Shown piece by piece: positions 1-64,000 of a DNA stretch of 64,000 nucleotides (position 1 is its first letter; every line of letters starts with the position of its first letter). Under the pieces are notes generated by a model. It saw only the letters and a program-made list of their open reading frames with translations. It was not told the DNA's origin and did no database searches. A program made the position numbers and the translations under genes. The stretch covers positions 6,386,001 to 6,450,000 of the forward strand of contig OX597816.1 in the NCBI GenBank assembly GCA_951406725.2, written 5' to 3'. The DNA is from Octopus vulgaris (taxonomy: Eukaryota).

Positions 1-177
1 GTCGAGCAAATCGACCCCAGGACCTATTCTTTGTAAGCCTAGTACTTATTCTATCGGCCTCTTTTGCCGAACCGCTAACTTACGGGGACATAAACACACC
101 AGCATCGGTTATCAAGCAATGTTGGGGGGAGGGGGCACAAACAGAGGCACACAAAAATATACACACACACACACACG

Positions 178-227
<50 letters not shown>

Positions 228-390
228 TATACGACGGGCTTCTTTCAGTTTCCGTCTACCAAATACACTCACAAGGCTTTGGTCGGCCCGAGGCTATAGT
301 CGAAGACACTTGCCCAAATTGCCACGCAGTGGAACTGAACCCGGAACCTTGCGGTTCGTAAGCAAGCTACTTACCACACAGCCACTCCTA
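1..390 (-). mobile_element. SINE family A (tRNA-like head, internal TA/CA microsatellite), runs off the window start
   Basis: Aligns to 7708-8128. Confidence 0.85.
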
Positions 391-1589
391 CAATAAGTTT
401 ACAATTAGCTCCGTGGAATATCCACTAGTCCTGCTAGTAAGCTATCATTATTCATTATTTACGTATTTATTTATTTCATAAGTGACTGAAAAAGACCATT
501 ATTGACTATCTCTAATTTTGTCCTGTCCTGAGGTCTGTTTAGACAAAACTGCGGTCATATCAACGTATTCGTAATTACAAATAACGCCATTCCAGGCTAG
601 AGACAATCCTGGTTGTGTTCCTGCTTTTGTAGAAGTTATTCAAAATGGAAATTGTTATAATAGACATTGTACGTTCAGCCAGAAATTTCTTTTACCAGGA
701 GATTACCGTTGCTTGGTAGCGATCACCAATTCCGTATTAGAATTTCCTTGGTCTCATTTTGGAGGAAGATTTTATGAATTCTTTGAGTAAAAGCATGTCT
801 GAAATGTATATATTTCCTTTCGGTATAACAAAATAACTTTTATTGTTGAAAATCTAAAACCTTGTAACATCTTAAAATGACTGAGGGGATGGGGAATATC
901 GAGAGAGTTAGTTTGACGGGGTTATACTAAAGTGACCAATTGGTTGTTTTCACACCATACACTACACACACACACACACACACACACTCATCAGAAATGG
1001 CCGATGAAAAGAAAACTGCAATAACAACATTTTACAATAATTTATCTACGTTTCTGTGTGGTGGGGGGAGGAGCAAGTTATAGGTTTCGTTTTATAGTCA
1101 GCCATGACAAGCAGCGAGTTGCTAGGTTTTCATCTTATTGATTCTATTGTTGATAAAAGAGAGGGAGAAATATTTCATATTAGTGAGTGATATCGAGTGA
1201 TTTTTATGAATCTAGCTGTGATGGAAACAAAGTAATTTTTATTGGTTACAATGTTTCATATTTTCCTACTTTATCTTGTGTGTGTTTGAACAGTTTTGTG
1301 GTTGACGTCATCGCTTCAGCGCCTTTGTTCTTATTATTTAACTGCTAATATTAAAGGAATAAAGATATGAATATGCAATGGAAATTTAAAACAAATAACA
1401 GTACAGGATAAAAACGAACAGTTCTACTACTACAAAGAAAACAGAGCAACTTTATCACAATTTTGCCGACAAATACATTTTTTTTAAATCACGATTTAAA
1501 CAAATTCAGCAAAAATGAAGTTGTTTTCTGTAGCGGTTTACACTGACTGAAAAACATATTTCTAATCTGTTGTTTATAGAGACAATGGA

Positions 1590-1634
<45 letters not shown>

Positions 1635-1635
<1 letters not shown>

Positions 1636-2042
1636 TTTACTCTTTACTCTTTTACTTGTTTCAGTCATTTGACTGCGGCCATGCTGGAGCACCGCCTTTA
1701 GTCGAGCAAATCTTATTCTTTGTAAGCCCAGTACTTATTCTATCGGTCTCTTTTGCCGAACCGCTAAGTTACGGGGACGTAAACACACCAGCATCGGTTG
1801 TCAAGCAATGCTAGGGGGACAAACACAGACACACAAAGACATACACACACATATAAATATATATATATATACATATATACGACAGGCTTCTTTCAGTTTC
1901 TGCCTACCAAATCCATTCACAAGGCATTGGTCGGCCCGGGACTATAGCAGAAGACACTTGCCCAAGATGCCACGCAGTGGGACTGAACCCGGAACCATGT
2001 GGTTGGATAACAAGCTACTTACCACACAGCCACACCTGCGCC

Positions 2043-2043
<1 letters not shown>
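1635..2043 (-). mobile_element. SINE family A, full length
   Basis: Reverse complement of 7708-8128, including the GTAAAAGA tail. Confidence 0.9.
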
Positions 2044-2103
<60 letters not shown>

Positions 2104-2111
2104 CATTATTT

Positions 2112-2478
2112 AATCATTGCCTTTGCACAGCTTCTAACGCTGGAGATGTACTACAGTGTTGTCAGCTGTTCACTACCAGTGAACTAAGGTAACACCTCTT
2201 ATTTTTCGAGTACCTTCCGGTGTATTCGAGCGGTTCCAACCGGTGCTGTCTTCTACAAGTGCTCCACCCTTATTGCAGCCCCTATTTGTTCCACGTACTT
2301 CCCCAGATTTTTGCTCACTGTTCCCAGGGCTCCGACAATTAGTGGTACTACTGCTACCTTTTTCATCGACCACAACTGCTTAACTTCCCAAGCTAACCTG
2401 TCATATCTCTCGACTTTTCTTTCTTCCTTATCGCATACCTTGTTGTCAGCTGGGCATGCTATATCTATTATCCAGCAC

Positions 2479-2480
<2 letters not shown>
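2112..2480 (-). mobile_element. R4/Dong-type non-LTR retrotransposon 3' fragment (RLE domain)
   Basis: CWIIDIACPADNKVCDKEERKVERYDRLAWEVKQLW...PLIVGALG...GTARIHRKVL; (ATT)n on both sides. Confidence 0.85.
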
Positions 2481-2543
<63 letters not shown>

Positions 2544-2544
<1 letters not shown>

Positions 2545-2942
2545 ACGGCGAGCTGGCAGAATCGTTAGCACGCCGGGCGAAATGCTCAGCGGTATTTCGT
2601 CTGCCGTTACGTTCTGAGTTCAAATTCCGCCGAGGTCGACTTCGCCTTTCATCCTTTCGGGGTCGATTAAATAAGTACCAGTTACGCACTGGGGTCGATA
2701 TAATCGACTTAATCCGTTTGTCTGCCCTTGTTTGTCCTCTCTGTGCTTAGCCCCTTATGGGTAGTAAAGAAATAGGTATTTCGCCCGTTGCCACATTCTG
2801 AATTCAAATTCCGCTGAGGTCGACGTTGCCTTTCATCCTTTCGTGGTCGATAAATTAAGTACCAGTGAAACACTGGGGTCGACGTAATCGATTAATCCCC
2901 TTCCCCAAAATGTCAGGCCTTGTGCCTTTTAGTAGAAAGGAT
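2544..2942 (+). mobile_element. SINE family B dimer
   Basis: Head GGCGGCGAGCTGGCAGAATCGTTAG, B-box GAGTTCAAATTCC and core GCCTTTCATCCTTTCGGGGTCGAT...AAGTACCAG (resembles the MetaSINE-type core, from memory). Monomers also occur near 13166, 13872, 20863, 22411, 24956, 25890, 28745, 35220, 35622, 35838, 43697, 44797, 49238, 50555, 52177, 52840 and 57805. Confidence 0.88.
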
Positions 2943-3013
2943 TATTATTATTATCATTATTATTATCCCTTAGATGGTAATATTTTGTTGCGTAGAAATA
3001 CATCCCTATAGAA

Positions 3014-3089
3014 TAGTGGTTCACAACCTTTTCACTACCAAGGACCCCGTTTATTTAAATGAGTCTTTCCACGGACTCCTTTTAATATG

Positions 3090-3133
<44 letters not shown>

Positions 3134-3625
3134 ACTAGCAGTATCACCCGGCGTTGCTCGGGTTTGTAAGGGAAATAACTATATAAGCATTTTTAGAGAT
3201 GTAAAGTATAATAACCATCTCAATATGGCTAACCACAAAGTGGGGGGGTTACTGTAGCTTTTTACGTTCTGAGATTTAATAATACATTTTTAGAGAGTTA
3301 CTTCCCGTATATAAACCGAGCGAAAATGCATTAAAAATACGGAGAAATGATGGTAATTTTTTTTTTAAATCGTAGACTCATCGTAGACGCGCGCTAATAC
3401 CCACAAGGGCTCGATATGAATCACGACTATAAGATACCCGCTTTTGGTTAAACTGCACTGCAAAATGTGGGAGTAGTTAGGAATCTAAATCGTAGGAGAC
3501 AGACACACAACCTTACTTTTATATATAAAGATATATATATATGAAATTTTGAATTTAGTTCACGGACCCCCAGTACTATTTTGCAGGCCACCAGGAGTCC
3601 GCGGACTCCAGATTGGAAACCATTG
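3014..3625. mobile_element. hAT (Charlie-type) MITE containing a nested (TA)n and a Helitron
   Basis: TIRs TAGTGGTTCACAACC / GATTGGAAACCATTG; 8-bp TSD CTATAGAA / CTCTAGAA. Confidence 0.75.
3135..3531 (-). mobile_element. Non-autonomous Helitron
   Basis: 5' TC, 3' hairpin CCCGAGCAACGCCGGG about 8 nt before terminal CTAG, inserted between A and T, no TSD. Confidence 0.8.
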
Positions 3626-3761
3626 CTCTAGAATATAGACCAGCTCTCCATAGCAACTCAAAGAAGGTATATGTGGCTAATTATGCATTTCTTTTGCGCA
3701 AACATTTCCCCCATAAGTATATTGTCTGTACTTTTAGTATATACAATATACACAAACAGCA

Positions 3762-4146
3762 GTGGAGGCGCAATGGCCCAGTGGTTAGGGCAGCGGACTC
3801 GCGGTCATAGGATCGCGGTTTCGATTCCCAGACCGGGCGTTGTGAGTATTTATTGAGCGAAAACACCTAAAAGCTCCACGAGGCTCCGGCAGGGGATGGT
3901 GGTGATCCCTGCTGTACTCTTTCACCACAACTTTCTCTCACTCTTACTTCCTGTTTCTGTTGTACCTGTATTTCAAAGGGCCGGCCTTGTCACTCTCTGT
4001 GTCACGCTGAATATCCCCGAGAACTACGTTAAGGGTACACGTGTCTGTGGAATGCTCATCCACTTACACGTTAATTTCACGAGCAGGCTGTTCCGTTGAT
4101 TCGGATCAACCGGAACCCTCGTCGTCGTATCCGACGGAGTGCTTCC
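3762..4146 (+). mobile_element. SINE family C (tRNA-like head)
   Basis: TGGCCCAGTGG and GGTTTCGATTCCC boxes; 14-bp TSD ATACACAAACAGyA. Confidence 0.9.
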
Positions 4147-4369
4147 ATACACAAACAGTACCTACTAAATCTAATGATTTACCGTCAGAAACTGGAGGTT
4201 GCCTTTGGCAGATTAAATACCGAGGTAAGAAAATCAAAACTATTTGCATTCATAAAAATTCAGATACACACATACACTCCTTCTTTCTCTCCTCTCTCTC
4301 CCTCACACGCGCGCGCGCTTCCACTTTTCCTCTTTCTCTCTCTCTCAGACTCACACACTCCCAATTTTA

Positions 4370-4438
<69 letters not shown>

Positions 4439-4782
4439 TACCTCTCACATACATTCCCATTCACATACATATAATTATTAATATAGAAGTAGGAGACTGC
4501 CAACAAACAGACGCGAAGCAGACCCGGTGTAGAGAAGCCATGTTATTGATGAGGTCGCAAATGGCGACGAAAAACTTTGACAAGCCAAACTAACTGAATG
4601 ATTAATTGACTGGCCGAACGATTAATTTTAACTATCGATTAATTAATTGGTTAAATGTTAAACAATTGACAAATAGATAATAAAAAGTGAAATAGATGTG
4701 GTGCGTGTGTTTATTTTGACATAATGACCCTCCCGAGATACAACAAAATCTGTTTCAACACACAAATTCATATTATTATTAT

Positions 4783-4783
<1 letters not shown>

Positions 4784-4843
<60 letters not shown>

Positions 4844-4850
4844 GGTGGTG

Positions 4851-4924
<74 letters not shown>

Positions 4925-4981
4925 TGTAGTGGTGGTAGTAGTAGTAGTAGTGGTAGTAGTAGTAGTAGTAGTAGTTGTAGT
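4784..4981. repeat. (TAG)n/(TGG)n microsatellite
   Basis: Read directly. Confidence 0.95.
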
Positions 4982-5534
4982 GAGAGAGAGCAGTGCATGC
5001 CATCGAAGTGACACTGGGGTAATATATACGATACCCTGTATACCCATCATGACTACCCGTCTGATAAGGGTAGAATAGAGGCACATGCATCACAAACATA
5101 TGTGCGTGATATGGTGATCTCATATGAAGATAAACAGCGCATGATCTTGCGGGTGGGGCCCAGTTAGAATTTTCTTCTGGTCGAGTAACCCATCCTGCTT
5201 AAAAGGGTTGTTTAAGGATGTTGAATGAAACACCCATGTTTCCAAAGGTGAATTATTCAAACCCCAAAGAATCCCTCTCAACACATGGCTATGATTCTCC
5301 CCCACTACTTCTGCTCGTGGTCAGAGATGCACATATCGTCACTAAGGGACATGCTCAACTGGTTATGGTCAAACAACTGACAAGCAAATCTGTGATATTG
5401 AGCAGAATATTTGCTGTAGGCCATCTTTTATACCAAGACAAAACAATGTACGTGATAACAATTCTAATCAGTTAAGATCAGAAACCATGAGAGCCACTGC
5501 CTGCTACTGCATCATCATCATCATCATCATCATC

Positions 5535-5592
<58 letters not shown>

Positions 5593-5594
<2 letters not shown>

Positions 5595-6134
5595 TAGTTT
5601 TATTTTTATAGCGTGCTTTCACTTCACTACCGAGCGCAGCTCTGTGTGCCTTAGGTATGTGCTGTGATTTGTTGTGATGCTCTGATGGTTATTGTATGGA
5701 AAGTGTTCTGCGTAGGATGTGTGGAGTGCCTAGTAGTGCAATTTTCTGTACGATATATGTGTTTGTAAGTCCTGGTGTTTTTCTGATGTATTTTACTGAA
5801 TATTTTTTTATCATGCCTAATGCACCTACTATGATAGGAATTGCTTCTGTTTTTAGATTCCACATTCTAGTTACCTCTATTTCCAGGTCTTTGTATTTTG
5901 AAAGTTTCTCCATTTCTTTTAGAGACACGTTGTCATCTGCCGGTATTGATACATCAATTAGAAAGCATTTTTTTCTTCATGATCTCTAACAATTATATCT
6001 GGTCTGTTGGCCTTAATTTCTCTATCTGTGTGTATCGGCATATCCCAGAGTATGGTTGCTTTCTCGTTCTCTGTGACCTTTTCTGGTGTGTGCCTATACC
6101 ATCTTTTTTCTGTTGTTATTCCATAATGTTGGCA

Positions 6135-6136
<2 letters not shown>
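5593..6136 (-). mobile_element. R4/Dong-type LINE 3' fragment (RLE domain, one frameshift)
   Basis: ILWDMPIHTDREIKANRPDII...IDVSIPADDN...EKLSKYKDL...PIIVGALG...QKIALLGTPHILRRTL; embedded in (ATT)n. Confidence 0.92.
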
Positions 6137-6200
<64 letters not shown>

Positions 6201-6644
6201 CTTATGTTTTACTTTTGCTTTGTATTTGTACAAGTTGACTCCAAGTCTCACCGAGAGACCTCAAGAGACAACAAGTTAGAAGTTCAAATTCGTGTTATGA
6301 CTAGGATATCATACTTTTGGTTTTTGCACAGAGTATTGTTCTGGAAAATGTCCATAAAACATAAGAAAATTAAAAGTTTGTTTCAAAAGAAGATAAGCGT
6401 GATCTAAGATGACAGTAAAATGTGTTTAAGATAAGACGATAGTGTGATGTAAGATGACAGCGAAAGGTGTTTCCTGTTAGGCACATTTAAAAGTACTTTT
6501 AATAGTGCTTACAGAGTAAAATGCTTTTGGAATCACATAGACAATATTTTTCTTAAGATATAAGCAGTTCTCATGAGCACTGTTTTTTTTTTTATTTTAC
6601 CCATTTTGTGATTTTCTGGTATCATTTTTTATCACTATTATTAC

Positions 6645-6712
<68 letters not shown>

Positions 6713-7038
6713 GTTTGAGTTTTCCTTTGTTTTTGTACAAGTTGGCTCCAAGTCTCACCCAGAGACCTCAAGAGACAACAAGTTAGAAGTTCATGTTGGT
6801 GTTATGCTTAGGGTGTCATAAGGTTGGTTTTGTACACAGTATTGTTCTAGAGAATGTTTGTTTTAAAATTTGAGATTACATAGAAAGTATTTTGCGTAGG
6901 ATATGAGCAGTTCCCATGAGCACTATCTTTTGAATTTCTACCATTTTGGGGTTTCTTGGTATCTGAGCTAGGTAGGAATGAGCCCCTTTCGCTATTAATC
7001 CAAGGGCACCTTTGACAACAGGTATTGTTTTAGTCTTA
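6201..7038 (-). mobile_element. Two older R4/Dong-type 3' fragments (6201-6635 and 6711-7038)
   Basis: KTKTIPVVKGALGLIAKG...IQKIVLMGTAHILRKILSM*. Both share a 3' UTR that is also present at 45038-45150, and they are separated by (ATT)n. Confidence 0.8.
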
Positions 7039-7707
7039 TCATTATCATCATCATCATCATCATTGTTACTATGAATTCAGGTCATGGATGAGAATTAAGA
7101 TACAAAAGTACAAAACAATCGACCAATCTAGAAAGAAATTCTTATTGGAAGGAATTCAGACTTTCTTCTTCTATGTCAAAGAGGAACATAACAAACCTAA
7201 CAAGCGGTTCTATTTCAGACGTTCGTATTAATGTTACTCTCTGTGTTATATTTCGTTGCAACATTTCACAGCTAAGTTTTAAATGCTGTGATTTTAATGA
7301 CCCCGAAGGCAAAAAGCTGACTCAGGCAAAAGCTATCTTAGAGTACAAAAACTGGAAAAACACAGCAAGCCATAACAATTACAGATTCTTGAGCTGTCGC
7401 CTTACAGCATTTCAGGCTTAATTGCAATCATATCGCAGAAAGTAATTAAGAATCTCGAAAGCAACAGCTCGTAACCAGAGGAGTAGAAGCGATGTTAAAA
7501 GGTTCCTAACAGTATAAAGATTAATTATTAATCAACGAATACTCTAGAAAGATAAAGAAAAGCCTGAGGATAAAGCGCAGTAAATCCAAGGTTTTCAAAA
7601 ATGTCGTCATACGTGGTTCCTGGAAATATTCACCATAACTAAAATAGCACCCATAATAAGCAGATTCGTTAAATATGGAATGAATAAATGGTAAACAATA
7701 TTAAAAT

Positions 7708-8128
7708 AGGCGCAGGAGTGGCTGTGTGGTAAGTAGCTTGCTAACCAACCACATGGTTCCGGGTTCAGTCCCACTGCGTGGCATCTTGGGCAAGTGTCTG
7801 CTGCTATAGCCCCGGGCCGATCAATGCCTTGTGAGTGGATTTGGTAGACGGAAACTGAAAGAAGCCTGTCGTATATATGTATGTATATATATATATATGT
7901 GTGTGTGTGTATGTGTTTGTGTATCTGTGTTTGTCCCCCTAGCATTGCTTGACAACCGATGCTGGTGTGTTTACGTCCCCGTAAGTTAGCGGTTCGGCAA
8001 AAGAGACCGATAGAATAAGTACTGGGCTTACAAAGAATAAGTCCCGGGGTCGATTTGCTCGACTAAATGCGGTGCTCCAACATGGCCACTGTCAAATGAC
8101 TGAAACAAGTAAAAGAGTAAAAGAGTAA
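7708..8128 (+). mobile_element. SINE family A, full length (reference copy)
   Basis: A-box-like TGGCTGTGTGG, B-box-like GGTTCAGTCCC and (GTAAAAGA)n tail. Further partial copies at 8215-8460 with 9255-9375 (-), 28997-29145, 36180-36436 (-) and 42280-42420. Confidence 0.9.
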
Positions 8129-8458
8129 AATGAAGACAAAAGAAGGAAATATATCTCTATTAGAAGAATTATTATCCAAGAAGACTCCTTCTCTCCGTAT
8201 ATTTTCTTCCTTTTTTTATCTTTTATCTTACACTTGTATCATCCATTAGACTACGGCCATACTAGAGCACAGTTTTCAAGAATTTTTAGTTGAATGCATC
8301 ACATCCAGCACTTATTTTTTAAAGTCTGGTACTTATTCTACCGGTGTCTTTTACCGAACCGCTAAGTTAAGAGGATGTAAGCATACCAACATCGGATGTC
8401 AAGTGGTGGTAGGAAACAGAGACACAAAGACATACACATGTATGCATGAGTACACATA

Positions 8459-8554
<96 letters not shown>

Positions 8555-8711
8555 CATACATATATTGTGTAGGTATCAATTTAGAGGGGTCTCATATCTC
8601 TAAGGGGTAATTAAATCCAGAGTCGCTCCTGGCTATTCGCTGGAAAGGTACAGTCTTTTGTAAGGCAGTACGGTTGCAGGTGGTTCGGTTGGTAAACAGG
8701 AATTTAGGTTA

Positions 8712-8888
8712 TATAGAAGAAGAAAATGGATATAATAACAATGGGAGCATCGTGGTTTTCGCTGATATGTCTTTAATTAAATAGATAACAAAGAAGTAAG
8801 AAGCTTCTTCCTTCTTTGTTATCCATTTAATTTAAGACATAGCGAAAACCACGAGCTTCTCCTTGTTATTATATCCATTTTCTTCTCC

Positions 8889-8892
<4 letters not shown>
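8712..8892. repeat. Imperfect palindrome of about 180 bp with no loop
   Basis: Centre AAGAAG|CTTCTT at 8803/8804; the arms pair out to the ends. Confidence 0.9.
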
Positions 8893-8930
<38 letters not shown>

Positions 8931-8933
8931 CAT

Positions 8934-9017
<84 letters not shown>

Positions 9018-9135
9018 CTAGCAGTATCGCCCGGCGTTGCTCAGGTTTGTAAGGGAAATAACTATAAAGCATTTTTAGAGAGTTATAGCCAAAAAAATAG
9101 CAAAAAGATCGATTTTTTTACAGAACTGGGGAACT
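9018..9135 (-). mobile_element. Internally deleted Helitron of the 51719 type
   Basis: Same CTAG and hairpin end, joined to an internal piece matching 51917-51943. Confidence 0.7.
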
Positions 9136-9156
9136 ATCTATATATATATAAGTTTC

Positions 9157-9256
<100 letters not shown>

Positions 9257-9479
9257 AAGTGCTTTCAGTTTCCGTCTACCAAATCCACTCACAAGGCCTT
9301 GGTCAGCCCAACGCCATAGTAGAAGACACTTGCCTATGGAGCCATGCAGTAGGACTGAATCCAGAAACTGCGCCTAGTACTAACATATTCAACTGACATG
9401 TTGAACAGGACTGAACTCGGATGCAAAATATTGGTCAGCAGGTCAAGAAAAAGATCCGATTTTGACCGATACCTGAAAT

Positions 9480-9900
9480 AAGTTGACCCAGGAGGCAATA
9501 ATATGTAAATAATAACCGCAGCACTGACCTAGAAGGATAACATTGAAATTTGAGACTAAAGGAGTTACCATTGTATCACAGGATCAAAGCCTTCATACCA
9601 GAAACCCCAAGAGCAGTCCCCATTAAATGCAGAATGTGAGGGAAAGAGAAGAATGATTTAACTGCATCGTCTGCCGGTATGACAGGGTTGGGATTTCCAT
9701 ACAGTCGATGCTATGGCCAGAATAATGAAATACTGACAGATAAGAAATGGTCTAAATATACACAAGAAAAGGTTTTGGTTAATGATTAATACTCCATACT
9801 CTGAAATATAACCACACGGACAGAGTGATCAAGGTGTGTGACCATTAATGCTTTCTAATGGAAATAAAAGTCTCCCAACGGAATGTATTTAACATCAAGT
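9480..9900 (+). mobile_element. Degenerate R4/Dong-type LINE fragment
   Basis: LKFETKGVTIVSQDQSLHTRN...KCRM, the region leading into the CCHC knuckle, with stops and frameshifts. Confidence 0.55.
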
Positions 9901-10098
9901 AACAGGGAAGAAAGCTGCTATTATAGAATTTGTTCTTTAACCATTTCCTACTCTGCAGCAAAGTTATAAACTTACCGTATCACTTCAAAAGTATGACTAA
10001 CAGAATTTATTTCATGAATTGAAGTCAGAAAGCATTTTTATCCTTTAATCCATCATTCTGACATTTTCGATCAACACTGCTCAATCACACACACACAA

Positions 10099-10176
<78 letters not shown>

Positions 10177-10267
10177 TGGAAGGTTTGGAGATGATGTACA
10201 GGTATTATATATTAGAAGAAATGAGGTAATCAGAAGATCGGATGGTTTATATTTACAGATATTTATT

Positions 10268-10337
<70 letters not shown>

Positions 10338-11539
10338 TATTACTGAGTCATATGGTAGTCATGTGACCGCTAATTTCAGACGGGAGCAAATTCGATTAGA
10401 TAAACCTCTTCACCAGATTATTGTTTGTCTTATCATTTGCAGAAAGATGAGAAGCAAATTTGACGCTGGTGATATTCGAACTCATAACTTACAGATATGC
10501 ATAAGACTACCATAATAATGTAGTTTGTCAAACTAACCTCACTGTATAAATTTTTAAGATTACTGGTATGTTTTTATATCCTCTTCGATAACCGTGTTGG
10601 GAGCAGAGCAGTGATTTAGCAAAGGAGATCGAATATTAAACCTTTAGTGTTTTGTTTAGTGCACCTACGTCATAAATAAAAACCCTATTATTGTCGATAA
10701 ACCATAAGAAAATATGCAATACGATTGAATGAATTCGCTTGAACACAATCCCATTCCTTTAAAATGACTTACAGATTAACGCGTTAACTTCTACGTGTAC
10801 CAGCAGTGGTTCGTCGCCAACTTCACACATATCCACCACCGGTGGTATATTTTCATTATTTTGGGAAATGCTTTATTCTGTATCGTTGACGTGCTTTCAA
10901 GGTTATTTAAATAACATGAGTGCTAAATATTCAGGTTTAATTATGAACGTTGCAAAAATGCAAACAAAAAATTAATTACATTTCCTTGTAATTAAACAGT
11001 ATGCAGTGTGATCAAAAGTACGTGGCGTCACCTGTAAGTACCTGTAATAGGCCGTGGCAGTTAGCGTGTTAATCGGTTAAATCTAAACTAGGAGTACATT
11101 TTACACCTAACAATTATTGAAAGTTAACGCCAAAGCTATTTTAAAACTGAAAGCTATAGTTCGTATCGACAGCACAGAAATGAGATCAGTCTTATCGGGA
11201 TATCATTAAAATTGTTAGAGTAGCATAGATTAAGATTTAAGTGACTTCACTATGGATACCATAACACCGGCAGGACAAAATAGAAAAATCGATAGGACAG
11301 ACTTTGCTTTTGTTTTGACGGAGATCGAGGGAAAAAATGCTTGTAATATGCTGAGGCCAACCGAATTAACTAAACCCGTGTCCCATAAATGAATATCGCA
11401 ACCTTTCTAAACTAAATTGTTTGTCTGTGATTTGAAAACGTTTGGTGGAGTTTATTCAGCGGGAATATACCATTTCAGAATGGTGTTGTAATAACGTAAT
11501 AATGTAAGTCCTGATGAATTGTAGGTAACAATGATGAAA

Positions 11540-11788
11540 ATAATAAATATAATAATAATAAATGCGCACTTGACCCGGTTTCCCGGTTTCTATGGCGTAT
11601 GTGTTCCCCAGCTGGACAGGACACCAGTCCATCACAGCGTTACTCATTTTTGCCAGCTGAGTGGACTGAAGCACAGTGAAATGAAGTGTTTTGCTCAAGA
11701 ACACAACACGTCGCCCAGTCCAGGAATCGAAACCACAATCTTACGATCATGATGCTGACACCCTAACCACTAAGCCACGCGCCTCCAC
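11540..11788 (-). mobile_element. tRNA-headed SINE with CORE-like centre
   Basis: 13-bp TSD AACAATGATGAAA; relatives at 54870-55090 (-) and 20005-20250 (+). Confidence 0.85.
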
Positions 11789-12073
11789 AACAATGATGAA
11801 ACCTATGCTTAATTTCATAAAACTACCAGTTGTTAATAACCTTACCTGGTGTTAATTGCCCTACCTGTTGTTAATGACAACACTTGGCGTGTGTGACTTT
11901 TACCTTTGTTCCAAGTCGAGAGTCATTGTTGACACTCTCATGATACCTTGGAAGGACGTCATCATATTTCGTCAATCTATTACCAGGAACCTCCCACCTT
12001 GCAATTTGAAGGCACGTTTACCAATTTTACAGAAATTGTTCGCCATTCTAGATGGTCTGTTTACAGCGCAGCA

Positions 12074-12128
<55 letters not shown>

Positions 12129-12154
12129 TAGCAGCAGCAGCAGCAGCAGTAAAA

Positions 12155-12210
<56 letters not shown>

Positions 12211-13463
12211 TGATTCCCCGCTACTCCTGGCAGATAACCCATTTACACCATTCGGGCTAAAACCCCTCCATTCCAAGTAGCCTTTGGTGGTGAGGATTTT
12301 AAGAGGCTGGCGTGCAAATCCTACTTCGACCCCCTTTTAGTCGGCTTTTAAGACAAGCAGGAGAGACAAGCAGGGTTTATTCACACATATGTCAAATCCC
12401 CACAAAGTACTATAGCAACGTGAAGTGAAGTGACTTCTTGAAGAACAGAACAATCTGCCCGATCTGGGAATCGAACCTAAGATCTGCCGACCAAGCATGG
12501 TTTGAATATGAATATTCTGGTGATTTGATCACTGATACAAAGCACAACAAGAGACAAAATACAAACAATCGATCTTTCACCTAGCTTTCCGCTTTTGTAT
12601 CACCTGGCCAACTACGTTTATGCACCGAACCGCTAAAAACAACTTAGAATTCGTTGTTGTCAGCATATCTAAAGAACTTGCAAAAACTTTTATTATTCCT
12701 GACATTTGATAAAAGCTAATCTTAACACAATCAACAATTTGTCTTTTGAGCCAATCGTTCTTCGATCCATTGATTTCATTTGTAGTGATTTCAAGACAAC
12801 AATGTCTGATAACCAAATACATTCCGGGTACTCTCTCGCAAAGATAACAGCAATTGCTAACTGACCCAAACAATTGAGATTACTTAAATAACACTTGTCA
12901 ATGAAGTATGGTGAAAAACAGAGATAAACTTTATTAATTAACGCTCTTAACTTTAATAGTTTTTTTTTTCTTCTCTTTATGCTTTCACTCTATTCTTATC
13001 TGTTTTTCATGATTGTCTTATCTCCATATATTTCATTCTTCTCTTTAATTCCTGTTTTTAGTTTCTTCGCTTAATTATTTATATATCACAATATTTCGTA
13101 TAAAATTTTGAATTGATTGAGCTCTAATGGAACAGAAAAAAATATTTGAATATTTCGTTTAACTCAGGCGGTGAGCTGACAAAATCATTAGCACGCCGAA
13201 CAAAATGCTTAGCGACATTTCGTCCGTCTTTACGTTCTGAGTTCAAAATACCGCTGGGGTAAACGTTGCCTTTCATCCTTTCAGGGTCGATAAAATAAGT
13301 ACCAGTTGAACACTGGGGGTCGAGGTAAACGACTGACCCCTTATCCCAAAATTACTGGTCTTGCGCCAGAATGTAAAAACCAACGTTTCGTTTAATTAAA
13401 CCGAATCTCCATTCTTGATTATAATGAATACATTACATTTCTAGAACAATCATAGATGTTATA

Positions 13464-13712
13464 CGAGGGTGAGTCAAAAAGTAATGCCATTTTGTTTAGG
13501 ACAGGTATAATTACCAACACAGGAACATGTATCATACATCAAAATGAATCTGGTACTCTGTGGATCACATCCCTACTTCTCAACATAGTCACCGTTTCTC
13601 TCAGTAGCAATGCTCCACCTTCGAATGAGAGCATGTATCCCTGCCCCGTAAAATTCTGTTACCTGTTGTTTCAGCCACTTCTTCACTACAGTTTTCACTT
13701 CCTCGTCACTGG
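13464..13712 (-). mobile_element. Mariner transposon 3' end (transposase C-terminus plus one TIR)
   Basis: SDEEVKTVVKKWLKQQVTEFYGAGIHALIRRWSIATERNGDYVEK* at 13573-13710; terminus TA|CGAGGG. Confidence 0.9.
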
Positions 13713-14096
13713 ACTATTATCTCTTCGGTCCCATTACAAAGGGTTTGAGAGGCAAACATTATTCGGGACTTTTCATATTATTCATACACCAGAATAATAA
13801 ATCTGTTCTCACCAAAAGCATAGACTAACCCATCAGATTAAAGTAAAACTGGTTTTATTATAACTGAACATAAGGCAGTGAGCTACAGAATCATTAGCAC
13901 GCCAGGCGAAATGCTTAGCGGTATTTCGTCCGGCATTACATTATGAGTTCATATTTCGTGGCTGTCGACTTTGCCTTTTATCCTTTCGAGATCGATAAAA
14001 TAAGTGCCACTTAAATATTGGAGTCCCTTCCCCCAAAATATCAGGCTTTGCACCTATAGTTGAAAGGATTTTAATGGAACATAAAAACAAACATTA

Positions 14097-14168
<72 letters not shown>

Positions 14169-14171
14169 GTA

Positions 14172-14396
14172 TCTTTTATTTGTTTAAGTCATTTAACTGC
14201 TGCCATGCTGGGGCACCGCCTTGAAATTTTAGTCGAATGTATCGACCCTAGTTTTTATTCTTTTATATTTTTAAAACTTGGTACTTACTCCACCGGATTT
14301 TTTTGCCGAACCGCTAAGTTACGGGACATAAATACACCAGCACCGGTTGTCAAGCACACACGCACACGCACGCACACGCACACACGCACACACACT

Positions 14397-14459
<63 letters not shown>

Positions 14460-14599
14460 GACGGGCTTCTTTCGGTTTCTACCGAATCGACTCACAAGTC
14501 TTTGGTCGGCCCGATGCTGTAGTAAAAACACTACCCAAAGGTGTCACGTACCATGTGGTCGGGAAGTAAGCATCTCAACACGCAGCCACGTCCTGCACT
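14172..14599 (-). mobile_element. SINE family A, diverged
   Basis: Aligns to the family; its head abuts the (TA)n left of the PLE. Confidence 0.8.
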
Positions 14600-14600
14600 A

Positions 14601-14664
<64 letters not shown>

Positions 14665-14802
14665 CGGAGATGTACTCGCATAGCAAGTAATTTGATCTGA
14701 GATCGTGTGCTGAAACGAAAACAATTGCAGCGTGGGAGGTGTTTATAAGCCATTTAAGAAACACACAAAAGCCGTTCGATTCACTCCAACATTTAAGTTT
14801 AA

Positions 14803-14852
14803 TTTGTCAAAATATTTTCGTCGCTAAAATCCGCGACCTGTTCACTGACAAA
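14803..14852 (-). ncRNA. Mirror copy of the G3-C8 minimal hammerhead in the left PLE arm
   Basis: Exact reverse complement of 18617-18666. Confidence 0.75.
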
Positions 14853-15828
14853 GTCCGTGCTGCATCTAAGAAAGTAACAGTTAGTTCGTCATATATATGT
14901 ATGTACGCATGTATGTGTGTATGTATGCATACATGTGTGTATGTATGTACGTATTCATGTCCGCACATACGCCTGTGTATGCATGTATGTATGTATGTAT
15001 GTATATATGTATGTGTGTGTATAAGCACGCACATACACTCTATAAAACATAAAGTTATAAACCTGTAGCGATGGATGGATGTAGAGTGACCACTCATCAC
15101 AACGCTATCAAATTTCAACTCCCTACGGCCGAGGCTAGAAAGTGAATTTATGACGCTTGCTCACAAGAACTATACCCTAAAATCTATTATCAGATTTTTA
15201 TCTCTATATCACAGAACTAATGTTTTACTATTGTTCGTATGTATGTATGTATGTGCGTATGTATGTATGTATGTATGTATGTATGTATGTATGTATGTAT
15301 GTATGTATGTATGTATGTATGTACATACGTACGCATGTGCGTATGTATGTATACGCGCCCGTATGCATGTGCCCATGTATGTGTGTGTGTACATGTACGT
15401 GCGTATGTACGTGTGTATGCCCATACGTAGGTATGTATGTATGTTTGTATTCATGTGCTACGTATGTATGTGAGTGTCTAGGAGAATGGGCAGATGTGTC
15501 CGTGAGAGTGTGTACATGTGTATGTGTATGTGAACGTATGTCCGTGTACTGGCATGTGTCCGTCCAAGTTGTGTACATGACTGTTACTTAGCTGAAGGTT
15601 GTATACATATTTACATATATGTTTGTATAGACGCACACACATATATATATATGTGTGTGGGTGTGTGTTTGTTCCTCTCATCGTCGTCTAACCGTGAATG
15701 GGTACAACGCCTAGGTGCGACTGTTCGTATCAAACAACGTCTGCTCATACCGTTGTATATAACTGCACATACGCATTGCAACCTGTATGTAAGGACTACA
15801 GGTGAAAGGGAGAGAGAGAGAGGGGTGG

Positions 15829-16722
15829 TTATAGAATAGTCCTTCTGAATGGGATCTGGATGTTATTCCATTCGGACTTTCGGTTGAGAGTAGGTTTGTA
15901 TTCTTGTATACAAACAGCTTCTGTGACCTGTCTCAACATTGCATCGGTGGGATGTGTAGATAGGATGTTCAACTTAAGCTCCCCTAAGGATCCCTTGTGG
16001 CAGTCTACAGCATGTTGGTAGAAGATGGAGTTTGGCTTCCTTTCAATGTAGTTGTCCAGGTGTTCTTTGAACCTATCATTGATGCTTCTAGAGGTCTCAC
16101 CTATGTATGACTCCGGGTTAGCCGCGCAAGCTCCCTCCTGGCACTTAATCTGGTATACAGTGCCCTTGGTTTTACAATTTACGTGTGGATTTGTCGAACA
16201 CACTGCACAATTACTCTGACAGGTGATTCTATCAAATGGATATGATCTGCATAATGCCGATTTGATAGTCCTACCTGTCTTTTCTACAACTTTAACTTTT
16301 AGGCCCGTAGTGCGCAGGACTTTCTTGAATGCCTTACTTAGCTCGTTCATAGGTGTGGCGTCAACGAACATCACTCCGTGAAATCTCCTGTTATCGTACC
16401 AAGTAACGTTTCTCATCTTTTTGTTGGTGTCCCTCTCTAACCTATTCCAGAACTTGTTGCGGTACAGGGGGCATATACCGTTTTCGTCGTTCCCTAGAAT
16501 GCGTTCGAATCTAGCTTTCGCTCCTTTGTACACCCTGACTCTATCGTCTTGTGTGTATCCGGAACGTTGCATTCGGAATATGTAGTGCTGGATGTGTTGT
16601 TGTCGTTCTTGTGGTTGGCATAGTGGTGATACATTCCTCATTACTCTAACTAAGTCTGCCACTAGGATGTTGAGTTTGGCAGTATCCGACACAGCTGAGT
16701 CACTACGGATTACTAGTGGATT
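15829..16722 (-). CDS. Uninterrupted C-terminal 297 codons of a PLE ORF (thumb, Cys-rich linker, GIY-YIG endonuclease); no true start
   Basis: CQSNCAVC...NC linker, then GTVYQIKC...SYIGETSRSINDRFKEH...RQVTEAVCIQEYKPTLNRKSEW, which are GIY-YIG motifs. The first 22 aa of the listed 319-aa ORF are only antisense of the right arm. Confidence 0.88.
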   Translation of the reverse strand, partial: NPLVIRSDSAVSDTAKLNILVADLVRVMRNVSPLCQPQERQQHIQHYIFRMQRSGYTQDDRVRVYKGAKARFERILGNDENGICPLYRNKFWNRLERDTNKKMRNVTWYDNRRFHGVMFVDATPMNELSKAFKKVLRTTGLKVKVVEKTGRTIKSALCRSYPFDRITCQSNCAVCSTNPHVNCKTKGTVYQIKCQEGACAANPESYIGETSRSINDRFKEHLDNYIERKPNSIFYQHAVDCHKGSLGELKLNILSTHPTDAMLRQVTEAVCIQEYKPTLNRKSEWNNIQIPFRRTIL

Positions 16723-17633
16723 ATACAACACATAGCTGACTCTATCCACAGCAGTATAAAACTTACCATAGACTACCCCTCTAGACACCCCAGTAAACGA
16801 TTACCCGTCCTAGATACTGAGCTATGGATGGAAGACGCTATAGTTAATGGTACCATTAAACCATGCATACTCCACTCACACTATCAGAAACCGATGGCTA
16901 ATCCACTAGTAATCCGTAGTGACTCAGCTGTGTCGGATACTGCCAAACTCAGATTCGAAAGCTTCTAGGGAACGACGAAAACGGTATATGCCCCCTGTAC
17001 CGCAACAAGTTCTGGAATAGGTTAGAGAGGGACACCAACAAAAAGATGAGAAACGTTACTTGGTACGATAACAGGAGATTTCACGGAGTGATGTTCGTTG
17101 ACGCCACACCTATGAACGAGCTAAGTAAGGCATTCAAGAAAGTCCTGCGCACTACGGGCCTAAAAGTTAAAGTTGTAGAAAAGACAGGTAGGACTATCAA
17201 ATCGGCATTATGCAGATCATATCCATTTGATAGAATCACCTGTCAGAGTAATTGTGCAGTGTGTTCGACAAATCCACACGTAAATTGTAAAACCAAGGGC
17301 ACTGTATACCAGATTAAGTGCCAGGAGGGAGCTTGCGCGGCTAACCCGGAGTCATACATAGGTGAGACCTCTAGAAGCATCAATGATAGGTTCAAAGAAC
17401 ACCTGGACAACTACATTGAAAGGAAGCCAAACTCCATCTTCTACCAACATGCTGTAGACTGCCACAAGGGATCCTTAGGGGAGCTTAAGTTGAACATCCT
17501 ATCTACACATCCCACCGATGCAATGTTGAGACAGGTCACAGAAGCTGTTTGTATACAAGAATACAAACCTACTCTCAACCGAAAGTCCGAATGGAATAAC
17601 ATCCAGATCCCATTCAGAAGGACTATTCTATAA
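16723..17633 (+). pseudogene. Disrupted PLE ORF: late RT motifs to GIY-YIG endonuclease
   Basis: From 16723 it reads IQHIADSIHSSIKLTIDYPSRHPSKRLPVLDTELW...HYQKPMAN, matching PLE RT C-terminal motifs (LPxLD, YxKP). There is a deletion at 16950/16951 and a 1-nt frameshift near 16960. The 195-aa ORF at 17046-17633 is identical to the left arm. Confidence 0.88.
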
Positions 17634-18616
17634 CCACCCCTCTCTCTCTCTCCCTCTCCCTGTAGTCCTTACATACAGGTTGCAATGCGTATGTGCAGTT
17701 ATATACAACGGTATGAGCAGACGTTGTTTGATACGAACAGTCGCACCTAGGCGTTGTACCCATTCACGGTTAGACGACGATGAGAGGAACAAACACACAC
17801 CCACACACATATATATATATGTGTGTGCGTCTATACAAACATATATGTAAATATGTATACAACCTTCAGCTAAGTAACAGTCATGTACACAACTTGGACG
17901 GACACATGCCAGTACACGGACATACGTTCACATACACATACACATGTACACACTCTCACGGACACATCTGCCCATTCTCCTAGACACTCACATACATACG
18001 TAGCACATGAATACAAACATACATACATACCTACGTATGGGCATACACACGTACATACGCACGTACATGTACACACACACATACATGGGCACATGCATAC
18101 GGGCGCGTATACATACATACGCACATGCGTACGTATGTACATACATACATACATACATACATACATACATACATACATACATACATACATACATACATAC
18201 ATACATACATACATACATACATACATACATACGAACAATAGTAAAACATTAGTTCTGTGATATAGAGATAAAAATCTGATAATAGATTTTAGGGTATAGT
18301 TCTTGTGAGCAAGCGTCATAAATTCACTTTCTAGCCTCGGCCGTAGGGAGTTGAAATTTAATAGCGTTGTGATGAGTGGTCACTCTACATCCATCCATCG
18401 CTACAGGTTTATAACTTTATGTTTTATAGAGTGTATGTGCGTGCTTATACACACACATACATATATACATACATACATACATACATGCATACACAGGCGT
18501 ATGTGCGGACATGAATACGTACATACATACACACATGTATGCATACATACACACATACATGCGTACATACATATATATGACGAACTAACTGTTACTTTCT
18601 TAGATGCAGCACGGAC

Positions 18617-18666
18617 TTTGTCAGTGAACAGGTCGCGGATTTTAGCGACGAAAATATTTTGACAAA
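18617..18666 (+). ncRNA. Minimal type I hammerhead ribozyme, G3-C8 core variant
   Basis: TTTGTCA (stem I) GTGAACA (core) G GTCGC-ggatttta-GCGAC (stem II) GAA AATATT (palindromic stem III) T (N17) TGACAAA (stem I'). Folded by eye. Confidence 0.75.
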
Positions 18667-18743
18667 TTAAACTTAAATGTTGGAGTGAATCGAACGGCTT
18701 TTGTGTGTTTCTTATATGGCTTATAAACACCTCCCACGCTGCA

Positions 18744-19359
<616 letters not shown>

Positions 19360-19611
19360 TTATAAAATGAGATAGGGGTTGAAAATTCAACCCACCATGG
19401 GATAATATATATCCAATATACTGCTAGATAGGTACCCAACAAAAATAATACATAGATGTTAAAAATTGTCAAGCAATCAGTTCATCTATTGTATTAAATG
19501 GGTAAGGTAATAATATTACCGTAAATTAATACTACAAAATTTTATATTTTTATATTTATATGTATATGATTATATAATATTTTTCACTATTATAACAAAT
19601 TTAATTTAATT

Positions 19612-19714
19612 CTCTAAAGAGGCCGTGGGCATCTTTAATGCCTCATTTATACCTGCCTTTATGGCTATAGGTTAAATGAGGTATGACTGTCCTCACTGCC
19701 GAAACAGCTGTCAG
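19612..19714 (+). ncRNA. Degenerate hammerhead-like motif with a long stem II
   Basis: CT CTaAAGA GGC-GTGGG...CCTCATTTA...TAAATGAGG...CTCAC-GCC GAAACAGCTGTC AG. G5 is replaced by A. Confidence 0.5.
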
Positions 19715-19913
19715 TTTTGATTTATTTGCATATTATATTTGGATTTTTTACTTATATCTCTTTATCTTTTTACTTTTACTATTACTGTATATCTCATTTC
19801 ATTTTATATATTGCCTTTATATATGTAATGGTGTATTAAAGTATGGATTGAGTATCATCGGATAGTTGATGCTTACTGATTTAAGTATGTTTCTCCATTC
19901 TCTAATTTTGTAG

Positions 19914-19998
<85 letters not shown>

Positions 19999-20327
19999 GT
20001 ATGTGAAGGCGCGTGGCTTAGTGATCGGGCTATTGCACTCACGATCGCATGATCACGGGTTCGAACTCCAGACCGGGTAGCACGTTGTGATCTTGAGCGA
20101 AACCTTTTATTTCATATCGACCCCATCTACTCAGCTGTAACCCGTGATGGGATAGCAATCAATCGCCTAGCCACTAGGATGGCGTCATTCAAAAGTTATA
20201 CATTGTGACTAACGATGTATAACAACATCCGATAGTCTGGTCAATACCCTGATATAATTTGTATGTATGCTATGTACATGTAAGTACACGTGCGTAGGTA
20301 TGTAGCTCCATATTATAACGTATTATA

Positions 20328-20760
20328 AGATGGAGAGCTGGCAGAATCGTTAGCACGACGGGCGAAATGCTAAGCGCTATGTTCTGAGTTCAAATTCCGC
20401 TGAGGGGCCAGTCAATTAGATCGACCTCAGTACGCAACTGGCACTTAATTTATCGACTGCGAAAGGATTAAAGGCAAAGTCAACCTCGACAGAATTTCAA
20501 CTCAGAACGTAGCGATGATCGAAATACCTATTTCTTTACAGCCCACAAGGAGCTACACACACAGGGGACAAACAAGGACAGACAAACAGATTAAGTCGAT
20601 TATATCGACCCCAGTGCGTAATTGGTACTTAATTTAGCGACCCCGAAAGGATGAAAGGCAAAGTCGACCCCGGCGGAATTTGAACTCAGAACGTAACCTC
20701 AGACGAAATACGGCCACGCGTTTCGCCCGGCGTGCTAACGATTCTGCCAGCTCGCCGCCT
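20328..20760 (-). mobile_element. SINE family B dimer (-) abutting a + strand head fragment (20328-20404)
   Basis: Junction GAAATACC|TATTTCTTT near 20521-20537. Confidence 0.8.
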
Positions 20761-21746
20761 TTTTATCGCTAAATAATTATGGTATTTGAGTTAAATTCGA
20801 TATTCCGATTTAAGTTTAAGTTTAATCGATTATATTCAACTCTTGATATCATAATTGAATCCGAGGTGGCAGAATTGTTACCGCGCCGGGCAAAATGCTT
20901 AACTGTAGTTCGTCTTTCTTTAGGTTCTTAGTTCAAATTACGCCGAGTTCGACTTAACATTTTTATCTCTTTCGGGATCGATAAAATATATACCAGTTGC
21001 ATACTGGTATCGATGAAATTGTTGCCTTTGTCCTGAAATTGTTGCCCTTGACCGAAATTTGAAATCGATATCATAATCGAACCCATTTCTTGTTATTTTA
21101 TTGCCATTTCGATCCGTTGTTCTAATGCTGGACCGTTTTAGTCTTATATTCTACTATTCACGCTGTGTTAAGCTCGAACTGACTTCATGCTTGCTCTGCC
21201 AGTTCTATTATTGCTCGCCTTATTCAAAAATATTTCCTTCACGCCATGTTATTCTACACCAATCCATTGACCCTTTAGAATGTTGTTGATGTGTCTTCTT
21301 ACTTATGTCGTGACTAATATAATGTTGCATGTCATGTACCAACTCTATATTATTCAGCAGTGCCTTGTGTTTATCGGTTGAAAATGCCATAAATTATGTT
21401 CGCTATTCAGATATTCAACTATTCCCATAAGAGGTCTCTTGACAAAGAAATAAATTCTTATTGTTGTGGACAGATTATCAATTCGATTAGAATCCGAAAA
21501 CTAGCTTCTGGTCTAGCTAACAATCTCTTTATTGATCTGTCATTCATACTGCATTTATAATGTAAAATTTCGAGGCCTAATTATGAAACCATTCACTTAA
21601 TTATTCAACAAATTTTAATCGTTGTAGTAACCCACTTCTAACAATCTCGCTTCGCAGCTTTCTAACCTACTCTGCTGCCTATGAAACTAATATTAAATAT
21701 ATTCCGATACTTTTTATTCTCAATTACATTAATCGCTCTCTCTCTC

Positions 21747-21803
<57 letters not shown>

Positions 21804-21807
<4 letters not shown>

Positions 21808-22117
21808 AGGCGCAATGGCCCAGTGGCTAGAGCAGCGGACTCGCGGTCGTAGGATCGCGGTTTCGATTCCCAGGCCGGGCGTTGTGAGTGTTTATTGAGC
21901 GAAAACTCCTAAGGATCCACGAGGCTCCGGCAGGGGGTGGTGGCGATCCCTGCAGTACTCTTTCGCCACAAACTTCTCTCACTCTTTCTTCTGTTGGCTT
22001 GCTCGCTTAGCCAGCGGGGTGGCATCATTTGAAGGCTAAAACAATGCGAAGTGCATTGTGACCAGCGATGTGTAGCAACATCTGATAGCCTGGTCGGTCA
22101 CGGTGATCACGGTGATA
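21804..22117 (+). mobile_element. SINE with family C head and an alternative tail
   Basis: Matches 3762 for about 180 bp, then switches to a tail also seen, diverged, at 20160-20250. Confidence 0.85.
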
Positions 22118-22173
22118 CATATATATATGGAGAGGGATATATATATATATATATCCCTCTCCATTTCTCTCTC

Positions 22174-22212
<39 letters not shown>

Positions 22213-22855
22213 CTATCTATCCCTCTCCATCTCTCTCTCTCTCTCCCTCTCTAACTTAACCCTCATTACACACAAAGCTACCCACATATTCCTGATAGAT
22301 TCTTCTTCTCGACTGTTTCAATCCATAATCTCCAAAACCAGGACATTTCCTGTTAACTTTCAACAGATTAGCACAACTGGATTATCATTTATCCTCTTAA
22401 CAACTGTGTTAAGATGACGAAATGGCAGAATCGTTAGCACTCTGAACAAAATGATTAGCGTCATTTCGTCCGCCTTTACGTTATGAGTTCAAATTCCGCC
22501 AAGGTCGATTTTGCTTTTGATCCTTTTAGGGTCGATTAAATAAATACCAGTTGAGTACTGGGGGGGTCAATGTAATCGATTTGACCCCCACCCTGCCATT
22601 TCCCCGAAATCTCTCGATTTGTACCAAAATTTTAAACCATTATTATACACTGACTTTTTGGCAGGAATATTTCACAAATCATTAGATTCTACTCTTTTTA
22701 TTGGCTCCATTCGATTCTTTTGGATTTCGAACTCCAAACGTAAAACTATACATATTGCCTATAATCACCGACCTAAACGTCTTCTGGGAAAGACTTCCAC
22801 CGTCCACATTGCCCAGGAAACTGTGAATACGAGGGACGACTCCAGTTGCCATATA

Positions 22856-23237
22856 GGAAGCACTCCGTCGGTTACGACGACGAGGGTTCCGGTTGATCCG
22901 AATCAACGGAACAGCCTGCTCGTGAAATTAACGTGTAAGTGGATGAGCACTCCACAAGCACGTGTACCCTTAACGTAGTTCTCGGGGATATTCAGCGTGA
23001 CACAGAGAGTGACAAGGCCGGCCCTTTGAAATACAGGTACAACAGAAACAGGAATAAGAGTGAGAGAAAGTTGTGGTGAAAGAGTACAGCAGGGATCACC
23101 ACCATCCCTTGCCGGAGCCTCGTGGAGCTTTAGGTGTGTTTGCTCAATAAACACTCACAACGCTCGGTCTGGGAATCGAAACCGCGATCCTATGACCGCG
23201 AGTCCGCTGCCCTAACCACTGGGCCATTTCGCCTCCA
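22856..23237 (-). mobile_element. SINE family C
   Basis: Reverse complement of 3762-4146; 13-bp TSD CAGTTGCCATATA. Confidence 0.92.
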
Positions 23238-24328
23238 CAGTTGCCATATACCCAACTGTTGTCAACCCTTGAATCCGTGATTGCAAGTACATCTAAAGAG
23301 GTGAACTGTGAAAATACCAACAAAAGGTGGAAACGGTTGTTTATTATTCAGAAACCTCTTTTTCTTCAAACTGATGCTTCAGTCTCATAACAACACGTGT
23401 TTCTTCCACTAGAGTGAATTTGACAACTAATCAACTCTTTTAAACATTGCTTTTCTTACATTTAAACAGCAACAACCATGAGCTGAGCAGCTTATATGTT
23501 TTACCTCTGGACTACATCATTCAACGGATACTTTTTCAAAGATTGTATATTATTATTAGAAAATAATTTGGTTACTATTTCTAGCAGATCGAACGTCAAC
23601 ATAGATCTCTTTTGTGGGCATGTTTCCATGCTTTGTTTTTATTGTTGTATAACCAAAGGTCGGCCTTAATCGAAGCAATGATGATTGAAGAAGATTCAGA
23701 TATGACTTCTCCGTCCACCAAGGGGTACATTTTGCATTATGTCCTTCCAATTTGTACGATATGCAATTCTAGGGGTATTTAGTAAAGATATCTCAGCGTA
23801 AAATCTTCTCGAACCTTCAGGAGGACAAAAGTCTTGACGTTCCACTGTTCCCGTTATTTAGAGAACAATATTCCAAATTCAAAACCTAGAATATTGGTCG
23901 ACGTTTGACTTGGATTTGCAAATACAGCAGAGACTTTCTATAGAAGTGCATCTTTTACAAACGGCAGCCAAGCCATCTCACTTTCCAGAAGTCCGTGCAT
24001 AGAGTACGGCCAATAGATGAACCTACTGACCAGAGCATGAGCCCGATTCTTTCACAAGAAGTGGAAAATAATATACTCCCACATGCGGTCAATATGCGGT
24101 CAGGTGACAAGTACGACAGTCAAACTATAATAACATGTTGCAGAGGAGACGTCTATGCTCCCCGACTCTACTCAATCTTTCAGAATTGTTCTTTTCTCAG
24201 CCGATTTGTACAGAAGATCCTAATCACCTGACACGTAATCATGTCCCAGATCCCACCAACCTGCAGGTCCGGACCTCAACCACCTTAAGCGTACAATTGA
24301 TGAAGTAACAAGCTGCTGCTGCAGCTTC

Positions 24329-24362
<34 letters not shown>

Positions 24363-25306
24363 AAGCAACAAGACGGGTAAGGGTGATTAGGTGATGGTCT
24401 AGGGCTTAGGGGCGAGAGACCCCTGACCTTGCGGAAAAAAAAACTTTGGTCGTCTTGTTGTAGTGGAGGGCTCTTCGTTGACGCTCGACACCACTGGGAG
24501 GTGGCCCTCGAAGTCGCTGGAAATGGAGATCTCCAGGACCAAATACTTGTACGGCTGCTACTGCCGCCCAGAATGGATTTGCGTCTTCTGGTGCTTAGCC
24601 TCACAACTAACGCAAGAGATTTTCTGCATGCAAATTCTCTACAACCATCGTTATGCCAAAAAACTCAAATCACAAGAAAGATACAGCGTAGAATCACTAC
24701 CCAGGTGACACAACAAAATACACAACTCTTAGTTTATAAAGTGGTCGTCGTCGTCGTCGTCATCATCACTCGGTAGAATAATACAAACATAGACTTTTAC
24801 AAAATCGATAATTGATAGCCTAACATTTGATATATCACCAATAACTTACACAACTCATACTAAACACAGACAACATCAAACAACATAACAACCAATAATG
24901 TAACAATAACATAACAGACAGCAATGTCACAGAAATATACCCCAGTCAGTGAACAGGGCGGCGAGCAAGCAGAATCGTTAGCAATGCTTAGCAGTATTTC
25001 GTCTGTCTTTGCGTTCTGAGTTCAAATTCCGCACAGGTTGGCTTTGCTTTTCATCCTTTCGAGGTCGATTAAATAAATACCTGTTGAGCAGTGGGGGTGA
25101 TGTAATCGACTTATCCCCTCCCCCAAAATTGCTGATGTTATGTCAAAATTTGAAATCAGTTTAACAACCATTGATGTGACAGTGATAGCGTAACATCGCC
25201 CATACAACACATACTCTATACAATGACTGTTCAATAATGTGAAGACAATATTTTAGTTAATTGATGCCGTTAATAAACACAAGCCCCACTCTGCCATAAT
25301 CTATAT

Positions 25307-25567
25307 CAATGCTTCTCAACCATTTTCCCCCATGGGCCCTTTTGTTTCCTATTTTACTCAGAGGGATGGGATCCTCATAGTCATTCAAGGTCTAAAAACT
25401 CCTTTCGTATTTTTATAATGAAATATTATTAAGATTTTAATTTTTAAAAGTATTTAAATATTTTTGTATTGTAGAAGTATAAACTATCATTTATTGCAGA
25501 TAAATTTTAAAGACAAAATTTTAAATGGCCTCCCAAGGGCCATGAGGACTCCTATTGAGAACCTCTG
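25307..25567. mobile_element. Degenerate hAT (Charlie-type) MITE
   Basis: Ends CAATGCTTCTCAACC / TATTGAGAACCTCTG; decayed nTCTAnAn flanks. Confidence 0.5.
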
Positions 25568-26679
25568 CTCTACACTATTCCTAGCGGACTATTAAAACTA
25601 AATAACACAACACATATAACATCTAAGAATATAATCACCGATCTCCACCACCACCATCATCCTAACCACCACAAAAAGTAACTCGACTCACAGAGGACAT
25701 CAAAATCACAGTTGCCCTAATATCCTGGAACCAAAGAAGTTCAGGCGCTCCAAAGTGACCCGGACAGTGTCCATGTCTCACAACTACAGAGCGAGACAGG
25801 GAAAAACCATAGATCTAAAGACCCGATTTCTTTCCTTCTGTACAAAAACTGGCAGCGCCAAACATCTTTGTCCAATGAGCCTACAACTGCAGCGAGCTGG
25901 CAGAAACGTTAGCACACCGGGCGAAATACCTGGTGGTATTTCGTCTGCCGTTACGTTCTGAGTTCAAATTCTGCCGAGGTCGACTTTGCCTTTCATCCTT
26001 TCGGGGTCGATAAATAAAGTACCAGTTACGCACTGGGTTCGATGTAACCAACTTAATCCCTTTGTCTGTCCTTGTTTGTTCCCTCTATGTTTAGCCCCTT
26101 GTGGGCATTAAAAAATATGATTACCATTGATCGCGTTTCGTATCCAACCAATGGTTCTACTCAGAAGCTGGAATGCATCTTCTTGTACGATGCGGGTGCA
26201 CCAGCTCAGACTTCTTACTAAGTTGCTTGATTTTCTGAGTTAGACCCTGCTTACCGTGTTCTCTTCACGGCTGGGTTGACGGCTTGTGTTGGTCAACCAC
26301 ATCCCACATGGAAGATGAGGATGTATCTCACAGAGATGGAGACTGACTGGGACTTGAGTCGACGGATCGCCCGGGAGGACCCAGGAATATACCGATAAAT
26401 GGTGAATACAGCAATGCACAGCAACGGCGATACATGGCCCAAACATCCGAGCTGACATGATAAAACAACTTACAGAAGACATATTTGACGAAGTAAACAG
26501 ACGAAATTTTAAAGTAAAGCCAGGGAAAAAAGCAACCAAATTCCACAAAGTCTATAGACACTAACTTCTACATCCTTCAAGAATGATTCTGTACACATCT
26601 CAGGTATATAGAGGTGCACCTGGTGGTACAACATAAATTCATGTCGAATGGTTGAAAACAAGAGAACTTCTAACAAAGG

Positions 26680-27341
26680 TAGTTAGTTAGTTAGTTAGTT
26701 AGTTAATTTTTTGGCTCAAAAAGCAAAAAGCAAGGCCATGTAGGGGGACATGGAGTTATGTATAGGGTGGTGTTCATGTAAAGAGTTCAGGCCACTTGTG
26801 GTCAAGGGAGACTTTGAACTGAGCGGTCGTCGGCATCTTCACTATTTCGTCCGGCAGCTTATTCCACGGATCCGCAACCTGGACGGAGAAAGCCCCTCTC
26901 CTTCGATTGAGATGAAATCGTCGCAGATAGAGCTTTTCGGAGTGACCCCGCAGCCGACGCTCTGGAGCAGGAGTGAAGAACAGCTCTTTCGAGAGGTTAC
27001 ACTTTCCGCTTATGATGTTGTGAGCAAGAATGAGATCACCACGGCGTCGTCGTTTTTCTAGAGAATAAAGGTCGAGCGTCTTCAGCCTTTCTTCATAAGA
27101 CAAATGCCTGAGACCAAGAACCATGCGGGTAGCCAGCTTCTGGACTCTTTCGAGATGCTGTATGTCTTTGAGGAGATAAGGAGAAGAGGCTTGAATCCCG
27201 TACTCCAATATGGGTCTCACCAGCGTGACATAGAGCGGTAGGAATATGGCTGCTGTGAGCATTCCGAATGACCGTCGAATCAAAAACAGAACTCCGCGTG
27301 CTTTGTTGGCAGCATGGACGCACTGGGCCGAAGGCGAAAAA
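26680..27341 (-). mobile_element. CR1-clade LINE 3' fragment with intact reading frame and (CTAA)n tail
   Basis: LYVTLVRPILEYG...LERVQKLATRMV...SYEERLKTLDLYSLEKRRRRGDLI...RGHSEKL...FSVQVADPWNKLP. Confidence 0.9.
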
Positions 27342-28281
27342 AAGCCATGGATTGGTGAACAATTGACTTTATTTCTCGATAGGTGTTTTATATACCATCC
27401 CAGGGCGAACAGAAAATAAAGTCGACCCTTGGTGGTATGTAAAGGGCTATATGAAATACCACCAAGTATTTTGCTAGACGCTATAACAACTCTACCCGTC
27501 CAGCAAGCTATATTGTCATTGGTTCACGCTACAACGAATAATTTTGGAATGGGTGCCTTCATTTGACAGGAAGGCCATAAAACAAAATCTTGAAACATCC
27601 AAAATATGAAAATAAAATAAATAAAGATCGATCATGTCAAATGGAAAATGAAAAAAAGGAATCATTAGCATTGGTGATAAATGTTTAAAAAATATTTCAA
27701 TAAAACATTTTTTCAGAAAAACGTCACTTTTTTGTTTTATTAAATTTATTCTCGTTTTATCTTTTTTGTCTCTGCTGTCGCCATTTTTTTCTCTACACAA
27801 ACTTCACAAAACACAAGTGTCATGTTTTTCTTCTTTCTCTTTAAATTGTTAGCATTTTCACTTTATAGTTTGTTTTTTTCCATTTCGCTTTTTATTATTT
27901 TTGTATAGTTTTAATATTATTTTTCTCTTATTTTAGTAAGGAAGCATTTTCCTAAACTCTTATTTATTTCAGATGTCGGCAACTCTATATTATTTTTATT
28001 TCATTTATTTTCTTGTTTTGGTTGTGTGGTTGTTTTCGTTTCATCTGTCTATCTTATCTATAAAAGCCTGTTTATGATTTGTTCCAATGCAATCTTCAAA
28101 TAATATCTTCTCTCTGTCTGTGCGTCTCTCTTGTAGAGATATTGTCGAAATATACTTTCTTTTGGCTCCTTACTTCTTCAATTTGGAATTTCTTCTGTCT
28201 AAAATCATTCGTACTATCAATCTTGTGTCCTTTCTGTAATTATACTCATTCGATCGGTCTATCACTGCCTCTTTCTCTACC

Positions 28282-28313
<32 letters not shown>

Positions 28314-28426
28314 TTCTCTCTATCTATCTCTATCTTTCAATCTCTCCATACTTTTTCAATATATCTTTCAAACGTTATCATTATATACAGACACATATAT
28401 ACGTATATGTGTGTATGTGTTATGGG

Positions 28427-28434
<8 letters not shown>

Positions 28435-28486
<52 letters not shown>

Positions 28487-28497
28487 TATATACATAC

Positions 28498-28534
<37 letters not shown>

Positions 28535-28603
28535 CATACATATATATAGAGATATATATACAGATAGATATATATATATACATACATATGTATATATATA
28601 TAT

Positions 28604-28634
<31 letters not shown>

Positions 28635-28648
28635 CATACATACATATA

Positions 28649-28682
<34 letters not shown>

Positions 28683-28690
28683 CATACATA
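28435..28690. repeat. (TA)n/(CATA)n compound microsatellite
   Basis: Read directly. Confidence 0.95.
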
Positions 28691-29143
28691 AGTGAACTAA
28701 CAGTTATAGTTCCATTACTTCCTCTTCTAATACCCTTCCCGTGTAAGGCGGCGAGCTGACAGAATCGTTAGCTCGCCGGGCAAAATGCTTAGTGGCATTT
28801 CGTCCGTCTCACGTTCAAATTGCACCGTGGTCGACTTTGCCTTTCATCATTTCGGGGTCGATAAATTAAGTACCAGTGAAACACTGGAGTTGACGTAATC
28901 GACTAGTCCCCCCCACCACCAAATTTCAGGCCTTGTGCCAAAATTTGAAACCACATCCTTCCTCTCTCTATCTCGTACACCTTACTTCATCCTTCTAGGC
29001 GCAGGCATGGCTGTGTGGTAAAAGCTTTGGTTGCGGGTTCGGTCTCATTGCATGGCATCTTGGTCAAGTGACTTCTACTATTGCCTTATGCTGACTAAAG
29101 ATTTGTGAGTGAATTTGGCAGAGGGAAACTGAGAGAACCCGTC

Positions 29144-29179
<36 letters not shown>

Positions 29180-29181
<2 letters not shown>

Positions 29182-29500
29182 CGTATGGCTCAGGAGTTAG
29201 AGAATTGGGCTCACAATGAGTTTAGTTCCTGGACCGGGCTCTGTCTTTGTTCTTGAGCAAGACACTCTATTTCACGTTACTCCAGTTCACACATCTGTAG
29301 AAATGAGTTGTGACGTCACTGGTGCCAAATTGTTTCTGCCTTTGTCCTTCCCCTGGATAACATTGGTGGCGTTGGAGAAGAGAGTCTGGTGCGCATGTGC
29401 GACTGCCAGACTTCCATAAACAACCTTCTCCGGACTTATGCCACGGAGGGGAATTTCCCACCTGCAATCCCATGGTCATTCATGGCCGAAGGTGGTCTTT
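29180..29500 (+). mobile_element. CORE-like SINE, long-tail family
   Basis: TTCTTGAGCAAGACACT...TTTCACGTTACTCCAG centre; aligns to 51058-51372 (-). Confidence 0.8.
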
Positions 29501-29885
29501 ACCAATTATATATGCGTGTGTGTATGTGTATGTATGTATGTATGTATGTATGTATGTATGTATGTATGTATGTATGTGTGTATGTATGTATGTATGTATG
29601 TTTGTATGTATGTATGTATGTATGAATGTATGTATGTATGTTTGTATGTATGTATGTATGTATGTATGTATGTATGTATGTATAAGAAATAATGAAGATT
29701 CAGTAGAATTAGGCACTTAATTTGAGACACAAATTCTGTCCAGGATTGTCTGCACAGCTCGAAGTTAGGTGAATAATAAGCAAATAAGTAACAAGGCTGT
29801 CCCGGTATTAGTGCATTGAAACGGCCGTAATGCACTAATACCTTCATATCCTTGTTACTTATTTGCTTTATATATACATATATAC

Positions 29886-29964
<79 letters not shown>

Positions 29965-30065
29965 AGAAATGGTAAGACAACAAAAGAATGAAAGAGACCT
30001 CGATATTATGTAAATAGAGGGATTTATCTGTAAATGTAATATGTGACAATTATTCGGTAGCCATG

Positions 30066-30126
30066 AACAAAACTCCGAGTTTCAGATGTTGTGGTGGAAA
30101 TCCACGCTGCCATCTCTTCAGTTATC
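30066..30126 (-). ncRNA. Hammerhead-like motif
   Basis: Minus strand reads GATAA CTGAAGA GATG...GTGG attt CCAC...CATC T GAAA CTCGGAG TT TTGTT. Confidence 0.55.
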
Positions 30127-31196
30127 CGGCCATCGGAAAAAATGCTATGAAAATGACCGTTAAACAAAGGGAAATTACTGTGTGATTGACCGTTATTAAG
30201 ACAAAAGATCTATTTGAATGACCGCTAAGTGAGGAATGGGAGTAAAAGTAACGAGGTAAAAAGTTCATAGTCTTCGCGTAAGCGCGCATGTTCATACCTA
30301 AACATGCGCGCCCGAACACGGGCACATTCCCACTTTATATTCCTTCTTCTCCCCTGCCACCACCACTCATTGTTACAAGAACAATTGCTGGCCTTGTGAC
30401 AAAGTTTGAAACCATTATTATTATCGTTGCTGCTTTTATTTTGTTATTTGCGAAAGAGTTCCATCAACAATTTGTTAAATATTTATCTTATTTACCGATT
30501 ATTGTGACAGAAAGAAAACGGTAACTGCGTCTTTAGAATTCTTCAGAAATGGTTTTGTTTGTTCTGTTTTGTTTTGTTTGTTTTTTTCCTTTCAACAGTA
30601 AAATTTTAATAAAGCACCGAGATATAGATAGAATAGAGATGTTGTCATCTTTCTTTTTCATTGAATTATCAAGCTAATTTCGTACAAAATATCTATTTAC
30701 TGACATTCTAGAGAGAATATTTTAAAAAATATAAAATGAGAAAATGATTTCATTAAACGTTTTGAAGCCTGACAGAAAGTCAAGTTCAGTCTTTCGTGTA
30801 TAAAAGGTTGTTACACTTTATATTATTTTGTTTCTGCTCGGCTCCCCGAGTTGATATGTCAAGCTCGAGACTAAAGATTTGACAATTTAATACCTGTCAT
30901 CGACACCACAATATATTCCCGAGCAAAACCCGGGTATCATTGATTCGGTAATAGTTATCATCAGATAGATATTGCTGACAGCTGTAAACAACGTCAGCCA
31001 TGTCAAACTGACAAATATTTCAATGGCAGACTCTCGCCAAACACCAACCCGTTGGATATTAATTGAATGAAGTATGGGTGTGTTAGTACGTATGTATGCA
31101 TATATATATATATGAAGTATATTTATATATGAAACATATATATATATGAAATAAGTATAAAAATTTGCATTGTCCGTTTAATTAAAAAATTCTATA

Positions 31197-31284
31197 TGTG
31201 GCTGAAGATTGCTCGACATTTTAAAACTGATGTAATACTTACTGCGTTTAATAAAATGAAGTAGCATGAACCCATTGTACTACA
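31197..31284 (+). ncRNA. Degenerate type I hammerhead-like motif, same family as 37694
   Basis: TGTGG CTGAAGA TTGCT...AGCAT GAAc CCATTG TA CTACA. It shares the downstream ...TGGATATCCT...TTTTGATTTTA tail with 37783-37815. Confidence 0.6.
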
Positions 31285-31318
31285 CTACCTTGGATATCCT
31301 TGCTGCTTATTTTGATTT

Positions 31319-31390
<72 letters not shown>

Positions 31391-31410
31391 TGTGTGTGTA
31401 TGTGTGTATG

Positions 31411-31493
<83 letters not shown>

Positions 31494-31560
31494 TCATTCA
31501 AAAGAAAATGGAGATGTAGCATTTAATAAAAAATTTATTATCTGCAAAATTCAAACATAG

Positions 31561-31645
31561 TCCCTTACAGCTGTTTCAATTAAGCTTAAAAGATTAAATA
31601 ACAATTATTAAAATCATTATATTAGGCAAAATCTCTTCAGATGCG
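31561..31645 (-). ncRNA. Degenerate hammerhead-like motif
   Basis: Minus strand reads CTGAAGA GATT...AATT GAAACAGCTGTA. Stem III is the palindrome ACAGCTGT, and stem I has decayed. Confidence 0.45.
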
Positions 31646-31843
31646 TTGAAGAAAAAGATATCCCATTAAGTTTGTTCATGTTTTGTATTTTAGAATCATT
31701 AGTATTATTTTAAGGCTAATATTGGTGTATACCCAGATTAAGGAGTTATAGGTTGTTTTTAGTGAGCAATGGATATGATACCATCCCTTAATGAGGCTAG
31801 TTTAACTTCTAATTGAATGTCTCTCTCTCCCCCTCTCTCTCTG

Positions 31844-32030
31844 AGTGAACAGGTCACGGTCTCAAAGCGACGAAAATATTTTGACACAAATCAAATTTAA
31901 ATGTTGAAGTGAAACTAACGGTTTTTGTGTGTTCTTGAATGGCTTACAAACATCTTCCACGCACCAATTGTTTTTGTTTCAGCACACGATCTCAGATCAA
32001 GTCACTTGCTATGCAAGTACATCTCCGTAA
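31844..32030 (+). mobile_element. Diverged 3'-terminal fragment of the same PLE family, starting at the hammerhead core
   Basis: AGTGAACAGGTCAC...GCGACGAAAATATTTTGACA...GTACATCTCCGTAA aligns to the reverse complement of 14662-14846. Confidence 0.85.
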
Positions 32031-32172
32031 CTTTTTAAAATCACTGTGGATAAATGCCGTTAATGACTTTCTCAGGTTCTCCAATATCTTAATTTCTAAA
32101 CAGAAACAACAGGGACAGGGAGTGGGGTTGCAAAAAGTTCATATTTAATCAATCCTATTTTAATAGCATATA

Positions 32173-32670
32173 TCTATAAAACTCTAGTTGTGTGAGTGTC
32201 TGTCTCCTACGGTTTAGATTCCTAACTCCTCCCACATTTTGCGGTGCAGTTTAACCAAATTCGGGTATCTTATAGTCGTGATTCATATCGAGCCCGTCTG
32301 AGTATTAGCGCGCGTCTACGATGAGTCTACGATTTTAAAAATAATTCAACATCATTTTTTATTCCATTTTAATGCATAATTTTTCGTGTGTCGATGGCGG
32401 CGGAGTTGGCGTCCACGCTCACAGCTGCACCTGTTTGCTTCACCCCCTTCCCTCCCTCGTGAAGCTGTGGGGAAGGGAGTGTAAAGAAATCAACGTCGTA
32501 ATGCGTTGTCAAGGAGACCAGCGTTCTTTTAGAACAACGACTTCATGGCTTGAAGACACCAAAACAAAAATGGCTAAGAAAGCCCGAATTTATAAGGGAA
32601 GTAACTCTCCAAAAATGCTTATATAGTTATTTCCCTTACAAACCCGAGCAACGCCGGGCGATACTGCTAG
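32173..32670 (+). mobile_element. Non-autonomous Helitron
   Basis: A|TC...CCCGAGCAACGCCGGGCGATACTGCTAG|T; shares both ends with 3135-3531. Confidence 0.8.
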
Positions 32671-32967
32671 TATGCTATAAAAAAAATTGTATCTATGGGG
32701 GGAAAAGTATTGAAAAACAGAAATACATGCGGGAGTGATAAAGAAACGAGGAGGGTTGTCTTTTAATGTGCTAGACACAACAGCCAAATTGACCTTACAT
32801 CACTCATTTTTCCCTCTGAATATTAACAATTTTATTTTTATTTTTTACCGAAAATGCTCTTCCCATGGTTCTGAAGCGAAAAAAATTGGCCAAAATAGGT
32901 CCGGAGTAGTATGATGAGGGAGGGGTTCTAAAAAAACAGTTTTTAAAACATTTTTCATACAATGAAA

Positions 32968-33826
32968 ATACATACATACATACATACATAATACATACAT
33001 ACATACATACATACATACATACATACATAATACATACATACATACATACATACATACATACATACATACATACATACATACATACATACATACATACATA
33101 CATACATACATACCCTACATTGATGTTACAATACAAATACATACATACATATCATAGGTTACATACACACTCTTTCATACATATTGGCAAAAACATACAT
33201 ACAACATACATACTACATACATACATACATACACTTAAACTACATACATACATACATACATACATACATACATACATACATACATACACACACATACATA
33301 CATACAAACATACATACACACACACACATACATACATACATACAAACATACATACATACATACATACATACATACACACACACACATACATACAAACATA
33401 CATACATACAAACATACACACATACATACATACATACATACATACATACATACATACATACATACACACATACATACATACATACATACATACATACATA
33501 CATACATACATACATACGCACACATACATACATACAAACATACATACATACATACATACATACACACAAACATACATACATACAAACATACATACCTTGT
33601 TATTGATGTTGAAATTCCAATGAAGGAGCCTTGAATCTAGGTTAGAAACCGGCTCTTTCTCTATTGGCAAGAAATCTTGAAATAAAACTGAATGACATAC
33701 ATACATACATACATACATACATACATACATACATACATACATACATACATACATACATACATACATACATACATACATACATACATACATACATACATAC
33801 ATACATACATACATACATACATACAT
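32968..33826. repeat. (CATA)n compound microsatellite array
   Basis: Read directly; a similar array lies at 42940-43312. Confidence 0.95.
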
Positions 33827-35575
33827 TGAGAGAGAATCAAAGAAAGCGATAACTAATTGTTAAGAGGTTAACGAATCGAAATACGAGAACACTCAAACAT
33901 CTCTCTTAATTTATTTGTGCATTTTTATGTAATTTAGTCCAATATTTAATGTATTTCCTTCTGATCTAGTCGTACATTAATTTGTGTAAATACTGTAAAA
34001 TATCGCAGATGAACATTTTTACGGAGCGCTTTGTCGAAATTCCCTGGTAAGTAGTTCTTAACTGACCTAAAGTTAGTAAATTCTGAAATTTCTTATCACA
34101 TCGAAAAACTCACCAATGTTCTTTCTGGTAGATTAACCTTTCGTAGTCACCGATATAAAAACGGAGTCAAAGGGTTAATATTTGTTTCGTGAGATCAGCA
34201 GTTTTGTCTAAAGAATCGATTGTCTTTGACTTTATATCTTCCTTCCAAACACAATTCATCTGACCTGTTCACCTAGCTTCATTTGTTACATAAGCTGCTT
34301 CTTATACTGTTAATACTTTGTGGCGTTAACTTGTTCCGCATCCAACCGGTGACTGTGATGTCTGATTTTCGCTGGGGATAATTATCTATTGTTTTGCTGC
34401 TAGATACGATTCACTGCATAATAGAATATATCTGCTGAACTGAAAGGGTTCTCCGGGAAAACCTCGTCTACTATTCACTTTAATAAACTTTGCGATACAC
34501 TAATTAATATCGTTTGTTTCTATGAACAATACGCTACTGCAGACAAAGACTGGGATGCAACGATTTTACAGCCGACACAGCTATTCACATGATTAATAAA
34601 AGAAATAAATATTTGTGATATAATATTTATATTTTCGTTGGTTTCTAAATCATTTTAATGCCTATAAAACGACATGACTACACGGCTGACTGAAGCTAAA
34701 GTATTTTAACTAACTTCTTGTCCATAATGACTGGTCAACCATTTCGTTGTTGATTTTCATTGTAGTTTTTACTATGAGAATGTAAGATGGCGTTTGCAGA
34801 ATTTATATGGCTTCCCAAACCGGGAGAGAGCTTCGTATGGAGAAGGTTAGTACGGCTAATGTTTAAGGTGAACTTTTAAATGACAGTAGTTGCAAAATAA
34901 AATATAAAATAATTTATAAAACTGAGAAAAGTATATCGGTTATGTTGGCCAGAAGATTTACAATTATAGTGGCTGTGTATTAAAAGAACAGAAAGGAAGA
35001 ACTTAAACCAACATTATTATTCCAAAGGTTGTGTGAAACAAAACTTGATGCGAAACAGAAGTATTTGAAGAAATATTATTTTTATAGTTACTATAACAGT
35101 CATTGGATGTGGAGGCACGTGGGTTAAGGGTTAGTGTGTTAGACTCATCCTCGTAAGATTGTGGTTTCCATTCCAATACCTGGTGACGGTTCACTCAACT
35201 GGCAACAATGAGTAATCTTAAGGCGGCGAGATGGCAGAAACGTTAGCACACCGGGCGAAATGCTTAGCGGTGTTTCGTCTGCCGTTACGTTCTGAGTTCA
35301 ATTTCCGCCGAGGTCGACTTTGTCTTTCATCCTTTCGGGGTCGATTAAATAAGTACCAGTTACGCACTGGGATCGATATAATCGACTTAATCCGTTTGTC
35401 TGTCCTTGTTTGTCCCCTCTAGATTTAGCTCCCTGAGGGCAACAAAGAAATAAGTAATGAGTAATATTGCGACGGACCGATGTCTCGTCCGGTAAAGAAT
35501 ATATGCGCCATAGAATCTGGGAAACCGCCTTAAGAGAAACCAGGAAACCGCCTTACTCGTAAAGGATCTTTATCA

Positions 35576-35618
<43 letters not shown>

Positions 35619-36906
35619 TGAGTCGGCGAGCTGGCAGAATCGTTACCGCGTCGGACAAAAGGCTTCGCCGCATTTCGCCAGTCTCTACATTCTGAGTTCA
35701 AATTCTGCCGCGGTCGACTGTGCCTTTCATCCTTTCGCGGTCGATAGGATAAGTACCAGGAGAACACTGGGGTCGATGTAATCGACATATCCCTTCCCAT
35801 GAAATTTCCAAACATTTGAAATCATTATTATAGTTATTGGCGAGCTGGTAGAATCGTTAGCACACAGGACAAAATGTTTAGCGGCGTTTTGTCTGTCTTG
35901 ACGTTGTGAGTTCAAGTTCCGCCGAGGTTGACTTTGCCTTTCATGCCGAGGGGATGAAAAGCTCAGTACAAGAGTTAACAAGCAACTCGTTCGCTCCCTC
36001 GCTCTCTGTTTCTCTGTCTCTCTCTGTCTCTCTCTCTGTCTCTCTCTCTTTCTCTCTCCCTCTCTCCCTCTCTCTCTCTCTCTCTCCGAAGTGATTATGA
36101 AAAAATGTTATAATACTGTACTGGAGTTGAAATAAACTGGAAGGAATCTTCAAACATTGATAACTTATTTATATTATTTTTTACCTTTTACTTCTTTCAG
36201 TCATATGAGTGCGGCCATGCTGGGGTAATGCCTTGAGGAATTTTTAGTCGAATCAATCGATCCCAGTACTAATTTTTACTAAAGCCTGGTGCTTATTTTA
36301 TCGGTCTCTTTTGCCGAACCGTCAAGTTACGGGGATATAAACACACCAACAGTGTCCGTCTACCAAATCCACACACTGAACCCAGAACCATGTGGTTGCG
36401 AAGCAATCTTCTTGCCACACAGCAATGTCTGCACCTAAATAATTAAATCAAACGAACCGAATTGGTTCTTGTTTGGCCGTCTTTCCCCAAATTTGACCAT
36501 CAAATTAGTCGAATACCACACTTTAATGAAGTTGAGAGATGATCTAGTGTATACTTCAACTCTACACTAAACAGCTTTTTAATAATTATCTTCCTGAAAT
36601 ATAATCTTCAGTTATATATCACGAATGTCATATGTCTTGAGTAAATTATACTGATTAAATTGACATCCTTTTGTTATAATATTCTTCTTAATAATCTTCT
36701 TGATAACCCTGAATATAAACTTTATACAATATAGCAATATAGTTTAAAATATCAACTATAGTACCCCATGATAAAATTTCCCCTGTATCATTATCAATGA
36801 TCTACTAGTGGCTTGTCCCTTTAATTGACAGCTAACATCTTGATTTAAGATTTCCTTTGCCAAATCTCATTATATTGCTTCAAATTAATCTTGATGGTTT
36901 TACCAT

Positions 36907-37071
36907 AGACGCAGGAGTGGCTGTGTGGTAAGTAGCTTGCTTACCAACCACATGGTTCAGAATTCAGTCCCGCTGCGTGGCACCTTGGGCAAGTGTCTTC
37001 TATGATAGCCTCGGGCCAACCAAAGCATTGTGAGTGGATTTGGTAGACGGAACTTGAAAAGAATGTATATG

Positions 37072-37166
<95 letters not shown>

Positions 37167-37385
37167 TTGTGTGGTTGTGTTTGTCCCACACCATCTCTTG
37201 ACTACCGATGGTGGTGTGTTTACGTCCCCGTAACTTAGCGGTTCGGCAAAAGAGACTGATAGAATAAGTACTAGGCTTACAAAGAATAAGTCCTGGGGTC
37301 GATTTGCTCGACTAAAAGCAGTGCTCCAGCATGGTCACAGTCAAATGACTGAAACAAATAAAAGAGTAAAAGAGAGTAAAAGAGT
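36907..37385 (+). mobile_element. SINE family A, full length
   Basis: Aligns to 7708-8128. Confidence 0.9.
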
Positions 37386-37399
37386 ATACCCACTATGAT

Positions 37400-37620
37400 T
37401 TCTGTCGACTCCTTTGGCCCCTTTCCTAACAGACACTGCTTCTTATTCCTTGGCTTTAGGTTTTTGATATACAAGGATTTGATACACAAGACTATAAGTA
37501 AAAACTGATCCCCAAAAAACAGTGACAAGTTAGATCTCTAACAAGTCTTTCTTCCTGATACCTTAGTAGCTTCTAAGCTGGAGTGAAGACAGCATGTTCT
37601 TTGTCTATCTCGTTAACTTC
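37400..37620 (-). pseudogene. Highly degenerate PLE GIY-YIG C-terminus
   Basis: Contains DKEH and CIKSLYIKNLKP (compare IKESLYIKxxKPxLN). It lies opposite in orientation to the adjacent hammerhead at 37694. Confidence 0.35.
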
Positions 37621-37693
37621 TTGGAGATTTTAGGTAAAATTATACTAATGGGTCCATCTGTTTTAATTTAATTTAATTGAATTCTATGTATTT

Positions 37694-37782
37694 ATGCAGC
37701 TGGGGATTGCTCTGCATTTGAATTGATGTAAATGGTTGCATTGTTCAATGAAATGGAGTTGCTTGAAACAATCGTACTGCAT
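37694..37782 (+). ncRNA. Degenerate type I hammerhead-like motif
   Basis: ATGCAG CTGgGGA...GAAACAATCGTA CTGCAT: perfect 6-bp stem I, with A6 replaced by G. Confidence 0.6.
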
Positions 37783-38439
37783 TACCTCTGGATATCCTGT
37801 TGCTTTTGATTTTAATCACCGTATTGTGAAACTGTATGGATAATACCGTACTAAATTCTGGTGCTTCAACTTAAGTACCTAATTCATCTGAATATAAATT
37901 TTTGCTTATATATATATATATATACACACAAACACTAGTGTGAACATTCTATCTTTAAGATAGTATATTTTACATTGGTTTGATATTATTATATCATATA
38001 TTTTACAGTGTATATGCGTAAGCATACATATGGCATTGTTGTGGGAAGAATGCTGGTAAGGCATGCAACATGAATCAAGATCGAACATCAATAATGGAAA
38101 ACGTAGGAGTATAAGATGACATGCAATTATGTTATAAAAACGGGTTTTTATACAGCAATGAAAAATTATTACCTAATTACTGCCAATAAATTTTATAATA
38201 GACGTATGTATGTATATACACATTACGATGCATTTTAATAGAGCTAGTATTCGTTACTAAACACGATATCATCGTAAATACTGTAATCCTATATATATTT
38301 ATGTTTAGTGAAAAAATTCCATCCACACTATTGTCGCCCTTTTGATGCAAACCGAACGAGAGAAGTATATTCTTTGTTTATATATAACATGCAGTAATAT
38401 CATTAAATTTTGGTACATACAAAATGAAAGTGAAGCGAA

Positions 38440-38890
38440 GCACTGTTGAGCATTTCACCCGGTGTGCTAACGATTCTGCCAGCTCTCCGCCTTATGTAAT
38501 AGATATAATAATGGTTTCAAATCTTGATACAGGGCCAGAAATTCCAGGAGAGGAAATTTATTATGTCGACACCCCGTACTTGGGGGCATTTTATTTTATC
38601 GATCCAAATGGATGGAGAGCAAAATCAACAGAACGTAAAGAGCCGGAAGAAATACCTGTTTCTTTACTACCCACAAGGGGCTAAACACAGAGGGGACAAA
38701 CAAGGACAGACAAACGGATTAAGTCGATTATATCGACCCCAGTGTGTAACTGGTACTTATTTAATCGACCCCGAAAGGATGAAAGGCGAAATGTCGACCT
38801 CGGCGGAATTTGAACTCAGAACGTAGCGGCAGGCGAAATACCGCTAAGCATTTCGCCCGGCGTGCTAACATTTCTGACAGCTCGCCGCCT
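38440..38890 (-). mobile_element. SINE family B: full copy joined to an older copy
   Basis: Junction GAAATACC|TGTTTCTTT near 38649-38665. Confidence 0.8.
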
Positions 38891-38926
<36 letters not shown>

Positions 38927-38928
38927 AT

Positions 38929-38959
<31 letters not shown>

Positions 38960-41353
38960 GAAATACCGCTAAGCAATTTGTCCGACGTACAAACGATTCT
39001 GCTAGATGACGTCAGCGTAGTGCGGAGATTGTCTCACCTCGGCGTGAAAACATGAGTTCGGGTCCTACTTTGTTATCACAGTTTATTCACTGATGGATCT
39101 ACCCTTTATGTCAATACTTATCAATTTGCTTGGAATATTAACAAATCCATAAAACTAAATCTCAAAGAAGTTGTAATTATCGAGTTAATTGTGATTCTAA
39201 CCAACATACCATACACATAATAGATCATCCTTTTGTGGATATTCCTATTGAAATATGGTTAAAGCCACCGAACACGACATTCAGTCGCCTTCCCACCAAG
39301 CGTATGAATGTTCAGAAAAGCCCTGAAATTCTATTTCTAAAACTTCATTAATTCAATAAAGCCAATTAAATAAGTGGGACTATTACTCCTAAATGTGAAT
39401 TGGTTGTTTGATAAAAGTTCATGTTTTAGAAACACAAAAGAGGAATTTGATATTGCGACCAACGCATACAACTTTGATGATAACGTTTCTCATATTTTTC
39501 TAATTTATTTAAAAAGAGTATGAATATAATGCCGTATGTGTTTCGCGACATTATTAAATTCCTCCTCTTATATTGGTTTTCACATGATTCAGTGTTACGT
39601 TGATGAATGTTAGAAATGAAGAGTCTACAATGGAAGCACAATTGCCTCAGAAAGAAATTATATATCATAAAACTAACCCGGTTTTTATATATTGTTACAC
39701 CATGATTGTTCCATAATATATTCGCGTCTCTTCATAACTCATCTATATTGAATATCTCCCTCGTTATTTCATAATGGCCGCCATTAACATTCCAAATATC
39801 TGAACGGTTTCATTCATTTTTCACTTTCTTGGAAACTTATCCCATTATAACAACATGCCAATTAGGTGACATGTTCCACCGATATGGTTCTTTCTCAAGG
39901 CCCAACACATTCATTTAGACACATACGCACATACACACGCAGACACACATACATATCCGTATGTATGTCTATGTGGGTGCGTATATTTAGAGAAACGCAG
40001 TGGTTTCTTTTTGCTTCTCTTTCTCCGCTCCTTCCTTTCACTACTTACCGTTACTCAACAGTTCATATCTATTATTTGTGTTAATATTTATATTGTCTAA
40101 TAACAGTTTAATGATATACCGCCATAATATTTCCTATTTTATCGATTTCCACATTTTCCGACAACATTTCGCATTGCAGAATGTTGCCATTTCGAACATT
40201 CTAGAAGCGACAGACTTCTTGGTTTGAAATCTATAATCACCAACAATTCTAAAACTAAATCGTGTTTCCTTACACCAGTTCTTATTTAATGTCTACCATT
40301 CACCAGGAATATCTTTAACTGAGGTAAAATCCAGTCGGGATAATCGATGCACTCTTAATCCTTGTTGCTACCAACATCACTTAAAGAATTGTATCTCCCT
40401 GGATCAAGGACATGGTTCACTAGGAATGTTCTCACGCAATATTAGCTGAATGAAATCTTGAAGAGGAAGGTAGTTTTAAATCTACTTACGCATATATCCA
40501 CAGAGCTAAAATAACACATTATAAGACACCCATGTTTGAAACAGAATTGAAGAAATATTTATAAACACACAGTCCATAAACTCAGCTTCCATAAAAAAGA
40601 AAACGCACAAGAGTTCGAGTTTATTAGTGCTAAACAAAATGCTTCAAGAACAATGAACACCTAGAGAGAAACCGACAAACCAACGACCTCTGCACCTAAC
40701 CATTTCCGTTTATGAACAATCAAAGCACAAGAAAAGATTATTTCTATAGAAACCACATCATAATATTCCCGGCAAATAACAACTCCATATTATGCCTGGT
40801 AAATAACATCAAAATATGCATGGCAAATAATGAACATGTATAATAATGAATGTAACCGATAGGCCAGACTGCTCGCTCTCTTTTTGGGTCTGACCGTGGT
40901 CCGCGCAACATCGATATTCTACCCTGTGTTTGTGAAATTTTTGTATCTCTGCCGTAAGGCTTCATTTCCACACACGCCAGCTGAATTTAATCCGTCCCCA
41001 GTCGAAAGACGCCTGTTGTTATATCCTGTTATTATTATTTTTATTGTATTTATATTGTATTTATATTTGTGTAACATAGTCTTTTTATCCGTCCTTGTTT
41101 TCGTATACATTCGATGCTTTCATTCAAGGAATATAATGCTCTTAGCTTAGGTTTTCCTTGGGCCTGGTCATATTGGATCAATCTCAAGATTAATCAACCG
41201 AAATTGCGAGGATGATCTGGTTCTTGACTGAGGATAAAAAACTTCGAATAACCCCTCCTTGTTTTTTTGTATCGTGTTTTCTGGATGTTTTGTTGTCCCC
41301 TTTTGTATCACCTAGTTGTCCGGATGTTTTGCGTTCTTGTCCCATTTTGTATT

Positions 41354-41430
<77 letters not shown>

Positions 41431-41450
41431 AATGTATGTATGTATGTATG

Positions 41451-41493
<43 letters not shown>

Positions 41494-41555
41494 GTGTGTG
41501 TGTGTGTGTGTGTGTATGCATATATATATATATTTTAACAAGGTAAAATACACTC

Positions 41556-41593
<38 letters not shown>

Positions 41594-41596
<3 letters not shown>

Positions 41597-41974
41597 ACTT
41601 ATAAATAAGGACAAACGAAAAAATTTCTAATGCCAAATATGCCGAAAGCTGGACATATTGTCCATAACCATATAATTTTTCACAATACGCACGCTACTCG
41701 AAAAAAGCCGACAGAAATTTCTAAAAAATTCCATTATTACCATATCGGACCGATTTCAGGGTTAGTTCGTAGTGATAAAAGTGGCAAAAGAAATAAATGA
41801 GATACTTACTCATACCCATGGAAGAAGCAAAACACTAAGTCATGAGCACAGTTAAGTACCCCAAATACATCCAAAATAGAAATACTCCAGCCCATTCGAG
41901 ACACGTGCGATTTGAACAACTTTCGGCATATTTGGCATTAGAAATTTTTTCGTTTGCCCTTATTTATAAGTTGT
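41594..41974. repeat. 55-bp inverted repeats (41594-41648 and 41920-41974), one mismatch
   Basis: ACAACTTATAAATAAGGrCAAACGAAAAAATTTCTAATGCCAAATATGCCGAAAG on both strands. Confidence 0.9.
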
Positions 41975-42058
41975 TTATAATTTTAACCTTCAAAGGTATT
42001 TTTTAATATGCTGGCCATTGATAAAATTTTTTTCGAAAAAAATGTTATCCAACATTAA

Positions 42059-42108
<50 letters not shown>

Positions 42109-42111
42109 ATG

Positions 42112-42145
<34 letters not shown>

Positions 42146-42189
42146 TGTATGTATGTATGTATGTATATGTATATATATGTATATATATT

Positions 42190-42282
<93 letters not shown>

Positions 42283-42795
42283 CGCCAAAAGAAATCGATG
42301 GAATACGTACCAGACAAAAAAAACACTGAAGTCAATTTATTCCACAAAAAAAAGACCTTAAAGGCAGTGCTCCAGCATGGCCGCAGTCCGATGAATGGAA
42401 CAAGTACAAGCGAAAAATCTATAAGATAAAGATAACTGTGTTTGATAAATTCTTTTTCGGCGCTTTCATGGCCGTTATATAATGTTCTGTGGACAAACAA
42501 CCTCAGTAAATATGTCCATCCACGTAATAATTCGATTAGCCAATATATGAGTCATCCAAGGTTTCAGACGTGTCGTTAGGAAATTAAATATTGATCTTTG
42601 ATTCTTTCAATTGATTGGTTGAGGTTAAGCTACGCACAATAAGGTCCATAAAGTTAGAGGCCTTACACTCTCAGTCACGAACGAACGCAGCCATTAATAT
42701 CCACCATCACGTGACCCACTAACGCAGTTAGAATGGACACAATTTGAGGCTACATAAACTATACAGGGAATATATCTAATTACATATATCAATAT

Positions 42796-42866
<71 letters not shown>

Positions 42867-43912
42867 TGAGTGTCTGTATGTATGGAGAGAAATATAATGA
42901 TGGAAATAAACAGATAAAATTGTTTGGGTAAGAAATACAAACTATACATACATACATACATACATACATACATACATACATACTTACATACATACATGCA
43001 TACATACATACATACTTACATACTTACATATATACATACATAAAACATACATACATACATACATACATACATACATACATACATACATACATACATACAT
43101 ACATACATACATACACACACATACATACACGTATTCATATAGAGATAAATACAAACTATACATACATACATACATACATACATACATACATGCATACATA
43201 CATACATACATACATACATACATACATACATACATACATACATACATACATACATACACGCATACATATAGGTATAAATACATACTTACATACATACGTA
43301 CATTCATACATGTAAATAGAGAGAAAGCAAAGACTGAAAATTATCAGTCGGTGAATAATCGAGTATAAATATATAGATATTTACAAATTAAGAGAGCAAA
43401 CTTACATAGAGTTCAAAGACAGATAAAACTGAAGGGGAAAAGGTAAGGTATTACAGGTCCGACGGCTGTTTCTGGGAGCTCGGATTTACTTCATAATGAT
43501 AGCAGATGTAGTTCACAAAATTATGCAGCCCGTAATGTATGTGTGCGTGTGTAATGTTTTAAGCGTTTCATCCCAAAAGCTGTGGGTATGCTGGGGAACC
43601 TCTGCAATGGCCATTCTTTTGTGAATGGCCTTTGATGAAGGAAGGAGTTCAATATTGCTGCTCTCTATCTATCTATCTAAGAGAGATATATTACCTAAGG
43701 CGGCGAGTTGGCAGAAACGTTAGCACATTCCACCGAGGTTGACTTTGCCTTTTATCCTTTCGGGGTCGATAAATTAAGTACCAGTTACGCACTGGAGTCT
43801 ATGTAATTGACTTAATCCCTTTGTCTGTCCCCTCTATGTTTAGCCCCTTGTGGGCAATAAAGAAATATATCTATCTATCTATTTATCTCTATCACTCTCT
43901 CTCTCTATCTAT

Positions 43913-43972
<60 letters not shown>

Positions 43973-45168
43973 TAAGAACGAGCAATTACAGGTACAACAA
44001 GAGGGAGGCTGATTCAGTTATAAGGAATATATACTAAATCATCAAGAATTGTTATTAGCTGCTATCAAACTCTATTCGAAATGGAAAACGATGTATCCCA
44101 TATCAGTTTCTTCCTTCAAACTGGGGCCAAAGGACTGCCTTTTCCCAATAAAACCCCTACATCTTACGAGAGAAATATTACTTGGTTTATCAGAACAACA
44201 CAATCAGAAAACCTCTGCTTTTCTCTTCTCGTTTTGTTCGTTCAGTAACTCCTTGAGGATAGATTTTTCTCTCTTGTTCGTGTTTTTCCTGCTATTGGTA
44301 CAAATTACCTTTTATTGTCCATTAAATTATTATATTACAATATTTTCGCATTCTCCTTCCTCTGCTCGCGGCATCTATAATTTCTTCACTGTCTCACTTC
44401 GCTACGAACATTCTAAATGCTAACATTAATGTTCGTCTTTGGGCAACCAGCCTCGCTAATTCTCTTCACTTCCTGTTGAATATATCTGAATTTAAATGCC
44501 TCGAACATTAATGGCTCTCCAATGTAATGGCGAACAACTGGAGGAAAATAGAGAATGGTTGTGTCGCAGAGAATTTATTAAGGAAAAATCAGAACGTGAT
44601 ATATTTTAACGTTACTTGAATGGGGAGAAATATCAAAGGTTTCAAACACATTCACTGGTGGTAGTGGTTGTGGTGGTGATGATGATAATGACGATGATGA
44701 TGATGATGACGATGGTGATGATGATGATGACGACGACGACGACGACGACGACCATCATCATCATCATCATCATCATCATCATTATTATTATTATCAAAGC
44801 GGTGAGTAAACAGAATTGCTAGTACGCTGGACCAAATGCTTAGCGGGATTTCGCCCGTCGCTACGTTGTGAGTTCAAATTCCCCCGAAGTTGACTTTACC
44901 GTTCAGCTTTTCAGGGTCAACAAAATAAGTACCAGTTGATTACTGGGGTCGACATAATTGACTAGCCCCTCCCCGAAATTTAATCCTTTAGTAGAAAGGA
45001 TTATCATCATCATCATCATCATCATCATTATTATTATATGTTTGACTTTTGCTTTGTATTTGTACAAGTTGACTCCAAGTCTCACCCAGAGACCTCAAGG
45101 GGACAAGTTAGAACTGCGTGTTGGTTTTGTACCTAAGGTGCCATATATTTTGCTTATTATCATTATTA

Positions 45169-45597
45169 CTAGCACTATGACCCGGCGTTGCCGGGTCTAG
45201 TGCTAGTCAAGCAAATGTTATCTTTCATGAAAATCCCGCTCTCTTGTCATTCACTCGGTCTAACTCGTTAATAATTCCCTGCAATCCTCAAATCAAAGAA
45301 GCGTGCACGTTTGAAAGCCAAAACACATGATAACGCGTCTGCGCAAAACGCAAAAATGCGCTGAGCCATTCAGACTGTGTGCATATGCGCACGCGCATTC
45401 AACTTGTGGGCATAAGGGGTCGGTTTACCGGGTTTTTTTAAATGGCTTTCGGGGGTAACTGGAGAAATGAAAAGATCTTCACGACCACCCTCAGAGAGTT
45501 TTGAAAGCCCATAGAAAATGCGAACCTCTTACGTGAAGAACTGTGGATTTGTATAAAGGACACACAGACACACAGATATGCATTGTACCGTTTTATT
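45169..45597 (-). mobile_element. Helitron-like element, distinct family
   Basis: CTAG terminus with a CCCGGC/GCCGGG hairpin and an ACACACAGACA...TTTTATTA opposite end like the other copies; that boundary is approximate. Confidence 0.55.
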
Positions 45598-45628
45598 ACT
45601 ACTACTACTAATATTATTATTATTATTA

Positions 45629-45686
<58 letters not shown>

Positions 45687-45699
45687 GTTGTTGTTGTTG

Positions 45700-47640
45700 T
45701 TCATGGTGTGCACGATTTTTGTATATTCGGAATCAATATTCTTGATACCAGGTCACAACCAGTTTCCTCAGATATCAAGGACCTTCCTTAAGATCTTTGC
45801 TATTCCCAATAAAGCAGATTTCTGAATTAATGCAACTGTCGTAATTGTATTATGGAACTGCTACGTCTGTTGGTGACGGAACCTTACGGCACCTGTAACA
45901 ACAAGGATTACTTTTGTAGAAACCCTTCGTAGTCCTCATATCTCCCTACCCAAATCCTGGTATTTTTTCTATTTACTCCTTTTCTTTGGCCGCTACATTC
46001 AATTCTGCAGATATAGCCACATCTATGATGATGCACACTTTTCCCCCCTTGTTAACAGTAATATCTGGTCATCTGGTATGAATTTATCGATCATTAAAAT
46101 CTGTACATTAAAATCGCATTAAGTCGTGTATTAACCGTTCGCTATTATACTTTCTGGTTGATATTCTTTTCTTCCTACATGAAATCCTCTTTGCCGTAAT
46201 ATGTCCCAGTGTAGGGACTTCGTCACATAATCGTGTTTCTGTCTATATATTCCTTCTGTGCAAAAGACCTATATGAACTTATTATGTGCATAACGGTTTC
46301 CTGTTTCTCATTGCATACTTTGAACTTTGCACTTTTCTCCGATTTGTCTATTTTGGCTTTAATGATATTCGTCCGGCGGCGAGCTGGCAGAAACGTTAGG
46401 ACGCCGGGCGAAATGCTTTGCGGTATTTCGTCTGCCGTTACGTTCTGAGTTCGAATTCCGCCGAGGTCGACATTGCCTTTCATGCTACCGGGGTCGATAA
46501 ATTAAGTACCAGTTATGCACTGGGGTCGATGTAATCGACTTAATCCGTTTGTCTGTCCTTGTTTGTCCCCTCTGTGTTTAGCCCCTTTTGGGTAGTAACG
46601 AAATAGGTATTTCGTATGCCGCTACGTTCTGAGTTCGAATTCCGCCGAGGTCGACTTTGCCTTTCATCTTTTCGGGGTCGATAAATTAAGTACCAGTTAT
46701 GCACTGGGGTCGATGTAATCGACTTAATCCGTTTGTCTGTCCTTGTTAGTCCCCTCTGTGTTTAGCCCCTTTTGGGTAGTAAAGAAATAGGGATTTCGTC
46801 TGCCGGTACGTTCTGATTTCAAGTTCCGCCGCGGTCGACTTTGCCTTTCATCTTTTCGGGGTCGATAAAATTAAGTACCAGTTACGCACTGGGGTCGATG
46901 TAATCGACTTAATCCGTTTTTCTGTCCTTGTTTGTCTTCTCTGTGTTTAGCCCCTTGTGGGTAGTAAACAAATAGATATTCGTCCGCAACGACTGACTTC
47001 GAGCAGTCATTATGAGTCTTGTTTATTCCTTAAGCTCTCCATTCTTCAGCCATCACCAAGACACCTCTGCTGCAACGTCCTGCGTTTCCCTGAGGTGCTG
47101 GCCCTGTAGTTATTTTCCCCAGATGCTTCTTTCTTTCTTTCGCGCTCCTGTTTTCTTTTCGTGTATCCCGTTGCCGTCTCTGCAGTTTCCTTCTCCTCTC
47201 GTCTGGCGACTGAAACCGGACATTCTGGATTGCTTTTCACTTACTCTTCTATACCACGTCTTGCCAAACCTAGACTGTTTGATGTCTTCAATTGATATCA
47301 GTCCTCTCCTCCGCCTTCTATGGTGGGTATAATCCAATCGACACCGTTTCTGGGGTGTAACGACCTGTACACGGACATTATCTTTCTGGTCTAGCATCAG
47401 AATATCTTATTAGAGACGCCGCCCAAGTTTTTACTGCACAGATGTTTTTCTCTCTACTCAGTTTTGAGACTAGCACCCTTTTTACTCCCCTGAGATATCC
47501 GGTTCTCTTGGCAGAGAATTCTACCTGCCTCCAATACGCCTAGATACATATAGCTGTCACCCTCATTGTCGATGTCTTATTTGCGAATTTAAACCCTTCT
47601 CACTTGGATATTTTTCTCGCTTTATCACTTGCATTTCACA
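45700..47640 (-). mobile_element. Degenerate R4/Dong-type LINE interrupted by a SINE trimer at 46376-46974
   Basis: KAKIDKS...KVCNEKQETVMHIISS...AQKEY (decayed CCHC), RPDI, EKYQDL and QKSALLGIAKILRKVLDI*. The 46987-47640 continuation is less certain. Confidence 0.7.
46376..46974 (+). mobile_element. SINE family B trimer (one head, three units of about 184 bp)
   Basis: 12-bp TSD GATATTCGTCCG at 46364-46375 and 46975-46986. Confidence 0.92.
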
Positions 47641-47642
47641 AA

Positions 47643-47727
<85 letters not shown>

Positions 47728-47728
<1 letters not shown>

Positions 47729-47947
47729 AGGCGCTGAGCTGGCAGAAACGTTAGCAGGCCGGGCGAAATGCTTAGTGGTATTTCGTCTGCCGTTACGTTC
47801 TGAGTTCAAATTCCGCCGACTTCAACTTTGCTTTTCATCCTTTCGGGGTCGCAGTTACGCACTGCGGTCGATATAATCGATTTAATCCCCTTTGTCAGTC
47901 CTTGTTTGTCCCCTCTATGTTTAACCCCTTGCGGGCAATAAAGAAAT

Positions 47948-47991
<44 letters not shown>

Positions 47992-48218
47992 AGGTGGCGA
48001 GCTGGCAGAAACGTTAGCCGGGCGAAATGCTTAGCGATATTTCGTCTGCCGTTACGTTCCGAGTTCAAATTCCGCCGAGGTCGACTTTGCCTTTCATCCT
48101 TTCGAGGTCGATTAAATAAGTACCAGTTACGCACTGGGGTCGATGTAATCGACTTAATCCGTTTGTCTGCCCTTGTTTTTCCTTTCTGTGTTTAACCCCT
48201 TGTGGGAAATAAAGAAAT

Positions 48219-48219
<1 letters not shown>
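47728..48219 (+). mobile_element. Two full SINE family B copies separated and flanked by (TAG)n
   Basis: Copies at 47728-47948 and 47991-48219. Confidence 0.9.
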
Positions 48220-48303
<84 letters not shown>

Positions 48304-48654
48304 TGTAGTAGTGGTGGTGGTGGTAGTAGTAGTAGTCCTTCGGTTTTGTATCCGCTTCTTGCCGAATGTCTTCCGCACACGCAAGGCAAAGAAATCTCAC
48401 TTGTATACATTGAAAGGCCACCAAAATAAACACAGCAGATTGTTCGTTTACAGAATCAAATAAAGCTGAGTTGAAAAAAGAAATTATTTACACGAAAGCC
48501 TATCGTTCTCACAGCGACGATGCTCTTCTCAATACGTGCGACGTGGCAGTTAAAACAATTTTTTTTTGCGTTTCTTGCAGGAATGGTAAGCCAGGGATTA
48601 ATCTCAAACCAATTTCAGTTCCAGGCCTTTCAATCCAATTTATATACTCTCTCT

Positions 48655-49056
48655 ACTCTTTTTCTCTTTTTTACTTGTTTCAGTCATTTGACTGCGGCCA
48701 TGCTGGAGCACCGCCTTTTAGTCGAACAAATCGACCCCAGGACTTAATTCTTTGTAAGCTTTAGTACTTATTCTATCGATCACTTTTGCCGAACCGCTAA
48801 GTTACGGGGACGTAAACACACCAGCATCGGTTATTAAGCGATGTTGGGGGGGACAAACACAGACACACAAACAAACACATATATATATATATGTATATAC
48901 ATATATACGACGAGCTTCTTTCAGTTTCCGTCTACTAAATCCACTCACAAGGCTTTGGTCAGCTCGAGGCAATAGTAGAAGCCACTTGCCCAAGCTGCCA
49001 CGCAATGGGACAGAACCCAGAACCATGTGGTTGGTAAGCAAGCCACTCATGCGCCT
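48655..49056 (-). mobile_element. SINE family A, full length
   Basis: Aligns to 7708-8128. Confidence 0.88.
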
Positions 49057-49534
49057 ATCTGTAAACAGATTTGATCCCTCCTATTCCTCCTTCTATCTCT
49101 AGTATTTTAAACGCCTTGAGATGCCACATTTTCTTTTTTCAATTTCAATGCGCAAATCTTTATGTTAGTGACATTGCCGAGTCCTAGGTGGCGCTATTGA
49201 CTGATTCCCTGGTAGGGGGCAGCGTGCAAACAGGATATTTAGCACACCGGGCAAAATGGTTAGCGGCATTTCATCCGTCTTTAATGTTCTGAGTTCAAAT
49301 TCCACCGAGATCGACTTTGCCTTTTATACCTTTCGGGGTCGATAAAATACGTACCAACTGAACCCTGGAGGTCAAGGAAATTGAATTAGCCCCTTCCCCC
49401 AAATTGCAGGCTTTGTGCCAAAATTTGAAACCGATTTTATGTCGCAGGTGTGTGTTATTAAGTTTCATAGTGAAAAATGTCCACAAGGTCCATGAGAGAA
49501 CTGCTTCTAATCCGTAAGTAACTTTATTAAATCC

Positions 49535-49830
49535 TGGAGGCACATGGCCTAGTGGTTAGAGCAGCGAACTCGCCGTCGAGGGATCGCAGGTTCGAATCTC
49601 AGAGCGGGCGATGTGTGTGTTTATGAGCGAAACACCCAAGCTCCACGCTGCTCCGGCAGAAGGAAATGGCGAACTTCTGCTGACTCTTTCGCCACAACTT
49701 TCTCTCACTCTGTCCTCCTGCATCTTGCAGCTCACCTGCGACAGACTGGCGTCCCATCCAGGTGGGGAACCCATACGCCAAGGAAAGTGGGAAACCGGCC
49801 GTTATGAGCCAGGCATGATTCGAGAAGGAA
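49535..49830 (+). mobile_element. SINE with family C-like head and a third tail type
   Basis: The tail (GACTGGCGTCCCATCCAG...GGAAACCGG) is shared with 11540-11788 and 54870-55090. Confidence 0.8.
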
Positions 49831-50074
49831 CAAATATTTATGTCATACTATTAAATCCTAAATGGTGCACTGAAAGGGCGCGGGGGATTTTGTCCAAGGT
49901 GGTGTTATTAAAACCCACTTTCTGCTTTTAAATCTCATTGAGACGGAATTATACTCCTACTACCGCTCTTTAGTCCCAGATGAGTTTATTTCGCTCACAG
50001 GAGGTAAAAACATCGAAAGGTTAACTATAGTGGGGTTGTTATGTCCCAGATTGTTTTATTAAGTCCCAGGTAAT

Positions 50075-50469
50075 CCTTTCTACTCTGACTACAAGGCCTG
50101 ATATTTTCGAGAAAGGGGCCAGTCGATTAGATCGACCCCAGTACGCAACTGGTACTTAATTTATCGACCCCGAAAGGATAAAAGGCAAAGTCGACCACGG
50201 TGGAATTTGAACTCAGCGGCAGACGAAATACCTATTTCTATTCCTTTACTACCCACAAGGGGCTAAACACAGAGAGGACAAACAAAGACAGACAAACGGA
50301 TTAAGTCGATTATATCGACCCCAGTGTGTGACAGGTACTTATTTAATCGATCTCGAAAGGATGAAAGGCCAAGTCGACCTCGGCGGAATTTGAACTCAGA
50401 ACGTAACGGCAGACCAAATACCACTAAGCATTTCACCCGGCGTGCTAACAATTCTGCCAGCTCGCCGCC
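50075..50469 (-). mobile_element. SINE family B dimer with two different tail types
   Basis: 18-bp TSD TATTAAGTCCyAGGTAAT at 50057-50074 and 50470-50487. Confidence 0.88.
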
Positions 50470-51057
50470 TATTAAGTCCTAGGTAATGACATGTGTTGAG
50501 TATGATACTGGACAGAGGTGCTAATACTTCGCAGGTGGTGTTATTATTTTCAGTAAGACGGAGATGGCAGGATCGTTTGAGCGTTGCAAGTAATGGTTTG
50601 TAGTATTTCCTTTGGCTCTTTACCTTCTGAGTTCAAACCCTACAAAGGTTAACTTTGCCTTTCATCGTTTTAGAATCGATAAGATGAAATAGCAGTCAAG
50701 TCCCACGACTGACTAACCCCCTCCCCTCAAAATCGCTGGACTTAAATCTGAAATGAAAATAACAATTTTCCTCATCATCTTCTTCATCATCATCCATAGA
50801 GTTTGTACAGTCGTCTATGTGTGTGCCATATCATTCAGCCCGATTCCAATCACTTCAGGTGGGATACACGCTTGCCAATGATCGGGGTGCCATTAGAGGT
50901 AACTCAATTTGCTATAAATAGCAGCCAAATCTCCCACAAATTACACCCTAGCGTCTTAAAAGGAAAAGAATACATTACAATAAGTACTCCAACATAGACT
51001 TACAAAGGCAAGATGGCCGGAGCTAAAATGCCTTTCTTCATTTCGTTTCTCCATTGA

Positions 51058-51372
51058 TACCCCCTTTGGCCATGCCTGATCATGGGATTGCACCTAGGAA
51101 GTTACCCTCCGTGGCACAAGTCCGGGCAAGGTTGTTTGTAGAAGACCAGCAATCGCCCATGCATACCAGCCTCCCCTCTCCACGCCACCAGTGTTATCCA
51201 AGGGAAAGACAAAGGGGCCGATACAGCTTGGCACCAGTGACGTCGCAACTCATTTCTACAGCTGAGTGAACTGGAGCAACGAGAAATAAAGTGTCTTGCT
51301 CAAGAACACAACACGCAGCCCGGTCCGGGATTCGAACTCACAACCTCACGAGCGTAAGCTCGACGCTCTAAT
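51058..51372 (-). mobile_element. CORE-like SINE, long-tail family
   Basis: Reverse complement of 29180-29500. Confidence 0.8.
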
Positions 51373-51718
51373 CATGTATTTTATTTATTTCATGTTTATG
51401 TTACTTAATTCTGGTCACAGGGAAGGCCGAGTAGTAAAAGTCTTCGTCCAACAATTTAATTTGGCACCGATTTTCGATACTTCAGCATGACATCTTGGGA
51501 AGGCATTTTGCGTCCTTGTGAGAAAATCTGTTGCCTGATGTGTGTGTAAACCAGTTTTATGGCCTTTTCCTAGTAAAATGAACGACAAGCTTTACTGGCC
51601 AATCACATCCATTACAATTCAGTAAATCTTCTTGTTGTTCAAACAACTGGGATTCTCAGTCGACGACATTGACGGAGAACACCAAACAACTACCATTGTA
51701 CATGTTTTTATACTGTAA

Positions 51719-52103
51719 CTAGCAGTATCGCCCGGCGTTGCTCAGGTTTGTAAGGGAAATAACTATAAAGCATTTTTAGAGAGTTATAGCCAAAAAATAG
51801 CAAAAAAATGGAAAAAAATGATGGTAAATTTTTTTTTGAGATTTAAAAAAGGTAGAGTTGCGTCCCCTAGACAGTTTGTGGTTCGTATTCCTGATTCTCG
51901 ACCCCATGTCGAATTTATCGATTTTTTTCAGAACTGGGGGAACTTTTCAAAATTTTCGCTGCGTCAGTTTTGAATTATGACATTGGGCTATGTGTGTGTC
52001 AAGTTTCATCAGAATCGGTTGAAAGCCGTGGTCAGAGTGAGGGTACAAGCAAACAGACACACAGAAACACGCACAGACAAACTGCCGTTTATATAGAGAG
52101 AGA
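51719..52103 (-). mobile_element. Non-autonomous Helitron
   Basis: Same 3' end of about 65 bp as 3135, with a different 5' part. Confidence 0.8.
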
Positions 52104-52783
52104 TACTATGCTTTTCTGTCAAATATCTCCTTTCCTTAAATACTTTAGCTATATTTTTATTATCAAGTTCAGTGAATCCTATTTCTTTACTACCCACAAG
52201 GGGCTAAACACAGAGAAGACAAACAAGGACAGACAAACGGATTAAGTCTGCTAGTTTTAATCACCCACACTTTCTACAACTGATTACTCTTTTCAAATAT
52301 ATTAGGATTGGTTGTTTTCTTTTTCGTCAGATTTCTCCCTTTAGCTGTGTCTGACACATCACCATATGCTTTTTACCATTGGCTGATACTTGTTTGTCAA
52401 GACCTGCGTCTTTCATAATAAACTCACTTTAAACACCGCCATTTGACGCAAATATTTACATTGTTTCATATCAAGTATTTTCATTTTACAATCTCCATTG
52501 CTAGTAATTTTGTCGTGTCACATAATGAACATTTTCTCTTTTCTTGCCTTTTTTTGGTAAACTTAAGCTCCGGATGGAATGAGACTGATTGCCTTTGTTT
52601 TATGTCCATATAATCCGTAATATTCGCAAACCTCTCCTAGATCGAAAGACTCATCATAATATTATTATAGCTTGATTGAGGTTGAATTGCTTTCATCTTT
52701 TCACCATTTTGCAACCATATATGCCTTCTGTTCTGGCAAGCTTTCCTCGTCTCATCGCCATTATTATTATTATTATCATTATT

Positions 52784-52814
<31 letters not shown>

Positions 52815-53099
52815 GCATCATCATTATTATTATCATCATTTTTTTCGCCCATCGCTATTTTCTGAGTTCAAGTTCCGTTTTTGCCTTTCATCTTTTTGGG
52901 GTCGATAAATTAAGTACCAGTTGTGTACTGGGGTTGATGTAATCGACTTAACCCCTACCCCAGAATTTCAGGCCTTGTACCTACAGTAAAAAAAATATTA
53001 TCATTTCGTTTTTGCATCTGGTTTGCAAGATTCATGTGTTAAAACAACAAAAATAAAAATAATAATATTACTACTTCTACTATTACTATTATTTCTTTT

Positions 53100-53650
53100 A
53101 ACTCGGGTTTTGTTGATTGGGACTCATAGAATCTTGCATAAGTAGCGGGCTTGCAACCTGCGGCCTACTGTACCTTGCTATTTGTTCTCTTCGACAAATA
53201 CTTTCCTCTAGATTCTGGCCATTCCAAAGAGGCAAACATTTTGCTACAGTTCTACTGGGCCCTTTATTCCCATTTCCTTTATATTCCTTTCAATACCTTC
53301 TGAAACTGTCCCCAATTCAATACTTGGCACTATATTCACCTTTTTGGTCTTCTGCAGTGCAGCTATCATTATATATGTGTCTCCGTTCTCGCCTTCCTTC
53401 TTGGACATTCAACATCAGTTATAGAACATATGCGGTTTATTGGTCCACCACCACAAGGTCTTGTTTTCCTGTACTCAACCACCCGGTGCTTTTTTGAATA
53501 AAGAAATCTCACAGGATTTTCCAGTATCCGACCGACTCAGTCACCTCTCTGTGGTTTGTGGTCGTACCATGTCTTTCTTCTCTCTCTACTCGCACTTTTC
53601 ACAGTTTCCAATGCAGAACTTTTGTTATCTCATCGTGTCGCCTCAACTGA
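53100..53650 (-). mobile_element. Degenerate R4/Dong-type RLE fragment
   Basis: DHKP...KIL*DFFIQ...DLVVVD, with frameshifts. Confidence 0.55.
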
Positions 53651-55929
53651 CTTGGGGCAAGTCTTGACTCTTGTAATGTGAAGATGACTTTTGGATTCCC
53701 CCTTTAAAATAGGTTCTATTCAATTATTACCGAATGAAATTTTTGACAGGACTACTTTTAAGAGGACCTATCACTGTCTAAGGAATAGTTTTAACTCAAC
53801 ACCGGTGGTAAAACCCAGAAAAAACGAGGTTTCACTAACTTTCACAATGTTATTTCTACACATTACATTTTTGCAACGAAAATGACGACAACGGATCATT
53901 ATGCCGCACGACTAAATACTATAAAGCATAACAGAAGCAACACAAAATCAAAACACACGATTCAATGTAGAAGAAGCAAATGAAGAGCAAACGATTCAGA
54001 GAAACCAAAAGCTCACATTCTCAAAGAATTCATTTGAAAAGCAGCGACAGTAACAACAACATCAGCAACAAGAGGAGCAGTGACTCTTACACGATTCTAA
54101 ATACTGTGGTCCATTCATTAAAAAAGTTGTATGAAGAGAAACTGTTTCTCAGTAAAAGAAAAATGTAGCTGGGGAGATTTTACAAAAGCCCAACAGAATT
54201 TCTTTACACAGGAAATTATCCAGAAGAGAGCAATGACAAAAATGATGTATCGCTGCTTGGATGAAAGCGAATTAACTTCCCTTTACGTCAAGAAATACGA
54301 TAAGCCCTTCATGACATATTGGGAGAAATTGTTTCCATTGAAAATTATAAAAGGGTCTGGTTATATTTATAATAATAGACATTGAACACGATGTAGATCA
54401 ATGACTAATATTGACTTTTGTGTGTCAATGGGGGAAAGAGGTGAAAGCAGGGTTAACGAAAGATGAAAGACTTCTTCAAGACAAATTCAGGGCAGATTGG
54501 TGAGGAAATGAGCGCCGATTATCTAGAGCCTTGTGACAAACAGTTTATTAATATAAAACTTCAAAGAATCCTACGAACAACTAAATTCATTTCCATTATC
54601 ATCAGGCCACCCAAAAACTGAGCATCAGAATATTATTTTCAAACGAGTAAATCATTTGACTAAGAGTCCAGAAAAAGACATGGTTGAGAGAGGGAATAAG
54701 AATTATGGGAATTTCTGGTACGACCCAGCTGGGATTTTCTTTCTGTGTGTGTGTGTGTGTGGTGGGGAGTTTATTCAATTTATGCTTCACGTTTATATTT
54801 TTATAATACGTTTTATATCATAATTGTTTTATAATGTATTATGGCTAGTCCACATTACTTCATAAGGAGCATATGACCGGTTTTGCGGTTTCTTTCATGT
54901 ATACGTTTCCCCACCTGGATGGGACGCCGGTCCGTCGTAGGCTAACTCACTTTTGCCAGATGAGTGGACTGGAGGAAACTGAAATGAAGTGTTTTGTTCA
55001 AGAACACAACACGTCGCCCAGTTCAGGAATTGAAACCACAGTCTTACGGCCATGAGTCCAAAACCCTAACCCCAAATCACGCGCCTCCATATTATAATAT
55101 TATAATGTTATAATATGATAAAGACACAAACGAAGCCAAACAATCATGATTATTGTGTGAGTCTTTTGTAAATATTATAGTTTAATTTTGTTTTGTCCAT
55201 CCTTACACGCGATTATAACCTGTTTTATTTCCATATATGAACTTTTAAGGCTAATACAAACATCATCATCATCGTCGTCCTTGTTGTTATTGATTTTGGC
55301 CGATAGTCCGCTAGGTCTTAGTTTTCTTTCCCTTATTCTAGACTCGATAAAATAAGCATCAGTCACGTAGTGTCAGTGTTTCGACTGACGACGTCTTCGT
55401 TACAAATTGATGAGATTGTGTAATAATTAGAAATCAATTTTTATTACTGTCGTTCTATTTATTTCGTTATCATAAATATATTTCCATAGCACAATCTACG
55501 AATACCTTGGGAACGCACAGTGTTTGGTTTTATTTTTAATTTATTCTATCATATTGGAAATATATAGGCAATACCTGTAATGGTTGGCATCTAAATGATG
55601 TTATTATCTCTCCCTTGTTTATGGGATTAAGTCCTGATTTGGGGATCAAATATTTGACACCATTTTTCTATCGTTCCTCATATGCGCATCATAACGGAGG
55701 TTGTCTCTGTCTTTATTCCCCACATTTTGGTTATCTCCGCCATCAGGTTTCCATATGAGAATATTCTCCAATTCTTTGAGAGACATTGTCACCCATTGAA
55801 ATTGACACGGTGATTAAGAGCCTTTCATGTTCTGCGTAACGAGCAGAAGCTAACCTCTGCAATTACACACGGGTTACCAAGTTAGCGTCAATATATCTCA
55901 AATCATTTACGAAAACATTAATCGTTGTT

Positions 55930-56356
<427 letters not shown>

Positions 56357-56457
56357 CGAGGTCCTTCGATGTTCTTCCCTCTGTTAAACATCAGAAGACA
56401 GATCTGTTGGGAAATGTGCAATAAATAATTATCAGAAATAATATCTCTGTGTGTGTA

Positions 56458-56512
<55 letters not shown>

Positions 56513-56670
56513 GGTGGTCGTTGGTGTGAACAATAACGTGATTACCTGGAATGCGATAGCTGCGATTTTCTAGTCGAGTAGGAAGGCTTGGTTTTCTTTC
56601 TGTTTCAAGTTAATGCTTATTTGTGTGTTTACATGAATGTGTATGTGTGTGTATGCGTGTGTGTGTGTGT

Positions 56671-56751
<81 letters not shown>

Positions 56752-56844
56752 CGTACATACATCCATATTGTTAATGTAGTAAAAAATGATAAACAGTCGA
56801 GAGAGCATTAAAATAATTTTTTTTTTATATGGAATTGAAACTCA

Positions 56845-57720
56845 AAATAAAAGAAGCAACAGCCTGGGCGCTTAACAAAACACTGGAATCCAAGCTAGAT
56901 GGAACTTACACTGAATGTTATAAGAGCAGTCTTAAACATATTTTGAAGAACTCAGGCCATCAAAAATCAACTTGATGGAGATCTCCTGCCTGATATGGCC
57001 CAGCTGGAGTTTTCTTCCAATGTGTGTTTGTGTGTGTGCCTGTGTGTGTAGTGAACAGTTTATCCAGTTTGTGCTTCAGCTATATATCTTTATAATGCAT
57101 TTTATATCATAATACTAGCAGAATCGCCCGGCGTTGCTCGGGTTTGTTTTGACCCCTTAGAATTGGAAGTTTTGAAAAGTAAAAATGTTGCATTATGTAG
57201 CTTGTTATTCTCTTTAAGTGAACATTTTTCTGCTTGAAATACACCGAAAAATTGCGACACAGCAGTCAAAAAATCGTAAAAAAATGGATTTTCATAGAAA
57301 AAAGCACCTTTTTGATGTAAATAATTTTTGGTGTTAACATGGTCCGATTTGAATTTTATCTTCTACGGAAGGAAGAGCAAGCCTTCTTCTATCATATTCT
57401 CAGTTTTAGTCAACTTGTGCTGCAGGGTCTCGGAGGAGACAGTGTTAGTTGAAGGCTACTAAACCTGCCATACACAGACAACTTCAGCTTTATATATATA
57501 GATTGTTTTATAATGTATTAATGGTTAGTCCACTCTAAGGCAAAGTCGTTGAGCTTTGTGGGAAATTGCTGGCGAGCTGAACAAGAACTACCAAGTGGCG
57601 TATTGCTATGGATGTCAAAGCATGGTCGTACTCGAACTGGTCGTCTGAACACTAGATGCCTCCCCGAAGACCTTCCTTAACTAATGCAGGAGCGAGATGG
57701 CTGGCGTATGCGGGTTCAAA
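56845..57720 (+). mobile_element. Proto2/RTE-like LINE RT C-terminal remnant, split by nested insertions
   Basis: AWALNKTLESKLDGTYT...RAVLNI at 56855-56990, resuming at about 57532 with LSFVGNCWRAEQELPSGVLLW...GRTRTGR. Confidence 0.65.
57115..57502 (-). mobile_element. Non-autonomous Helitron
   Basis: TC...CTAG ends and the same terminal hairpin, with a different body. Confidence 0.8.
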
Positions 57721-57736
57721 ATGTCTGAGTGAGCTT

Positions 57737-57807
<71 letters not shown>

Positions 57808-58121
57808 TTCTTTACTGCCCACAAGGGGCTCAACACAGAGAGAACAAACAAGGACAGAGAAACGGATCAAGTGGATTAGATCGACCCCGAAAGGATGAAA
57901 GGCAAAGTCGACCTCGGCGGAATGTGAGCTCAGAACGTAATGGCAGACGAAATACGGCTACGCATTTCGCCCGGCGTGCTAACGTTTCTGCCATCTCGCC
58001 GCCTTACACAGACACACAAACTATATATATAATTGAAATTTACAGAAAAAATAAAAGACAACAACAGGTGTATGAACAACAAGCAGATGTATTAGTTTGA
58101 CACTCGAGAAGGTGAGAAGGT

Positions 58122-58157
58122 CTTTAATGTTTCGAACCTATGCTCTTCAGCAGAAAG
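58122..58157 (-). ncRNA. Degenerate minimal hammerhead-like motif
   Basis: Minus strand reads CTTT CTGcTGA A GAGC atag GTTC GAAACATT AAAG. Confidence 0.45.
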
Positions 58158-58214
58158 GAATATGAGGAAATAAACAGAGGGAGAATAAAAAAAAAGTTGT
58201 GGATGACAACTACA

Positions 58215-58770
58215 AGACACACTCACACAAACACACCCACATATACACAGATACACACGCAAACACGCAAATACAACACAACCACACACACACGCGCGCT
58301 TGTATACACACATATGTACACACACAAACACAATATGCCCGATCCTCAGTAAAAAAAATCACACAAACACACACACACTCAAAGAAAAAAACAAACACAT
58401 ATACACACGCAATACAATCCCAACAATCGCAACAAATGCTCACAGATACACACACACACACATGCACACATGCATACACACACACGCACGCACACACACA
58501 CACACACACACAAATACAAGACACATAGACACACTCACACAAGCACGCCCGCACGTATACGCAAACACTGCACAAAAAATACAAACAAAACACTCAATAA
58601 TACACCCAAACATATGCACGCACCACACAGAATAATAACATACACACTTACACTCACACGTACACACACACTTCGCCACAACAAATATAGAACACACACA
58701 CAAACACACATGTGCACACACACCCGAAAACTACATAAACCACACCCACATATACACACACACACAAATA
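58215..58770. repeat. Old degenerate (CA)n tract
   Basis: Read directly. Confidence 0.85.
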
Positions 58771-58827
58771 TGCATATGTATGAATGTATGGGATACATGG
58801 TACATAATTTCAAATAAATTCTACGCG

Positions 58828-59076
58828 TATATGTATGCAAATCTTAGTAAATGCATTTGAGGTTTGAAAGACAGGAACATTAAGTACTATATAAAGTTAT
58901 CCATTATTAATTACACTTCATCATTCAATATTGGTAATTTGAAATGTGATCTTTGCCTCGAGGAAATATATCATATAATTAGTTCAAAATTAAAACCTTT
59001 ACATTATATAACAAGCCTTATGTTGAAATGTTCCCATAAATATAGAAAGGCATTTAAATATTTCAATAATAAATAA
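58828..59076 (+). pseudogene. C-terminal remnant of a different PLE GIY-YIG endonuclease
   Basis: ANLSKCI*GLKDRNIKYYIKLSII...KCDLCLEEIYHII...LMLKCSHK resembles the LSKxIWxLK...IKWSI...CxLCLxEK...KCRH ending I recall from invertebrate PLEs. Confidence 0.7.
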
Positions 59077-59156
59077 CGCTTCCGCTATAATAGCTTTTCC
59101 TATAAACTAAGAAGCATCAATTAAAGATGTAATTTTCTCTATTCTTGTTCATGTTG

Positions 59157-59245
<89 letters not shown>

Positions 59246-60020
59246 CATACATACATACATAAATATATGTATGTATGTAAACTAATGCATATATGAAATT
59301 GTATATATCTATTATAATAGATGCCACAACGTATTTCTGTTTGTCAGTCTGTCACACTTTGACCCCCTCCCTCTCTCACTAATTTATGAGATTTCTACTA
59401 CTCCTCATGATAGGGTGAGAGTAATAGTAGGCATAGAGACGGTGAGGGCGGTAGTAGATTGATGGTTGTGATGGTAATGGGGTGATAGTAATAGTTTGAG
59501 CTGTAGTTGTGATAGATATGGAGGCGACAGTGATGATGATGATGGTGGTGGTGGTAGCCGAGATAGTAAGGGTTGTGAAAGACAGTGGTGACGGTGGTAA
59601 AGGGGAAAGGTGTTTTTCACTCGATATAGAATGAGGAAGTTGGATGTTGAGGTAAAGAGGGAAGGAGTGGAAGGGGGGAATCTTTAATGAGTTTGGGATC
59701 ACAAAGAAGAAAAATAGTAAGTGCAAAATGTAATAAAAGAGTAAAAATGTAAAAAAGTAATGTAAAAAAATAAGTATATAAGTATATAAATAAATAAAGA
59801 TAAAGAAGCGAAAAAATAAAAGACGAAAATTAAAAATATAAAGGGATAAAAAACCTCCTCATTCTATATCGAGTGAAAAACGGTATGGACGCTTTGTTTT
59901 TAGTGTCTCGCTCTGCTGTATATGACTGTGAGGATTTGCATCCCCAACGAAACCCCTATTTTTCCCAAACTTCTCAAACCTGCTATAATGTAATACATGT
60001 CTTTGGTGTGGTAATTGTGC

Positions 60021-60107
60021 GCGGCTGAAGAAGGCTATTGACATACATGTTACATCAATTATGCATTGATATAAACTGTCCAATAAAGCCAGAAACATAT
60101 GTACCGC
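60021..60107 (+). ncRNA. Type I hammerhead-like motif with a long stem II
   Basis: GCGG CTGAAGA A GGCT...AGCC A GAA ACATATGT A CCGC: canonical core, palindromic stem III and a GUA triplet. Confidence 0.7.
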
Positions 60108-60136
60108 AAAATCCTTTGCATCCTGTTTTTCTTTTG

Positions 60137-60225
<89 letters not shown>

Positions 60226-60870
60226 GAAAGTTTACAAATTCCTTTTGCGGGATTTCTAGAATGTGACAGTTTATTTGCTTCGTTTTCCGCACTGTTCTCA
60301 CGAAACGTCGTCGTTCTGAACTGTTCCCGAACAATTCCCCCCAAAGAAAATAAAGAATTCTTCACCTGAAATGAATAACGTCTCGACAAGCAATTAATAT
60401 TCCAGTAATTTATGACCGAACATTTGCTAACATACTCTTTGTCTGATAGAATTCAGTCTTATTTAGAAAGTCTGTTAATAAAGTAAAAAAACCGATGACG
60501 TCTTTAAACGATTTACTGTTGAGGAATTCGTTTTATTTTTCGTGTGTATTTTCCCAAGTTTCTCTGCCTCCATTTGATGTACTTCTTTGATACAATCATG
60601 TTCCTTTTTTTTATATATTTAGTGCCTTTTCAGGACTTTTTCAGGGTCATTTTTCTTTCGTTTTTTTTTTCTTATTCTTTCCATATCTCCTTCGCTCGGT
60701 ATGTCTGTATCATCGTCACTATCTTCCTCTATATTTTCTCTTTTTCTCGTCTCTTAATTATTTATTCCGTTCTTATATTGATCCTTTTTGTTGTTTTATT
60801 CTTCCTTCATTATTGTGTTTTATTGTCGTTCTTTATATCTTTGTTTATTTATTTATTTATTTAATATCAA

Positions 60871-60937
<67 letters not shown>

Positions 60938-60974
60938 ATTGTTGTTATTATTATCATTATTATTATTATTATTA

Positions 60975-61030
<56 letters not shown>

Positions 61031-61033
<3 letters not shown>

Positions 61034-61363
61034 TAGTTTTATTTTTATAGCGTGCTTTCACTTCACTACTGAGCGCAGCTCTGTGTGCCTTGGGTATGTG
61101 CTGTGATTTGTTGTGATGCTCTGATGGTTATTGTATGGAAAGTGTTCTGCGTAGGATGTGTGCAGTGCCTAGTAGTGCAATTTTCTGTATGTTATATGTG
61201 TTTGTAAGTCCTGGTGTTTTTGTTATGTATTTGTCTGAATATTTTTTTATCATGCCTAATGCACCTACTATGATAGGAATTGTTTCTGTTTTCAGATTCC
61301 ACATTCTAGTTACCTCTATTTCCAGGTCTTTGTATTTTGAGAGTTTCTCCATTTCTTTTAGAA
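61031..61363 (-). mobile_element. R4/Dong-type LINE 3' fragment, same family as 5593-6136
   Basis: EKLSKYKDLEIEVTRMWNLKTETIPIIVGALG...GTAHILRRTLSIQ with a near-identical 3' UTR; (ATT)n on both sides. Confidence 0.92.
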
Positions 61364-61447
<84 letters not shown>

Positions 61448-61473
61448 GTTGTTGTTGTTGTTGTTGCTGTTGC

Positions 61474-61525
<52 letters not shown>

Positions 61526-61867
61526 ATTTTGCCTCTGGAATCAAATGAAGGCGTATTCTCGACCCATCAACAGAATCTTTGATCCGCTGTAGTTTACTCA
61601 ACTCCAATTTACGCTGGCAATCAGGAACCACTCCTTGCACAGGAAAAAAAGGAAAAACTTGTCCCGTACAGTCATGCATCCCACCACAGCTTCCTGCCGA
61701 AAACAATTCTTCTAGGCACAGCTGAAGGGGGGGGGCGGAATCTTAGGGGGCAAAATCCTAGTTTGACAACATCAATTGACTGGTGGCACACAGCGAACTT
61801 GCTACGCATGACAGAAAACAGAGACTAGTGGCACCCCAACCTACTAGCTGAATCAGTTAAGGGATGT

Positions 61868-61928
61868 CGATGATGATGAGGAGGAGGAGGGGAGAACGAT
61901 GAGGGTGATAAGGATGAGGATGAGGATG

Positions 61929-61971
<43 letters not shown>

Positions 61972-62557
61972 GGGTGATGATGACGAGGGAGATGATAATG
62001 ATGATGATGATGATAGGCGCAGGAGTGGCTGTGTGGTAAGTATCTTGCTTACCAACCACATGGTTCCGGGTTCAGTCCCACTGCGTGGCATCTTGGGCAA
62101 GGGTCTTCAACTATAGCCTCGGGCCAACCAAAGCCTTGTGAGTGGATTTGGTAGACGGAAACTGAAAGAAGCCCGTCGTATATATGTATGTATATATATA
62201 TATGTTTGTGTGTCTGTGTTTGTCCCCCTAGCATTGCTTGACAACCGATGCTGGTGTGTTTACGTCCCCGTCACTTAGCGGTTCGGCAAAAGAGACCGAT
62301 AGAATAAGTACTGGGCTTACATATATAAGAATAAGTCCCGGGGTCGATTTGTTCGACTAAAGGCGGTGCTCCAGCATGGCCGCAGTCAAATGACTGAAAC
62401 AAGTAAAAGAGTAAAACGAGTATGATGATGATGGTGACGATGGTGATGATGATGATGATGATGAGGAGGAGGAGGAGGGTGATGATGATGATGATGATGA
62501 GGATGAGGATGAGGGTGATGGGGATGATGATGATGATGAGGGTGATGATGATGAGGG

Positions 62558-62593
<36 letters not shown>

Positions 62594-62888
62594 GGATGAT
62601 GATGATGAGGATGATGATGAGGGATGATGATGATGATGAGGAGGATGAGGATGGGGGTGATGGGGATGATGATGATGAGGGTGATGAGGATAATGATGAT
62701 GAGGATGATGATGATGAGGAGGAGGAGGAGGAGGGTGATGATGATGATGATGATGGGGGTGATGAGGATGATGATGAGGGTGATGAGGATGATGATGATG
62801 ATGGTCGTGATGATGATGATGTTGTTGATGATGATGATGATGATGATGATGATGAGGATGATGATGATGATGAGGGTGATGACGATGA
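61868..62888. repeat. (GAT)n/(GAG)n compound microsatellite split by a SINE
   Basis: The same GAT/GAG/GGT units lie on both sides of 62014-62420. Confidence 0.9.
62014..62420 (+). mobile_element. SINE family A, full length, inside a (GAT)n tract
   Basis: Aligns to 7708-8128. Confidence 0.9.
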
Positions 62889-62929
62889 AAGCATTAAGAA
62901 ATTCGTGAACATCACAACATCCGATTCCC

Positions 62930-62989
<60 letters not shown>

Positions 62990-63584
62990 AACAACCATAC
63001 AGCTAATTATACATTTCACGTCTCCAATTGCAACACTCCAATCAATCGAACTCTATCATATTTGCACAAAATAAATACAATAATAGCCGATTGATTTTTC
63101 GTTGGTATACTTTCAAGTTTCCCCACTTATAATGGCTGCCGTCCTTTCAAAACAAGTTCGAGCTTTTTGTTGTTGTTTTTTTTTGGCTACTTTTGCTGTT
63201 TTTTATTGCATTTTTATGTTTATCTTACTATATTTTTATCCCTATTAGACGTTGCCACTTTCTCTGCTCATTGTTCAAAGCATGAATATATAATCTGCTG
63301 GTCAGCCGTGTTTGATGTTGTTGCAAAAACATGTTATATTTGCTGGTGTTTCTATTCGGCTTTGGCTGTAGGCCACGAATTCTGGGGAGATGGCTATAGG
63401 AGGCGCTGATTCGGTTCCAATAAATGCTTCGTACTCATTGCACGGTCACTACGATGACACTGACTTCGGCGAGAAATGAACTTGCTGCCTGGGGGATAGA
63501 ACTGAAATTAGAAAAGCGTTTAGTCCGGTGATCTACCGATTCTACAGATCATCCCACCAAAATTTCGGTCATCATATTCCCCAC

Positions 63585-63712
63585 CATCGTCATCACCGTC
63601 GTCGTCGTCGTCATCATCAACGTCGTCGTCGTCATCGTCGTCATCGTCGTCGTCGTCGTCATCGTCATCGTTGTCGTCGTCATCATCAACGTCGTCGTCC
63701 TCGTCATCGTCG

Positions 63713-63744
<32 letters not shown>

Positions 63745-63916
63745 ATCGTCATCGTCGTCATCTTCATCGTCGTCGTCGTCGTTATCGTTATCGTCATCGT
63801 CAGCGTCGTCATTATCGTTGTCGTCATCGTCATGATCATCATCGTCGTCGTCGTTGTCATCGTCGTCGTCGTCGTCGTTGTCGTCGTCGTCGTCGTCGTC
63901 GTCGTCATCGTCATCG

Positions 63917-63951
<35 letters not shown>

Positions 63952-64000
63952 GTCATCGTCATCGTCATCGTCATCGTCGTCATCATCGTCGTCATCGTCG
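63585..64000. repeat. (GTC)n/(ATC)n compound microsatellite running off the window end
   Basis: Read directly. Confidence 0.9.

Follow-up and report, generated by a model that had tools for sequence, protein, structure and literature searches.

A natural G3-C8 variant of the minimal hammerhead in a Penelope-like element family of Octopus vulgaris

Nucleotides 3 and 8 of the hammerhead ribozyme form a tertiary pair that is established by crystallography and by engineered rescue. The closest described relatives of the motif analysed here are the minimal hammerheads (min-HHRs) of Penelope-like elements, which lie in the pLTRs, carry an unpaired base that separates position 9 from 10.1 (H in the consensus), a G10.1-C11.1 pair, a palindromic helix III and U or C at position 17, and occur as thousands of solo copies and as inverted pairs (Cervera and de la Peña 2014, PMC4209133). 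Such motifs are described as cutting weakly and as dimers only (PMC4209133; review PMC6765202), and dimer-cleaving Penelope variants with a short palindromic stem III are known from the title of Lünse, Weinberg and Breaker (2017) and from the same review. Natural covariation of the 3-8 pair has been published as U3-A8, both for the Schistosoma min-HHR (PMC4209133) and for phage and bacterial hammerheads, which are described with this variant only and are mostly monomeric motifs with a full stem III (Perreault et al. 2011, PMC3088659). The G3-C8 pair appears in the published work as a laboratory variant (PMC11167929; PMC3884650); in the Anolis Poseidon element PAc, the C3G/G8C exchange partly restores cleavage (Frangieh et al. 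2024, PMC11167929). The hammerhead of PAc sits at the pLTR-ORF junction with the ORF start inside stem II, is cut only in the presence of the protein and is not needed for insertion; the element has two 3' ends within the ORF start (a tail) and uses uncut RNA as template (PMC11167929). Non-LTR retrozymes, finally, are derived from Penelope pLTRs and consist of tandem hammerhead units without an ORF (bioRxiv 10.64898/2026.07.22.740005).

A sequence-only reading of 64,000 nucleotides of the Octopus vulgaris genome (contig OX597816.1; this whole stretch is the window below) had parsed one site completely as a type I hammerhead. We find the parse borne out exactly, in its stems, core, palindrome and U17 (Table 1). 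The hammerhead is also the minimum-energy fold (-14.7 kcal/mol, z = -3.4; 1 of 200 shuffles was equally good), and the window contains three matches to the pattern against 0.30 expected. The invariant positions U4, G5, A6, A9, G12, A13, A14, A15.1-U16.1, H17 and G10.1-C11.1 are all kept, which is likewise the majority state in the family, so that the departure from the hammerhead core is limited to positions 3 and 8, where the two changed bases are complementary. The strict CUGANGA consensus (C3, G8) is found in none of 100 listed copies of the octopus motif. A comparison with Rfam, as the reading had called for, gave no match of the hammerhead models at the gathering score or at E values up to 10, the search returning otherwise only three chance matches (E 1.8-6.1); its expectation that CTGANGA searches would miss the motif thus holds for CUGANGA descriptors and for Rfam alike. 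The extra nucleotide between 9 and 10.1, the G10.1-C11.1 pair, the palindromic helix III and the pLTR position are those of the minimal Penelope type, and the motif is almost certainly a homolog of the Penelope-associated minimal type I hammerhead. The extra G had been singled out before; it is present but not special, since an extra nucleotide here is standard in Penelope hammerheads, the octopus base being G where the min-HHR consensus has H (PMC4209133). Stem III is weak: its duplex is worth -0.2 kcal/mol, and a modelled dimer, at -27.2 kcal/mol, falls 2.2 kcal/mol short of the stability of two monomers (-29.4 kcal/mol). U17 and the extra G are both unfavourable to the cleavage rate.

Table 1. 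Features of the hammerhead motif, its element and neighbouring repeats in the window
Feature	Position	Strand	Basis or remark
Minimal type I hammerhead fold, G3-C8 core	18617..18666	+	parse, fold prediction, cross-family comparison
Stem I, 5' strand, 7 bp	18617..18623	+	partner 18660-18666; parse and fold
Core GUGAACA, positions 3-9	18624-18630	+	G3 = 18624, C8 = 18629
Extra G between 9 and 10.1	18631	+	parse
Stem II (5 bp) and loop 2	18632..18649	+	strands 18632-36/18645-49, G10.1-C11.1 closing pair
GAAA (18650-53, containing G12-A13-A14), stem III and U17	18650..18659	+	sequence
Palindromic stem III, AAUAUU	18653-18658	+	parse
U17 and predicted cut	18659; 18659/18660	+	hammerhead numbering
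5'-end cluster of short genomic copies	18598..18605	+	start near A18602 inferred
Upstream ORF, 7 codons	18604..18627	+	frame 1 of tandem locus L143 and parse; stop = core U4-G5-A6
First ORF codons; also first of the family's two 3' ends	18716..18748	+	continues into full ORF in L143
5'-truncated Penelope-like copy	16963..18748	+	GIY-YIG end of ORF (to 17633), 1.1-kb UTR, then (TA)n
Inverted 5'-truncated twin copy, 60-nt tail	14661..16800	-	ORF remnant 15829-16800; (TA)n before it on +
Second, identical G3-C8 hammerhead, in twin	14803..14852	-	pattern match and fold
Decayed short copy, older subfamily	31845..32030	+	G3-C8 core kept, stem I 5' strand lost, tail present
Dispersed-repeat copies	2543-2891, 20410-20765, 25882-26115, 35220-35456	both among copies	
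Dispersed-repeat copies, continued	46375-46869, 48017-48219, 50238-50470	both among copies	

The motif lies in one arm of an inverted pair of Penelope-like copies that face each other and have (TA)n on both flanks. A repeat search of the window was dominated by microsatellites, the inverted arms being the useful part of its output. The hammerhead of the twin is absent from the earlier reading; over 169 nt the two copies differ by a single base. Both encode the C-terminal GIY-YIG part of the ORF, and a near-full copy elsewhere (L091) has an open frame of 1,025 codons with a GIY-YIG match above the cut-off and homologs of its RT region. A single long ORF with RT and C-terminal GIY-YIG, partial tandems (pLTR), an inverted 5'-truncated partner and an optional tail are all hallmarks of EN+ Penelope-like elements. 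In addition, the protein has a CX3CxxC linker between RT and EN and the element inserts at (TA)n; a CX2-5CxxC linker and (TA)n targets mark the Neptune/Nematis group (PMC8557442). By these two marks the element would be classed as Neptune/Nematis-type, and its Cys linker sets it apart from PAc (PMC11167929). The family is young, as many of its endonuclease copies are 100% identical, and a protein named from Octopus vulgaris matches that of the element at 100%. Since both copies in the window are truncated and they lie in opposite orientations, this insertion is probably inert. The 13 other ORFs of the window gave a single sub-threshold Pfam match and no identifiable host exon. A dispersed repeat of 230-350 bp, with copies 86-93% alike in both orientations, probably represents a SINE-like family (Table 1).

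The place of the motif within the element is best seen at the tandem locus L143, where it is followed by the 60-nt tail and then by the ORF, whose first ATG corresponds to position 18716, 56 nt past the predicted cut. The motif is therefore a pLTR feature, belonging to the 3' UTR of the upstream copy and to the 5' leader of the downstream one; in tandem elements, where the ORF starts 56 nt further on, it counts functionally as 5' UTR. The earlier assignment to a Penelope-like element stands, whereas its label "3' UTR" describes the position less well than pLTR or 5' UTR of tandem elements. As in PAc, the junction of pLTR and ORF carries the hammerhead, and the two 3' ends of the family both lie within the ORF start; the ORF start itself, inside stem II in PAc, follows the predicted cut by those 56 nt in the octopus element (PMC11167929). 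The motif had also been placed about 150 nt before the end of its element, which does not apply to this copy: its last base is 18748, 82 nt beyond stem I, and a distance of about 150 nt matches the longer end with the tail that the twin and the 31845 copy show. That last copy had been offered as a sign of a family-level trait. Its core is indeed kept, but the 5' strand of stem I is gone, stem II contains a mismatch and the hammerhead is not formed (z = +1.3); the family trait is shown instead by genome counts.

Searching 2.8 Gb of genome for the core plus the 3' half of the motif retrieved 6,916 exact matches and none in the reversed control. With eight core letters left free the matches rose to 7,134 (control 38), and of the first 100 of these, counted by hand, 83 read GTGAACAG and none CTGANGAG; G3 was present in 97 and C8 in 97. 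All 19 C3-G8 matches with the immediate flanks of the octopus family came from other families (0 of 19 from its own). Long copies whose endonuclease regions are as little as approximately 83% identical in DNA still have G3-C8. Subfamilies differ in loop 2 and in the flanks, and a comparison of contigs across four runs found, among the rows listed, differences in loop 2 and flanks and none at position 3 or 8. The same comparison gave no pile-up of starts or ends and no splice joint, neither of which contigs would reveal. G3-C8 is thus a family-level state, proved by the genome counts, and the possibility raised earlier that the family consensus might be CTGANGA is answered in favour of G3-C8.

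The core and stems had also been expected to be more conserved than the flanking UTR, and this is borne out, modestly, in 48 older copies chosen by protein or flank regardless of the motif. At a cut of at least 15%, 1 of 35 non-CpG stem or core sites was polymorphic against 11 of 67 loop or flank sites (p = 0.038; p = 0.077 at a 10% cut and 0.019 at 20%), and at the sole polymorphic stem site pairing was kept as U·G. This unbiased set is small and old, since what the downstream anchor hit was an older subfamily only (425 hits; control, 112). A minority of copies have lost the 3-8 pair. The G3·G8 mismatch occurs in 241 copies, whereas A8 and U8 taken together account for 181, the first 100 of which comprise 29 with A and 71 with U; 30 G3·G8 copies that were examined (L377-L406) all came from older subfamilies. 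In some inverted pairs the mismatch is common to both members and in others it is not; since some pairs share it, mismatch templates were probably copied. The excess of G3·G8 may also stem from a mutational hot spot or from exchange with C3-G8 families. The idea that G3·G8 copies are a basal intermediate finds no support: of the two such copies in a 25-row tree, with no outgroup aligned, one is placed within the C8 copies and the other has decayed more than any other row. At G000:C2:171239233, 171242643 and 171246098, three matches approximately 3.4 kb apart have A8, probably because a mutant copy was amplified locally in tandem.

The same fold with a C3-G8 core, at the same place before the ORF start, is found in an octopus sister family that is 55% identical over RT-EN. 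With the stem II ends kept the same, a canonical pattern hit 1,716 places (5 in the control), which belong to several more families; ORF remnants were present at 5 of 30 loci examined. Among 54 metagenomic relatives the motif could be parsed at 10 loci, with G3-C8 at none; three of the loci (L286, L288 and L302) have a C3-G8 hammerhead with the extra G directly after the ORF. At another metagenomic Penelope-related locus, L331:5650-5715, the ORF is followed by what may be a U3-A8 minimal hammerhead. In a set of 14 hand-registered representatives (two of the G3-C8 family, six other octopus and six metagenomic), the 3-8 pair is Watson-Crick in every one, 12 times C-G and twice G-C. All 14 likewise keep the inner three pairs of both stem I and stem II, with double changes among them; 12 have G as the extra base and 9 have U as N17. 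In stem III, only 12 of 14 keep the second pair and only 8 of 13 the third. A MAFFT alignment of 11 motifs from the octopus genome itself, three of them decayed single copies, pairs in 94.7% of 132 cells (slid controls 20-47%), with 5 of 12 pairs changed on both sides, figures that are not probabilities because the rows are related and the structure was taken from one row. The 3-8 swap is a single evolutionary event and so cannot reach statistical covariation alone. The swap is real: against C3-G8 sister families at the same position, the earlier interpretation of G3-C8 as a compensatory double change is supported. Because sister families and metagenomic relatives carry C3-G8, the G3-C8 state is most simply, and probably, derived from it. 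A sister family that is both young and abundant, its frame of 1,312 codons intact, has A9C in 53 of 53 motifs (L170:4639-4690 and 29 other loci, L165-L194), whereas its older relatives keep A9.

Natural 3-8 covariation in Penelope hammerheads (U3-A8) and an engineered, partly active G3-C8 are thus already known. What appears to be new is a natural Penelope hammerhead with G3-C8, to be classed as a variant like the accepted U3-A8 members. Within the literature searched, to which Lünse et al. (2017) and Przybilski and Hammann (2007) do not belong, we found no natural G3-C8 hammerhead and no octopus hammerhead, and the representative motifs in Fig. S3 of PMC4209133 include no G3-C8. Whereas G3-C8 is an engineered, partly active rescue in PAc (PMC11167929), it is the natural state of approximately 7,000 octopus copies; to the natural 3-8 pairs C-G and U-A of the literature searched, G-C can now be added from a very large and recently active family. 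The octopus motif is neither new chemistry nor a new kind of element; the case is distinctive in its copy number and in the C3-G8 orthologs of the same genome. Thousands of motifs escape CUGANGA descriptors and Rfam in this one genome, which offers a natural series (the G-C family, its C-G sisters, the mismatch minority and the A9C lineage) well suited to the question of whether Penelope hammerheads need to cut.

The 5' ends of genomic copies bear on this question. In a set of short copies chosen by the core, 37 of 67 start in the cluster just upstream of stem I (Table 1), and only 3 of 273 copies overall, and 0 of 29 downstream-anchored ones, start near the predicted cut (18656-18664). Since short copies begin upstream of the predicted cut, their templates were uncut, and uncut RNA appears to be used for reverse transcription, as in PAc (PMC11167929). 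In 21 of the 32 junctions that keep AG an extra G stands before it, a count that inversion microhomology may inflate. We infer from it a copied cap and a transcription start near A18602, approximately 15 nt upstream of stem I, in preference to a splice acceptor. Such an acceptor, at 18603, could also explain the ends. A branch-point-like and pyrimidine-rich motif ending in AG (18584-18603) lies just upstream of the copy 5' ends. Taken together, the upstream 5' ends, the G3·G8 copies, the A9C sister family and the marginal stem III suggest that cleavage is not required for insertion, and from the uncut genomic copies and the spread of G3·G8 and A9C elements it looks dispensable for retrotransposition.

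How the motif might act can be framed by published work, in which the role of base falls to G12 and that of acid to the 2'-OH of nucleotide 8, which the 3-8 pair positions; G8C is crippling and C3G gives partial rescue (PMC8495972, PMC6155905, PMC6257768). With the reversed pair the active-site geometry would be kept. Given the published weak, dimer-only cutting and the protein-dependent rescue, slow, dimer- or protein-assisted cleavage is to be expected. The pLTR hammerhead with G3-C8 likely cuts its own RNA slowly after U17 as a dimer, probably aided by the element's protein; with somewhat more confidence, we would predict measurable cleavage of a dimer or of a version with a stabilised stem III. 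Two copies would pair through the palindromic stem III, and the second motif in the 3' pLTR of the same transcript could be the partner. In a transcript driven by the pLTR, the cut would take off a 58-nt capped piece carrying the seven-codon upstream ORF; the leader that is left, 56 nt long with one upstream ORF of three codons, would be on a 5'-OH RNA destined for translation or turnover. Since the RNA that is reverse-transcribed appears to be uncut, cleavage would serve to tune expression or the processing of the RNA and would not define the inserted copy. In viral and reporter RNAs, a 5' UTR that cleaves itself can bring about translation independent of a cap (PMC13725137), and by analogy the octopus leader might be translated in this way; a role in leader processing is a tentative proposal.

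The strongest competitor of slow self-cleavage is that the motif, a hammerhead by descent, has kept its fold for a non-catalytic job such as protein binding, an internal promoter or a leader structure, with G3-C8 as a structural contact and negligible cleavage in vivo. The uncut 5' ends, the spread of G3·G8 copies and of the A9C family and the weak stem III all agree with it. The motif, moreover, lies 15-64 nt past the inferred start, where Drosophila Penelope has an internal promoter (PMC2377424); hammerhead mutants insert unimpaired in vitro (PMC11167929) and Naiads thrive without hammerheads (PMC8557442). However, it is in the cleavage-ready core that the 3-8 pair counts, and this pair has been kept Watson-Crick, every catalytic position is fixed across families whose flanks cannot be aligned, a DNA promoter would have no need of covarying stems, and uncut templates are the rule even for the canonical, cleaving Penelope hammerhead (PMC11167929). 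We consider this alternative unlikely, if worth keeping in mind. Neutral decay would have an ancestral master lose its ribozyme by two unrelated, by chance complementary substitutions, the relic then hitchhiking on a successful element. Mismatch intermediates are evidently copyable, conservation within the family is only modest and copies after insertion are not under selection, but this reading is very improbable: of about 12 invariant positions the changes fall on precisely the two that pair, and they restore a pair, and G3-C8 holds to approximately 83% endonuclease-region identity while loop 2 and the flanks have changed. Least probable is efficient cis cutting by the monomer, defining the RNA 5' end through an unrecognised contact of stem I and loop 2: the 91-nt fold has a possible distal extension of stem I that could serve it, but a 6-nt palindrome makes no stable hairpin, copies do not start at the predicted cut and, in published work, monomeric minimal Penelope hammerheads fail to cut (PMC4209133).

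The G3-C8 pair may not be confined to the octopus. A general G3-C8 pattern applied to viral contigs gave 120 sampled loci of which three could be parsed, two convincingly, against one weak parse in 120 for a non-pairing A3·C8 control. The two, L462:51-113 and L455 (minus strand), are unrelated contigs with complete predicted G3-C8 folds and a long stem III, and a tighter pattern retrieved L462 alone again, among three. The octopus family's own pattern hit 38 loci in viral contigs, with a convincing full fold at none. The two convincing folds indicate, as judged from their predicted structures, that G3-C8 recurs in nature, and L462 and L455 would be good monomer substrates for an activity test. 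A bolder and rather doubtful reading is that an active G3-C8 lineage crossed a fitness valley through copy-competent G3·G8 elements, the valley being crossable because cleavage is uncoupled from retrotransposition, and has been maintained since cutting takes the cap off the leader and thereby permits the RT-endonuclease to be translated. Taken with the phage cases, this would make G3-C8 a third allowed core, a recurrent one that consensus searches have systematically missed.

The copies in the window are dispersed, truncated pieces of an autonomous element and in this differ from non-LTR retrozymes. Tandem hammerhead units without an ORF were found at one locus alone, L156:1750-3090, an array of eight units of approximately 170-190 bp with a G3-C8 motif in each, which resembles the retrozyme arrangement (bioRxiv 10.64898/2026.07.22.740005). 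The base at 11.1 is changed in six of its eight units, and G12 is changed in the last.
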